A stretch of DNA of 64,000 bases from Camelus dromedarius (taxonomy: Eukaryota): NCBI RefSeq assembly GCF_036321535.1, contig NC_087436.1, positions 8,432,001 to 8,496,000 on the forward strand, in the 5' to 3' direction. Each line of letters opens with the position of its first letter. The stretch's first letter is position 1. Positions 1 to 64,000 of this stretch are shown here, piece after piece. The notes beneath the pieces are model-generated. The model ran no database searches and was not told the origin of the DNA. It was given only the letters and a program-made list of their open reading frames with translations. The translations under genes and the position numbers were made by a program.

Positions 1-1270
1 ATGTTTTGCAAATATTTTCCTAGTTTGTTCCTTGTCACTCTTTTAACATGATCTTTCAGAGAGGATACAGTTTTAATTTTAATGAGGCCCAACTAATCAT
101 TTTTTCTTTCATTATCATGCTTTTAGTATTGTATCCAAAAAAACTCATTGCTTACCCAAGATCACCTAGATTTTCCCCTCTGTTATCTTCTAGAATGTTT
201 ATAGTTTGTTTTACATTTAGTCTATAATTCATTTTGAATTAATTTCTATGAAAGGTGGAAGGCCCAAGTCTAGATTTTTTTTTTTTTTTTTGCACATGTA
301 TCTCCAGATGTTCTAGTACCATTTGTCAAAATGATTATACTTTCCCCATTTGATTGCCTTTGCTCCTTTGGCAAAGTTTGGCTGACTGTATTGTGGTTCT
401 ATTTCTAGGCTTTCTATTCTGTTCCATTGACCTGTCTGTCTTTTCACCAATATCATACTCTCTTGATTACTGTAGCTTTAGAGTAAGCCTTGAAGTTGGA
501 TGGTACCAGTTCTTTGATGTTATTCTCCTTAAACATTGTACTGACTATTCTGGGTCTTTGGATTTCCATGTAGACTTTAGAATCAGTTTGTAGATATGCA
601 TAAACTTGCTTGGGTGTTGAGGCTGTGTTGATTTTATAGATACCCTTGAGAAGACTGGCATCATAACATCAAAGAGTATTCATAAACATGAAATATTTCT
701 CCACTTATTTATATCTTTTTAATTCATTTCATTATAGTCTTGCAGTTTTTTTCATATATATCTTATACATTTTTTGAGTTATATTTGCATTATTCATTTC
801 ATGATGCTAATGTAAATGGGTTGTATTTTTAATTTCAAATTCAAATTTCAATTGCTCATAGCTATATATAGGAAAGTGACTTAGTTTAATTCCTTGTGTT
901 TTGCAACCCTGCTATAATTGATTCTTAGTTTCAGGAATTTTTGTGAATTCATTAGGATTTTCTACAGAGACAATAATGTGATCTGTGAACAAAGACAGTT
1001 TTATCTTCCTTTCCAATATCTATACCTTTTATTTATTTGTCTTGTCTTATTGCATTGTCAAGGACTTTCAGTGTCGTGTTGAATAAGAATAGGGGAAGGT
1101 ACATTTCTTCCTTGTTTCTGAGGTTAACAGAAAACATCTATTTCTCACCATTAAGGGTGATGTTAGTTTTGTCAGTTTTATAACTTTTTTTGTAGATAGC
1201 CTTTATCAGGTTGAGAAAGTTCTCCCCCATACCTAGTTTGCTGAGAGTTATTTTCATAAATGAGTGTTGA
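1..1270 (-). mobile_element. Old LINE-1 ORF2 fragment (L1MB/L1MC-era), running off the window start
   Basis: Antisense L1 ORF2 motifs such as tttgcaaatattttc, tgattactgtagcttt, aacaaagacagttttatcttcc and tttctcaccattaag; many stops and indels. Confidence 0.85.
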
Positions 1271-1884
1271 CAAAATTAAATTTTAAAAATATCAGAAGAT
1301 GGTAGAAATAATGAATACTAAAATAGAGAAATCAAATTAACTAAATGTAATTAAAATAGTAGAGAAGAAAGAAATCTCCATAAGTAATCTATCATCAGTA
1401 GACCTTTTCTCCCAAGTGGGAATTTGCCAACTCTCTGTGTGATATGATGATCAGATTTGCCCAGAAAGACAATCTCCACTAAGGAGAGGAGAAAAGTTAA
1501 AAATCTTTAAAGTTACTTGGGACTAGCTTGACAGTTTGGAAACTAGTCAATCCGTAAAACAGGTCGAATTTACCCTGGGCTCATTTTATGAATTCTAGGG
1601 TGGCGCATCAAGTGAGGGGTCTGGATCAGAAAGACAAAGTGAAATCTCCTACAGTGTCACAGTGCTTACCATGCACACATTCCCTGATCCGGGGGCAGCG
1701 GGCTCAGGAAGAGCTGGCCACACAGCACAGTGAGTCTCTCCCTTGTGAAAATGTGTAGGATGGAGCGAAAGGGCCAAACTCCAAACCTGGGCAGGATAGA
1801 ATGGGGTCTTCTATAATCCATTAGCTCTGAGGAATCAGAAACCCCCTACGCTCTTAATCAAGAGACTGGGAAGTGCCTACACTT

Positions 1885-2405
1885 TGTGAACGAAAAATAT
1901 TGCCAGCCTTATCAGTAAACAAAGGATGCTGTGGCCATCAAGTCATCAGCCGTTACTGTCACCCCCGACAGCAAGCAGGAGGGAACTCAGGATGCAGACA
2001 AGCAGGCAGCCTGGCCTCTGCTTCCACCCACAATGGTGCCCCCTGAGGGAACTCAGGATGGAAAAGAACAGGACACTGGCCCTAGAGAGCTCAGATGCAC
2101 ATCAAGGGAATGGTTTCTATGAGACCAGATCTTTGCACCATCCCATAAAAAGAAAAACACTAAATTCCTTAACCTGAGCTATCTGGGTTTCTTTAATTAG
2201 CAATAATCTTTTGATGTTCCAACTGCCTGGTCTTTCTTGTAAAATCTCCTATATATCCTGGCTCTTCCCCTATCTCTTCGGAGCAGTCCTTCAGGGTAAC
2301 CTGAGAGGCTGGCATACCAGGTTCAAGGGGTTTGAGTCCTCAGAAACATCCACTTAAGAAAACATAACTCTCAACTTTTAGATTGTGCATTTATTTCAGC
2401 CGACA
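1885..2405 (+). mobile_element. Solo LTR, ERV1-type, copy A
   Basis: TG...CA termini (tgtgaacg...ccgaca) with a perfect 4-bp TSD, ACTT (1881-1884 and 2406-2409); 521 bp; TATA-like cctatatat near 2248; homologous to 49057-49575. Confidence 0.9.
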
Positions 2406-2409
2406 ACTT

Positions 2410-2910
2410 AGCAGCTAACCTAGTAGGTCCCCCAGGAGCAACATTTGCAGAGAACAAATTGACACTCAATTAAGTGCTAAAAACAACTACCTGAAGATGC
2501 TGGAGAGTGAAGAAAAGCAGGCAGGCTATGGTTGGCAGCTGGACGAAGGGAGTGTCTCTGAGTGAGTTTCCAGTTTCTCTGACTTTCAGCCTGAGGCAGG
2601 CTGCTGGCAGCACTGATGGGTGGCTCAATTTTCATGAGAAAAATCTGTGAAGTCTTTCTGGCATGAAGAAGAGCACAACTACAGGGCTGAACGATGAGGG
2701 AGCAATCCTGGGAAGGTCAGAGCCCAGGGAGAGCTCCCCACCTGTGTATCAGCGGCTTAAATATCTGGATTACCCTTGAGGCACATGGATACGGGGCAGA
2801 CACTGAGCAGCTGAGGACTGGAGACCTGGTTTGGATTTCTTTACAGACAGTTTGCTGTTTGAATCAAATCAAGTTAACTGCCTGTTAAAACACCCAAACA
2901 AAATCAACAA
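2410..2910 (+). mobile_element. Ancient L1 5' UTR fragment (L1ME/L1MD-type); may extend upstream of the LTR
   Basis: Motifs aaaacaactacctgaagatgctggagagtgaagaaaagcaggcag and aagttaactgcctgttaaaaca resemble recalled L1ME 5' ends. Confidence 0.55.
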
Positions 2911-4045
2911 AGATTTGGTATTTTGAAGCTTCGGCCAGGCTGTCTTTTAAATGTTTTGCCTTCAATTAGGACTCTTCCTTTCAGTTAATTTTTAAGTTTT
3001 GCAGGCTAAATTATTGTGAAGAAAACGTAACATGATTCTGAAATCAGGACATACACAAGAATACTTCAAGCATTTCACGTATTAAGCTGCAAAAATGCAC
3101 ATTCACATTACTCTAAGATGACCCACGTTGATGTATTTATTTATAAGTGTAGTTTCTCACTATAGTATCTGTTTCTTCAGGCTATTTTGCTACACCAGAG
3201 GCAATTTTGCATGCCATTTTTTTTGGGACTTGCCAGCTTTAGTCAGTTAAACATGAAGTGCGTTAAAATACAATCTGATGCATTGAGATGCGTATAACAT
3301 GCAACTTTCCACACTGGCATATTCACTGTTTGAAGTATTGAATGTACTCCATGCTACACAAACTCATGCATTTTGATGATTTCTATTTCTCACCCTCCAA
3401 ATTACCTGTCTCTCCCTTTACCTACCTACCTAGCAGATGCACTTCCTACAATAGTAAAAACTGAATTACAGGGTCAAACAGGAAAGAATATCCATTGTAA
3501 GCATCAATGAAGTGAATAGCACACTTGCAATTTACACAGCTCATGATCACAGCAATTTTCTGCAAAATCACTCCTAGATCCATATATTTCATTTTTTCCC
3601 TCCTGCACTACCCACATAATCCTTGAGCCTGGTATGGTAGGTTACGTCTGCATGTCACCATGCTGGGTGAGGCAGCGCAGTGGAGGGCAGTTCCTAGAAG
3701 GGACATGGCCAGCCACGTGTTGAAAATCCCAGAAATATATCCTACTGAACCTTTCAAAAGCGAAAGCTTTCCCGATTCAACGTTTTCTCAGTGAGACACC
3801 CCCTCCCCACTAAAGTGGGCATGTTTGTCCAATTTCAGCCCGTATGAGAGAAAAGGTGGCAAAACAAACCATTAAGAGGTAGTAGTCTTTAGCCTTTGCA
3901 TCTAAAATGTTGCTTTTGCAAATTTTACAGAAATATATAATTGTAGGAACAAATCTCCAGAGACCTTGCTGGGGCTTTAAAAGAAGCCCATACAAGTGAA
4001 AAGCCCAAAGTCTGAGTTTTATTAGCTTCATTGCAAATTCACCAT
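2911..4045 (-). mobile_element. Non-autonomous hAT-class DNA transposon (MER53/MamRep-like termini)
   Basis: The reverse complement begins GGTGAATTTGCAATGAAGCTAATAAAACTCAG...CACTTGTATGGGC, similar to the recalled MER53-type end GGCGGATTTACCGTGAAGCTAATGAAGCTT...CACTTGCACGGGC; a degenerate opposite end (tgaagctt) lies near 2925. Confidence 0.6.
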
Positions 4046-4418
4046 TACATATCATTTGCACAGACAGCATGGTCAGACATTTGCAAATTGCTAGTTGAAA
4101 TCCCTGATGAAGATATTGGCAGAGTGAAAACTTGAACATTATTCTATACACATCTTCAAGTAGAGGGCAGTGACTCAGCCAGAGGGTCAACATGCACATT
4201 TTTCTCATTGATCCATGGAAAACAGAACAAATTAGCATCCCTAAAATTGGACCTGTGTGGAAATTAGTCATCTGTGACTAGAACGGTAAAACTACTTTTA
4301 CAGTATTTCCAGGTTTAGTTTATTTCAAAAGTTTTGAAAAAGAAATAGACGGGAAACTTAAAATTCTCCAAAAGAAAAACCTGTTTACCTTGTTAATTAA
4401 AACTATCTTTGTATTTTA

Positions 4419-4422
<4 letters not shown>

Positions 4423-4449
<27 letters not shown>
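4423..4449. repeat. Poly(T)27 tract
   Basis: Read directly from the sequence. Confidence 0.95.
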
Positions 4450-4485
4450 GGCATTGGCCGAGGAAAAAGGATAATGACCTTGCCT

Positions 4486-4515
<30 letters not shown>
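4486..4515 (+). repeat. (GGTCAA)5 hexanucleotide microsatellite
   Basis: Five perfect tandem copies. Confidence 0.97.
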
Positions 4516-4516
<1 letters not shown>

Positions 4517-7344
4517 CATTTCTCGTTAAGCATTCAAACTTCTCTTCAACTAATGGCTTTTGTGTTTTCCGTACTTCCACCAATTTACTCTTCACACGTG
4601 CACCATGTATTTGTTTTATCATCATCCATGTTCTTTCTTCTTTCTGGAGTATTTTCACTCTTTTCCCGAATAATTCTTATCTTTCAGAACGCAGTCTTCA
4701 ATAAAACATTCTCTTTGTCTCAGGATAAGATTCACGTGACACAATGTATCCTTTTTTAATGGCAAGGAATGCACACTTTTCACAAGAAGTTCATCTCTCC
4801 TGGTAACCGCAGACTCACAAAGACAAAAAGACTATGTATTTCCATCTTCATAGCCTCTATTTTACCTCTCCAACAACGTGCCAAAGTATCTAGATAATTA
4901 TTTGCTCCCAACAACCAAAATTATACTGTGTATATTAATAAAAATAACATTGTTAGGGAAAAAAAAACCTACCTTGGACCCAGGAAGCATCATCTCTGGG
5001 CTACCTCTGTTGTACAACCCCTGAAGTTTTCTCTACTCTTTCCTCCTATTTCTCTAATTAGATATCCTACTTTACATGCTTGAAGATTATTTGACTATAA
5101 GAAAAAATATAATGAGCAGTATTTTCTGCACTGCGCACAGATGTTTATTTTGTCCTTTATTTTTATATTTAGCATCAACACACTCACCTAGGTTTTATTT
5201 ATTTATGCTTGACTCAGCACAAAATAATAACCCCAAAACACACATTATTTATAGTAGTTATGTTGTGGACTATAAATGGAATGCCCCCTTATCTCATAAA
5301 TCATCAAGTACCATAAGAATATAAGAGAATGATTTACAAAATTCCTTCTTTCATAGGACAAGAAGAAGGGGAGTTCCATCAGGTTAAAGAGAATTCCTAT
5401 GGCTTCAGATCTGGAGATAGTTGGCAGAAAATTATCTAAAGGAGGCTGGACGCTTGTTTAGAAAAATGGGATTAGATTTACGGTGAGGGTTATAGGATTA
5501 CGCGGGCTTTCCTAGACAGGTTTAGCATGAAGGAGGAGCTTCATGGAAGATTCATGGAAAAATAAGGACGAATATGAAATCCTTTAGACATGCCATCTTT
5601 GTAGGAAGCTGTCTGTTGGTGAGGGAGCATGATGAAAGGATGAACTATGTGTAGTCCTAGATCTGAAGATACCTGAAGGCAGGGAGTAATAAAGCTAATT
5701 CACATTCACAAATGTATCTTGTGTCATAAATCAACGTCACTGAGAACTAAAGAAAATTTCTCCTGTTCTTGGACTCTCATTTAATAAATTTTATCACGAA
5801 ATTATTCAATTAAAAAGTGAAATGGCTTGTTACAACTCTGTATCAAGGCACTGTGTATTGTGGTATATTATTAAGGTGTCCTTCTGACGTTGTAACACCA
5901 TTGCTCTACTCCTACGGAATATTTTGGTGACAATGAAATGGATAATTATCACAAATGCTTAGTACTCTACCTTTCTAAATAAATTTTCTGTACTGCTTCT
6001 GTCATTATTATTATTAGTTAGTAGTAGTAATATACATATAATATGTCAAGTTAATATTATAAGCACTAAATAAATTTCATCAATAAATATGTTTCCTTAA
6101 ATTAGAAAATCACATGCATTTAAAGTAAACCACAGATTTGTATGTGGCAGGGACTAGGAAAAATATACGTCTTAGACTATGATTGAATTATAAGCAAAGA
6201 ATCATTAGGTGGACCAAAAAACTACGTAAACCACTTACTTTATTCCCATGACCATAACTAAAATGTTTAACCCACTGTGCTTGACTTCAAGCTGTTTTAG
6301 ATTGCTGGATGACTTCTGTTCACCACTTGTCCCATTTCCAAACAAAATGCAATGATTCATACACTATTTATTCTTGTACATTTTTGTACTTCCATTAGTA
6401 GAGGTAACTTAGAATTGACTCAGTTTAAGAAATGAGGGGTTTTAATGCTCACTGGGGAAAATATAAGTTTTGTTGACTCATTCTAACCACATTCAGACAT
6501 TTTAGAGATATATTCTCGTTCCGAAAATTATCACTGAATAAGACATAACATCCAATGTATGTGATACCTACCACGTCAGCAATGACAGTGTTTGTGAGAT
6601 TGGTAAGTAGCCCTTTCAGAATGCAAAGTGCAAGGCAATGCTTTCTTCACGTCCTACTGAAAGCAAACTTGACTTTGATTCTTTGTTTGCATACCACCTT
6701 TACACTCACAATTGCTTCTCGTTTGCTGAAGAAACAACACCACAGCAGAGCCAAATGTAGATGCTAAGTGCAAAGCTTTATGAAGAAAGGCAAAACTCAG
6801 CTATGCTTGAAATGTTTGAAAGGCAGGCACTATAATGAGGACAGTATATTAACAGGTGCACAGTTGACGACTGACAGATTAAATTAATAGTTCTCACACA
6901 AAAAGAAAACCAATAAAGCCCAGTAAAGGAGCATTTGTCCAGTCAAAACATTAGGATGAAACATACACAGACTCAGGAGGTTTATGTAGAGTATGTGTGT
7001 ATTAATGTTTCCAAAACTAAAGCTGTGGAAATTTTAATCAGTACACAGGAGATGTCATAAGAGAACCCATAAATTTAAGATAAAGCTTGCCTTCTAATAA
7101 TGCAATTTGGAAACATTGACATAGAGTAAATGAGATTAGTAAATCTCTCCAGTAAATTTACTAAAACTAAATAGTAATCTGTAAATTGTCGACTAAAATG
7201 GATTTTGAATAGCCTTATTCTAATCAAGGTACCTACAGTATAGTCCATTTTATGGGATTATTTTAGTAACTTAGTCAAATATATTTTATCTGCCTGGGCT
7301 GTTTATTTCCTTTCTGCCTCACCAAACCCATTTCCCACTCCTCT

Positions 7345-7359
7345 CCCCCCCCCCCCCCC
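7345..7359. repeat. Poly(C)15 tract
   Basis: Read directly from the sequence. Confidence 0.95.
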
Positions 7360-9399
7360 ATGCTCTGTGATGAGAGAAACTGATTTTAGGGAATGCGAGT
7401 CCTATAAATAAATAAAGAGTGCTTAAAAGCATATAAATGAGAATTTAGTGTCAGCATGGGAGTCAGAGAAACTAGTCTGGAAAACAGCGTAAAGCTAAGA
7501 TTGAAATGATGGAGAGATAAGCAATATGTGATGATGAAGGCAACAATGAAATACACTGCATGCAACAAAAATAAGATGTTTGATATTAGGAGAAAGAGAA
7601 GATAAACTGTAAGGATGCTCAGAGTTCTACTAAACACTTGCATGAATGACCTCATAAAATGGACTTCTGACTTAACAGTTTCTAATTCCTTCTTTAATCT
7701 TCATTATTCACTGACCTACAGCTTTTATTGAGATATAAAAATGTTTACAGATGTCCATTGTTTCACCGAATGTGTTGTGATTTCCCAAAGAAATACCCAA
7801 GGCAAAAAAAAAAAAAAAATCATATGTGTTCACAGCTTATAGGGTAATACGAAAAATTCTAGTATCCAAAATTTTCCTGTACTTTCAAAGTTCTCTCTTA
7901 GGCACTTCAGCTTATTTGCAAATGAATCTTTTATAGTGGTCTCCAAGGACTCTTCCCTCCTGCAACGTTCTGTCTTTCACAGGTGAGAAACTTCAAGTGC
8001 CTACAGTAATTTTATTTGAGCCTTTACTGTCCTTTCAAAGCAGGTGCAAAAACCAAAACAGCATGATGTTCATCACTCAGCAAGATTTTTATGTCTGTAA
8101 CAATGAAAGAAAGCTGCAAATTTGATTTGAGATTACAGAATCCTCAGAGAACCGAGTTACTACTCAGCGCCACGCCTAACGTAAACTATTTGAATCTCGG
8201 TTACGTTGATTCTGTCTTGTCTGACTTCAAAGAATTTCATATAAAATCATGCCCATGTGCAAATTCTCACAACTCTCCTTCCTCTTATTGATAAATAAGG
8301 GAGATAATGGCTAATGAAAATACTATTCTTATATAGGGCAGAAGGGATAGGATCTAAAATGTGATAACCAGAATTCTACATTGCTCTCCGCTAATCTAGT
8401 CGAATTCCGTTTGAATAAAAATGATAACCATTCATAGCAATGTACTTACAGGTATTTGTGTCATGAAATTTCAATGCTCAAACATTACCCTTGGGTTTAT
8501 ATATTTTTTCCAGGAGATTATACTCAAAAGATAAGAAACCACCTGGTTTCTTATTGAGTCCAACTGGTCTATGGTTTACCTGCAGTACCTACTAAGGTCT
8601 TCCCTTTCTCTTTCTGAGATCTCAGGTTGTCAATATTTCTGTCCTGCCAGAAAATGATAAGCTTTACTAACTGAAGCTGTGACTCCATTAATTATAGAGC
8701 AGATAATGGGCCAGTTTCCTGAAAAGTTTTTGTAGGTGTTATTTTCAAATGAGTAGGAAGATCCTATATTGTATTTATCATACCTAGTTAATGAGATTTC
8801 TGACATAGTTTAGTTGTACATTTAATAAATCCAATTTTGTCCTTTTGGGAAAGTGATATCTTCTTAATCCTAAGCAAATAATTACATGGTCATCCAAAGG
8901 AAAAGAACATAATGTAGGCAATTTGGAAAATATTTAAATATTTTACTATCAATTTGAGCTATTTTGCAAATTAGTCAATTAATATTCATCATTCTTTTAT
9001 GAATTGTATTAATTATTTTTTTTCCTGAAAATTCATTCGCTTATAAACATCAATAATCTTTTTAGTAAGATAATTTTTTTGTTTAATTCTAAGGGTTAGT
9101 TGGAAAGAGGTATCATGTAAATAAAATGTTTTATTTGTTTGTATCATAATAATCCAATAAGTTGTGGGTTATAGATCAAGAAAATATAAACGGGTTGTTT
9201 GCATACACTATTAATACAAACTTTGCAAGTTTTCTTTGGTCCATTTAGTCATAGGTAATTAATTCTTGTTTTCCCAATCTTGACTTATGCAGTCTGTTTT
9301 CATGGCATCTGCTTCTGGACTAAAACATTCTGAGAACACTGTCTCAATACGGTTTGAAAGCAGTCAGTTCATGGTGATACCGTCTTAGACTGGGAAGCT

Positions 9400-9652
9400 T
9401 ATGTAAATGGTAGATGTTTAGGAGGAGAATGTACTTAATCTTAAGAAATACATGTTGAAGAATTTGTGGTGAAATATTGTGATGTCTCAACTTAATTTTA
9501 AGTGGTCTACTAATAAAATATCTACTGTATTTATACAGTGATAAGGAGCCAATATATCAAAAAATATTTTAATTCAATGGAGACGAAACTACATAATTAG
9601 TATTAATATTCCCCATTTTTCTTCCTATTTATAAAATTTTCATAATAAAGCA
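9400..9652 (+). mobile_element. Ancient L1 3' UTR fragment (L1MC/L1ME-type)
   Basis: Contains agaaatacatgttgaagaatttgtggtgaaat...gatgtctcaactt and ends with aattttcataataaag, typical of old L1 3' ends. Confidence 0.55.
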
Positions 9653-12099
9653 CTGGGTAAAAAACTAGAATATAATATCAAACTAAAGTTGAATATTTCA
9701 TCTAACTTATCACGGGTGATACTTTAAATCATGTAAATATTTACTCTTCATTTGTTTAACATAACATTGTACTGTGAGTCTTGTGCACATAGAATCTGGA
9801 GAATGCTGAACTAGATTAAGAGAAGACAAAAAAAATGATGCAGCTGTAGGCTCTGGATATTCAAATTGTTCCCTTTTTAAAGAACTGGATATGAAAATTC
9901 TACTAGGAATAGAGAATTCTAATGGGTTATATTTTTCCTTCCAGGGTTATCCATCTTTCTCTTTGATATTAAGAATTGATACCATTAGAAGAATTTAAGA
10001 TTTTTCTTGTGTAGTTAGAGGACTAAAGGAAATAGTGAGCTCCTTTTTAAAAGTTGTACTTACGAGGAAGATTAGGTTTAAATATCAACTTTTAAGTACA
10101 AATAATATACAAGTAATATAACTTACTGTATGCATATGTATATTTTTAAAATTCATATTAATATGTAATATTATACATGACTATTTTGAGATAAACTGAA
10201 AACCAACTTCTCAAGAAAAAAACACTCATGGATGAATTTTGCTCAGAGAAAAGGCATAAGGGGACAGTTATCCATATTTATGTTGTATTATACTAAGATT
10301 TCCATGCTGGGATTTACCTCATGAAAAAAGTTTTTAGTTTAGGTTATGACTTCTCTCTGTGACAATAGGACGTAACTGGTAGTAGAATGAATCACTAGTT
10401 TAAGAAGAAAATATTAGAGGGATGAATTCACCTGCTAACTGTAAAACAGTGGTTCTTTCTGTCATGTAAGATATGGAAAGATTTATCTTGGTGTTAGAAG
10501 TTGAGGGTTCTTCACACATCTATTTGTACGGAATGGTTTTATCTTACCTGAACTTCACCAAATACTCATATTTCTGAACCACACATGATGGAGTTTCCAT
10601 AGTAGTGGACTGAAGTTCTAAAGTGAGTTTCAATTGTCTCTATAGCTTACCTTTCAAAACAAAGAAAAAAAAGCAAACTGTTGCTTTTCATCATATATTA
10701 AGGTTCAGATATTTGGTATTTTTCCCCTTTGGGTTCATTTGACACAAAATCTCATCACTAACATCTAGTGCCTAATCACCCACTTGTGTGTTCATTTTAT
10801 TTATAACTTATATTTAGAAAAATTATATTTAATAACTGTCCTAAAATTCCCAATATCATAGAGTTAAAATATATTTTTTCTGTATGTGACATAGTTAATC
10901 TTAGGAGAGATAATGAATTTAGTATGTAAAAGTGTACAAAAACATAAGTTAAAGCTGTTTTTCAATCCCTAGACTCAGTCCCATCTACTAGCAATAAAAC
11001 AGTAAAAACAGTTAATAGTTTGGAATCTACACATGTAGGTATTTTATATGTGTATGTGTATGTGGGTGTATTTATATATTATATATATAGAGAGAGACTA
11101 TTTAGCATATTCTATTTTATGATATTATATAACATATTAAATAAACAATATTATTCAATGATAAGTTTTCACTTAGTCATATTTCTTGTGACTCATTCCA
11201 TGTCCATGGGTGAAAATCTAGCTCATTCTTTTTAAAAGCTTCATGGTCACAGAGCCTGGAGAAGCAGATTCTCTTTCTTTGAGATTTGTTATAATATTCT
11301 GGATCACTGGTTATTCAACTGAGAATTGACACATAAGTTTAGAATCTGTGTTTGGTGTGCTGTTAGCTGTTTTCTTAGTCCTATTTTAACTTAACAAGGT
11401 AAATGAAAAATGATCAGTGGAAATGTGACATAAAAATGTTTTCATGTCAAGTGAAGCCTCCGTGATGATCATGGTGTACAAATGAAGCTTCTGTAACAGT
11501 CCAATTTTTTTTTAAAAGATGAGAATTTAAGCATCAAATGTCTCTCATAAATTCAAATATGAAAAACTTGAAAAAAATCACTGGTACTGTAGTTATTAAT
11601 ATTATAGATAAACTTCTATTAGGAATTTGGCTTCAGCTCATCATTTGTAACATTAAATCAAGGAATCAATTGAAGTTTAACTGTTTCTATGTTGGTATTT
11701 AATTCTTAAAAATGCTTTGATTTTGTAGCTGCACAGATAACCATAGCATGAGTTTATAAATAAAGTACTATTACATTTAATATTTTAATAAAAAATATTT
11801 GTAAGATGAGAAGTTCACAATAATTTAATTATTTTCTTTAAAATAAGCCACACCTTATTCAACTTTAAGAGACATTGACATTGACAGCCTCAATAAGAAT
11901 TATATATATCTACTTTCTTATACTAAATATGTTTCCAAGAATATGCAGAACTTTTACATTTTAAACCTATTTAATATCAAAAGTTAAAATGGTGGCATAT
12001 TTGGATTTTTCTATGAAATGAAAAATGAAAGAGTTAAACAGAGGAAGAATTTTCCAATGTCGTTGACGATCCACTTAAAATATAGAATATAAAATGTAT

Positions 12100-12190
12100 T
12101 AGGGCAAAGACTGCATAGTTAACTCACTATGGTTTTGCCAGTGTCTGGAATATTATGGTTACTCAATAAATACCTGCTTAAAATAAATGT
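12100..12190 (+). mobile_element. LINE-2 3' end fragment
   Basis: agggcaaagactg...actcaataaatacctgcttaaaataaatg resembles the L2 terminus. Confidence 0.5.
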
Positions 12191-13790
12191 ATAGATGACT
12201 AGATACATAGGCAAGAGGTACTTTTTTATATTGAATATAAATGTATTGTTTCGCTTGCATAAAAAGTACATTTTGATGAAGAGCGACTTGAGTGGCTATC
12301 CAAAGAATTAGTCTTAAAGTGAAAGCATTCAATTTATTGAAAACATTTTGTCTAAATTTTATGACAGAGAAAATTCTCTAAAACATTTAACTGCATACTT
12401 TTGAACAAACAGAAATAAATCAGGGCACATGTACTTATAAAAAATTCAGGAGAAAGGCAGGACTTTGAGAATGGTGGAGGAAGGCTCTCCAAAAATCTAC
12501 ATGTCCGTAAAAGCCATGACAAACTGGCAAAAAACGTGTCAAAACCAACTTCTCAGAACTCGGCATTTAACCACAGGCTTGCAATAATCTAAGAAGTGGT
12601 TGTTCAGTAATGACAGCTAGATCTTTATAAGAATAGCTAGTTTTTGACATTTGAACTTGGCCTGTTCCCATCCTCCTCTTCCCAAGTTCACAGGAGACTT
12701 TCAAACAACAGCCTCACAACCATGAAAGCTGTGGGAACTAGCAGCCTCACAGCCCGTGGAAGAGGCGGACTCTGTATACAGCCAATCCAGAAGCCCTGTC
12801 CCTGGAGACCCGCCACTGTTTGGCATTAAAGGAAGCACCCTGCAAAAATCCCACCCCCAGGCCTAGTTGTCTGATTCTGAACTTGCTCAACAGAAAAAGT
12901 GCTCTCTCACAAGCAGCTGTTGAAAAACTTAGTGACAATTATTTAACATCACAGCAGACTAAAGCAGTGATACCAATTTGGACAAACGAGAAGAAAGTAA
13001 AACATTATAAGGAAGATATGAGGAGTAAGATGTCCATAGATGTTTTGAAAAGACCGTCTTTTTTTCTTAGGGATCTAAAAGATCATGTGCTTGTGCAGGG
13101 CTGTGTGCACACCCAGAAAAGCCCAAATAAACATGCTTCACTTCTGGCTGACTGTGAGGCTCTATGCAAGCAGAAAGTAAAGACCAAAACAAAGTTGCAA
13201 ACTGCCCACAGAAGCATTGAACACATGATCTCAAATCAGAAAAAAAACAGTGTATTGACGAAGTCTGGGAGACTTTTTGATTCCAAGCATTTAAGGAAAT
13301 CTCTGCCCAATTGTAACCTAACTACTAAGCTACATGAGCAGAGACTTCAGTAGCCGTAAATGTCAGGGAATACAGACTGTGAGGAATCAGTTAGGAAACT
13401 CACTAAGCAGACAGCAAAAACAACACAATCAGCACCACCAACAAAACATAAGGAAGCAGGAGAGTCTGATATCCACACTTACCAATTATATTATCTAAGA
13501 CATCCAGTTTTCAACAAAATGTTTTTTCAATAGATGATAAAATTCATTATGTTCTTTATAAACTAAACAAAGCAGTCAGTAGAAACTCCCTAGTGAAGAA
13601 CACATGTTGGATGCACTAGACAAAGATTTTTAGTTAATAATTATAAATATGTTCAAAGAAGAAACGAGAATCATGTCTAAAGGATTAAAGAAAAGTATAG
13701 GTTGATAGCCCACTAAATATGTAATATCAATAAAGAGAAAAAAATTCCAGACAAAAAAATAAAAAGAAATTCTGGAGCTGAGAAGTACAT

Positions 13791-14111
13791 TGCTAGAAGT
13801 CCCTACAGAATTCATTGAAGCCTATTCCCACAATGTGATAGTATTTGGAGGTGGGGTCTTTGAGGAATGATTATGTCATGAGGGTGGAGCACTCATGAAC
13901 AAGATTAGTGCCCTTATAAAAGAGGTCCCAGAGAGCCCCTTCATTTCTTACACACATGAGAAGATGGCTGTCCACCTATGAACCAGACAGAAAATCTGTC
14001 AGCACCTTGATCTTGGACTTACTAGCCTCCAGAAATGTGAGAAATAAATGTTTGTTGTTTAAGCCACAGAGTCTGTCATAAATTTGGTATAGTAGCCTAA
14101 ATAGACTGACA
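13791..14111 (+). mobile_element. MaLR solo LTR (MLT1A-like) nested in L1 ORF1
   Basis: Begins tgcta; contains aatgtgatagtatttggaggtgggg, gattagtgcccttataaaagag and agaaataaatgtttgttgtttaagcc; ends gactgaca; 5-bp TSD TACAT/TATAT with one mismatch; L1 resumes collinearly. Confidence 0.9.
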
Positions 14112-14838
14112 TATATTAACTGAAATTTAAAATAATCACAAGAAGAGTTCAAATCTCCAACACAAGAAGAGACTTGGGTTGGCTTAATAAAGAATAACCA
14201 TACTTGAAAATAGATCAGTAGATATTATCCAGTCTTAGGAGTAGAGAGAGAAAAAGAATGAAGAAACAATGGACAGAGGCTCAGATGTCTGGCGGACACC
14301 ACAACATGTACCAGTGTGCAGATAATGAGATTGACAGGCGAGCAGAGAGAAAGGCAGAAATTATAATTGACTAAACAGTAGTCAAAAACATTCCACGTTG
14401 AATAAAAAGCATGATCCATAAAAAAATAAAAGCATGTCCAAAGAATTCATAACTTCAAGTAGTATGAATCCAAAGATATTTACACATAAACATCTTAGAG
14501 TCAAGCTGTCAAGAGCAAAAAACAAAGAGAGACTTAAAAGCAGCGTGAGATAAGAGACTCACTTACAAAGGATCCCTAAAAAGCATAACAGTAGGCTTCT
14601 CACAAGAACCACCTAAGTCAGAGAGTAGTAAGGTGACATATTCAAAGTCCTGATAGAAAAAGATCATCAACAAATGATTCTATATTCAGCAAGCAAGCCT
14701 TCAAAAATGAAGATAAAACTAAGATAAATTTAAAAATTATGAAGAATTTATTGCCAAGGCACCTGCGCTATTAGAAATTCTGAAAGGAATCCTTTGGGTT
14801 GAAATAAAAGGGTACCTGAAAATAAGTTCAATTCATCC

Positions 14839-14900
14839 AAAAAATAAAAACAAAAATAAAAATAAAAACAAAAATAAAAATAAAAATAAATAAAAATAAA
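14839..14900. repeat. (AAAAAT/AAAAAC)n A-rich simple repeat
   Basis: Read directly from the sequence. Confidence 0.85.
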
Positions 14901-14920
14901 GAGATTGATAAAAATAACTA

Positions 14921-15450
14921 CAGCCATATATCAGATATGTTGTGGGTTTGTTCCAGACCATCTCAGTAAAGCAAATATCACAATAAAGCAAGTCACATGA
15001 ATTTTTTGCACATAAAAGTTATGTTTACACTTTAATATACTCTCTTATGTGTATGCAATAGCATATACAATAATGTATATATGTATTTATGTAATACAAC
15101 AGCATTATGTCTAAAAAAACAATGTACATATCTTAAGTAAAAAAGAATCTTATTGCTAAAAACTGCTAACCATCATCTTAGACTTCAGTGAGTCATAATT
15201 ATTTTGCAGTAGTAACATCAAAGATCACTAATTATAGATAACCATAACAAATATAATAAATAATGAAAAAGTTTGAAATATCCTGAGAGTTACTAAAATG
15301 TGATACAGAGGCATGAAGCGAGCAAATGCTGGAAGAAAAATGGCGCCAATAGACTTCTTCAATGCAGAGTTGCCAGAAACCTTCAATTTTTAAAAAATAC
15401 GATATCTGCAAAGTTCAGTAAAGTGCAGTACAATAAAACAACGTATGCTG
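14921..15450 (-). mobile_element. Internally deleted Tigger1 derivative (TcMar-Tigger, Tigger1a-like), 530 bp
   Basis: Both Tigger1 ends are present (cagccatatatcagatatgttgtgggtttgttccagacca... and ...caataaaacaacgtatgctg), flanked by a TA duplication at 14919-14920 and 15451-15452. Confidence 0.9.
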
Positions 15451-18400
15451 TACATGGTAAACAGAAAACACAATATACATGTGTTTTGATTTTAAACTTT
15501 TCTTCTACCTGTCTTAAAAGACAACTGCATAAAGCAATAACTATAAAGCTATGTAGATGATTTATAAGGTATAAAGATGTTACTTGTATGACAGAGGTAA
15601 CACAAAGAAGGGAGGTAGGGAATGAACCTATTTTGGGGGAAAAATTGCATATTATTGGAATTAAGTTGGTATTAGTCTGAACTATATAAGTTTATGTAAA
15701 GATGTAATTATAATCCCAAGCAACCACTAAGAATATATCTCTAAATATACACTAAAAGAAAAAACAAAAGAATTAAAATGGAGGACTAAAAATATTTATT
15801 TCACATACAATAAGGCTGCAATGTAGGAATAGAGTAGTACATGAAATCTAAGACATATATAGAATAGCACAGTATCATATAGTCTTTATCAGTAATTTCA
15901 TCAACCTTAAACTGATTAAACATTCCAGTTTAAAGTCACATACTGACAGAGAAAAAAAAAGTTATCCAACTATAAATTATGCAGGAACACACATTAGATT
16001 GAAAGCTACAATAGAGTGAAATTTAAAGGGTAAGAAAAGATAGACCTTGCAAACAATAACCAAAGGAGAGCAGGAGTAGATCTATTAATATGAGGCAAAA
16101 TAAAATTTAAGAAAAAAATGTTATGAGAATCAACGAAGAACATTTTAAATGATAAAAGGATCAAACATCAGGAAGATATAGCAAGAATAAACAGGCATGT
16201 GCTTAATAACAAAGTTCTAAAATGCATAAGGCAAAAACACAGAATTGAAGGAAAAGATAGAAAATTTAACAATATTGCTGGAGATTTAAATACCCTACTT
16301 TTAACAAAGGGTAGAACAAATAGAAGAGTAAAAAGAAAATAAAAGTCTTGACAAAACTATAAACCGAACATACCTGAGACATCTACAGAGCATTTCACCT
16401 AACAATGGCAGAACATATTCTTCTCAAGTTCACATGGAACATTCTCCAGGATACACAATCTGTTAAACCATAAAACAAGCCTCAATAAATTTAAAAGGAT
16501 TGACATTATGTACAGCATGTGTCCCAATCACAATAGAATTAGATTAGAAATCAACAGCAAAAGGAAATTTGGGAAATCCATGAAAATACAGAAAATTTAA
16601 AAATTGAATAATTAACGAGTCAGTGAAAAAATCATAGGAAAATGCAGACATTTTTACAAGAAAGAAAGTGAAAACACACAGACCAAAATTGTGGAATGAG
16701 CCAGTGTCCCTTAAAGTGAAATTTGTAGCTTTTAACACATATCACAAAGAAATAAAGATAAAAAAAAAATCCTCCAGCTTTCACCTAAACAAAATATAAA
16801 ATAGAGAGTAAACTAAATTGAAAGCTAGATGTAAAGTTGATTAAAGCAGAAATAAATGAAATGGGAAATAGAAAAACAATAGTGAACATCAATAAAACCA
16901 AAAGTTAGATCTTTGAAAAGATTAACAAAATTAACAAATTTTTAGTTTGACTGACCAAGGAAAAAGAAAGATTTATAACACTGGGAATTAAAGAAGGTTT
17001 ACCTCTACTGACTTTACAAAAATGAATATATATATAATAAGGAAATATGATAAACAGTTGTCAAATATGTATATATATATATGTGTATATATCTAATCAA
17101 CATGAAATGTAAAAATTCCTGTAAAGACACAAAGTACATAACTAAACCAAGAAGAAACAGAAAATCTGAATAGACCTACAAAATGTGAAGAGATTGAATC
17201 AATAATTTTGAAAATTTCCACATAAAAATCCAAGCCTGACAGCTTCAATGCTAATCTCTACCAAATAGTCAAAGAATATTTAATACAAATGCTTTATATA
17301 GTCCTCCAAGAATATAAAATCAACAATTTTTCCCACTAATTTCATGAGTTACATGGTAACACTAATTTCAGTGATATTTTGATACCAAATAAGACAAAAC
17401 TATCAAATGAAAAGGCAACTACAGAACAATGTTTTCTAAGAATATAGACAGACAATCCTTAACCAAATACTAGCAACTAAAGCCAGCAACATATCCAAAG
17501 GATTATACATCTTGATCAAATGGGACTTATAAAAATGAAATGCTGATTTATCCCCAAATGGAGCATTTTATTATAAAGGACAAAATCCTCATGATTATCT
17601 CAAAAGATGCAGAAAATAAAAAACCTGACAAAATACCCTCTTTACTGATACAGATTCAAGAAATTAGGAATAGAAAGGAACTTCCTTTACCTAATAAAGA
17701 TCATCTATAGATAACCCATAGGACATCATATTTAATGGATAGACTGAATATTTTTTCTGCAAATAGAGATCAGGACAAATATCTATACTTTCACCTCTTC
17801 CATTTAACATTGTATTGGAAATTTTATACAGGAAAATAAGGCAGGAAAATGTTTGAAAAGACATCAGATTAGGAAAGAAGAAAAACTATGTCTCTTTATC
17901 TATTGTGTGATGCATATGATCTTGCATATAGAAAATTCTCAGAAACCACAAAAACACTATTAAGACTAATAAGTCAATAAATTTGCAGAACATAAGTTTG
18001 ATATAGAAAAATAATTTGTATTTATATATAGTAGCAATGAAAAGTCCAAAAGAAAACTTCCATTTACAAGCACATCAAAATTAATATAATACTTGGGAAT
18101 AAGTTTAGCAAAAAAAAAGTGAAAATCTTGTGTATCAAAAACTACCAAATATGCTTGATTGAAATTTTTAAGATTCTAATTTAAAAAAATTTAAATATCA
18201 AAGTAATGAAAAACTATGACATGTTTATGAATCAGAAGACTAGATACTGTTATCATGGGGAAATTTTCTGAATTGATCTACAAATTCAGTGCAATCCTTA
18301 TTAAATAATAATTGTTAACAGTTCAGAGGAAATCATCTTCTAGAAGACTCTGGCACCTGTTCCTTACCTTGTTTATTAGTGAATTTCAGGATCTCCTATT

Positions 18401-20566
18401 TGTCAATTTCAATACATTACCATATCTTTATAGATGATCTTGTACCAGCATTTCAGTACTCAAATCTGGACTCTAAGAACAGAACAAAAATTTAATTTCC
18501 TATTTTCTCACACTGATTTTACTAGTGTAGCCTTCATTCTACAGCAAAGAAGGTTAAGCTATTCAGAATCATCATAAAACCATTCATCTCCACGCAGTGA
18601 ATTTTGTTTGCCTCTGTGATGAAAACAATTTAAAATCACTACTTGAAAAGTCCTTTTATTTATCTGTTTTAAAATGTCACTCAGAATGTAATGAACCATG
18701 ATAAAACAACATATCCTTTAAAATCAGTAGATGCTAAAGACAGATTTTCATAGCTTTGATAAATTTATAAACCACATTTATCATTTTTAACATCTTAGCA
18801 GAAAAGAAATCAAGATGATAGGGTGTCTCAATTCTCTCTAACAAGGAGGTTCATGTAATATTCTTCCAATTGGTAAAATTTAGTCGTGAATAGATCATAT
18901 ACTGAAATCTATAGACATTGTTTATGAGACTAATTTTTCCTCTTTTTCATTCGGTAGGAAGAAGATTAAGTGTAATAACACCTGGAGCACAACTGATCGG
19001 TTTGAAAGGAAAATTAAGTCTGTTGTGTTTTTTTTTTTTAATTAGCCCTAATAGGTTCTAATGGAGGTAAGTTGTGTAAACAGAGACCCTGGGAGGAGAG
19101 CCTGAAAGCAATTTACATCAGTGTCAAACACCAAGGACGACGCCTAGATGCCTAAAAGCTTCGGTTTCTAACAGCCCCACTAAGTCAGGGAGAGAGAGTA
19201 AATGTGAACCTGTACATAAAACCAGAGTCAGATTAAAAGAGAACAAAAACAATGACAGCAACACTGTTTAACGTCAAAGAACAGGTAAGTCCCACACCGG
19301 AGAGCGGTTGCTTTCAACAATACATTTGAGTAAATTTTATTTTAATAATTATAGTATTAAATACTTCATTTCATTAATAAATAAAAGAGAATAAGCACAT
19401 TACATGCAGCAGAGTACGTATCGGATGATCGATGCAGGAACATGAAATTCAGCTGATGCAGACGCGGCGGTTTGTTCTCGACCCTTTGATGTTCTTTGGT
19501 TACGGACTCCTCACAGGCTGCCCTGGCGGCTTCACCTGAGGGTTGTAGCTTCTCGTCGCCTGCTTGTCTGCTTGCCAAACGTTTAGTTTCACTGTGGACG
19601 TACTGACATCAGCATTTTTTCTCCATAATGACGTTTTTAATATTTGCTCTCTCCTATCTGCTCAGTTACCATGACTTCTTTCTTCTCAGATGTCTGATAG
19701 TCTCTCCGTTTCCCGTTAGCTCGGGAATGCAATAAAAAGTATGTTTTTTTAGCAGGATGTATTCCTTCGCAGTGCAAATAACCACTGAGCGCATCTATTT
19801 TAAAACACTATTTTGTCACTGCTTCTAAGCATATTATAAACATCCTGTACTGATTTTAAATGAATGGGGAACTGAAAAAAACAGCAAATGGAAAATGCTT
19901 TTCTGTCTATTAACACAGGATACAAGTGAAGTGGGATGTTGAATGCTCTAAAATGAGTCATGTTATCACTTCCTCGCTTACTAACTCTGTAAAATTAACT
20001 AGTTGGCTTTTTCCTCTAAGCTTTGGTTTCAGGATTGTGAAATGGGGAAAGTAATAATACACAATTAGGATTTTACCACCTATGTTCTCAGTTGTTCGAT
20101 ACATGGCAGATGGTATTTATCTCTGTTATTATTGCTTGTTACCTAACTCAGAGACAGGAGGTGGGAGACGACAGAGAAATACAAGAATAGTAATAAAGGC
20201 AACTAGAGACCAAAAAATGCAGTTGTAGCATGAGTAAGATACAAAGACAACAGGAAACAGACAAATATATAAAAAGAACAGTAAATAGGCATAGACGTTC
20301 TTGGAATAAGATAAAGAGAGATTTAGGTTTCCATATATTAGAGCAGATAAAAACAAGGAAGACAGAATTCTGGAAAAATAAATCCAGAGAAAAATAAGAA
20401 GCCAGTGAGAGACTCTGTAGATACTGAATGGAATTCATTCATAAAGATTAATATTTAAGTCATTGAGTTCTAAAAAATTCAAATATCACTGATTTTAAAA
20501 TTTCTTTAATGCAGATTACTTCCAAAATATTTCCAAATATTGTGAATGTCATTACAGCTTTCCTTC

Positions 20567-23500
20567 TTTTTTTAAAATAGAAATATAGTTGACTTACAAT
20601 ATTATGTTAGTTTCAGGTATATTACATCATGATTTGCATTTTCATACATTGTGAAGTCTAGTAACCAACCGCTCTCATACAAAGTTGTTAAATTATTATT
20701 GGCAATATTCCTTATGCTGTATATTATATATCTCTGTGGCTTATTTATTTTATAACTAGAATTTTGTACCTCTTAATTCCCTTTACCTATTCTGCCCCCA
20801 TCCCAATTTCCCCCGCCTCTGGAAACCACACTTTTGTTCTCTATGAGTCTGTTTTCATTTTGTTTTGTTTGTCTTGTTTTTTAGATTCCAAATATAAGTG
20901 AGCTCATACAGTATTTGGCTTTCTCTGATTTATTTTACTTAGTATAATACCCTCTAGATTTATTAAGATTGTCCCAAGTGGCAAGACTTCACTTATTCTG
21001 GCTGAGTAATATTTCTTTGTGTATAGATATAGATATAAATCATATCTTCTCTATCCATTCATCCATGGATGGACAGTTAGCTTGTTTCCATATCTTGGCT
21101 ACTGTAAATAGTGCTGCTATGAACATTGGGGTGCATGTATCTTTTCAAATTAGTGTTTTTGTTTTCTTTGGAAAAATACCCAGAAATGGAATTACTGGAT
21201 TGTATGGTAGCTCTATTTTCAATTTTTTGAGGAGTCTTCACACTTTTCCACAGTGGCTGTACCAATTTACAGTTCCCACCAAAAGTACATGAGGGTTCCC
21301 TTTTCTACGTATCCTCGCCATCACTTGTTATTTGTTGTCATTTTGATAATAGTCGTTCCGATTGACATAAGGTGGTATCTCACTGTGGTTTTGATTTGCC
21401 TTTCTGCAGTGATTAGTGATGTTGAGCATCTTTTCATGTGCCTGTTGACCATCTACCTGTCTTCCTTAGGAAACTGCCTATTCAAACCCTCTGCCCATTT
21501 TTGAATAGGGTTGTTTGTTTTTTGTTGTTGAGTTGTATGAGCTCTTTGTATATTTTAGATATTAACTCCTTATTCAAGATCTTATTTGCAAATATCTTCT
21601 CCCATTTGGTAGGTTGACTTTATTTTATTGATGACTTCCTTTCTGTCCAAAAGCTTTTGTCTCATTTGTTTATTTTTACTTTTGTTTCCCTTGCCTGAGG
21701 AGATGGATCCAAAAAATAAAAAATATTGCTAAGACTGATGTCAAACGGATCACTGCATATGTTTTTTTTTTCTAGGAATTTTATGGCTTCAAGCCATATA
21801 TTTACATCTTTAATTCATTCTAGTTTATTTTTGCAAGTGGTGTGAGAAAATCAAGTTTGATTTTTATGCATGCAGCTGTGCAGGTTTCCCAACACCATTT
21901 ACTGAAGAGGCTGTCATTCCCCATTGTATATTTTTGCCTCTTTTGTCATAGGTTAATTGACTATAAATACTTAGGTTTATTTCTCAACTCTGTTATCTAC
22001 GCACATGTTTTTGTACCACTATCATATTGTTTTGATTACTTTAGCTTTGTAGTATGGCCTGAAGTCAGGGAGCCTGGTACTTCCAACTTTGTTCTTATTT
22101 CTTAAGATTATTTTAGCTATTCCAGGCCTTTTGGTTCCATACAAATTTTAGAATGATTTATCCTAGTTCTGTGAGAAATGCCATGGGTATTTTGATAAGG
22201 ATTGCATTAAATCTATAAATTGCTTTAGGTAGTACGGACATTTTAACAATATTTTTTCCAATCCATGAGAACTGTATATCTTTCTATTTATTTCTGTCAT
22301 GTTCAATTTTTTCATCAATGTCTTATATTTATTAGTGTATAGTGTTTCACCTTCTTAGTTAGATTTATTCTTAGGTAATTTTTTTTGGATGAAACTGTAA
22401 ACTGAATTGTTTTCTTACTTTCTCTTCCTGATATTTTGTTGTTAATGCATAGCAAGGCAACCGATTTCTGTATATTAATTTTGTATCCTGCAACTTTATT
22501 AAATTCATTTATTAGATCTAACAGGTTTTTTTTTTTTTTTTTTGGTGTTGTCTTTAGGATTTTCTCTGAATAGTATCATGTTAACTGCAAACAGTGAGTT
22601 TTATTTTTTCCTTTTCAGTTTGAACTTTTTTTTATTTCTTTTTCTTGTCTGGTTGCTGTGTGTAGGACTTCCAAAACCATATTGAACAAAAGTGGTGAAA
22701 GCAGGCATCCTTATCTTGTTCTTGATCTTAGAGGAAAAGATTTCAGCTTTTCACCATTAAGTATAATGTTATCTTTATAATGTTTGTTACACTCACACTC
22801 ACAGAAATGGCCTTTATTATTTTGAGGTATATTTCCTCCATGCCCACTTTGCTGAGAGTTTGTTTCATAAATGGATGTTGAATTTTGTCATAAGCTTTTT
22901 CTGTGTGTATTGAGATGATCATATTCTTCAATTTGTTAATGTGGTGTATCATATCATATTGACTGAATTTTGGATATTGAATCTTCTGGGGATCCCTGGG
23001 ATAAATCCCACTTGATCATGGTATGTGATCCTTTTAATGTATTGATTATTGAATTCAAATTGCTAATATGTTGCTGAAGATTTTTGCATCTAAGTTTTGC
23101 ATCAGTATCATCAGTGATATCACCTGTAACTTTTTTTTTGGTGATATCTTTGTCTGATTTTGATACCAGGATGATACTGGCCTTGTAGAATGAGTTTGGA
23201 AGTGTTTCTTCATCTTCACATTTTTGGGGTAGTTTAAGAAGACTAGATGTGAATTCTTTTCTAAATGGTTTGTAGAATTCACCTGTGAAGGTTTGTGTTC
23301 CTTGACGTTTTTCGGGGGGAGAGTTTTGATTACTGATTCAATTTCACTACTAGTGATCATTCTGTTCAGATTTTCTATTTTTTTTTTTTTTTGGTTGACT
23401 CTTGGGAGATGGCACATTTCTAGGATGTCAATTTATTGGGTTATATATAATTTCCATAGTAATCTCTTCTATTTTTGTATTTCTATTGTGTTGATTATAA

Positions 23501-23720
23501 GTTCTCCCTTTTCATTTCTGATATTATTTATTTGGCTTCTCTCTTTTTTCATGATAAGTCTGGCTAAAGTTTTATCAACTTGGTTTATCTTTTCAAAGAA
23601 CCAGATCTTGGTTTAATTTATCACTTCTATATTTTTTAAGTCTTTATTTCATTAAGTCCCATTCTGTTCTTTATTATTTCCTTTCTTCTACTAACTTTGG
23701 GTTTTGTTTGTTCTTCTTTA
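20567..23720 (-). mobile_element. 5'-truncated LINE-1 (L1MA9-like 3' UTR plus 3' part of ORF2)
   Basis: T-rich tail followed by the antisense 3' UTR (tatagttgacttacaatatt); minus-strand ORF fragments resemble ORF2 ([55 protein letters not shown]). Confidence 0.93.
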
Positions 23721-25149
23721 AAATAAATAATTTAAGGCAAATAAATAATTTAAGGCAAAACATTATTTATCAGTATATTTAAAGATGATATTTTTTAAAG
23801 ATTGTATGTTTCTACTTAGCTAATTCAAAGACAACATGAATATTTTGATAAATAGCACATTATAATTTCATTTTTCAGTTTATGTATCTTTTCAATTAAA
23901 AATTAAACCACTTTGGTTTGTAGTATCTAACAGGAGTAATTATGACCTCCCACAAAATACTTCTTGTAGCTTGTGAAAAACAGCTTCCTCAACAACATCC
24001 TTTTAGTATCATGCATCTGTGATAAATCTGTTCTTTTCTTGTTTCAGAAGGAAAGGCATATACTGCAGTGACCTCAGAGGGAGATAAGCACCACTGCAGT
24101 TCATATACCTGACTCCTCTCTGTGCCACCAGATAAATCTCTGCCAAGGTGAAGTAGGAAGGAAATAGAAAAGGAAGGAAAAGCCAGGAGAGACCCATTTT
24201 TCTTATCAATTCCATTAACAAAATACAAAGATTCAGAATCTGAAGTCAGTAGATGGTAAATCACTTCCTAGCTGACTTCACACTCACAGAAGCCCTCTGA
24301 AAGACTAACATACAAGAACTCCTTCTACTGATCATACACAGGCTAGAGATGAGGGCAAGATTTCTTCCAATCCCTTGCTGAAAAATTAATGAGCATCCAG
24401 ATAAGAAGTCCATTTTTCCCCCCAAAACCAAGTCAAGAAGTTATTTTCTCACACTAAGAATGCAAACTCAAAGTGGAACCGAATATTTAAACTACAGCAA
24501 GATGATTTCAATTCTGTAAGTGTTCTAATAAATAGTTGATTTTTTTTTTAATTCTAAGAAAAAAAAAAACTCCAAAGCTAGGAAAATCTCATTCATATGA
24601 AAGAGAAAGAATTGCTGAGTAATAGACTTCAATGCTAACTAAGTGTTAATATTTTTGGTCTTTATACTGAAATATAATCATTGTTATAGATAAGTAACAC
24701 AGCAATGGAGAATTAAGAGACCTAGATTTCTTAGGAAATTTTTAAAAATATATAAATGAGGTCAAGTGGCACTTAAATAATTTTGAGGAAATTTGAAAAT
24801 AATTTTGTAAGATTGTCTCTGTAGCAGTGTTTAAGGAAATAAAGAAATTCATTGTTTTAAAAAGGTTCAGAGGTAAAAAATATAATAGATATTTCCTAAT
24901 CTAAAATTTGATCTCTGTATTTCTCAGAAACAATGTAATATCATATATTAACTTTTTATTACATTATAATCTTTTTACTGTTTTTGTAATACACATTCCT
25001 TATTTCTATCTCCTCATTGGAACATGTGTACTTTATGTATTGAAAATACTGCATTGCTCATGATAATAGAAAAACGTTTTAAAAGAAATGATGTTCTAAT
25101 TTGTCCAATAATGTGAAGTCTAAGTCTAGATTCTTTATGAGAAATGTTA

Positions 25150-25470
25150 ATCAGGTGACCTGATTGTTTCCCTTGCACCAGAGGTGGGCACATGATCCAG
25201 GATGGGCCTTTTATACCCTTGGTCACAGTGACTTTTTAGGTAATGAAGTGAGATTGAGTCAAGGCACAAAATGAACCTTTGTTCTTTGACTACTTTTGGA
25301 AAGAGGGTCTCTCTTTTTGATCAAAGACATAAACAGAAAGAGAAACCTAGATTGATGCCAATATTTTGACAAAATTCAGCTATCCTTGAAACCAGAAAAA
25401 TGGATTTTCAGTTTACCTAAGTCAACATGTATGTAAGTCTCTGTGTAAGCAAGTTTGATTTTTCTCTTAT
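25150..25470 (+). mobile_element. Degenerate MaLR LTR fragment (MLT1J/K-like)
   Basis: Motifs agaggtgggcacatgatccagg and tggattttcagtt. Confidence 0.45.
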
Positions 25471-26701
25471 AAGTGAAAATTATTATCGAATATAAGAGGA
25501 ATTAAACGTAAACATGGAATTCCAGAAACATGAGCTGAGAAGTAAGGAAGGTAAATTTCTTGGTTTATTTTGATTTAAAAAATAGATGCCCCTCCACCCT
25601 AAGCCCTCTTAGTGAAGTCATCTCTATGTTGGTTAAAAATAAAGTTAAACCTTTGATTATTTTATCAAAAAAAAAAAAAAACAAAAAAACAAAAAACGAG
25701 TTGCCAAATTATCACTCCTGTTAGGCATTGCCTACATTTTCAAATGAAGAATGTCACTGTACCTTATACATTTTGGTAAGAACATCTTCCTTCTTAGGGA
25801 GAAAAGCAAGAAATTGGGCTCAAAAGAGATCATCACTGGCCTTGCACATCTTGGCTTTTGTGCAAATGCACTCTTTTTAAAAGTAGCATACAAGTGATTA
25901 GTTGTATATGTATCTGAGTCCTCTGATCAAGAGGGAAGACAACCAAACAACCTCTCTCAGATGGTGTTAAAGATAGATGGTGAATACATTATCTTCTTTA
26001 ACCTCCTGTCAGTGGCTTTGCCAAAGCAAATGAAATATGGCAGATTTACAGTGTATCAGTAAATGAGTGTAAATGACCACCTACATTTCATCTTTATGGG
26101 AGTGGAGTAGCTTGTTATAAAAATATAACACAGGTCCTTGACTGATTGCTTAATATTCACTTAGTACCAGTATGAGCTTGGCTGTATGCTTTATTACTAA
26201 ACTTAGAGAGTGCTATGTTACACTTGAGCAGAACATATCCTATTTACCCTGCCTCTACTCTCTCGGAAAAAGAGCATAATATCTGGAACAAATGTATTCT
26301 TAGAATATTTGTTGTTAATTTCAGCTGGCAAATGCAAATGCCATGCTATCGTTAGAAACAAAATTAAAATAAGCATATGTGTAGTAATCTCTTGTTGTAC
26401 CTTTAAGCAAATCTGTGTGGAAAAATTGTAGGTAGTAAAGCCAGAAATTGTGCTTTTTTTTTTTTTTAACTAAAAATATTAGACTGTATCAACAGCATTG
26501 GGAAACCAAGCTATGTATTTTAGAATTTTAAAAAATGATACATTAATGTGTACCACTTTGTGTTCTTAGTGCTTTTGTATATAATGACTATTTCTAATTC
26601 TGAAATTCTTAGAAAGGTGAATGGATTAAAAAGAGAGATTAGAAAAAATATAAAAAAGGAAATAGGGAAAAGAAACGATTGAGAAAGTGATCTGACGTTT
26701 C

Positions 26702-27156
26702 TTTTTTTAATTAAAACTTTTTTTTTATTGAAGTATAGTCAGTTACAATGTGTCAATTTCTGGTGTACAGGATAATGTCCCAGTCATGCATATATGTGTA
26801 TTATACACACACGCATATATTCATTTTTATATCCTTTCTCATTAAAGGCTATTACAAGATATTGAATATAGTTCCCTGTGCTATAGGAAGAAATTTGTTT
26901 TTTAATCTATTTTTATATATAGTGGCTAACATTTGCAAATCTCAAACTCATAATTGTATCCCTCCCCACACCCTTTCCCCTGGTAATAACCATAAGATTG
27001 TTTACTATGTCTGCAAGTCTGTTTCTGTTTTGCCGAAGAGTTCATTAGTGTCCTCTCTTTTTCTTTTCTTAGATTCCACATATAAGTGATATCATATGGT
27101 ATTTTTCTTTCTCTTTCTGTCTTACTTCACCTAGAATGCCAATCTCCAGATCCATC
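26702..27156 (-). mobile_element. Short, relatively young lineage-specific L1 3' end
   Basis: Poly(T) followed by attgaagtatagtcagttacaatgtgtcaatttctggtgtacag...agattccacatataagtgatatcatatggtattt, a cetartiodactyl/camelid-type L1 3' UTR. Confidence 0.88.
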
Positions 27157-27422
27157 TAGAGTGACTGGTCTTACTGAAAGTTTCCTTACCACGCTAGGCT
27201 ATGGAATAAAAGGCTTTCTAACAATGTTGAGAGTAAAGATGAAATAAGTCACTGGGACTTAAGCATCTGGGTATAAAATAAAGCTTATATCAACAAACAT
27301 GCAAAGTCATTAAAATGAGTCTTACAATAGTCATAAATATAAGTGGGTAAGAAAAGTTTATGTAAATGGTTTGAGGAGAAAATAAGATATATTATAACAT
27401 TGATATTAGGTTATCACAGCCC

Positions 27423-27912
27423 TGTTGTTCAGGCAGGATTCAGTCAAGGAAGCAGAGTCACTCTGAGATTTATGGGATAAGGGATTTACTGTACTAATTT
27501 GACCTCTTACATTTATCATTGGGGCTTGGACAACAAAACCTTGAAAGGGTAGTAGGGAAACAAAGAAGCTTCTAACCAGTCCATGTGAAAACACTTCTAT
27601 CCTCCAATGTAGGCCTGAGAAGGAGAAACTCATGGTGGGATCTTTGGGTAGCTTTATCTCTGTGGGTTCACAATTAAGTATATGGTCGTGGGCTTGGGGC
27701 CTCTGTTGGAAAGGTCCAGCAGTCAGAAAGAAGTGCTAAGGAGATCGTGGAGAGGCTGGAACGCATGGGTCTGTGAAAATCTTCAGTAAGGACTCCTGCT
27801 TTACGTCTGTTTTCCAAATTCCATGCACACTTCTCCTTTGGCCAACTCTACCCTAGAATGGTACATGGAAGGGGATTCTGGAAAACATAGTTCCAGATTA
27901 GTCAAATCAACA
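27423..27912 (-). mobile_element. Ancient ERVL-class LTR
   Basis: caggattcagtcaaggaagcagagtcact at one end and ttggccaactctaccctag...ggattctggaaaacatagttcc at the other resemble antisense ERVL LTRs; subfamily uncertain. Confidence 0.55.
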
Positions 27913-28929
27913 GAATGCAAAACATGACTAATGTTCTGGCCCCTTAGTATATCAAATTATCCAAAGCCAGCCTTTAGAGGAGGAAATCAAAGAGTGTGTA
28001 CAACCTTGAGAAATGCACACAGAACAACATACATTTAGTAGAAGAGATGTGCAACATTTCAACTTGACTCAATACAACCAATTTTGACCAAAATTTGGTC
28101 AAAATCATTTGGTCTTGGTTTTTATGTAGGTACAGCTTTTGATTGTGACCAGGCAAAGGTGCCCCATAAAAACTGACTCTAATGTAGGACAGTATGTAAT
28201 ACAACAAAAGCAAACTATACATGTTTAAAGAGGAGCCGTTTTCCTAACTAGACAGTGAGAAGTGCTTGCATTTAGCAGTGAAACATAATGAATAAATGAT
28301 CAAATGTGAGGAGACTGAGATAGATGAAAGACACAACCAGCAGCAATAGCAGCAGGAACTAAAGAAAAGTAACAGTCATTACAGTTTAAAGAAATAGGTG
28401 CCTAGGGGATCCGAGAGGCTCTGGACCCAATAAACGTTTAAATATCCCTGCCCCAGGAGAAAATTAAAAGTCTAGGAGGACAATACAGATTCCAAGGACA
28501 GAATGACAACCTAGAAAACCAGCACAGAGCAGGATCTTGCCTTTAGCTACCTTTTGCTAAAATACTTGAAGTGCTCTTGATAAAGAGAAATAAGCAACTC
28601 AACAAGAAGAGGGCTATTAATGGGTCATAAAATAAATATACATATTAATTAATATACATATAAACCTTTTAGGTAGCTTATGATCATCTTCTTATAGTGG
28701 TATTGCAGATGATTTCAGACCTTGCATTTCATTCCTAAGCACAATTTGAAATAAGCCATTTGTTGTTAAAATAGAAATCCTTTCATCCAAGTGGAATCAA
28801 CTAACTTTTGGAAATAATTTTGGCATACTTATTGGTGATTGCTAAACAACTGGCACATTTACTGTCTGTTGAGCTGACTCTCAAAGGTGAACCTGCCAAA
28901 ACATGTGTTTCTTTCATAAAAGTCTTATT

Positions 28930-29392
28930 TGTGGTGCTGCGTAATACCAACTGGAATTTGTCATACTGTTGCAACTCTTCAAAACCCCCTCTTTCATCAT
29001 AGTGGTTGGAAAGCTAAAAGCTACATTTGTCAATCTTCCTTGAAGCTAAAGTTTATTTATTTAAATTTTTATAAATAGAGATCACTTTCATGGGATTTGA
29101 AAGCAAGTTTACGTTAGATCCTTTTTTTTTTTTTTTTGCACCATTTGTGCCTGGCAAGCAAGACCTGACATATATGAATATTTGTAGCTGATTTCATATT
29201 TTTGCATTTAGCTATACATTTCATAGATGTGAAGCAAACAAAGGATGCATAGCTGAAGATTCCTTATAGTCTGTGTCTCTAAATCTTCAATCGATATTGT
29301 AACCACAAAATTCCTTCTATTAAATTCTTCCCAGTTGAAATACCTGAAGTGGATTCTTACACTGGTTCTTACATTATGCTCTGACAGGTACA
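28930..29392 (+). mobile_element. LTR33-like ERVL LTR
   Basis: Motifs ggttggaaagctaaaagctacattt and aattccttctattaaattcttcccagttgaaatacctgaagtgg. Confidence 0.6.
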
Positions 29393-30939
29393 CAGGTGCC
29401 CCTTATAAGCATTACTTGATCACACACATACTGGAATCTAATAAAATACCACTTACATGAAGTTTTAATATAATTACTTGACCAGGAAAAGAAAACATGA
29501 TTTGTTGTATTGTGAGACTGTGACTCTGTAGTAATATGTTTCAAATACCAAAGGAACTTGAGATCACAGATACCAGGGTTTACCTTAAACTTTCGTGTGA
29601 TCTTGCCTTAATTGTACCAAATATTCTGCAATTAAATAAGAAGATGAAGCATGTGCAAATATTTTGGAACAGTCCTAAGTAGCAATTGACTTGTAATAAT
29701 CATATTAGAAGTTATATAGTGCTTCTCACCCCCAAAAAAGTACAGCTATTTTGACTCTGAAATTAAAAAAAAGAAAACAAATAGAGGAAAAGTATTTAAA
29801 ATAAGTTAGTTATTAGTGGAAAAGCTGATCCATTATCTATAATTTTCTTACCACTGTAATGTTTTATTTATGTTTAATGACTTTCTCATTTGATATTGTT
29901 GATAAGCTTATTTAATGCAGAAAATGGTATCCAAACTTGCCTTATTCTCTGGCTTTGTTCAATTTAAATGAATGTTTATTAGCTAAAGGCTCAGTCAGCC
30001 CATATCGTGAGTAAGGTAGTCAATACATTGGAAATTTCATGCACAGTAGCCAACAGGCTCTGTGATTAGTCTGGCTGATGATCTGGTTCCAGGTAAGTGC
30101 ACTGTCTTTTCCTTCTCTCCTTCCCTAGAAACAGCCCAGCTCTGAAGAGCCCTCTTGTTCTGCCAGACATGGCCTCCTTAGTCAAGTTACAGTCATCTGT
30201 CTTTTTGCTACTAAACCCCACCTGCTTCAATGCCTCTTTTCCCCCTTCTGTTGACATCGCAGTCCAAAAGCCAAGCTTTTCTCTGCTGGACACGATGAAA
30301 GCATTTTAGTTTTCCTTTTCTGTCACACTCCACTGATCTCATAAATCTCACACTCTTTGAAAGCAAGATAAGTTGTTTTCAAGTATATAAAAATTTACTT
30401 AGGCATGTGTTTTGGATGTGTAGCTTTTTATTCAGAAGTTTATAGGAAGCTACATAATTATCAACAGATAGTATCAGACTATTTCACATGCTAGGATTAA
30501 AAGAAATATTGATTAAAAGGACTGCCAAGCTGTGCTACAACACACAAACTCTTTACAGTTGTCAATTGCTCAACAAATCTTCCTGACCTGCTATTTCAAT
30601 AGAAACAGCCTCTCCAGAAGTTTAAAGGAGATCAAAACATGGGATAAAGAAGTGTTAGGTGTTCTCTTTGTAACACCTACTTGCTTCACATATTTTTCTT
30701 CTGAAAGGAAAATCCCTTTATGATGATCAATCATAATGAATCCTATTTGTGTTTAAGATATATTTTGAGTACTGAGAATTAATCTTGCTGACACATCTCT
30801 AATGAGTAAAAATTTAAAACAGGGAAACATCTATTTAAAAAATGTACAAAATAGATGAATCTTCTAAGTGGTATATGAATGTTCACTTTTAACATAAATA
30901 TTTGCATACTTTAAAAATAATCTAAAAATAAGTTTTAGG

Positions 30940-32062
30940 GAAAAAAACAAAAACAATAAACAAGTGGAGTTACGTCAAACTAAAATGCTTCTACACAGCA
31001 AAGAAAACCATTAACAAGACGTAAAGGTAACCTACTAAATGCAAAAAACCTTTTTTCAAATCATTTATCTGATAACAGGTTAATATCCAAAATATATAAA
31101 TAATTCATACAACTCAAGAGCAAAAATCCAAGCTGATTAAAAAATGGTCAGTGCATCTGAATGCATTTTTTTTCCCAAAGGAGACATATAGATGGGTAAC
31201 AAGGACATGAAGAGATGCTCAATATCGCTAATTATCAGGGAAAAGAAAACCAAAATCACAAACAGATGCCATCTTAGAATGACTCTGTTAGAATGACTAA
31301 TATATAAAAGACAAGAAATAACAAGTGTTGGCAAAAATGTGGAGGAAAGGGAACATTTGTGCTCTGTTGGTGAGACTGTAAATTAGTACGAGCACCGTGC
31401 AAAACAGGATGGTGTTTTCTCCAAAAAGTAACAATAGAACTACCATCTTATCCAGCAATTCCACTTCTGGTTATCTATCTGTAGAAAATGAAACACTAAT
31501 TTGAAAACATATCTGCACCCCCATGTTCATTACAGTGTTATTTAAAATAGCGGAAACATGGAAACAACCTAAATGTCCATCTGTCTCTATGAATGGATAA
31601 AGAAAATGTGGCATGGACTTTGAGGTCATTGTGCTACGTGAAAAAAGTCAGACAGAAAAAAGTAAATACATGGTCTCACTTATATGTGGGATCTAAACAC
31701 TAACAAAATTCAATTCAAGCTTATTGATATGGAAAATTACCTGATTTTGGTGATTACCTGAGGTAAGGGATTGGCAATATGGATGAGGATGGTCAAAAAG
31801 TACAAATTTCAGTTAAATAATCAATAAGTCATAGGGACCTTATGGTGTACAGCATGGTGACTATAATTAATATTATATGCATATTTGAAAGTAGCTAGGG
31901 AGAGTGGATCTTGAAAGTTCTCATCAAAATAAAAAATTGTAACTATGTATGGTGACAGATGTTACTTGGACTTATGTCATGATCATTTTGCAATATACCC
32001 AAATTATGAATTATTATATTGTACAACTGAAACTAATATAGTGTTATGTCAATTATACCTCT
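30940..32062 (+). mobile_element. LINE-1 3' end (L1MA9/L1MB-like): ORF2 C-terminus and 3' UTR
   Basis: Motifs aaactaaaatgcttctacacagcaaag, acaagtgttggc and gaaacaacctaaatgtccat; ends atgtcaattatacctc. Confidence 0.9.
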
Positions 32063-34450
32063 GTGGAAAATTAGCAGTAAATGCAATGCACTGTACTGTT
32101 TGCATATCTTACATTAAGCCCTCATTTCTGATACAAATCAAATACAGTGTAATAAAGAGTTTTAGGAAAATGCAGACAATAATATACAATTAAAAAGGGA
32201 AAATCAGTTTTAGCTGAGAAGGGGCCATCTCTGGATAGGCGTATATGAGACTTGGGGTAAGTAGGCAAATGTCTGGTTTTGGTATCCTCTCTAAAGTTCT
32301 GCATGAACTTGACTATTCTTTTAAGACATATGACCTCAAATCTTGCATTGAATAGTGGAGCTAGGCTGAAAAATCTACATAGCCCCTTTCAACTCCAAAA
32401 TTCTATATCCCTATGAGTCCAAGTCCTACAGATGCTTTGGCACTGCTGTCTAAAGCAAAAATCAGAGCATGCGATCATGTGATGAAATTCTGTATTGTCT
32501 CCATTTGTAAGATGTAGTTCAGGAGATGTGGCAAGACACCAAAATGATGCAGGTGAGACAAGTGGTAGCATAGTGCCTGGAGCACGATCACTCAGCAAAT
32601 GTCAGCTTCCCTCCTTTTTACTGTCTAGAATGATTTTCTAAGACTAAATTTTGATGGATAAGGGTTCTACCAGGGTGGTTCTGAAGTACAGAAGGCACCG
32701 TTAGAGAAAATTATGCAGACTTGTCTGTACATTGTAACTGAAGATGGCCCCTATCTTCTTCGCTTACATCTAGGCGTTCTGGTCTATTTATTGCCTATGC
32801 ATATTATTTATTTTTTTATCTTATAAATATATTTGCTGCCTAAATACAGTGTCACGTGAAGGACAGGAGAGGATGTCAGCACAAGCAGGCGTCCTAAGTA
32901 GTACTGATTTGATCTTTCCTACAGGAAAGACTTCTTAAAAGATCTAAGTCACCTGAGCACAATAAAAAAAAAAAATGAAATTTTTTGTGTTCAACCCTGA
33001 AAAGCAATCTTCAACAAAATCATGTATTATTTTGGTGCATATCATGATAACCTGTGGTACATTTTCAAATGACAAGTATCTCTCTTAACCTATGTGCTGA
33101 GTGTAAATGATATGTTGCAAGTTCTTGCTTCCTCTTCCTTTTGATAATCACTGCAATTGTAGTATGGTGACAAGGTGATGTAACCTTAAGGGGGGGTAAA
33201 TGATAGTGTAAATGGTTGAAAACGAAGCATAAGGCTGCATTTCTTGATTATTCCAAAGGACCTGTTTGTCTTATGTAATTCTTCCCATTTTCATGATATA
33301 TCACATTTTCAAACATATATCATAAAAGTTGATGCTAGAGAACACTGGACAAACACTGAGAGTTGAATGGACTGATCATTTAAGTTCCCAGTGAACTTGG
33401 GCATACGGTTTTCAAGATTCCTGAAGCAGACATGTATAGCAAATAATTCATGTATATGTTTGATAATTAGGCTCATGTTAGGGCTACTGATAGAAGAAAA
33501 CAAGTTTAAAACTACTTGTGCTAGACAAACTTAATTGTCCTTTAGAGTTCCTCACAATCAAATTTATTCTAATATTTAAGGAATCTTGGATGAGAAATAA
33601 GGCAAAAGATAGGGTACTTGGTAGAAATGTACATTGAAGGGAAAGTTTCAATAATGTGGATGACAAAGATTTTTTTTAAAGATTAAGTAGAGAAGGGTAA
33701 ATGATGGTAAGACTGGAGGAGAGAGATGAGCCAGGCTTCTATAACAGTCAGAGGACATTTGTCCTCTGAATTCAGGGGTCACCCAGCCAGTTAGAATTAA
33801 CAAGTCTCATTTGTTGTCAAAATTAACCAGATAAATCATTTGTCAAACTCCATGAATTTTCACTCACTGCAAGATTATGAAATGGATGAATAAAATAAAC
33901 ACATACTTGAAATGTTATGATTAATATTTTGGCCTCTGAAGCACTTGGACCAAAAATAATAGGAAATTAAATGCTTTAAAGGGAAGATACCATACTTGAA
34001 AAATTACTCATATTTGTTCAGCATACAAGCAAAAATTCTATGACAGAGAAAATATATTTGTTATGTTCCTGTACTAAGTTGTGACTGATTGATAATTTAC
34101 TCACAGTAAAGAAATTCTAAATTATGATCCTCAAATTTCCTAACCTCAAGGAGTTTCCTCCTATGGAAAGGAACCAGGGTGAGTTCTAGAATAAATAGCA
34201 TTTTAATTTTTATTATGGCTAATATTTGGACAAAGTTGTTTGTTGTATGAGATATTTTAATCAGTTATTAAAAGAATAAATTCTACTCTATGAAGTAATC
34301 AAATAAAAACTCCTGAAATAAATTCCAAATTGTGACAGTCATTAGAGACAGTCATCCATCTCCTGGGTGGTCTGAAACCACAGGACTCCCAATTTCACTT
34401 CCAGTGCAGAAGACCACAAATGCTTAGGTTTCTCATCTTGCTTTCTGGGT

Positions 34451-34675
34451 CAGCAAGGTCCAATAAAAGTATAATGGGAGCCACATATATAATTTTCAAT
34501 TCTATTAGCTACATTAAAAATAACACTAAAATGATATTTATTTTTTAAATAGACTATTTTGGGGGAACAGATAATAAAAAATAAAATTAAATATTCAGTT
34601 CTTCAGATGCACTGGCCACATTTTAAGTTCTCTGGAGCCACATTTGATTATTTGCTACCATGATGGACAGCACAG
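34451..34675. mobile_element. MER3/MER33-like hAT-Charlie MITE
   Basis: cagcaaggtccaataaaagtataatgggagccacatat...gctaccatgatggacagcacag with degenerate inverted termini (gtcca/tggac). Confidence 0.75.
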
Positions 34676-34919
34676 CTATAGGCATCTCATCCATTTTCTT
34701 GCTATAAAGAATTTATTTGGGTAATTCTCAAATTCACTTTTCCATCTTAACTTCATTTCTCAATATTGCTGTGTATTTCTAAAGGTCTATAAGACAGCTC
34801 CATTTGTTCTTGACATTCAGTTTATTTAAAAACTGAACCCATGCACCACTTCTAGAATTCTTAGTCTTTATTATTAGGACCACTCATATGTCTTTATCCT
34901 ATAATCATACCATGTGAGG

Positions 34920-35140
34920 GAGTAGAAAGTACCTGAAGTTAGGAGCCAGAGTTAGGTGTGAATGCCTATGTTAGCACTTTCAAGCTAACCATTTCATCTC
35001 TACAGACTTCCAATTTTTTAATCTTTCAAATTATCATAATAATACCTTTCAAAATGAATTATTATGAAATTAAGATATAACTGTGAGATTATTAGCAAAA
35101 CAATAAGCATACAGTACCTGCTCAATAAATGCCACTTATC
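34920..35140 (+). mobile_element. MIR SINE
   Basis: Degenerate core, ataataataccttt, and tail gctcaataaatg. Confidence 0.6.
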
Positions 35141-36859
35141 CTCTTTCTTATCTGTTTATACTTTTCTCTACACTGTCACTTAATTCTGCCCTCACTTACC
35201 TGTCAAATAATTTCTTCCCAGGTCAGTTCTACACTATGTTTCTAGACTGACTTTTTACCTTCAGGTCTGTATAAGCACACCTATATTTTTGGATCAGATG
35301 AATCATCACAAAAATCTAACTGTTTACATGCCTATCCTGTTTTAAAAAAAAATAGTCAATATATATTCACCTACAACCAAAACAGTAATATCTACTGAAT
35401 TGAATAAAATACTTACAGCATTTTGCAATGCATTCTCTTTTCAAATTTTTCTTATTCCACAGCTCATACCATGTGGCCAAATTTAAAGAGAACATTTATC
35501 ATTTCCAGAGAGGTCTTGTATTGTATTACTTGAATTCTTTCTGGAATGCTATTTTTTTCCAACTGGAATACTCTTTCTATTTCAACCTGACGAGTTACAC
35601 TCATTTATCAGGACATCTTATTACATTTAGATCTGTAAATTGTAATTCCTATTTGTACACCGTGAGTGAAAATGACATTCTGGTACCTTCTATTCTACTC
35701 ATTTTGGATAAAGTAATCCCTTTATAATGATAATTTCTGGTAAAATAAATGCAGCCAAGCAAATAAATGTCAGGTTGTCTTTGATTTTTTTTTCTTTGAA
35801 TTTGACCTTTTATGGCTTATTTCTTTAGCTTGTTTGACTCTCTGTATTCATATAAACTAAGTTTTCTTGGCTCAGTTAAATATATCACTGTAAAACTCTC
35901 ATTGATGTATGAATTACAAATTGCATGTTCCTGGACATGGGTAATATTAAAATGACACATTAAGACAGAGATAAAGTCAATGCTCATTGATAGAACAAAC
36001 ATTGATGCTCCATTTTGAATTGAATTTTGACTGAATTGAAGGTTGCTATAATATAACATGCATCTTCACTACACTCTGATTGTAAATGAAATTGGAGGGG
36101 ATGAACAAGGAAGAGAATTCGAGGTGTAAATACCACCGTGTGGTGTATACTGCATTTTCGTTCACCATGTGCACTATAATATTTCCACTATCCCAGTTCC
36201 ACAATTTCAAAAGATAAAATATTTATGTCCATGTCTACTGAGAGAGTATGAAAAAACTCCATCCAAAGTGAATTCAAATGACAACTGAAACCAGATTATA
36301 ATACTATAAAGAATGCATCTGATTTACATATTTTTGGAAATTTTCAATTCTAAAGGTTTTAAGCAACACTAACTGAAAACTCAAAAGATATTTACAAATT
36401 ATACTTGAACTAAAAATTTTGGTATAACCTCTTCATGTTTATAAACAAATCATTTATTTCTAAATTTTATAGAGATCACATATTTTGTATTTCCTTAATT
36501 TATATCTCAAATCCACCATTGTATACATATATACCATAATATAACACATGTATATATGCAATAACTTTATTATAATTATCTTATATTAATTTATTTAAAT
36601 TGTGGCTGAAAGACCTCTAGATCTATGAAAATTTCTCAATCAATTCAAGATGACTAAAATCTAAAGAATTTAGTAGGAAGCAAGCCAATAATATGTGTAA
36701 GATACTGGCACAAATTCTGTAAATGGGAATCTTATATTCTGGAATCTGATTACTAGCAAACAAAGGCTTTTTGATTTTCTCATTTCAATGACCTACCCTT
36801 CATGAACCTCATTATTTTATTCCACATTAAAGATCTCTAATTGGGCACATATTATCTTT

Positions 36860-37308
36860 AAATACAAATCTTTTCCACCTTTCTCTAACACCCAATAACC
36901 AAATGCTCACAGTTGCCCTAAACTTATCCACTAAACTTTGGCTTCACCTAACTTTAATCAGACTTCTTTCCTCCCCAACCAAGTTTGAGAAAACACTAAA
37001 GCACGAAGTTCAGAATGTAGCTCCTCACCAGCTCGATGTGAGAATCAGTGAACTACGCTGAGAGACATTTCTTGCTAGTTCATGGCATCCTGATTCATCA
37101 CCTGCACACTCAAGCTGCTTACTCTCCTCTCTCACAAAATCCCTGCCAGCCCTACTTAGGTATATGTATAAAAGAAAAGTGTTTTTTGTTGTTGTTTGCT
37201 TGACTGGGAGAATGTTTGTGAATTACTGAGATCAGAGCCTCCTCTCTACTGCAACAGTCTTTTTTCAGAAAGTCTCAGATCTAAGTCTAGATTTCTTTTT
37301 GTTTGGCA
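36860..37308 (+). mobile_element. Ancient ERV1-type LTR (possibly MER110-like)
   Basis: TATA-like gtataaaag near 37167 and a U5-like end, cctctctactgcaacagtc...ctaagtctagatttctttttgtttggca; the 5' boundary is uncertain. Confidence 0.5.
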
Positions 37309-37407
37309 CTACATTCTCCTCCTCTCTCACCAAAGAGCCACTCACTAATCAATTATATTCTTTACTGAAAACTCAGGCATCTACCTAGAAGTGGTCAGAC
37401 CAATTAT

Positions 37408-40400
37408 TAGGGTTTTATTTTAGAACGGTTTTAGGTTCACAGCAAAAATTGAGAGAAAGCTATAGAGATTTCTCATGCAACTCCTGCCCCCACACATGTA
37501 AAAACATTATCCCACATTATCAACATCCTACACCAGACAAGTCTCTTTTTACAATTGATAAACCTGCATTGGCACATCACAATCATCCAGAGTCTGTACA
37601 TCACATGAGAGTTCACTCTTGGAGTTGTGCATTCTATTCATTTGGACAAATGTACAATGACATGTATATATAGAGTATTTTCAAGGCCATAAATCTCCTC
37701 TGTGCTCTTTTTACCCCTCCCTTCTACCAACCTTTAGCAATCACCAAATCTTTTTACTGTCTCCATAGTTTTTTCTTTTCCAGAATGCCAATAGTTGGAA
37801 TCATACAATATATAACTTTTTCAGATTGACTTCTTTCACTAAGTATTATGAATTTAAGGTTTCTCCGTGTCTTTTTATGACTTGACAGCTCATTTATTTT
37901 TAGTACTGAATACTGTTCAACAGTTTTGTTTATTCGTTAACCTTCTGAAGGGTATTGTGGTTGCTTCTAAGTTTTGGTAATTATAAATAAAGCTGTTATA
38001 AACATTCATGCGCAGGTATGTGTGTGGACATGTTCCCAACTCATTTAAATAAATAATAAGAAACTGCCAAACTGTCTTCCAAAGTTGCCATGTCATTTTG
38101 CTTTCACACCAATGATGAATGAGAGTTTCTGTTGCTCTATATCTTTGTTAACATTTAATGCTGTCACACTGCTGGATTTTGGCCTTTGTAATAGGTGTAT
38201 AGTGGTATCTCATTGTGCTTTTAATTTGCATTTCCCTGATGAACTATGCTGTGGAGCAACTTTTTATGGCTTTTTTGCCACCTCTAAATCTTTGATGAGG
38301 TGTCTGTGAAGATATTTAGCCCATTTTTAATCAGGTTTTTTTTTTTTTTTTATTGTTGAGATTTTTCTGTCTCAAGATTATGGTTTAAGGTTTTTTCTAT
38401 TTTTGGTAATAGACCTTTACCACGTAAGTCCTTTGCAAATATTTTCTCCCAGGCTGTGTCTCTTCTTATTCTCTCAACATTGTCTTTCAAAGAACAGAAG
38501 TTTTTAATTTTAATGAAGTCCAGCCTATCAAGTCTTTCTCTCATGGACTGCAGCTTTGGTTTTACTTCTAAGAAGTCACTGGGATGCCTACGACCTTCTG
38601 GGTTTTCTCCTATATTATTTCCTAGGCTTGCTTTTAATAGTTTTGCGTTTCTCATTTAGGTCTATGATCCATTTTGATTTAATTATTGTGAAAAGTTAAA
38701 GATCAGTGTGTAGGTTAATTTTTTCTGTATATGAATGTCCAGTTTTTTCAGCACAATTTGTTGAAAAGACTGTTTTTGCTCCATTGAAATGCCTTTGCTC
38801 CTTTGTCCGAGATCAGCTGATTATAATTATGGGGGTCTACTTCTGGGATCTTTAGTCTGTTCCATTGATCTATTTGTCTGTTCTCTTGCCAATAGCACAT
38901 TGTCTTGATTGTATAGTAGGTCTTGAAGCCGAGCAGCATTAGTCCTTCAACTTTGCTCTTCTTTTTCAATCTTGTGTTGTCTGTTCAGGGTCTTTTGCCT
39001 CTCCATATAAACTTCAAAATGAATTTGTCAATATCCAGAAAATAACCTTCTGGCATTTTTACTAGCACTGAATTTAATCCATAGATCAAGTTAGGAAGCA
39101 CTGACATCTTAACAATATTGAAATTTCTATCCATGAACATGAAGTATCTCCCCATGTGTTTAGTTCCGTTTTGATTTTGTTCATCAGAGTTTTGTAGTTT
39201 TGTTCATAAATGTTGTACATATTTTGTTAGATTTATATTTAAGTATTTCACTTTTGGGGATGTGAATATTATAGGTATTGTGTTTTTATATTATTTTTAC
39301 TTTTTATCTTGTTGATGTGATGGGTTACACTAATAGATATTTAAATGTTGTACCAGCTTTGTACACCTGTGTTAAATCACAAATGGTTGTAGTGTACAAT
39401 TCCTTGTATACATTTCTGGATTTGGTTGCTGGTATTATGTTGGGAAGATTCTCATTTATGTTCATGAGAGATGTTTGTCCATAATTGTGTGAATTTTAGC
39501 AGGTTGTGTCTTTGAAGGAGTTGTACCATTTCACCTAAGTTATCAAAATTGTTAGCATAGAGTTGTACAAAGTACTCATTTATTATTCTTTTCATAATCT
39601 TAGGATCCATAGTGATATCCTCTCTTTCATTTTGGGTATTTATAATTTGAGTTCTCTCTCTTTTTATCTTAATTAGCCTGTCTAGAAGCTAATAGAATTT
39701 TTTTATTTTATCAAGGACCCAATTTTTGTTTATTTTCTCTATTAATTTCCTTTTTAAAAAATTAGTGATTTATGCTTTAACTGTTATTATTTCTTGGGTT
39801 CTGTTTACTTTGGTTTTATTTTACTCTTCTTCTAATTTCCAAGGTGGAAACTTAGATTATTGATTTTACATCTTCCTTCTTTTCTAACATATTCATTCAA
39901 TGCCATAAGTTTCCTTATAAACACTGTTTTTGCTGTATCCCACAAACTGATAAGCTGTGTTTTCATTTTCATTTAGTTACAAATATTTTCCAATTTCTCT
40001 TGAGATTTATTCTTTGACCCATTATGTTATTTAGAAGAATATTGTTTAATCTCCATTAATCCCATATTTGGGATCCTCCAGGTACGCTTCTGATTTCTAG
40101 TTTGAGTCCATTGTAATCCAAGAGCAGGCATTGTATAATTTTTATTCATTTAAATTTGTTAATTTGTGTTTTATTTTCCAGAATGTAGCCTGTTTTGATG
40201 AATATTCCAAGTGAGTTTAAGAAAAAATGTTTATTCTGCTGTTGTTGGATGAAGCAGTCTGTAAATGTCAATTATACCCAGTTGATGGATGATATGGCTG
40301 CGATCAACTATGTTCTTACTGATTTTCTGCCTCCTATTCATTTCTGATAGTGGGGTGTTGATATCTCCAAGTACGTGAATTTATGTATTTCTCTTTGTAA

Positions 40401-43118
40401 TTCTATTAGCTTTTGACTCACATATTTTAACAGTCTGTTGTTAGATGTATACATGTTAAGGATTGTTTTGTCTTTTTGGAGAACTGACTCCTTTATCATT
40501 GTGCCAAGCTCTTCTTTGTCCCTGATAGCTTTCTTTACTCTGTCGTCTTCTCCATCTGAAATTGACTTAGCTACTCCTGTTTTCTTTTGATTAATGCTAG
40601 CATGGTGTCTGTGCCTCTGTCCACTTACTTTTAATCTATATTTGTCTTTATACTTAAAGTGGGTTTATTTTAGACAATATATATTTGAGTCTTGTTTTTT
40701 AATCCACAGTTACAATTTCTATTTTTTAATGGATACATTGAGACCGTTAATGTTCAAAGTGCTGATTGATGTAGTTGGATTACTATCAACCATATTTGTT
40801 ATTAGTTTCTAATTTTGTTTTTTATTCCTACTTTCCTCTCCCATTCTCTCTTTCTGCCATTATCTTAATTAGGCATTTTATATAATTCCATTTTCTCTCT
40901 TTTCCTTGCATATTAGCTATGCTTTAAAAACTTTGTTGTGGTTGCCCTGGATTTTGCAATATACATTTACAGCTAATCCAAGTCCACCTTAAAATAACAC
41001 TATTCTACTTCATGGATAATGTGAGTACCTTATAGTAACTAAATCATTATAATTCCTCCCTCCCATTCCTTGTATCATTGCTATTATTCATTTCACTTCT
41101 ATCTAAGCATACCTAGGCATATATAGAGATAAACGTATACATATACTATATATGTATGTATACATATATATATATATCAGATATGTACACAAGCATGCAT
41201 AATTGAATATATTGTTGCTATTGTGATTTTGAACAAACTGTTCTCTCCCAGATCAATTTAGAATAAGAAAAGTAAAAGTTTATATTTTAATTTCCTGTAT
41301 TCCACCTTTGATGCTCCTCCAGGTTTCTCATGTTATTTTCAGATATGATATATTATTTATATATATGTGATATTGTATATATATGATATTATATATTATT
41401 TTCTTTCTCTCTAAAGAAAAATTTTTAAACATTTCTTTTAAGTACAGTTTACTGGCAAAAAATCCCCTCAGTTTTATGTGTCAGAGAACATCTTTATTTG
41501 TCTTTTACTTTGGAAGGACAGTCTCACAGGGTGGAGAATTCTAGGTTGATGGCTTTGTTTTCCTCAGCATTTCAAATATTTTCACCCAGCTCTCCTCCTG
41601 CTAACATGGTTTCTGTGGAGAAGTCATATATAAATCTTGCCTTTTCTCCGCAATGTGTAAGGTGTTTTCTCACTCTCTGGTTTCTTTTAAGAGTCTTTCT
41701 TTCTTTCATTTGAAAATAACATGCCTAGGTCTAGCTTTTTAGGCATTTTTCCTCTGCTTGGTGTTCTCTGACTTTCTAGTATCTGTTTGGTGTTTGATAT
41801 TAATTCAGGGAAATTCTTGGTCATTATTGTTTCAATTTTTTTTTCTGTTTCTCATTCTGTTTTTCTCTTGGTACTCCCTTTATAGGAATGCTATATGGTT
41901 TATGGCTGTCCCATGGTTTTTGGATATTCTGTTCTTTTCTTTTTTTTTCAGTCTTTGTAATTTTGTACCTTTTAGTTTCAGGAGTGTCTGTTGATATATC
42001 CCTGAGCTCAGAAATTCTTTCCTCAGCCATGCCTAGTCTACTAATAAGCCCACCAAAGACATTCTTCATTTTTGTTGCAGTATTCTTTTATCTCTAGCAT
42101 TTCCTTTTTGTTATTTCTTAGGATTTCAATCTCTCTGCTTACATTTCTCATTTTTTCTTGCATGCTGTGTAGTTTATTGATTACAGCCCTAGCATATTAA
42201 TCTTAATTATTTTAAATTATTGTCTAATAATTCCAACATTCTGGCCGTATCTGGTTCTTATGCTTGTTCTTACTCCTTAATTTTGTTTTTATCTTTGTTT
42301 TCTTTGCCTTTTATATTTCTTGAAGTTTTTTTCTTGATGACTGGAAATGGTGGACTGAGGAAAAGCAACTATTATAAGTAGGACTTTAGAAATGTGATGA
42401 TAAGGTGTGGAAGGAGGAGAAATGGTTCTACAGTCCTATAATTAGCTCCCAGTCTTTCAGTGAGTCCATGCCTCTGGACTGTGAATTTCACAAGAGCTTC
42501 CCAGTCTCCCCAACTCCCACTCTTTCAGATGGAACTGAGCAGCTCGAGTGGGCTGGAGTTGGGTACTGTCCTTCTCCTGGGTCAGTTATGCACTGATAAT
42601 ATCTCCAGTAGGTTAGACTCTAGTTAACCAGTTTGTCCTGAGAGCAGACCTTTTTAAGAAAAACTGAAAGATCTGGTATGTCTCACAAGGATTCCTTTCC
42701 TCCACTCCCTGCTGAAAGCCAGTGGAGCATTTTCTCCAGTATTTACTGTAAGATCTTGGTCAATCTTTTGGAAGTAAAACTCACAAAAATGTGGGGCCCC
42801 TATGACTGGGTCTCCCTGCAGGTTGTAATTCTCAGACTTGTCCTCTCTGAACCACAAGCAATTTGTAAACTCCTGTTCAGTTTCTCCTATCCCAGCAGTG
42901 GTTACTCTGAGTTTTCTGCTAGTGAGCCCTGGTTTGGTGATATATGACTCCCTGTCTGTCTCACCAATCTTGGGAGTAGTGGTTTGCCCTGTTCCTTCAC
43001 CTCCATTACGGATCTAAGAAGTATTATTGATTTTTCAGTCTGTTCAACTTTATATTTATTGTTAGAACAGAGTGGCAACTTTCAAGCACCTTACATGTGA
43101 AACTGACAACTGGAAATT
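37408..43118 (-). mobile_element. L1MC1-like LINE-1 spanning 3' UTR to 5' UTR with internal deletions
   Basis: Antisense L1MC-type 3' UTR (ttttaggttcacagcaaaaattgag); ORF2-like peptides ([22 protein letters not shown]); ORF1-like peptide (GLISRLGMAEERISELRD); 5' UTR-like end near 43100. Confidence 0.9.
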
Positions 43119-44169
43119 TCCATTTGTTTTTTTTTAATTCTTTCCCCTAGATATTAACACAACCAAACAACGTTCTTAGAAATTAGTATTTTCAAATTCC
43201 CTATTGACTTTTCTGTAACAAATAGTTTACATAGATTTGAGGACCGCTGCATCCTAGAACCTTACCTAAGTTTATGTATATGAAATGCTCCACTTCAGTG
43301 GGAACACTTGCTTGGATTTTGCTGCCTTTATCACAGAAGGATATTTACCTTCATTATTATTACATCTTTTCAATCATTTTTAAACAGTTGGGAATTTTTG
43401 CCTCTGAATTTTTCTAGGAAAATAAACATAATCACCATAAGGATATTTGAATGTTTTGTCAAGGTTACCAATGCTGGGCCCTAAGTGCTATTTGACATCT
43501 ATGGTATTTATTTACCTCCACACCACACTTTCTCCACTCTCCTTTTTTTCTCTTCATATTAGCCACAAACTACTCCAGGCAAATAACCTTACATCTTACT
43601 TTAACTGAGCCTCTATTCTCCCATTCACACAGTCTATAAACCTAGTAAACAGATTTTATTTCTGTTTTCTTCTTTGTCACTAATATACAATCTCAATCAC
43701 TTTGGATCTATACTTTCTTTACAATTAATCTCTTGTTCATATATATATATTTTTTTGCTTTTTAATTTCTTTACCAATTTAATTTTTTCCTGAATTTTAG
43801 AACAGTCCCTTGGAGTATCTCTATTTTAATTTAATTGTATTCAAGTTAAAGTCTAAGTACTCTATTCAATTATCCTTTTTAAAGGACTATTTTCATTATA
43901 AGCAACATATTTTAAACTTTCAAAAGCACACCATATTGATTACTGTAAAGCATTTTATCTTCTCATCTCGTGTTAAACACCACTATTATGTGTTCCTGTT
44001 TATCTCTCTGGTGCATTTTGATGACTCCTAGAATAACTATCAACTTTGTCCACATAATCCCTCCACTGTTTCTGAATATAATCTATTCTTTCTTTTCACA
44101 TAATATTATTAGTGTTTAAATTCCTTCCTCTTAATTTAATGCAAGTTCACATATGATTTTAAAAAAATC

Positions 44170-44800
44170 AGTAAATTTCAAGTGGACTAAGACCTTAAAT
44201 ATGAAAAACACACTTTAAAAATTTCTACTAAATTGGAATATATTTAAGTCAATTTAGATGCAGGGAAGAATTTCTTAAACTAACTGTACAAATCATAAAA
44301 ATAAAGATTGATACCTTTGATTGCACTGAGGTCTGGAGTATCTTTTTATTATTAAAAAAAATGGAATACAATGAACATGAAGTAGAAGAAAATATTTGAC
44401 TCACATGTAATCAAAAATTTCACTTATTGCATTCCTGTCTATTGGTAAGAAAAACACAAACATTGCAACAAAATGTTGAGCTAACGTCATGTTCAAATAT
44501 TTCACAGTGGAAAAAAAAATAGATAGATAATAAAGGTAAAACCTTTTCAACTTTATTATTAACCTGGAAAATACAAGCCAAAGACCATTGAATTGCATAC
44601 CATTTTATTTCTACCAAATTGAAAATTAAAACAATAAACACCAATAGAAAAAAAAGGAAAAATACAATTGTTAATGAAATAAAAAACAATAGATAGTGTA
44701 ATCAGAGTATAAATTGATGTGAATAATTTTGAAAATGACTTGGTATTACCAAGTTGCAAATATGTCATTTTATTCTTTGAAATATTCTTGCATATCTGTG
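44170..44800 (+). mobile_element. Highly decayed L1ME-type ORF2 fragment
   Basis: Motifs agggaagaatttcttaaac and aatcataaaaataaagattgata. Confidence 0.55.
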
Positions 44801-45089
44801 CCAGTAGATATGCATAAGGATTCTCATAACGACCTCCTGTTAGTTCTTGAGACACAACGTCTCTGCCTTTCCATGTACTAGTTGATTTGAATAGAATTCT
44901 CTTCACTTACCTCTTTATATCTCTGGCTTATCCTTATAATTCTAGACAGTGTCCCTTCCTAAGACAGAACTGCACAATGTCCCTAACCAAAAAGTCAATC
45001 TGTATGGCTTGGATTATCTATAGGATTATTTGATTATTCACAGACATTTATAGGATTACTTGCTGTGGTCCCCTTTTCCCCATTGCACA

Positions 45090-45212
45090 GTTATCTAAAT
45101 TTTATGGAGTCAGGAGCTATTCAATCTTGTTTATCACTGTATCTTCAACACTGAGAAATGCATCTAGCACAGAGTAGGCATTCGACATGTATTCATGAAA
45201 TAAATGGATAAA
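45090..45212 (+). mobile_element. LINE-2 3' end
   Basis: tcttgtttatcactgtatc...ctagcacagagtaggcattc...tgaaataaatggataaat. Confidence 0.7.
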
Positions 45213-46294
45213 TATATGATAGAACAAGTGAATAAACTAATACACCCTGCTATTGAATATTGCTAGATATTTAACTAATGCTTTTTAATTACATCACATA
45301 AATTGCCTGATTATTTTTCCTTCAGATATCTAACTTATGTTCAAGTCATGGCATTTTTTTTGTCTTGATTAGCAAAGACTTGGTATTTGACAAAATATGG
45401 TGCCAAATACAAGAGTGATTGTGTTAGCAAATGGTTTCAATAGAATAGATCTAAACGTCTTCGTTGGTCTGCTTTTGTAAAGCATTGAGGTATTTCAGGG
45501 GAAATGTGTAATCATTTTCCTCTCATGAAGGGTCATTCAGCTGGATAAAAATAATTGGCCCAACAGAGCTTGGGGAGTGGTGCCATACCCCAGTTATAAA
45601 ACTGTTTACACGGGGAGATTGCTTGATATAAGCAACACCAAACCTGTTTGCAAAAGCCATATTAAAGACATCTAGGTAGGGAGAAAAAAACTAGCAGAAT
45701 AAATCCTTTGAGAGACAGTTATTAAACTCAAAATATGTATTCTTCTAAACTACTTTTATATGCTAATCTAACTTTAGCATTGCTACTGATTTTGAAACAG
45801 GGTTAATGCACTTAAAGGAAGTTGTAAATATTTGTTCTTATTGTAAAATTGGAGGATTAAAGCTACTTAAAGAAGTCAGATTTGCCTCGATGAAATAAAA
45901 TGAGGATGGGAAGTGGGAAGTAATTATGAGCTGATGCATTTTACATTATTCCCAGGTTCTGCTTTCAGTATTTTTTCGTCTTCCTTCCCTTTATTCTCAG
46001 AGAAGCTATAACTACACTTTCCCTTATCAGCGTTGTCCTTACAAACTTCGGATTGCATGAGTACTAAGTGCCTTCCGTGATTTATAGTATTTTTCGCAAA
46101 ATGGAAACATCATTTAATAAAGAGATTAAACATAAATAGATTGAGGCATAGAAGTGAAAACTAACTTTAAAATGCCACACCAAAAAGTAAGTAAATAAAC
46201 AGGCAAGACGGCTGCTTCCAAATTAAAGAATCCAGTAAAAATAAAGCCACTCCTGGATCTGTTCAGTCGTTTGCTTGTTTTATTATTTTTTAAG

Positions 46295-46418
46295 ACACAC
46301 TTGATGGATTCTAACAAAAACTCTTCTATGGCAAACCAGTGTCTAAAGAACAAAAATGATGTGATGAATCGAATTCCTCAGAGTTTCAACAATCAATATA
46401 AGAAACTGCTGACACACG
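46295..46418 (+). other. Candidate internal exon (124 nt), product unknown
   Basis: Acceptor ttgcttgttttattattttttaag and donor CG|gtgagt; frame 0 is open for 41 codons; non-repetitive, CpG-retaining context; no homology recognised. Confidence 0.3.
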
Positions 46419-47359
46419 GTGAGTGTGTGGGTTAGTCAGCTATTTCAAATGCTCTTCTTCGAGAAACTTCGACAGCAGGACATGCAGTGGGGAGCCGGAC
46501 CAGTCGCTGGCAAATCATACTTGCTCATCTGTTGATGAGAACGAGTACGAGGAATCAGAGCATTTGAGACGATTTAAAGTGTGTATAACCAACCTGGAAG
46601 ACTATACGTTTTAATGGCTATATGTAAATTAGAAGTATCCTGAACTAGCTAAAAAAAAAAAACCAAAAAACAAAAAAAGCCTGGATGTCATTGGATTTTT
46701 AATTTTCTTTGATTTTTTTCAAATCATTACTTTTAGCATAAGGAAAGTCTGCTAGTGGATAACAGCAATGCAAGGTGCTTATCTTTTGATCATACCACTT
46801 TGTAAGAAATAGCATATAAGTTCCCACTTTTAATTAAGGGTTAGGCATTTAATAGATTGACTTAAGGGCCTTACTGTAATGCTAAATTAGTTATGAATAT
46901 TGCAACCCATGAAAGGTTTCTGTAAATCATTCACTGATTTGTGAGAATTTAAAAGAAATTTAAAAGAATAACTACAGATGGACTAAAGACAAATTTTATT
47001 ATTTATGAAACATTAGAGCTTGTGAATTTTAGCCACTCTGCTGCTATTAATGTGATCAAATCACAAAATATTTGACTGATTCATGAATCTTAATTATAGA
47101 ACCTGCCACCCTGGGAATAAAAAAGAAACGGTCCAGTTTCTTGCCTTCATGGACTTCTGTTATGAAGTCGTTAGTTTGAATAATTATTAAAACTCCACCC
47201 ACAGCTTGGTGTCTGCTTTTCTTTAAGATTGTGGGTGATATTGGCAAAATATTGGGCATGAATAAAAATTATTGCAAATGCTAGCTGTGGGTTCTCTTTT
47301 AATGGGATGCAACATCCTGTAATGGATAATATTTAAATAGCTCATGTAACCTTAGTTTA

Positions 47360-47520
47360 AGAGCAAATGTGGCACTGATAAACTTTTACCTTTTGACTGG
47401 GTAATCTTATTTAACTTCTCCTCTTGGTGCATTCATTTCCCCTGGTTTTAAAAATAATGATAATGAGGTCTGCCTCAGAATGTTATTTTTATAATATAAC
47501 ACAATGCACTGAGAACTGAG
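47360..47520 (+). mobile_element. MIR fragment
   Basis: tgggtaatcttatttaacttctc...tttcccc...taaaaataatgataatg, MIR-core-like. Confidence 0.5.
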
Positions 47521-47591
47521 TGATACTGGTGTCACTACAGAATATATAGATAGATAATGTATATTTGTATAAGCATATATATATATGTGTG

Positions 47592-48137
47592 TGTTACAAA
47601 ACTCAGGTTCGACTGCTCACTGCTCAAAAGCCAGTAATTCAAGAGGCAAGAGTCTATAGAAAGGAAAGCTGCTTAATCAGAAAAGCTGGCAATCTGGGGA
47701 GAAGGTGGACTCATGTCCAGAGACCAAGTCTGCAGATTCTGCTCAGCTGTGACAGTTTTTAAGGGAAAAGTGGTGGAGGTTGAGGGGGGGTCGATCTCAG
47801 TGAATCACGGAGGCAGGAGGTTGGATTCTGCTCCATCTCCATTGCATGCAGACTGGCAGACTCTCTCTTTAAGATGTTATCTTGCTCATGTGATCTGCCT
47901 GCAGGATTGCCAAGGGGGCTGTTGAGGATTGAGAGCTAAATATTCTTTAACTGCTTAATTCTTCATTCTTGCTTTTTTTTCCATATAGGAGAAGAATCAA
48001 CCGGTTAGACAGGGCATGGTGTGCAGTCAGGAGACATAGGTCAGGAGTTAGTTCCAATTGCTTTGTGATCTCATTCCTATAATTAGGTCCTTTCAAGGTT
48101 AGAAGGGGACAGGAAAAGGACAAAATAACTGCTTTCA
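47592..48137 (-). mobile_element. Solo LTR (ERV1-like) inserted in a TA/TG-rich tract
   Basis: TG...CA termini (tgttacaaaactcaggttcg...ctgctttca), about 546 bp, with an abrupt rise in GC; the TSD is obscured by the flanking dinucleotide repeats. Confidence 0.7.
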
Positions 48138-49056
48138 TATATGTGATACATATATTTATAGATTATCTTAAACTTTTATAATGTCATCTTATTTAAGGAA
48201 ACTTTATTTTATTAAAAAACTTAAAACAATAGATTAAATATTATCATCATGATCACATGTATCAGGTTTTCCAGGATTATCTCTATTTAAAATATTATTT
48301 TCCATCACTCCCATGACTGTCATCAGTCTGTTCACACCTGTGAGATTTATAAGGCTTGATTGTTACAAATGCCAGTGTTATGATGGAATAAAAATTAAAA
48401 TTCAGTAGGAAGGATACTGTGTAGATAAAATCAATATGACTACACTCTAGCATTACTTACCTTTTCTGCTATTATTCATAAATGGTAACATTTTGTTTTC
48501 ACAAAATATTGAATCAGGCAACACAAGGTATTTCTAAAACGTTTCATACAAAACAAAAAGAGCTCTGCGTGTCACAATTCTAGTGCCTAAAAAGGATTAC
48601 TGAGATGAAATAAAGTTAAATAGCTTACTCCATTGAGTATTTAAGGATGTCAATCATTGCATCAATAAGAGGTAAATATGAGTAAGGAAAGACTCTCTCA
48701 GGTAGTTTTTTAGAATAAACAAAAAGTACAGCTCTCAAGCTGTCTTGCTGAGTGCTATGCTAAGAGGCTTAACTGTCTCAAACACTTTATTCCTGCACAT
48801 ATGATAAGTCATATTTAATATCACTCTTCCTAGAAAAAGCAAACCTAGAGAGTGAATTAAATAAAATACAGAGGGTCTTCGTGCTGAATTTGCAATATGT
48901 GACAACAAAAGGAATATCCAAAGGCTTTCCTGAGTCCTTTAGGTCTGCATACTTGGCAGGATATCCTATATAAACATAAATGAATATTTAAATCAAATCA
49001 TAGATTACGAACACAATTTAGTTGCTGTTGTGTCTGTCTCAGAAAAACGTGAGAAT

Positions 49057-49575
49057 TGTGAATGAAAAATATTGCCCATCATATCAGTAAACAAGGGCTG
49101 TTGCAGCCGTCAATCTGTCACATTGTAGCCGCCCCCAAAGGTGACCCTGAGGGAACTCAGGATGGAAACAGGTTGCCTGTGATCAAGCCATCAGCCACTG
49201 CAGCCACCCACAAAGGTGCACCATGAGGGGACTCAGGATGGAAAAGAACAAGATACTGGTCCTAGAAGGCTATGGTGCAGATCAAAGGAGTGATTCCAGT
49301 AAGTGCAGGCTCTTGCATCTTCCCATACATAGAAAAGCACTAGATTCCTTAACTTGAATTATCTGGTTTTCTTTACTTAACTATAATCTCTTGATGTTCT
49401 GACTACTTGGTCTTTATTGCAAAACTCCTATGTATCCTGGCTCCTCCCTTACCACTTCAGAGCAGTCCCTCAGAGTGACCTGAGAGGCTGTCTCCTGGAC
49501 TTGAACTCCTCGGAAAGTCCACTGAATAAAACACAATTCTCAACTTTCAGGTTGTGCATTTTTTTCCATTTGACA
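49057..49575 (+). mobile_element. Solo LTR, ERV1-type, copy B (same family as 1885-2405)
   Basis: tgtgaatgaaaaatattgcc...tttgaca with a perfect 4-bp TSD, GAAT (49053-49056 and 49576-49579); AATAAA near 49526; 519 bp. Confidence 0.92.
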
Positions 49576-50928
49576 GAATGAATGTAATTATTGTTTTGTA
49601 ATAAAGTAAAATTAACTATTAGAATGTATTATCCTGAAAACATGCTGTTCTTCTAATTATTTATTAGTAATTGCTTTCAAAAGTAAGCTAGAAAACATTT
49701 CCATTTCCACTTGAATTTGTATTCCTCATTAGAATTGTACCTTTCCATTTCTGCTTCTTACTTATCTATGGTTTGAAAGCTGTTCCACGCTTCTAGTTTG
49801 GGGCATACTTGAGCATGCTATAACACAATAAACATTCAAATGGAGTTGGAAAAATATTTTCCACTGACTTTTTTTTGTCTTCTGTGTTTTTTATTATCAT
49901 CATAGTCTTTGCACCAAGATACACAGCAATGATACCAGGTTTCTTTTTAAAGCTTAGTATTAAATATTATATATCTTTCCTCATTTTAACTTTATATTAT
50001 TCTGCCAAGGAAAAAAAAAATAAAACTCACATTATTTGAAGCCTGGACATACATTCATATTTAACCAGTCTGTGTAAAATTTGATGGCTTTGTTATTCCT
50101 GCTGTCAGTGGAAAATATTTTTTCCAACCATCAACTTAAGGAAAAAGGGCAAATCCTACTGAATAAATAAAAAAAATTAAACAAGAAAATGACACAGCAA
50201 ATTTAAATAGAACTGCTACCCAACTGATCTGACTACCTTTATGTTTTCGAAATATTTTATGACCCCATTTATATATAAATGAATGAATTATTTAAAATAT
50301 TAAAATAAAATTAGAAATAAAAGTTTTTACAATTTTTCTAACACATAACCTAGAAATATTCTCTAAACATTTCTATGTACATAATTTTATTCCTTCACTT
50401 TTCTATGACTAGAGATAGCATAAGTTTTAAATGGTCAGGTTAAAATGTGGTTGTTAGTATCACTAAGGTTATCTCCAAAACAATTTGCTATGTTTTGTGT
50501 TTGTTTTTCAAAATAGCACTTATGATGAAAGTCAATTATTTAAAATAACTGAGTACAAAATAATGAAATATGAAAATTTCATTAAATAAAGAAATTGATG
50601 TAACTAAATCTATTTTTAACACCTCTCAACTTTCATTTAGGAGACTGAAAAGAGACAAACATAAAGGATGCTTCTCTTGTGGCCCATTGGAACTATATAA
50701 TGAAAATGATTGATCACCCTTACCTGATTTTTGTGAGAGCCTAGTTTGATAAAATACATTTGAGCTTTTATATCCTTTTGAGACTTGACTGAAGGCAATC
50801 TCAAAATAGGTACTTTTAAAGTACATAGCTTAAACTCTTTCTTTTATGATTAAAGTGAATCTTGCAAAGAACTCTGAACTGTGGAGAAAAACAGCAAGGT
50901 AACACGCCTGACATGGAAACAGGCTTGG

Positions 50929-51426
50929 TGTGAGTTTATGGAAGATTCCATCATTACTCCTAGTCCTTCACCCCCTCTCTGTAATGAGTTATACATCCAC
51001 CTAATGTTGCCATGTTCCTTTGTAATGCCTATCAGTACAGCACACAGAATATCTCCTTCCACCTTCTACCCCTCGTTTGTCATGTGACTTGCTTAGACAA
51101 TAAAATGCTAACAGATGTGATGTAAACAGAGGTTTTAAATGTGCTTGCATTGCTTGGCTTAGTCACTTGGACTTCTACCACCTGCCATGAAAAAGAACAT
51201 GTCCTGTGGAATTGTTGGTCCCCAGAATGAAGAAGATGAATGGAGAAGAATCTTAGGGTCTAACTGAGCCCGGCTAATAAGACCAAATAAGCCTAGTTGA
51301 GATCAGCCAAACTGTAGCCAACCTAAAGATCCATGAACCCAAAAAATGAACGTTTGCTGCTGCAAGCCATTGGGCTTTGGGATTGTTTGTTACACAGTAT
51401 CACCACAGCTGTAGCTGCATAATACA
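50929..51426 (+). mobile_element. MaLR LTR (MLT1H-like)
   Basis: Motifs catgtgacttgctt, aaatgtgcttgca and gcaagccattgggctttgggattgtttgttacacag; ends taataca. Confidence 0.8.
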
Positions 51427-51434
51427 GTTTGTAA

Positions 51435-51655
51435 GGTTGTGCTGAGTCAGTCAGGCTCCGGAGACAGACTGCTGGATTTGAATTCTAACTACACTGTTTT
51501 TGAATTAAGTGATATAGTTAAGTTATTGACTTACATTAGGGCCCTCTTTAAAGACAGTGAAGTGTAAATAAATTTACAGGATTGTTGTGAGAATTACTTG
51601 GGTTGAGATATATAATGTGTTTCAAACAATACCTCAAATGTAAGTGTTTGCTACA
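51435..51655 (+). mobile_element. MIR SINE
   Basis: ggctccggagacagactgctggatttgaattc...acaggattgttgtgagaatta. Confidence 0.7.
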
Positions 51656-51804
51656 TATAAATAAGTTACAATTCTTGATAAAGTCTAAAATTTCACATAA
51701 TTTCACCTAGAATGGTGATCTTTATGTAAAAACAAAAACATATATTAACCTTTAATGTTTAAATATAAACAGTAATGCTAGCTGTTTATAAATTATATAC
51801 TTGA

Positions 51805-51842
51805 GTGTGCGTGTGTGTGTGTGTGTGCGTGTGTGTGTGTGT
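51805..51842. repeat. Interrupted (GT)n microsatellite
   Basis: Read directly from the sequence; two GC interruptions. Confidence 0.95.
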
Positions 51843-51994
51843 ATCTAAATCTCAATGTAAGAGCCAACCTGCAATGGCTCAGTGTTTTAGTATTTCTCTA
51901 AAGTATCACACTATACAGAACATTAAATTGGATGGCCACAGATATTTGGGTGGAGTAAGATATTGAAAATTCTGAACAGAAAGTTACCAAAATC

Positions 51995-52468
51995 TGTATT
52001 ATTTCCCTATTGCTACTGCAATAAATTATTATAAATTTAGTGGCTTAAATGATACAAATTTGTTATTTTACAGTCAGGAGGTCAGAAACCCAAAATGGGT
52101 CTGACTGAACTAAAGTAAAGCTGTTCTCAGGGTTGTAGTCCTTCTGGAAGCCCTACGTCAGAATCCACTTGCTTTCTATTCAATCCTTTAGACGTGGCCC
52201 GCATTCTTGGACTGGTGGTCCATTCTTGCATCTTCCAAGTCAGCACTAGCAGCCGCCATCTCTCTTGTTGTGGTTCCCTGTCCCAATTTAAGGATCTTTG
52301 TGACTACATTGAGGTTACCCAGATAACACAGAATAGCCTCTATCTTAAGGTCAGTTGGTTGCAAACTTAATTCCATCTAATTCTCCCCTGCTATGTAATC
52401 TCATATTTCCAGTTTCTGGAGATTGGATATAGCTATCTCTGAAGTCGGGGGACACTATTCTGCCTACA
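51995..52468 (-). mobile_element. MaLR LTR (MLT1D-like)
   Basis: tgtattatttccctattgct...tagtggcttaaa...ggaggtcagaa...ggggacactattctgcctaca. Confidence 0.88.
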
Positions 52469-55023
52469 AAGATACTCAGCCTAATTTCTAAGGACAAAAT
52501 AATAGTGTTACCAACTTTATCTATTACAGTGAAAAACAAACTCATTGCCATATCTTGTGACAATAAAATACTTCTCTGTGTTACTGTGTATTAAAATTTC
52601 CATATGTGTTTTTTTTTTCCATTTGGGTGAACATGCATATTTGTCTGAAACAGAATGCTCTTGTGTGCAAATCCGCACATCCTATTTACATTAATAAAAT
52701 CTTTCAGAAAACAACATTATATATTTTATGTATTCTACATACAAATATATTTTTTTCCTATTTAGAAAAGTCCTCCACAAGAGAAGTGTTTTCAAATCGG
52801 CTGTTTTGGGATTAAAAAATCAGTGCACATCTATTCTTTATCATGGCTCTCCTATTATACAAGTTTTTATTTTCAACCTTTATTTTTTTACCCTCTTATT
52901 CTAATACTAGCCATGCTACAGGTATTTTTTTTTTTAGTATTTTTTAGTATTTTTATGACATGAAGTAAAATTCCATTGGGTGACTTTTGTCCAATTAGGG
53001 CATTTAGAATAACCTATATGAGCTTCAACTGAAATGGAAAAACTATCAAGAATCTACTTTTATTCTATTATTTTCTTCTTAATAGCAAAGTTTGTGTTTT
53101 CATATTGCTTTTCTTTTTCCCCTTGAATTCTTGATAAAACTTATTTTACAGAGGAGAAGTGAAATACTTTATAATTTGCTTTTAAGACGCATTTAAAATG
53201 GAAGTAAGATAGAATTATTTTATATAGATGTGATTTGCTGTCCATTAACATACAAAGAATAAAGGCGAAAATTTTTATTTAAGAAATGAATTTTCTTTCT
53301 TTTAATCTTTTCATCTTGTTAAGAATGTATTATGGGGCAGAGGAAGTTATTGAAAGTTGTAGGGAACTGTCACTATTACAAATACTATTAAGCTTTTGCG
53401 TTCTGGACACCGCTTGACTGAAATTTTGTAGATCAGAATCCTCTTTTTCCTCCCCTCATTTAGATATTTTTGCAATGTCACAAAACTATTAGATTTCACG
53501 TGGCATCTACAATATCATTTAATTCTGAAATGCCGAGAGCACAGTTGGCTGCAAGTTGTTTGTTGGTGTGATCGTTCCAAACAATTCAAGGATAAATCTC
53601 GCTGACTGACTTTGCTAAAGAAAATTAATGGTGTCAGCAATGTAACCTCCGAGATGAGGGACAAAGACAGGTAGCTGTGGAATCTGAGGAAAGTCACAGA
53701 AAAACACCAGTTACCCTGCATTCCCGGAAGCCTGTGTATCTGCCAGTAGCAAAAACAACACGATTTGAAAAGAACGCTAACATCACTAAGGGTAGACCAG
53801 AGCACTTTTGAGGTCAGCACGGTTTTAGTGCCTCAACTGGCAAAATTGGGACCATTACTGTAGATTTCTTTCTTTAAGGTCATGTCATTTATTTCTTTTT
53901 AAAGGCAAAGCATACATTTTAAGGACAATGGCTACTGGACGAAATTCAACTATAAACTCGTCTGTCTTCAGGTTTCAAAATGACAGACCCATTTTAAAAA
54001 TGCCATAGCTCTTCAGATTGTTCGGAAAAGCAAAATCCTTTAGACGACTTTGAACTTCGTATCTTCATCTTGTTTATGCATTTGTTTCCCTTTGATTTTA
54101 AGATCCTCTAAGGGTGAGTTTCCTTCCTCTGTTCTCAGCTGGTTCTGATCTATCATGCTATTTTCAGTGTCTCAACCCTATAAGGCTTAACATTTATGGC
54201 TTTAATTTTCAGTGTCATGTTCTTTTCAAATGCCAATAAAAACTAACTTTAAAAAACACAAAAGCAGGAGGTGGTTGACTATGTTACTTTAACTGGCCTA
54301 TCCGAAATAGGAAAAAAAAACCAAGCTCCCGATAATTGTTCATTTTTTGACCATGAAAATAAGAGAAATATTGATAACAGTAAGTTGTTCACACTTCCTC
54401 CAAATAATACGGAAAATACATTTTAATTCCAAATATATCTGAAGGAAATTTAAAGTTTAAAACAATGGCTGCATACTAATCATGTTTATTTTAATAAGTG
54501 CCTAGATAAAACAGAGTTTAAAATACAACGTATATGAAGAGGAATATTCACAACACAAACTAACTTCCTCTTACTCCCTTGGGCAACCCGAAGTTAATTA
54601 TGGCCAAAATGACTCTCTGATCCATATTATTTTGAGAATCAGATAACGCAATCACTTGCCATTGCATTTTTTGATTTAAAAAGTCCTGTTAGATGATATG
54701 ACTTGAAAATAATAATGGTAATAATCACAGTAAGTGAAAATCCCCACAGCATACAAATATTTCTGTAAATTTTAAATGTGCACAGTCATGACATCACTCA
54801 CGTGACCAGTTGGAGGGAGAATGTATTTTGACAAAAGACAATTAAATGTCTTTTCCTGAAACATAGCTTCAAATAATACCTTCCATGCATGCCACCTTGC
54901 ATTTTACAATGAATAAAAGTTTAAAATTTTGCATGATTTATGTCATAATATCTAGAAACTCTATCGCTTACTTAGTTCAAGTCCAGAACTAATCATTTCA
55001 TCCTCGATTCAACAAAATGTTCA

Positions 55024-55150
55024 GGGGGAGGTTATAGCTTAGAGGTAGAGCACTTGCTTAGCATGTACGAAGTCCTGGGCTCAATCCTCATCACCTTCAT
55101 TAAATAAATAAATAGACCTAGTTTACCCCCCTCCCCCGCCAAGAAAAAGC
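55024..55150 (+). mobile_element. tRNA-derived SINE, vic-1-like (camelid)
   Basis: gggggaggttatagcttagaggtagagcacttgcttagcatgtacgaagtcctgggctcaatcc contains A-box and B-box remnants, followed by (AAAT)n and a C-rich/A-rich tail; matches the recalled vic-1 consensus. Confidence 0.8.
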
Positions 55151-55719
55151 AAAGCACAAGTGGAGGATTTAAAAAAAATTGTGAGATCTCTAAAAAATGA
55201 ATGTGCATACATAAAGCAATGATGAAACTAAACAGAACTCAGTTCACTTTGTCCAAACAAAAATATGCCTCTTTTTTTTTCTGAAGTTAATGCTTTAATT
55301 TTTTTCTAAAATAAAAAACCCAGACCAATCAACACATTTTTATCTAAAACCATATCCGGAAGGATTTTTTATTTCTTCTTTTCACAAATATTCACTTTCA
55401 TTAGTCAAAGAAGCATGTTGACGCTCCTGACACACTTTTTCTTGACATGTCCATCAGCATTTGCTCAAACTTCCATACATGCAAGTTTCCTCCTCAGAAC
55501 ACAGCTGTATATAATGGCTGGAGTCTTCTATGACCTAAAAACACCTTTCCAAAACCACAGGCTTTCTCTTCCAATATTATAGAAATGGTATGTTAGAAAA
55601 GCAGTAATCCCTCTCTGCAGGAAATTGAAACTATATTATCAAATCACACCCTGATGTGAAAATGGATACCAAGCTATAATCTTCCTGCACACACGGCTAG
55701 TGTACACTGATGTGAGTGT

Positions 55720-57715
55720 GGTCCTGCACTGTGACTGAGCAGCAGATTAGGAGTGGACTGTTGGGGACGGTTTCTAGGATTGACTCATGAAACTTCCTGT
55801 ACAGGATCTTCCATAAAATTTCCCTTTTCTTTGGACATGATCCAATGTGTCTGAAAGCCCAAGGGTTGAAAGACAGAGAACCTCAAGATTAAAGAAACCC
55901 TGGTGTGTAAATTACACCTAGGAAGAAAGACAGACCAGTCAAGAGCACAGTGTTGAAATTTACTTGAGTGATAAATGTCAGTCACATTTGAGTACTTGTA
56001 CATTTATTAGAGTAGCTAGTCTTACATGACCTTACACCAAAATTTTGGTAAAACTGAAGGAGACACAAAATGGCCTCCCTGATGCTAAGGCAGCTTACAT
56101 AGTTCACTGTGATGGGTTAACTTGTTTTCTCGGAGTTCCTTCTAACAGACCCACCTGTTTTATTCCTTGCTACTCTACTGTTTAACTTGCTTGAATGATT
56201 ACGTGCTCAGTCACCCCCAACCCTATGATTTACTCCCTCCCCAAAATAGCTTGTAACCAAAACCCAGAAGCAGTTTTCCAGGAAGAAGTTCATGGAATGA
56301 TAACACTGAAGGAACAACCAGATCCTCCAAGAGCCCCCATGACATGGGAGGGATCAGACCTGATATAGCCAAGGCTGCAGGGAGCGACCGGAAGTTCCCA
56401 CTGACACACAATAAACTTTTATAAAAGACTCTACTGTTCATTATCACTGATATGCTCCGTCCCATTTGCCTATACGATCACCAAGCGCCAACCCCAATAA
56501 GGAGTCACAGTTTCCAAGGCATGAGCCTGCCATGACTCCCCTGTGGGGGGCAAAGCAATAAAGTGGCTCTCTTCTTTACTCCCCAAGCTCTGCCACTGAG
56601 TTTGAATTCACTTTTTGGGGTGCAGAGGCTGATTTTTTGGCAACAAAGCTGGTAACTGGAAATGGCTTGTTCCCTTTACAGGCACCTAAAATGTGTGTCA
56701 TTGGCTTAGTGGTTGGATGACAGGTGGTAAGAAAATAGATATTGTAAATCTTGTAGCTGAAGATCTGGCAAAATGTTCAGGAAAACTATTGCCATTTAAT
56801 TGTTGAAAATTTTCAAAATAGACTATGTGCTTGCCTAGCCTAACTTCACAGAAATGGAGTTAAGACCAAGTGTGTATCGGCTATGATTGGCAGCTTTTAG
56901 CAAAGTACTGTAAGATATGAGATCAAGTAAGAATTGACTGGTCTTCAAATATAGACGCTAATAGAGGAAATAAAGAAATAAAGAAAGTCATGGGGTTGGA
57001 AAAGGCACCACCTCTAGATCACGTCTAGATCTAAGTCAAAAGATTTGAGACTGGAAAGACCCGATAAGACTCCTTTGTTGGATGATTGTCTTAGTCTTGA
57101 GAGAAAGATCTTTCAAACTAATACTGACATATCTGAATCCTTTCCTTCAGTTTACCCCAAATTAGCCAAAAATTAGTGGGATTAACTGTAATAGATTGAT
57201 AAAATAAATTAAAAAATACTGCAGATCTGAGAATTATGCACCGAGAACTTTGCATAGTTTTGCTGCCACATTTGGAAAAAAAAAAAAAAAAAGAGCAGAA
57301 TTCTAATACATTTTAGAGGAATTGTTTTCTTAAAGGAAAAAATAATCCAGAAAAAAATGGCTTGACTATTTTACTTCAAATCATCCCTTGGTGTTCAGAG
57401 TTGCCAAGTAGGAGGAACGCTATAAAAGTCACACACTACCAAATAGGTAATTTTATGCACTTCAGATGTAGCTTTGCAAAATAATAAACAAGGAAAAATT
57501 TGTCAGAATGAGGGAAAAAAAAAATCAAGCAATCCTGCAGAACAATGTAAAAGGAGGCCAATTAGGGAGGGTCCCAGTAAGATGATGCCCCAACAAAGCA
57601 GAAGTTTCTGCAGTGCCTAACCTGTAGGATGTTGCCATTGCTCTGGAAAAGTGATTTCAGTGTGCCTCTCATTCTTCATTTTCCCAGATTAAAATTTTTA
57701 TTATGGTCGTGTGAT
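55720..57715 (+). mobile_element. Decayed MaLR LTR plus MLT-internal sequence, interrupted by the LTR at 56055-56645
   Basis: An LTR-end-like tagagtagctagtc...ttaca is followed by aattttggta...actggaaatgg...acctaaaatgtgtgtcattggctt, resembling the start of MLT-int. Confidence 0.5.
56055..56645 (+). mobile_element. Solo LTR (ERV1-like)
   Basis: tgaaggagacacaaaatggcc...ttttggcaaca with TG...CA termini; AATAAA at 56557-56562; 4-bp TSD AAAC/AAGC with one mismatch. Confidence 0.85.
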
Positions 57716-58842
57716 AACCTTACACCTGCCACAATGGCTATCACCGAAAAGACAACAAATGACAAGTGTTGGCGAGGATGTGGAGAAAAGGAAACTCTTG
57801 TGCACTGTTATTGGGAATGTAAATTGGGGCAGCCCCTATGGAAAACAGTATGCAGAGTCCTCAAAAACGAAAAACAGAATTACCATATGACCTAGCAATT
57901 CCACTGCTGTGTCTTTATCTGAAGAAAACCAGAACATTAATTAGAAAAGATATGTGCACCTTTATGCTTATCGCAGCATTATTTATAATTACCAAGATAC
58001 AGAAGGAACTTAAGTACCCATCAATGGTTGATTGGACAAAGAAGATTTTGTATATATAATATATAACATAAGTTACTCAGCCATTAAAAAAAAGAATAAA
58101 ATCTTGGCATTTATGAGAACATAGATGATTTAGAAGATATTATGTTAAGTGAAATATTCAGATAGAGAAAGATAAATTCTGTACGTTTTCACTCATGTGG
58201 AATTTTAACAGCAAAATATATGAACAATCATAACAAATAATAAACAGGGAACAAAGAAGCGGTTTCCAAGAGAGACGGGGTGGGGGGAGGAAATAAGTGA
58301 AGGAGATGAAGAGATACAAACTTCCAGTTATAAAATAAATGAGTCATGGGTATGAAGTGTACAATGTGGGGAAGATAGTCAATAATTATATTGTATCTTT
58401 GGTAACAAATCATAACTAGACTTATTGTGGGGATCATATTGAAATGTATAGAAAATTTTAAATATTATGTTGTGTAAGAGAAACTAACATTGTATTGCAG
58501 GTCAGTTATATTTCAAAAAGCAATAAATAAATAAAAAAACAAGCTCAAAGGGAAAGAGATCAGATTTGCGGTTACCAGAGGCTGGGGTAAAGGGGTGGAC
58601 ATTTAAAGGTACAAACTTCCAGTTATGAGAAAAATAAGTACTAAAGAGGTAATGTACAACATGATAAATATTAACACTGCTGTATGTTTATATATGAAAG
58701 ATGTTAAGAGAATAAATCCTAAGAGTTCTCATTACAGATTTTTTTCTATTTCTTTAATTTTGTTTCTATACAGGATAATAGAGATTCACTAAACTTGTGG
58801 TAATCATTTCATGATGTATGTAAGTCAGATCATTATGTTGTA

Positions 58843-58947
58843 GTGCTCGCTCCAGCAGCACATACTAAAATTGGAATGATACAGAGAAGATTACCACAGC
58901 CCCTGCGCAAGGATGACACACAAATTTGTGAAGCGTTCCATATTTTT
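58843..58947 (+). pseudogene. RNU6: U6 snRNA processed pseudogene (full length), 5' part of a U6/L1 chimera
   Basis: GTGCTCGCTCCAGCAGCACATACTAAAATTGGAATGATACAGAGAAGATTACCACAGCCCCTGCGCAAGGATGACACACAAATTTGTGAAGCGTTCCATATTTTT aligns end to end with canonical U6, with the ACAGAGA box intact. By eye it has 8 substitutions (4 at CpG) and one 2-nt deletion. The upstream sequence is L1, not a U6 promoter. Confidence 0.98.
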
Positions 58948-59818
58948 AAAATGCTCAATATCACTAATTATCAGAGAAATGCAAATCAAAACTATGATGA
59001 GGTATCACCTTACACCAGCCAGAATGGCCATCATTCAAAAGTCCACAAATGACAAATGCTGGAGAGGCTGTGGAGAAAAGGTAACCCTCCTTCACTGCTG
59101 GTGGGAATGCAGTTTGGTGCAGCCACTGTGGAAAACAGTATGGAGATTCCTCAAAAGACTAGGAATAGACTTACCATATGACCCAGGAATCCTGCTCCTG
59201 GGCATATATCTAGAAAGACTCCAACTTCAAAAAGACACCTGCACCCCAATATTCATAGCAGCACTATTTACAATAGCCAAGACATGGAGACAGCCTAAAT
59301 GTCCATCAACAATGACTGGATAAAGAAGATGTGGCAATTTATACAATGAAATACTATTCAGCCTTAAAAACTGACAACATAAAACCCATCTGCAGCAACA
59401 TGGATGTTCCTGGAGAATGTCATTCTAAGTGAAGTAAGCCAGAAAGAGAAAGAAAAATACCATATGAGATTGCTCATAAGTGGAATCTAAAAAAAAAAAA
59501 AAAAATACAAAACAGAAACAGACTCATAGACATAGAATACAAGCTTGTGGTTGCCAAGAGGGCGGGGGTGGGAAGGGACAGACTGGGCTTTCAAAATGTA
59601 GAACAGATAAACAAGATTATACTGTATTGCACAGGGAAATATATACAAGATCTTATGGTAGCTCACAGTGAAAAGAAATGTGACAATGAATATATACATG
59701 TTTATGTATAAATGAAAAATTGTGCTCTACACTGGAATTTGACACAACATTGTAAAATGACTATAACTCAATTAAAAAAGTTTTAAAAAATAAATAAAAA
59801 AATAAAAGGTAAAAAAAA
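58948..59818 (+). mobile_element. Young camelid-type L1 3' end (ORF2 C-terminus, 3' UTR, A-rich tail) fused to U6
   Basis: Peptide [72 protein letters not shown]-rich tail at about 59770-59818; shares the TSD ATCATTATGTTGT with the U6 part. Confidence 0.96.
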
Positions 59819-61829
59819 ATCATTATGTTGTGTATCTTAAACGTGTACAGAGTTGTATGTCAATTATATCTCAATCAAACCGTGAGACAGTGAACAAACA
59901 AGCCAACAAACTTGCACAATGTGTTATAATGTAATAGTCGTGACATTCTCAATGTCATTATAAATGGGTACAACTAAGATGGTTTGCTTTTCAATTTAAT
60001 ACTTTATTCCTCATTCCTCTGACCTTAATTTTATGAAAATCTCAAAGCTGAACAAAAGAAATTTTTTAAAGGCATACTGTAATATTATTCATTTCTGTTT
60101 GCAGTTGTGTACTATATGAGACATTAAATACTCTCAGTAAGTACTATTTACTACGATCAGTCCTGGAACTTGCTGGCCTTGGGGTCCTCACTGTGGTCTC
60201 TCAACTCATCTTCTCTGTCTCTCGAACTCCAGTTTTCCATCATCTACTAAAAATCTGATGCAGATTTGTCTACTTTAATAAACAAATAAATATAATAGCA
60301 TCTAGGGACAATCAAAGGAAATGCAGTGTTTCTTTTTATCCTCAACAGAATTACTAAAATTAACAAGGATGCTGATTAGACGCTTGGTAAATGTAGTAAT
60401 GGCACAGTGTGTATGTTTACAAAATGCTCCTATTAAATGACGTTAGGGGAAAGACAAAATTGTGAAGTTTTTATTGCAGTAAATGCTAATGTCTCTTTTG
60501 ATTTGAAATCCATTAATGAAAAAAATGTGGAAACAGTTCAATATATATATTTGAACTATATGTCATGAAAGAAACTGTCCATGCAGAACACAGGTATCAG
60601 TGGAAAAATGATAAGTGCTTTCATCAATTTTGCCTTATCATGCACAAATCTAATGTCATTGTGAAGCCACTGAACGGTTTAAGTGGAATGAGTCCTTTAT
60701 AATGTAACATTTGTGGCAGTACAAATACTTTCAGATAGTTCAGGCAGAAATGTGCTGACGCTCCTATTGTCTGATTATTCTTTCCAAACCCAGGGGCAAG
60801 GTTTTACTAAGATTTATGTATTTTATGTGGCTCTGAAGTATTTCACAACTTATTTACTGCTTTGGTGAGCTTCATTATACATTTATTATTATCAAAATAT
60901 GCTCTTGAAAGTACTGTATTTTTATATTTGGGGAGGCTTCACATACAACATGCACTTAACTAATGACATTTTTCAGTTCTATTATTCATAAAAATTTCTA
61001 TAGCTCATCCCTCATGAATAGCAAGAGAACTCTTTATGAAAAGGAGGGAACTGTTTATTTATATCTCATCAGCAGAGTTGCTTGCAGGTTGCAGTTTTTA
61101 ACTGACAAGTCCAGTTTTTCAGAATAAGGGAATGTAAACTCACACTGCACCATTTCGGGATCCTAAAAGATTCCTAAAAGAACTATTATACTTTTAAAAA
61201 TAAGTATCCGATATGAAATTATAAATGCTTAAATATTTTAAAATTAAAAATAAAAGTTAAAACTGTGTATGGCACACTTTGTCCTTTGTTCATAGCTGCC
61301 CTCACTTTGAGGTATATTAATTAAAACACTACTTTGAGAGTGACAATCATCAATATGGTTTTGTTATTTTTTACTAACAAGTCTGTTTTGAACTGTGTCT
61401 TTGAATTTTCCAACCTGAAATGTAAAATAAACTTTGAAAATCATTGTACTAAGTTAGAACAGTAATCCATCAATTTTTGTGCTGCAACTATTAATTGTGT
61501 ATTTTCGAGATGGCACAACATTCTGCAATGATGCCAAACTCAAAAGTTACAACAGTGTCCAAATATCTGTATTGTGTTATGATACATTTAAATATTTATG
61601 ATAAATATATTTATCTAATAATTTGCCCTTACCAGAGCTGAAAACATCTGTTGATAATTGATACTCAAAAGAGTAATGATATTTGTAACTGAATGAGGGG
61701 GAGTAGATCTTTACTGAAGAAGCTTCCACAGTAATAGAAGGTAGATACAGGAATCCAGTATACTGAATAAAATACATTTATGTTCTGTTTGTTAGTAGTC
61801 TACAAGATCCTCTATAATTTGCACTAATA

Positions 61830-62253
61830 TATATTAAAAATATATATATAGAAAAAAATGATCTATCAAGCCATAAAAGACATGGAAGTGACAAAAGATC
61901 ATGGTTTCCAGGTGTCTGGGGAGAGGGAGGGAGGAATGAATAGATGGAGCACAAGGGGTTTTTAGGGCAATGAAATTATTCTGCATAATATAATAGTTGT
62001 GGGTACATGTCATTATCATTTGTCAAAACCCATAGAATGTACAACATCAAGAGTGAATCCTAATGTAAACTATGGACTTTGGTTGATAATGTGTCCATGT
62101 TGGTTCATCAGTTGTACCAAATATGCCTCACTGATGAGGGTAGGGGAGTTTATATCTGTGGGTAGGGAGGGCTATGTGTGAACTCTCTGTATTTTCTGCT
62201 CAGTTCTGTTGAGAACCTGAAACTGCTCTAAAAGAATAGTCTATTTTAAAAAT
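61830..62253 (+). mobile_element. L1MC-type 3' end
   Basis: atttgtcaaaacccatagaatgtacaacatcaagagtgaatcctaatgtaaactatggactttgg...aactgctctaaaa; flanked by TTTGCACTAATA at 61818-61829 and 62254-62265. Confidence 0.88.
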
Positions 62254-62974
62254 TTTGCACTAATAACACAGAAAGCTGAGTTAAAACATGACTGAAATAT
62301 CTGCATCTGTTTTATAGAAGAGATAACTCTTAGCTGCATCTTGTGGATAGATGGACTTCTGACAGGCAGGGTTTAGGGGAGAATAGTTCAGTGAGAGGAA
62401 GTAACTATGAACGACCTCCCTTTGGTCTTCCAGGGCCAAAAATATAAGTGACAAACCTCAAAAGTGCAAAGTCTCTAATGACTTTTCTGTACTTTTGATA
62501 ATCCCAAGACATTGACCAGCTGTGCTGAAGATGGGACCAGCTCCATCGATCTAAACAAAGTTGTTAGACAATTTTCAGTGTAAGTAAAATAAATTAACTT
62601 TGGAAAGGTAATTCTGAAAATTGAAGCATAGAGTCTCAGGATTATAGGGAACCAGAGAAATCACTTAGCTTAAAACTCTATTCTGTAGAAAAGTCTTTTC
62701 TAGAAAAATGTCCTTTATAAGTCATCCTGACATCCTTCAGTAATTCCAGTGATATTTTATTTCCTTCCTTATTAAAAACATTTGTTGACCCACAGCTATG
62801 TAGAGTTGGGCATAAAAATGTGAATAAGATACAGTTTTTTGGCATATGCAAACTAGACGTTAACAAGTTGCTAAAATATTGTTCACTAGCGAAAGAATGA
62901 TGAAAGGATTCCTTGTCTTTTCTCTGTCCCTATCCCGTTTTAAGCCTGTCGCTGAAATTAGCATATGAAATTAT

Positions 62975-63080
62975 GGTGACTGTTTCCTTGTTTCTTTAAG
63001 GTTTTATTTGTATCTGTACCCTCAAGATGTAGCATTTGCCTATCACATAATATGTGTCCCATAACTATTAGTTACTTGAC
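62975..63080 (+). mobile_element. Possible LINE-2 3' fragment
   Basis: ttttatttgtatctgtaccctcaag...agcatttgcctatcacataata. Confidence 0.4.
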
Positions 63081-63397
63081 CAAATCAAACTGCAGTAAAA
63101 TAAGTTTCTATGAGGAGGTGATTTAATTTACATCATAAATATGACAAATGCATTATCTTGAAGGGAAAAGAGCAAAATACAGGGGAAGTTTAGTCTCTGC
63201 TGAAGGAAAATTGTATAGAAAAGAGCAATGGCTATAAGGGGTATTAACAGCTTAACACTGAGGAGTTATGATCTTTATAAAGCCTAATAGTAATAATAAG
63301 AATGACTGCTATTCCAACATAACTGTGATAAATTCAATTATATAAAACTTTGGAATCTTTTTTATCTGTATTCTTAAAGAGTTTAACACATTTTACT

Positions 63398-63600
63398 TTT
63401 TTTTAATTTTCTTTCTTAATCTCATTTTTGACAGCTATCCTTAATAAATGAAAACCATATATATTTAAGGTGTACAAGTTCATATTTTGATATATGTATA
63501 TGATGCAACAAGTTCACCACAATCAAGCAAATTAACACAGCCATCACCTCTACCACTGCTGTGTGTGTATGTGTGTGTGTGTGGGTGAAAGCTCTTAAGG
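63398..63600 (-). mobile_element. L1MA-type extreme 3' end containing a (TG)n tract
   Basis: tatatatttaaggtgtacaa...ttttgatatatgtata...caccacaatcaagcaaattaacacagccatcacctc. Confidence 0.75.
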
Positions 63601-64000
63601 TGTTATATAATATATGTAATATATCAAATGGTTCTGTTTCCTCTTGTTCTCTTTGTAGAGTGGTACTGCAAAAATATTATGAGCTCCTTTGCTAAGGCCG
63701 GAAAGCTTTTCTAGGGAGAGCCAAATTAGGATATCAAACTGATTATGGTTTAGAAAATCTAGGGAACTTAAAAGCTTTGATGAACGGCAGAGAATGACGA
63801 GCAGGTTGCCCGTGTACTTTAGTTGGTGTTACAAAACATGAAATGGCAAAGAAAGAAAAATAACTTGAAATAGGCAAAAGAGAATCTTTCTTTACTTTTT
63901 ATAAAAATTTGCTTTGATGGATGAGAAGAGTCATTACGAGGAAGCTAGAGAGAATAGCATCTTCTTCTGCGACAGATTTGGTCCTTCATGTGATGTTTAT

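Follow-up and report, generated by a model that had tools for sequence, protein, structure and literature searches.

The 64 kb window (the whole stretch of DNA analyzed here) contains, at positions 58829–59831, a copy of the U6 snRNA that is directly fused to the 3' end of a LINE-1 (L1) element and lies within another, older L1. The components of this nested arrangement, all on the forward strand, are the following.

57714–58828 (+): host L1, the older element, on the upstream side of the insert, comprising its ORF2 end and 3' UTR and recognized by identity to the ORF2 part of the insert and by paralogs
58829–58841 (+): 5' copy of the target-site duplication, ATCATTATGTTGT, an exact 13-base repeat that maps to a single 13-base segment in paralogs of the host family, to which the 3' copy maps as well
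58842 (+): single A between the repeat and G+1 of U6, either base 14 of the duplication or an additional nucleotide introduced at the 5' junction
58843–58947 (+): full-length U6 snRNA retrocopy with a T5 end, a pseudogene (RF00026, 96 bits, model positions 1–105)
58948–59490 (+): remnant of the L1 ORF2 C-terminal region in the orientation of U6, beginning within an A6 run of L1 (alignment to human ORF2p)
59491–59790 (+): L1 3' UTR of the insert (unbroken alignment to genomic copies)
59791–59818 (+): A-rich tail of the insert (direct reading of the sequence)
59819–59831 (+): 3' copy of the target-site duplication, ATCATTATGTTGT (exact 13-base repeat and mapping to paralogs)
59832–59885 (+): end portion of the 3' UTR of the older host L1, on the downstream side of the insert (in paralogs, it runs on from the upstream flank without interruption)

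The U6 part is complete. A cmscan search of Rfam matched RF00026 to 58843–58947 (+) over model positions 1–105 of 105 with 96 bits (E = 1.5e-23; gathering score, 44), the sole Rfam match within the 64 kb window. The copy begins at G+1, terminates in CCATATTTTT and aligns to the genome's own U6 genes from base 1, so that the full-length U6 described in the original prediction, which had proposed the Rfam comparison, is confirmed from end to end. Relative to the genome's own U6 genes, the copy carries 8 substitutions in 105 positions, four at CpG and four at non-CpG sites, including a change of AGC to ACC at U6 positions 53–55, along with a 2-base deletion. In a functional U6 gene, a type 3 Pol III promoter lies upstream, with a TATA-like box near −30, and such a box precedes each of four unflanked U6 genes in this genome (L001, L010, L011 and L012). 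No TATA-like box was found upstream of the U6 copy in the window, where the sequence is host L1 3' UTR. Given the substitutions, the deletion and the lack of a promoter-like upstream region, we rejected the possibility that this is a functional U6 gene.

The L1 part comprises 871 bases (58948–59818) in the same orientation (+). The frame at 58949–59320 is open for 124 codons and, in a search of PDB sequences, aligns to residues 1093–1215 of human LINE-1 ORF2p (E = 2e-56); a Pfam scan of this 124-residue stretch found no family. The ORF2 remnant is disrupted by a frameshift near 59318–59320 and by three premature stops ahead of the stop at 59488–59490. Alignments of the L1 part to genomic L1 copies are uninterrupted over positions 1–843 to 1–871, at 89–93% identity, the best of the 40 copies scored reaching 92–93%. 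Most of these alignments stop at about position 843–859 of 871, beyond which lies the A-rich tail; as they extend to 843–871, the L1 3' end with its tail at 59791–59818 is complete. The 3' UTR of the insert contains an A run at 59489–59505 and a G-rich tract of four to five runs at 59560–59587, in which ViennaRNA with the quadruplex option places a predicted quadruplex, although its output is hard to read and the quadruplex-type call is taken from the G3+ x4 motif at 59560 alone. These data bear out the spacer-free fusion, in the same orientation, of U6 to about 870 bp of an L1 3' end, as shown by the 871-base length, the ORF2p match and the L1 paralogs. The description of this L1 as young did not hold up: with the 8 substitutions and 2-base deletion in U6, at most 92–93% identity of the L1 part to other copies, and the frameshift and three stops in ORF2, it is young only in comparison with its host L1. 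The two parts have decayed to a similar extent, with 8/105 substitutions in U6 and 7–8% divergence of L1 from its nearest copies. The chimera is a dead copy of moderate age, with nothing to indicate a function.

At the joint, CCATATTTTT is followed directly by AAAATGCTC, without poly(A) between U6 and L1. All nine related L1 copies compared read CACATGAA immediately before AAAATGCTC at the corresponding point, and because the base preceding the break in these relatives is A rather than T, there is no microhomology at the joint as judged from these copies. Thus, the junction falls exactly at the oligo(T) end of U6, as predicted. The further suggestion that such a junction fits the ligation model fared less well: a T5 end without microhomology is found in nearly all chimeras of this genome, including all seven unambiguous ones, and is the norm for the class, and it cannot separate RtcB ligation from template switching because both models predict it. 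A 2026 survey by Law and Burns, in the available part of its text, likewise treats ligation and template switching as both still open (PMC13174262).

The evidence that the unit arrived whole comes from its borders. The 13-mer ATCATTATGTTGT occurs at 58829–58841 and 59819–59831, the only two matches in the window when up to one mismatch is allowed, compared to 0.26 expected; the direct repeat is exact at both ends, and no repeat surrounds U6 alone or L1 alone, nor is there any other repeat of at least 10 bases at the U6/L1 joint. The host L1 shows 73% identity to the ORF2 part of the insert over 57714–58046 and has paralogs at 77–83% identity over 58560–58841. In 26 of 29 paralogs of the host 3' UTR, which here stand in for the undisturbed site in place of the orthologous locus, the two flanks correspond to a single uninterrupted segment, with an overlap of exactly 13 bases; of the others, one differs by an indel and two lack a downstream match. 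By visual inspection, the 13-mer is present once in all 29 paralogs and is followed by sequence homologous to 59832 onwards. Removal of the insert therefore restores a continuous older 3' UTR, as the original prediction had stated. Because the 13-base repeat brackets the unit and the host flanks are continuous in the paralogs, overlapping by those same bases, the anatomy and the single event are established, and we conclude with high confidence, from the Rfam match, the ORF2p match, the repeat and the paralog continuity, that the locus is a U6/L1 chimeric processed pseudogene produced by one L1-driven integration into an older L1.

The exact extent of the duplication and the nick site are less clear-cut. 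The A at 58842 is shared by most of the host family (25/29 paralogs), whereas the 3' flank in the window has G at 59832; the base preceding the repeat (58828) is A in 23 of the 29. Because A is the family majority at both positions, the original duplication may have spanned 14–16 bases. The nick site as it stands, AG/ATCA, matches the L1 endonuclease consensus TT/AAAA at only two of six positions, a poor match that speaks against the single-event reading; it would be TC/AAAT, with four of six matches, only if 58828 was originally A, as in those 23 paralogs.

Two alternatives to a single integration of a chimera have to be considered. Nesting is common here, the whole unit itself lying within an older L1, and the genome includes a U6-poly(A) copy within an L1 3' UTR (L024), so that one might suppose that a U6 retrocopy landed precisely on the 5' end of a 5'-truncated L1 already in place, or that the two insertions occurred in reverse order. 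We consider such a succession very improbable: U6 is not followed by poly(A), neither part has a flanking repeat of its own whereas a single exact 13-base repeat encloses both, and U6 T5 meets L1 base for base not only here but in 15 of the best 30 U6 copies in the genome. An assembly misjoin, or a secondary copy generated by segmental duplication or by retrocopying of an already chimeric genomic locus, could be invoked given that some U6/L1 junctions occur twice in the assembly with identical flanks (L153/L154, L120/L143). This explanation is barely credible for the present locus. A 231-base probe covering flank, U6 and junction is found once in the 2.3 Gb assembly, and the duplication copies and host L1 flanks fit base for base; furthermore, 76–79% of the 31-mers sampled from a 1901-base stretch are present in 20 sequencing runs from 11 studies under two organism labels, which supports the presence of the insert because the ceiling without the 990-base insert would be about 0.48.

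The same probe bears on the possible recurrence of this L1 breakpoint, a question raised along with the original prediction: no second copy of the 231-base junction was found. The nearest other junction (L032) lies 8 bases away; we do not count it as a recurrence because it belongs to a different, older L1 family (76% identical) and chance alone would place about 1.5 pairs this near to each other among the 13 ORF2-region junctions.

As to how the chimeric insertion formed, we infer the order of steps from the established model of target-primed reverse transcription. L1 ORF2p would have nicked the 3' UTR of the older L1, and reverse transcription would have been primed on the poly(A) tail of an L1 RNA. 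The enzyme would have copied 871 bases, as far as the A6 run in the ORF2 C-terminal coding region, and the cDNA would have run on directly into a complete mature U6 snRNA with five terminal U, to the first U6 base. Second-strand steps would then have produced the duplication of 13, or possibly originally 14–16, bases. RNA-end chemistry leaves no trace in DNA, and the locus cannot decide how the two RNAs became one template. We see about an even chance that U6, with its 2',3'-cyclic phosphate, was ligated by RtcB to a cleaved L1 RNA before reverse transcription. We also considered that base pairing between the U tail of U6 and the L1 A run might have served as a ligation splint, but dropped this variant on geometric reasoning.

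The competing scheme, in which ORF2p left the L1 RNA in the A6 run during target-primed reverse transcription and resumed at the free 3' end of U6, with no prior chimeric RNA, is plausible but falls short of an even chance. The break sits in a homopolymer run, and homopolymer runs are pause sites for reverse transcriptases. Template switching is also the classical model for this class in the excerpted text of PMC4476161, and it gains from the piling up of junctions genome-wide along the 3' border of the G-rich tract in the L1 3' UTR. According to the available part of PMC10830416, purified ORF2p yields mostly short cDNA that terminates, in the human L1 3' UTR, at its quadruplex-forming part, which also counts in favor of this scheme. 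However, the accessible text of PMC6789731 reports that chimeric RNAs of U6 and L1 are formed in cells without L1 reverse transcription and that RtcB makes them in vitro. Furthermore, the junction in the window lies 629 bases 5' of the hot zone, and the pile-up would be accounted for just as well by a cleavage hot spot flanking the G tract; plain truncated copies at the G tract would likewise result from cleaved RNAs.

The genome-wide distribution of junctions deserves a separate comment. With junctions located by ungapped placing, an interval of 17 bases at the 3' edge of the conserved quadruplex-type G tract in the L1 3' UTR contains 15 of the 39 placed U6/L1 junctions. This zone accommodates 8/19 chimeras compared to 5/100 plain L1s (p = 7.8e-5). 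Across the genome's set of chimeras, the junctions are concentrated in about 20 bases at this edge, at roughly eight times the level of plain L1 5' ends. It is conceivable, albeit rather unlikely in our estimate, that the cause is a jump to U6 by ORF2p that has stalled at the quadruplex. Should that be the case, template switching would be a major route to U6/L1 chimeras alongside RtcB ligation, junction maps would provide a natural record of L1 reverse transcriptase stall sites in vivo, and the copy in the window, with its junction in ORF2, would belong to a diffuse minority. Such clustering of junctions beside the G tract is relevant to deciding between RNA ligation and template switching. 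The survey performed to test this locus may matter more than the locus itself.

The locus is a clean yet ordinary instance of a well-described insertion class. U6/L1 chimeric pseudogenes were reportedly first described by Buzdin and colleagues in 2002/2003. They correspond to Group IV of Doucet et al. 2015, the excerpted text of which already counts them in alpaca (PMC4476161), and Moldovan et al. 2019 investigated the mechanism behind them (PMC6789731). The published genomic chimeras, as described in the available part of the latter paper, consist of full-length U6 with 5–7 T, variably truncated L1 and duplications of 6–19 bp (PMC6789731). The present copy resembles them in its full-length sense U6 from +1, its T5, the direct joint to a same-orientation, 5'-truncated L1, the A-rich tail and the single duplication, here of 13 bp; it differs in nothing essential, apart from a nick site that is, as it stands, a poor match to the consensus. 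At about 92% identity to U6, it is older than the copies of at least 97.5% identity that Doucet et al. counted per genome in the accessible part of their text (PMC4476161).

The copy shares with U6-poly(A) pseudogenes (the poly(A) group of Doucet et al. 2015), of which there are six among the best 30 U6 copies of this genome, the U6 source RNA, the L1 machinery and the flanking duplications. However, those have an A tail right after 3–4 T and no L1, whereas 871 L1 bases separate U6 from the tail here. The locus can serve chiefly as a tidy example for teaching and, after comparison of orthologous loci, as a presence/absence marker. Similarly to the U3, U5, 5S, tRNA-half, 28S and Alu/L1 chimeras in the available part of the survey by Law and Burns 2026 (PMC13174262), it is bipartite, with one event and one duplication. 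In those, however, the small RNA is for the most part truncated and frequently in antisense, unlike U6, which is full-length and sense, as in the present copy. With this locus, a class that has been catalogued across mammals gains a further well-preserved member.

The Rfam scan of the 64 kb window yielded a single match, a U6 copy in which L1 sequence follows from the very next base:

58843-58947, plus strand: U6, covering positions 1-105 of the Rfam model at 96 bits (gathering score 44; E = 1.5e-23)

The copy begins at the first base of U6, in line with the full length assigned to it in the original prediction, and terminates in CCATATTTTT. Compared with the unflanked U6 genes of the genome (L001, L010, L011, and L012), which are mutually identical, it carries a 2-base deletion and 8 substitutions (positions 10, 12, 37, 54, 57, 58, 80, and 87), 4 of them at CpG; the AGC of the catalytic triad, positions 53-55, reads ACC. 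Two of these genes, L010 (G000:C5:38224218-38224324, plus strand) and L011 (38225287-38225393, minus strand), are inverted relative to each other at a distance of about 1 kb; they share identical sequence over 30 bases upstream, which contain a TATA-like box, and over 60 bases downstream.

The 13-base direct repeat ATCATTATGTTGT, predicted to bracket the whole unit, is present in exact copies at 58829-58841 and 59819-59831, and these two are all the matches that the 64 kb contain with 1 mismatch allowed, against an expected 0.26. The flanks of the insert are an older L1 3' UTR, the paralogs of which are 77-83% identical. Two query stretches, the 100 bases leading up to the insert and the 82 that start with the 3' repeat, were mapped to 29 host paralogs. 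With alignment ends projected, the two alignments overlap by exactly 13 bases in 26; of the remainder, one deviates through an indel and two have no downstream match. Read by eye, the 13-mer is single in all 29, with the homolog of the sequence from 59832 coming next. In this empty-site comparison, made on paralogs rather than on the ortholog, the two flanks form a continuous older L1 3' UTR, as predicted. The A at 58842 is the majority base of the host family (25/29 paralogs), and immediately before the repeat 23/29 have A (the window has G at 58828), so that, judging from these alignments, the original duplication may have been 14-16 bases long. Compared with TT/AAAA, the candidate nick sites agree at 2/6 (AG/ATCA) or 4/6 positions (TC/AAAT). 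The central observation of the original prediction is confirmed, and a U6/L1 chimera inserted in a single event is well supported.

A 231-base probe spanning the flank, U6, and the junction has a full-length match only to itself in the assembly, so the L1 breakpoint, for which a recurrence check had been proposed, has no second occurrence by this measure. The next match, L032 (G000:C8:73763545-73763707, minus strand), is another, older U6/L1 chimera, the L1 of which is 76% identical to that in the window and starts 8 bases further 3'; about 1.5 such close junction pairs are expected by chance, with which this closeness is compatible. Of the words sampled from 58400-60300, 76-79% are present in 20 sequencing runs (11 studies, two organism labels), the ceiling on this share without the 990-base insert being ~0.48.

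The L1 part opens with a frame of 124 codons (58949-59320), the translation of which matches residues 1093-1215 of human LINE-1 ORF2p (E = 2e-56); a Pfam search of this stretch gave no match. After ~59320 the frame shifts, and 3 premature stops precede the L1-frame stop at 59488-59490, which is followed by the 3' UTR and an A-rich tail reaching 59818. Among 40 scored copies (of 11,580 first-look candidates), genomic L1s align unbroken to the 871 bases at 89-93% identity, so that the A run inside this stretch (59489-59505) belongs to the L1 lineage and does not represent a second tail. The L1 part differs by 7-8% from the nearest of these 40 copies, and there are other U6/L1 chimeras in the genome with 0-2 differences in U6 and L1 parts 97-100% alike. 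Given this higher divergence of both U6 and L1, the insert is younger than its host but, contrary to the original prediction, not young.

All nine related L1 copies read ...CACATGAA followed, across the break, by AAAATGCTCAAT, placing the break between the second and third A of an A6 run. In this comparison the L1 has no overlap with the U6 T5, which bears out the predicted junction at the end of the oligo(T) without microhomology. Among the best-scoring 30 of 48 scored U6 copies of the genome, 15 are chimeras with at least 69 bases of L1, 3 are chimeras with just the last 4-22 L1 bases, 6 are U6-poly(A) copies, 4 are genes, and 2 have other sequence after U6. In this set, the T tract is exactly T5 in all 7 chimeras whose L1 part starts with a non-T, which makes the junction in the window a typical one for this class. 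One of the genome's U6-poly(A) retrocopies, L024 (G000:C30:2595181-2595287, minus strand), sits inside an L1 3' UTR and has a short duplication of the AATTTAC type; being nested, it might pass for a chimera.

Genome-wide, the pattern GTGAAGYRTTCCATATTTTT is matched 95 times (reversed control, 0), and the 110 bases downstream were read for all of them; 61 match one of three L1 references directly after the T tract, one or two of these being doubtful and two pairs looking duplicated. In L153 and L154 (C37:111149346 and C38:17242058) the first 75 bases after the U6 end are alike, as they are, with one difference, in L120 and L143 (C15:9136785 and C36:13785812); both pairs are segmental duplications or redundant assembly pieces. 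Six T5-ended copies (L003 and L019, plus L079, L082, L130, and L146 among the 95) have downstream sequence without a match to the three references and may represent genes, U6 joined to other RNAs, or chimeras involving L1 families outside the references. With placement based on the first 22 bases, ungapped, and at least 16 matches, 39 junctions fall between -52 and +116 from the last base of GGGAAGGG (59577 in the window), and 15 of these lie at -2 to +14 (binomial tail 2.6e-6); the second sample by itself has 7 of 29 in this zone (p = 0.022). The zone adjoins a tract of four to five runs of the G3+ motif at 59560-59587.

59560-59592 and equivalents: hot zone bordering the G-rich quadruplex-type tract on its 3' side, with junctions within ~20 bases, in L002, L006, L008, L018, L020, L026-L028, L103, L104, L116, L124, L136, L139, and L152
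Contig C1: plain L1 ends at the 5' edge of the tract, in L165, L191, L193, L199, L207, L212, and L223

The plain-L1 control used a 20-mer lying immediately 3' of the zone, which has 7,033 matches in the genome; 75 bases upstream were read for the first 100 of them. Of these, 84 extend across the tract, 5 terminate within the zone, 8 inside the tract or at its 5' edge, and 3 between zone and motif. With ends classed by eye, 8 of 19 chimeras of the same L1 types that include the 20-mer region break in the zone vs 5 of the 100 plain L1s (Fisher p = 7.8e-5), and none of the 19 breaks at the 5' edge of the tract. Plain 5'-truncated L1s have a cluster of their own at that edge (7 of the 100 sampled, within ~7 bases).

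Two routes to the U6/L1 joint have been proposed. RtcB is able to join U6 that has a cyclic-phosphate end to L1 RNA bearing a 5'-OH (Moldovan et al., PMC6789731), and the same structures have been attributed to template switching (Doucet et al., PMC4476161); both routes are still named by Law and Burns 2026 (PMC13174262). The original prediction favored ligation, but T5 without microhomology is the norm of the class, and a single junction cannot discriminate between the two. As for the pile-up of junctions, it would be explained if ORF2p stalled and then jumped to U6. On the human L1 3' UTR, purified ORF2p is described as yielding mostly short cDNA, of the length obtained from a template without the quadruplex-forming bases 1-78 (Thawani et al., PMC10830416). 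Preferred cleavage next to the tract would account for the pile-up just as well. No mention of such a hot zone turned up in the main texts of Moldovan et al. (PMC6789731) and Doucet et al. (PMC4476161), in the passages covered of Law and Burns (PMC13174262), or in the literature searches; Law and Burns report only that, in U6 chimeras, truncation of the L1 part is more frequent than in genomic L1.

The claims of the original prediction on age, lineage, and mechanism exceed the evidence, and the window locus is an unremarkable representative of a class already known. Genomic U6/L1 chimeras are described by Moldovan et al. (PMC6789731) as having full-length U6 with 5-7 T at its end, L1 truncated to varying extents, and 6-19 bp duplications. 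In the alpaca row of Table 2 in Doucet et al. (PMC4476161), 48 of 310 hits were selected at ≥97.5% identity and 36 analysed; of the 36, 2 stood alone, 6 carried a repeat, 27 had poly(A), and 1 was 3'-truncated. On the evidence of this table, a camelid count of the class already existed; with its identity of ~92%, the window copy would lie below the cut-off of that set.
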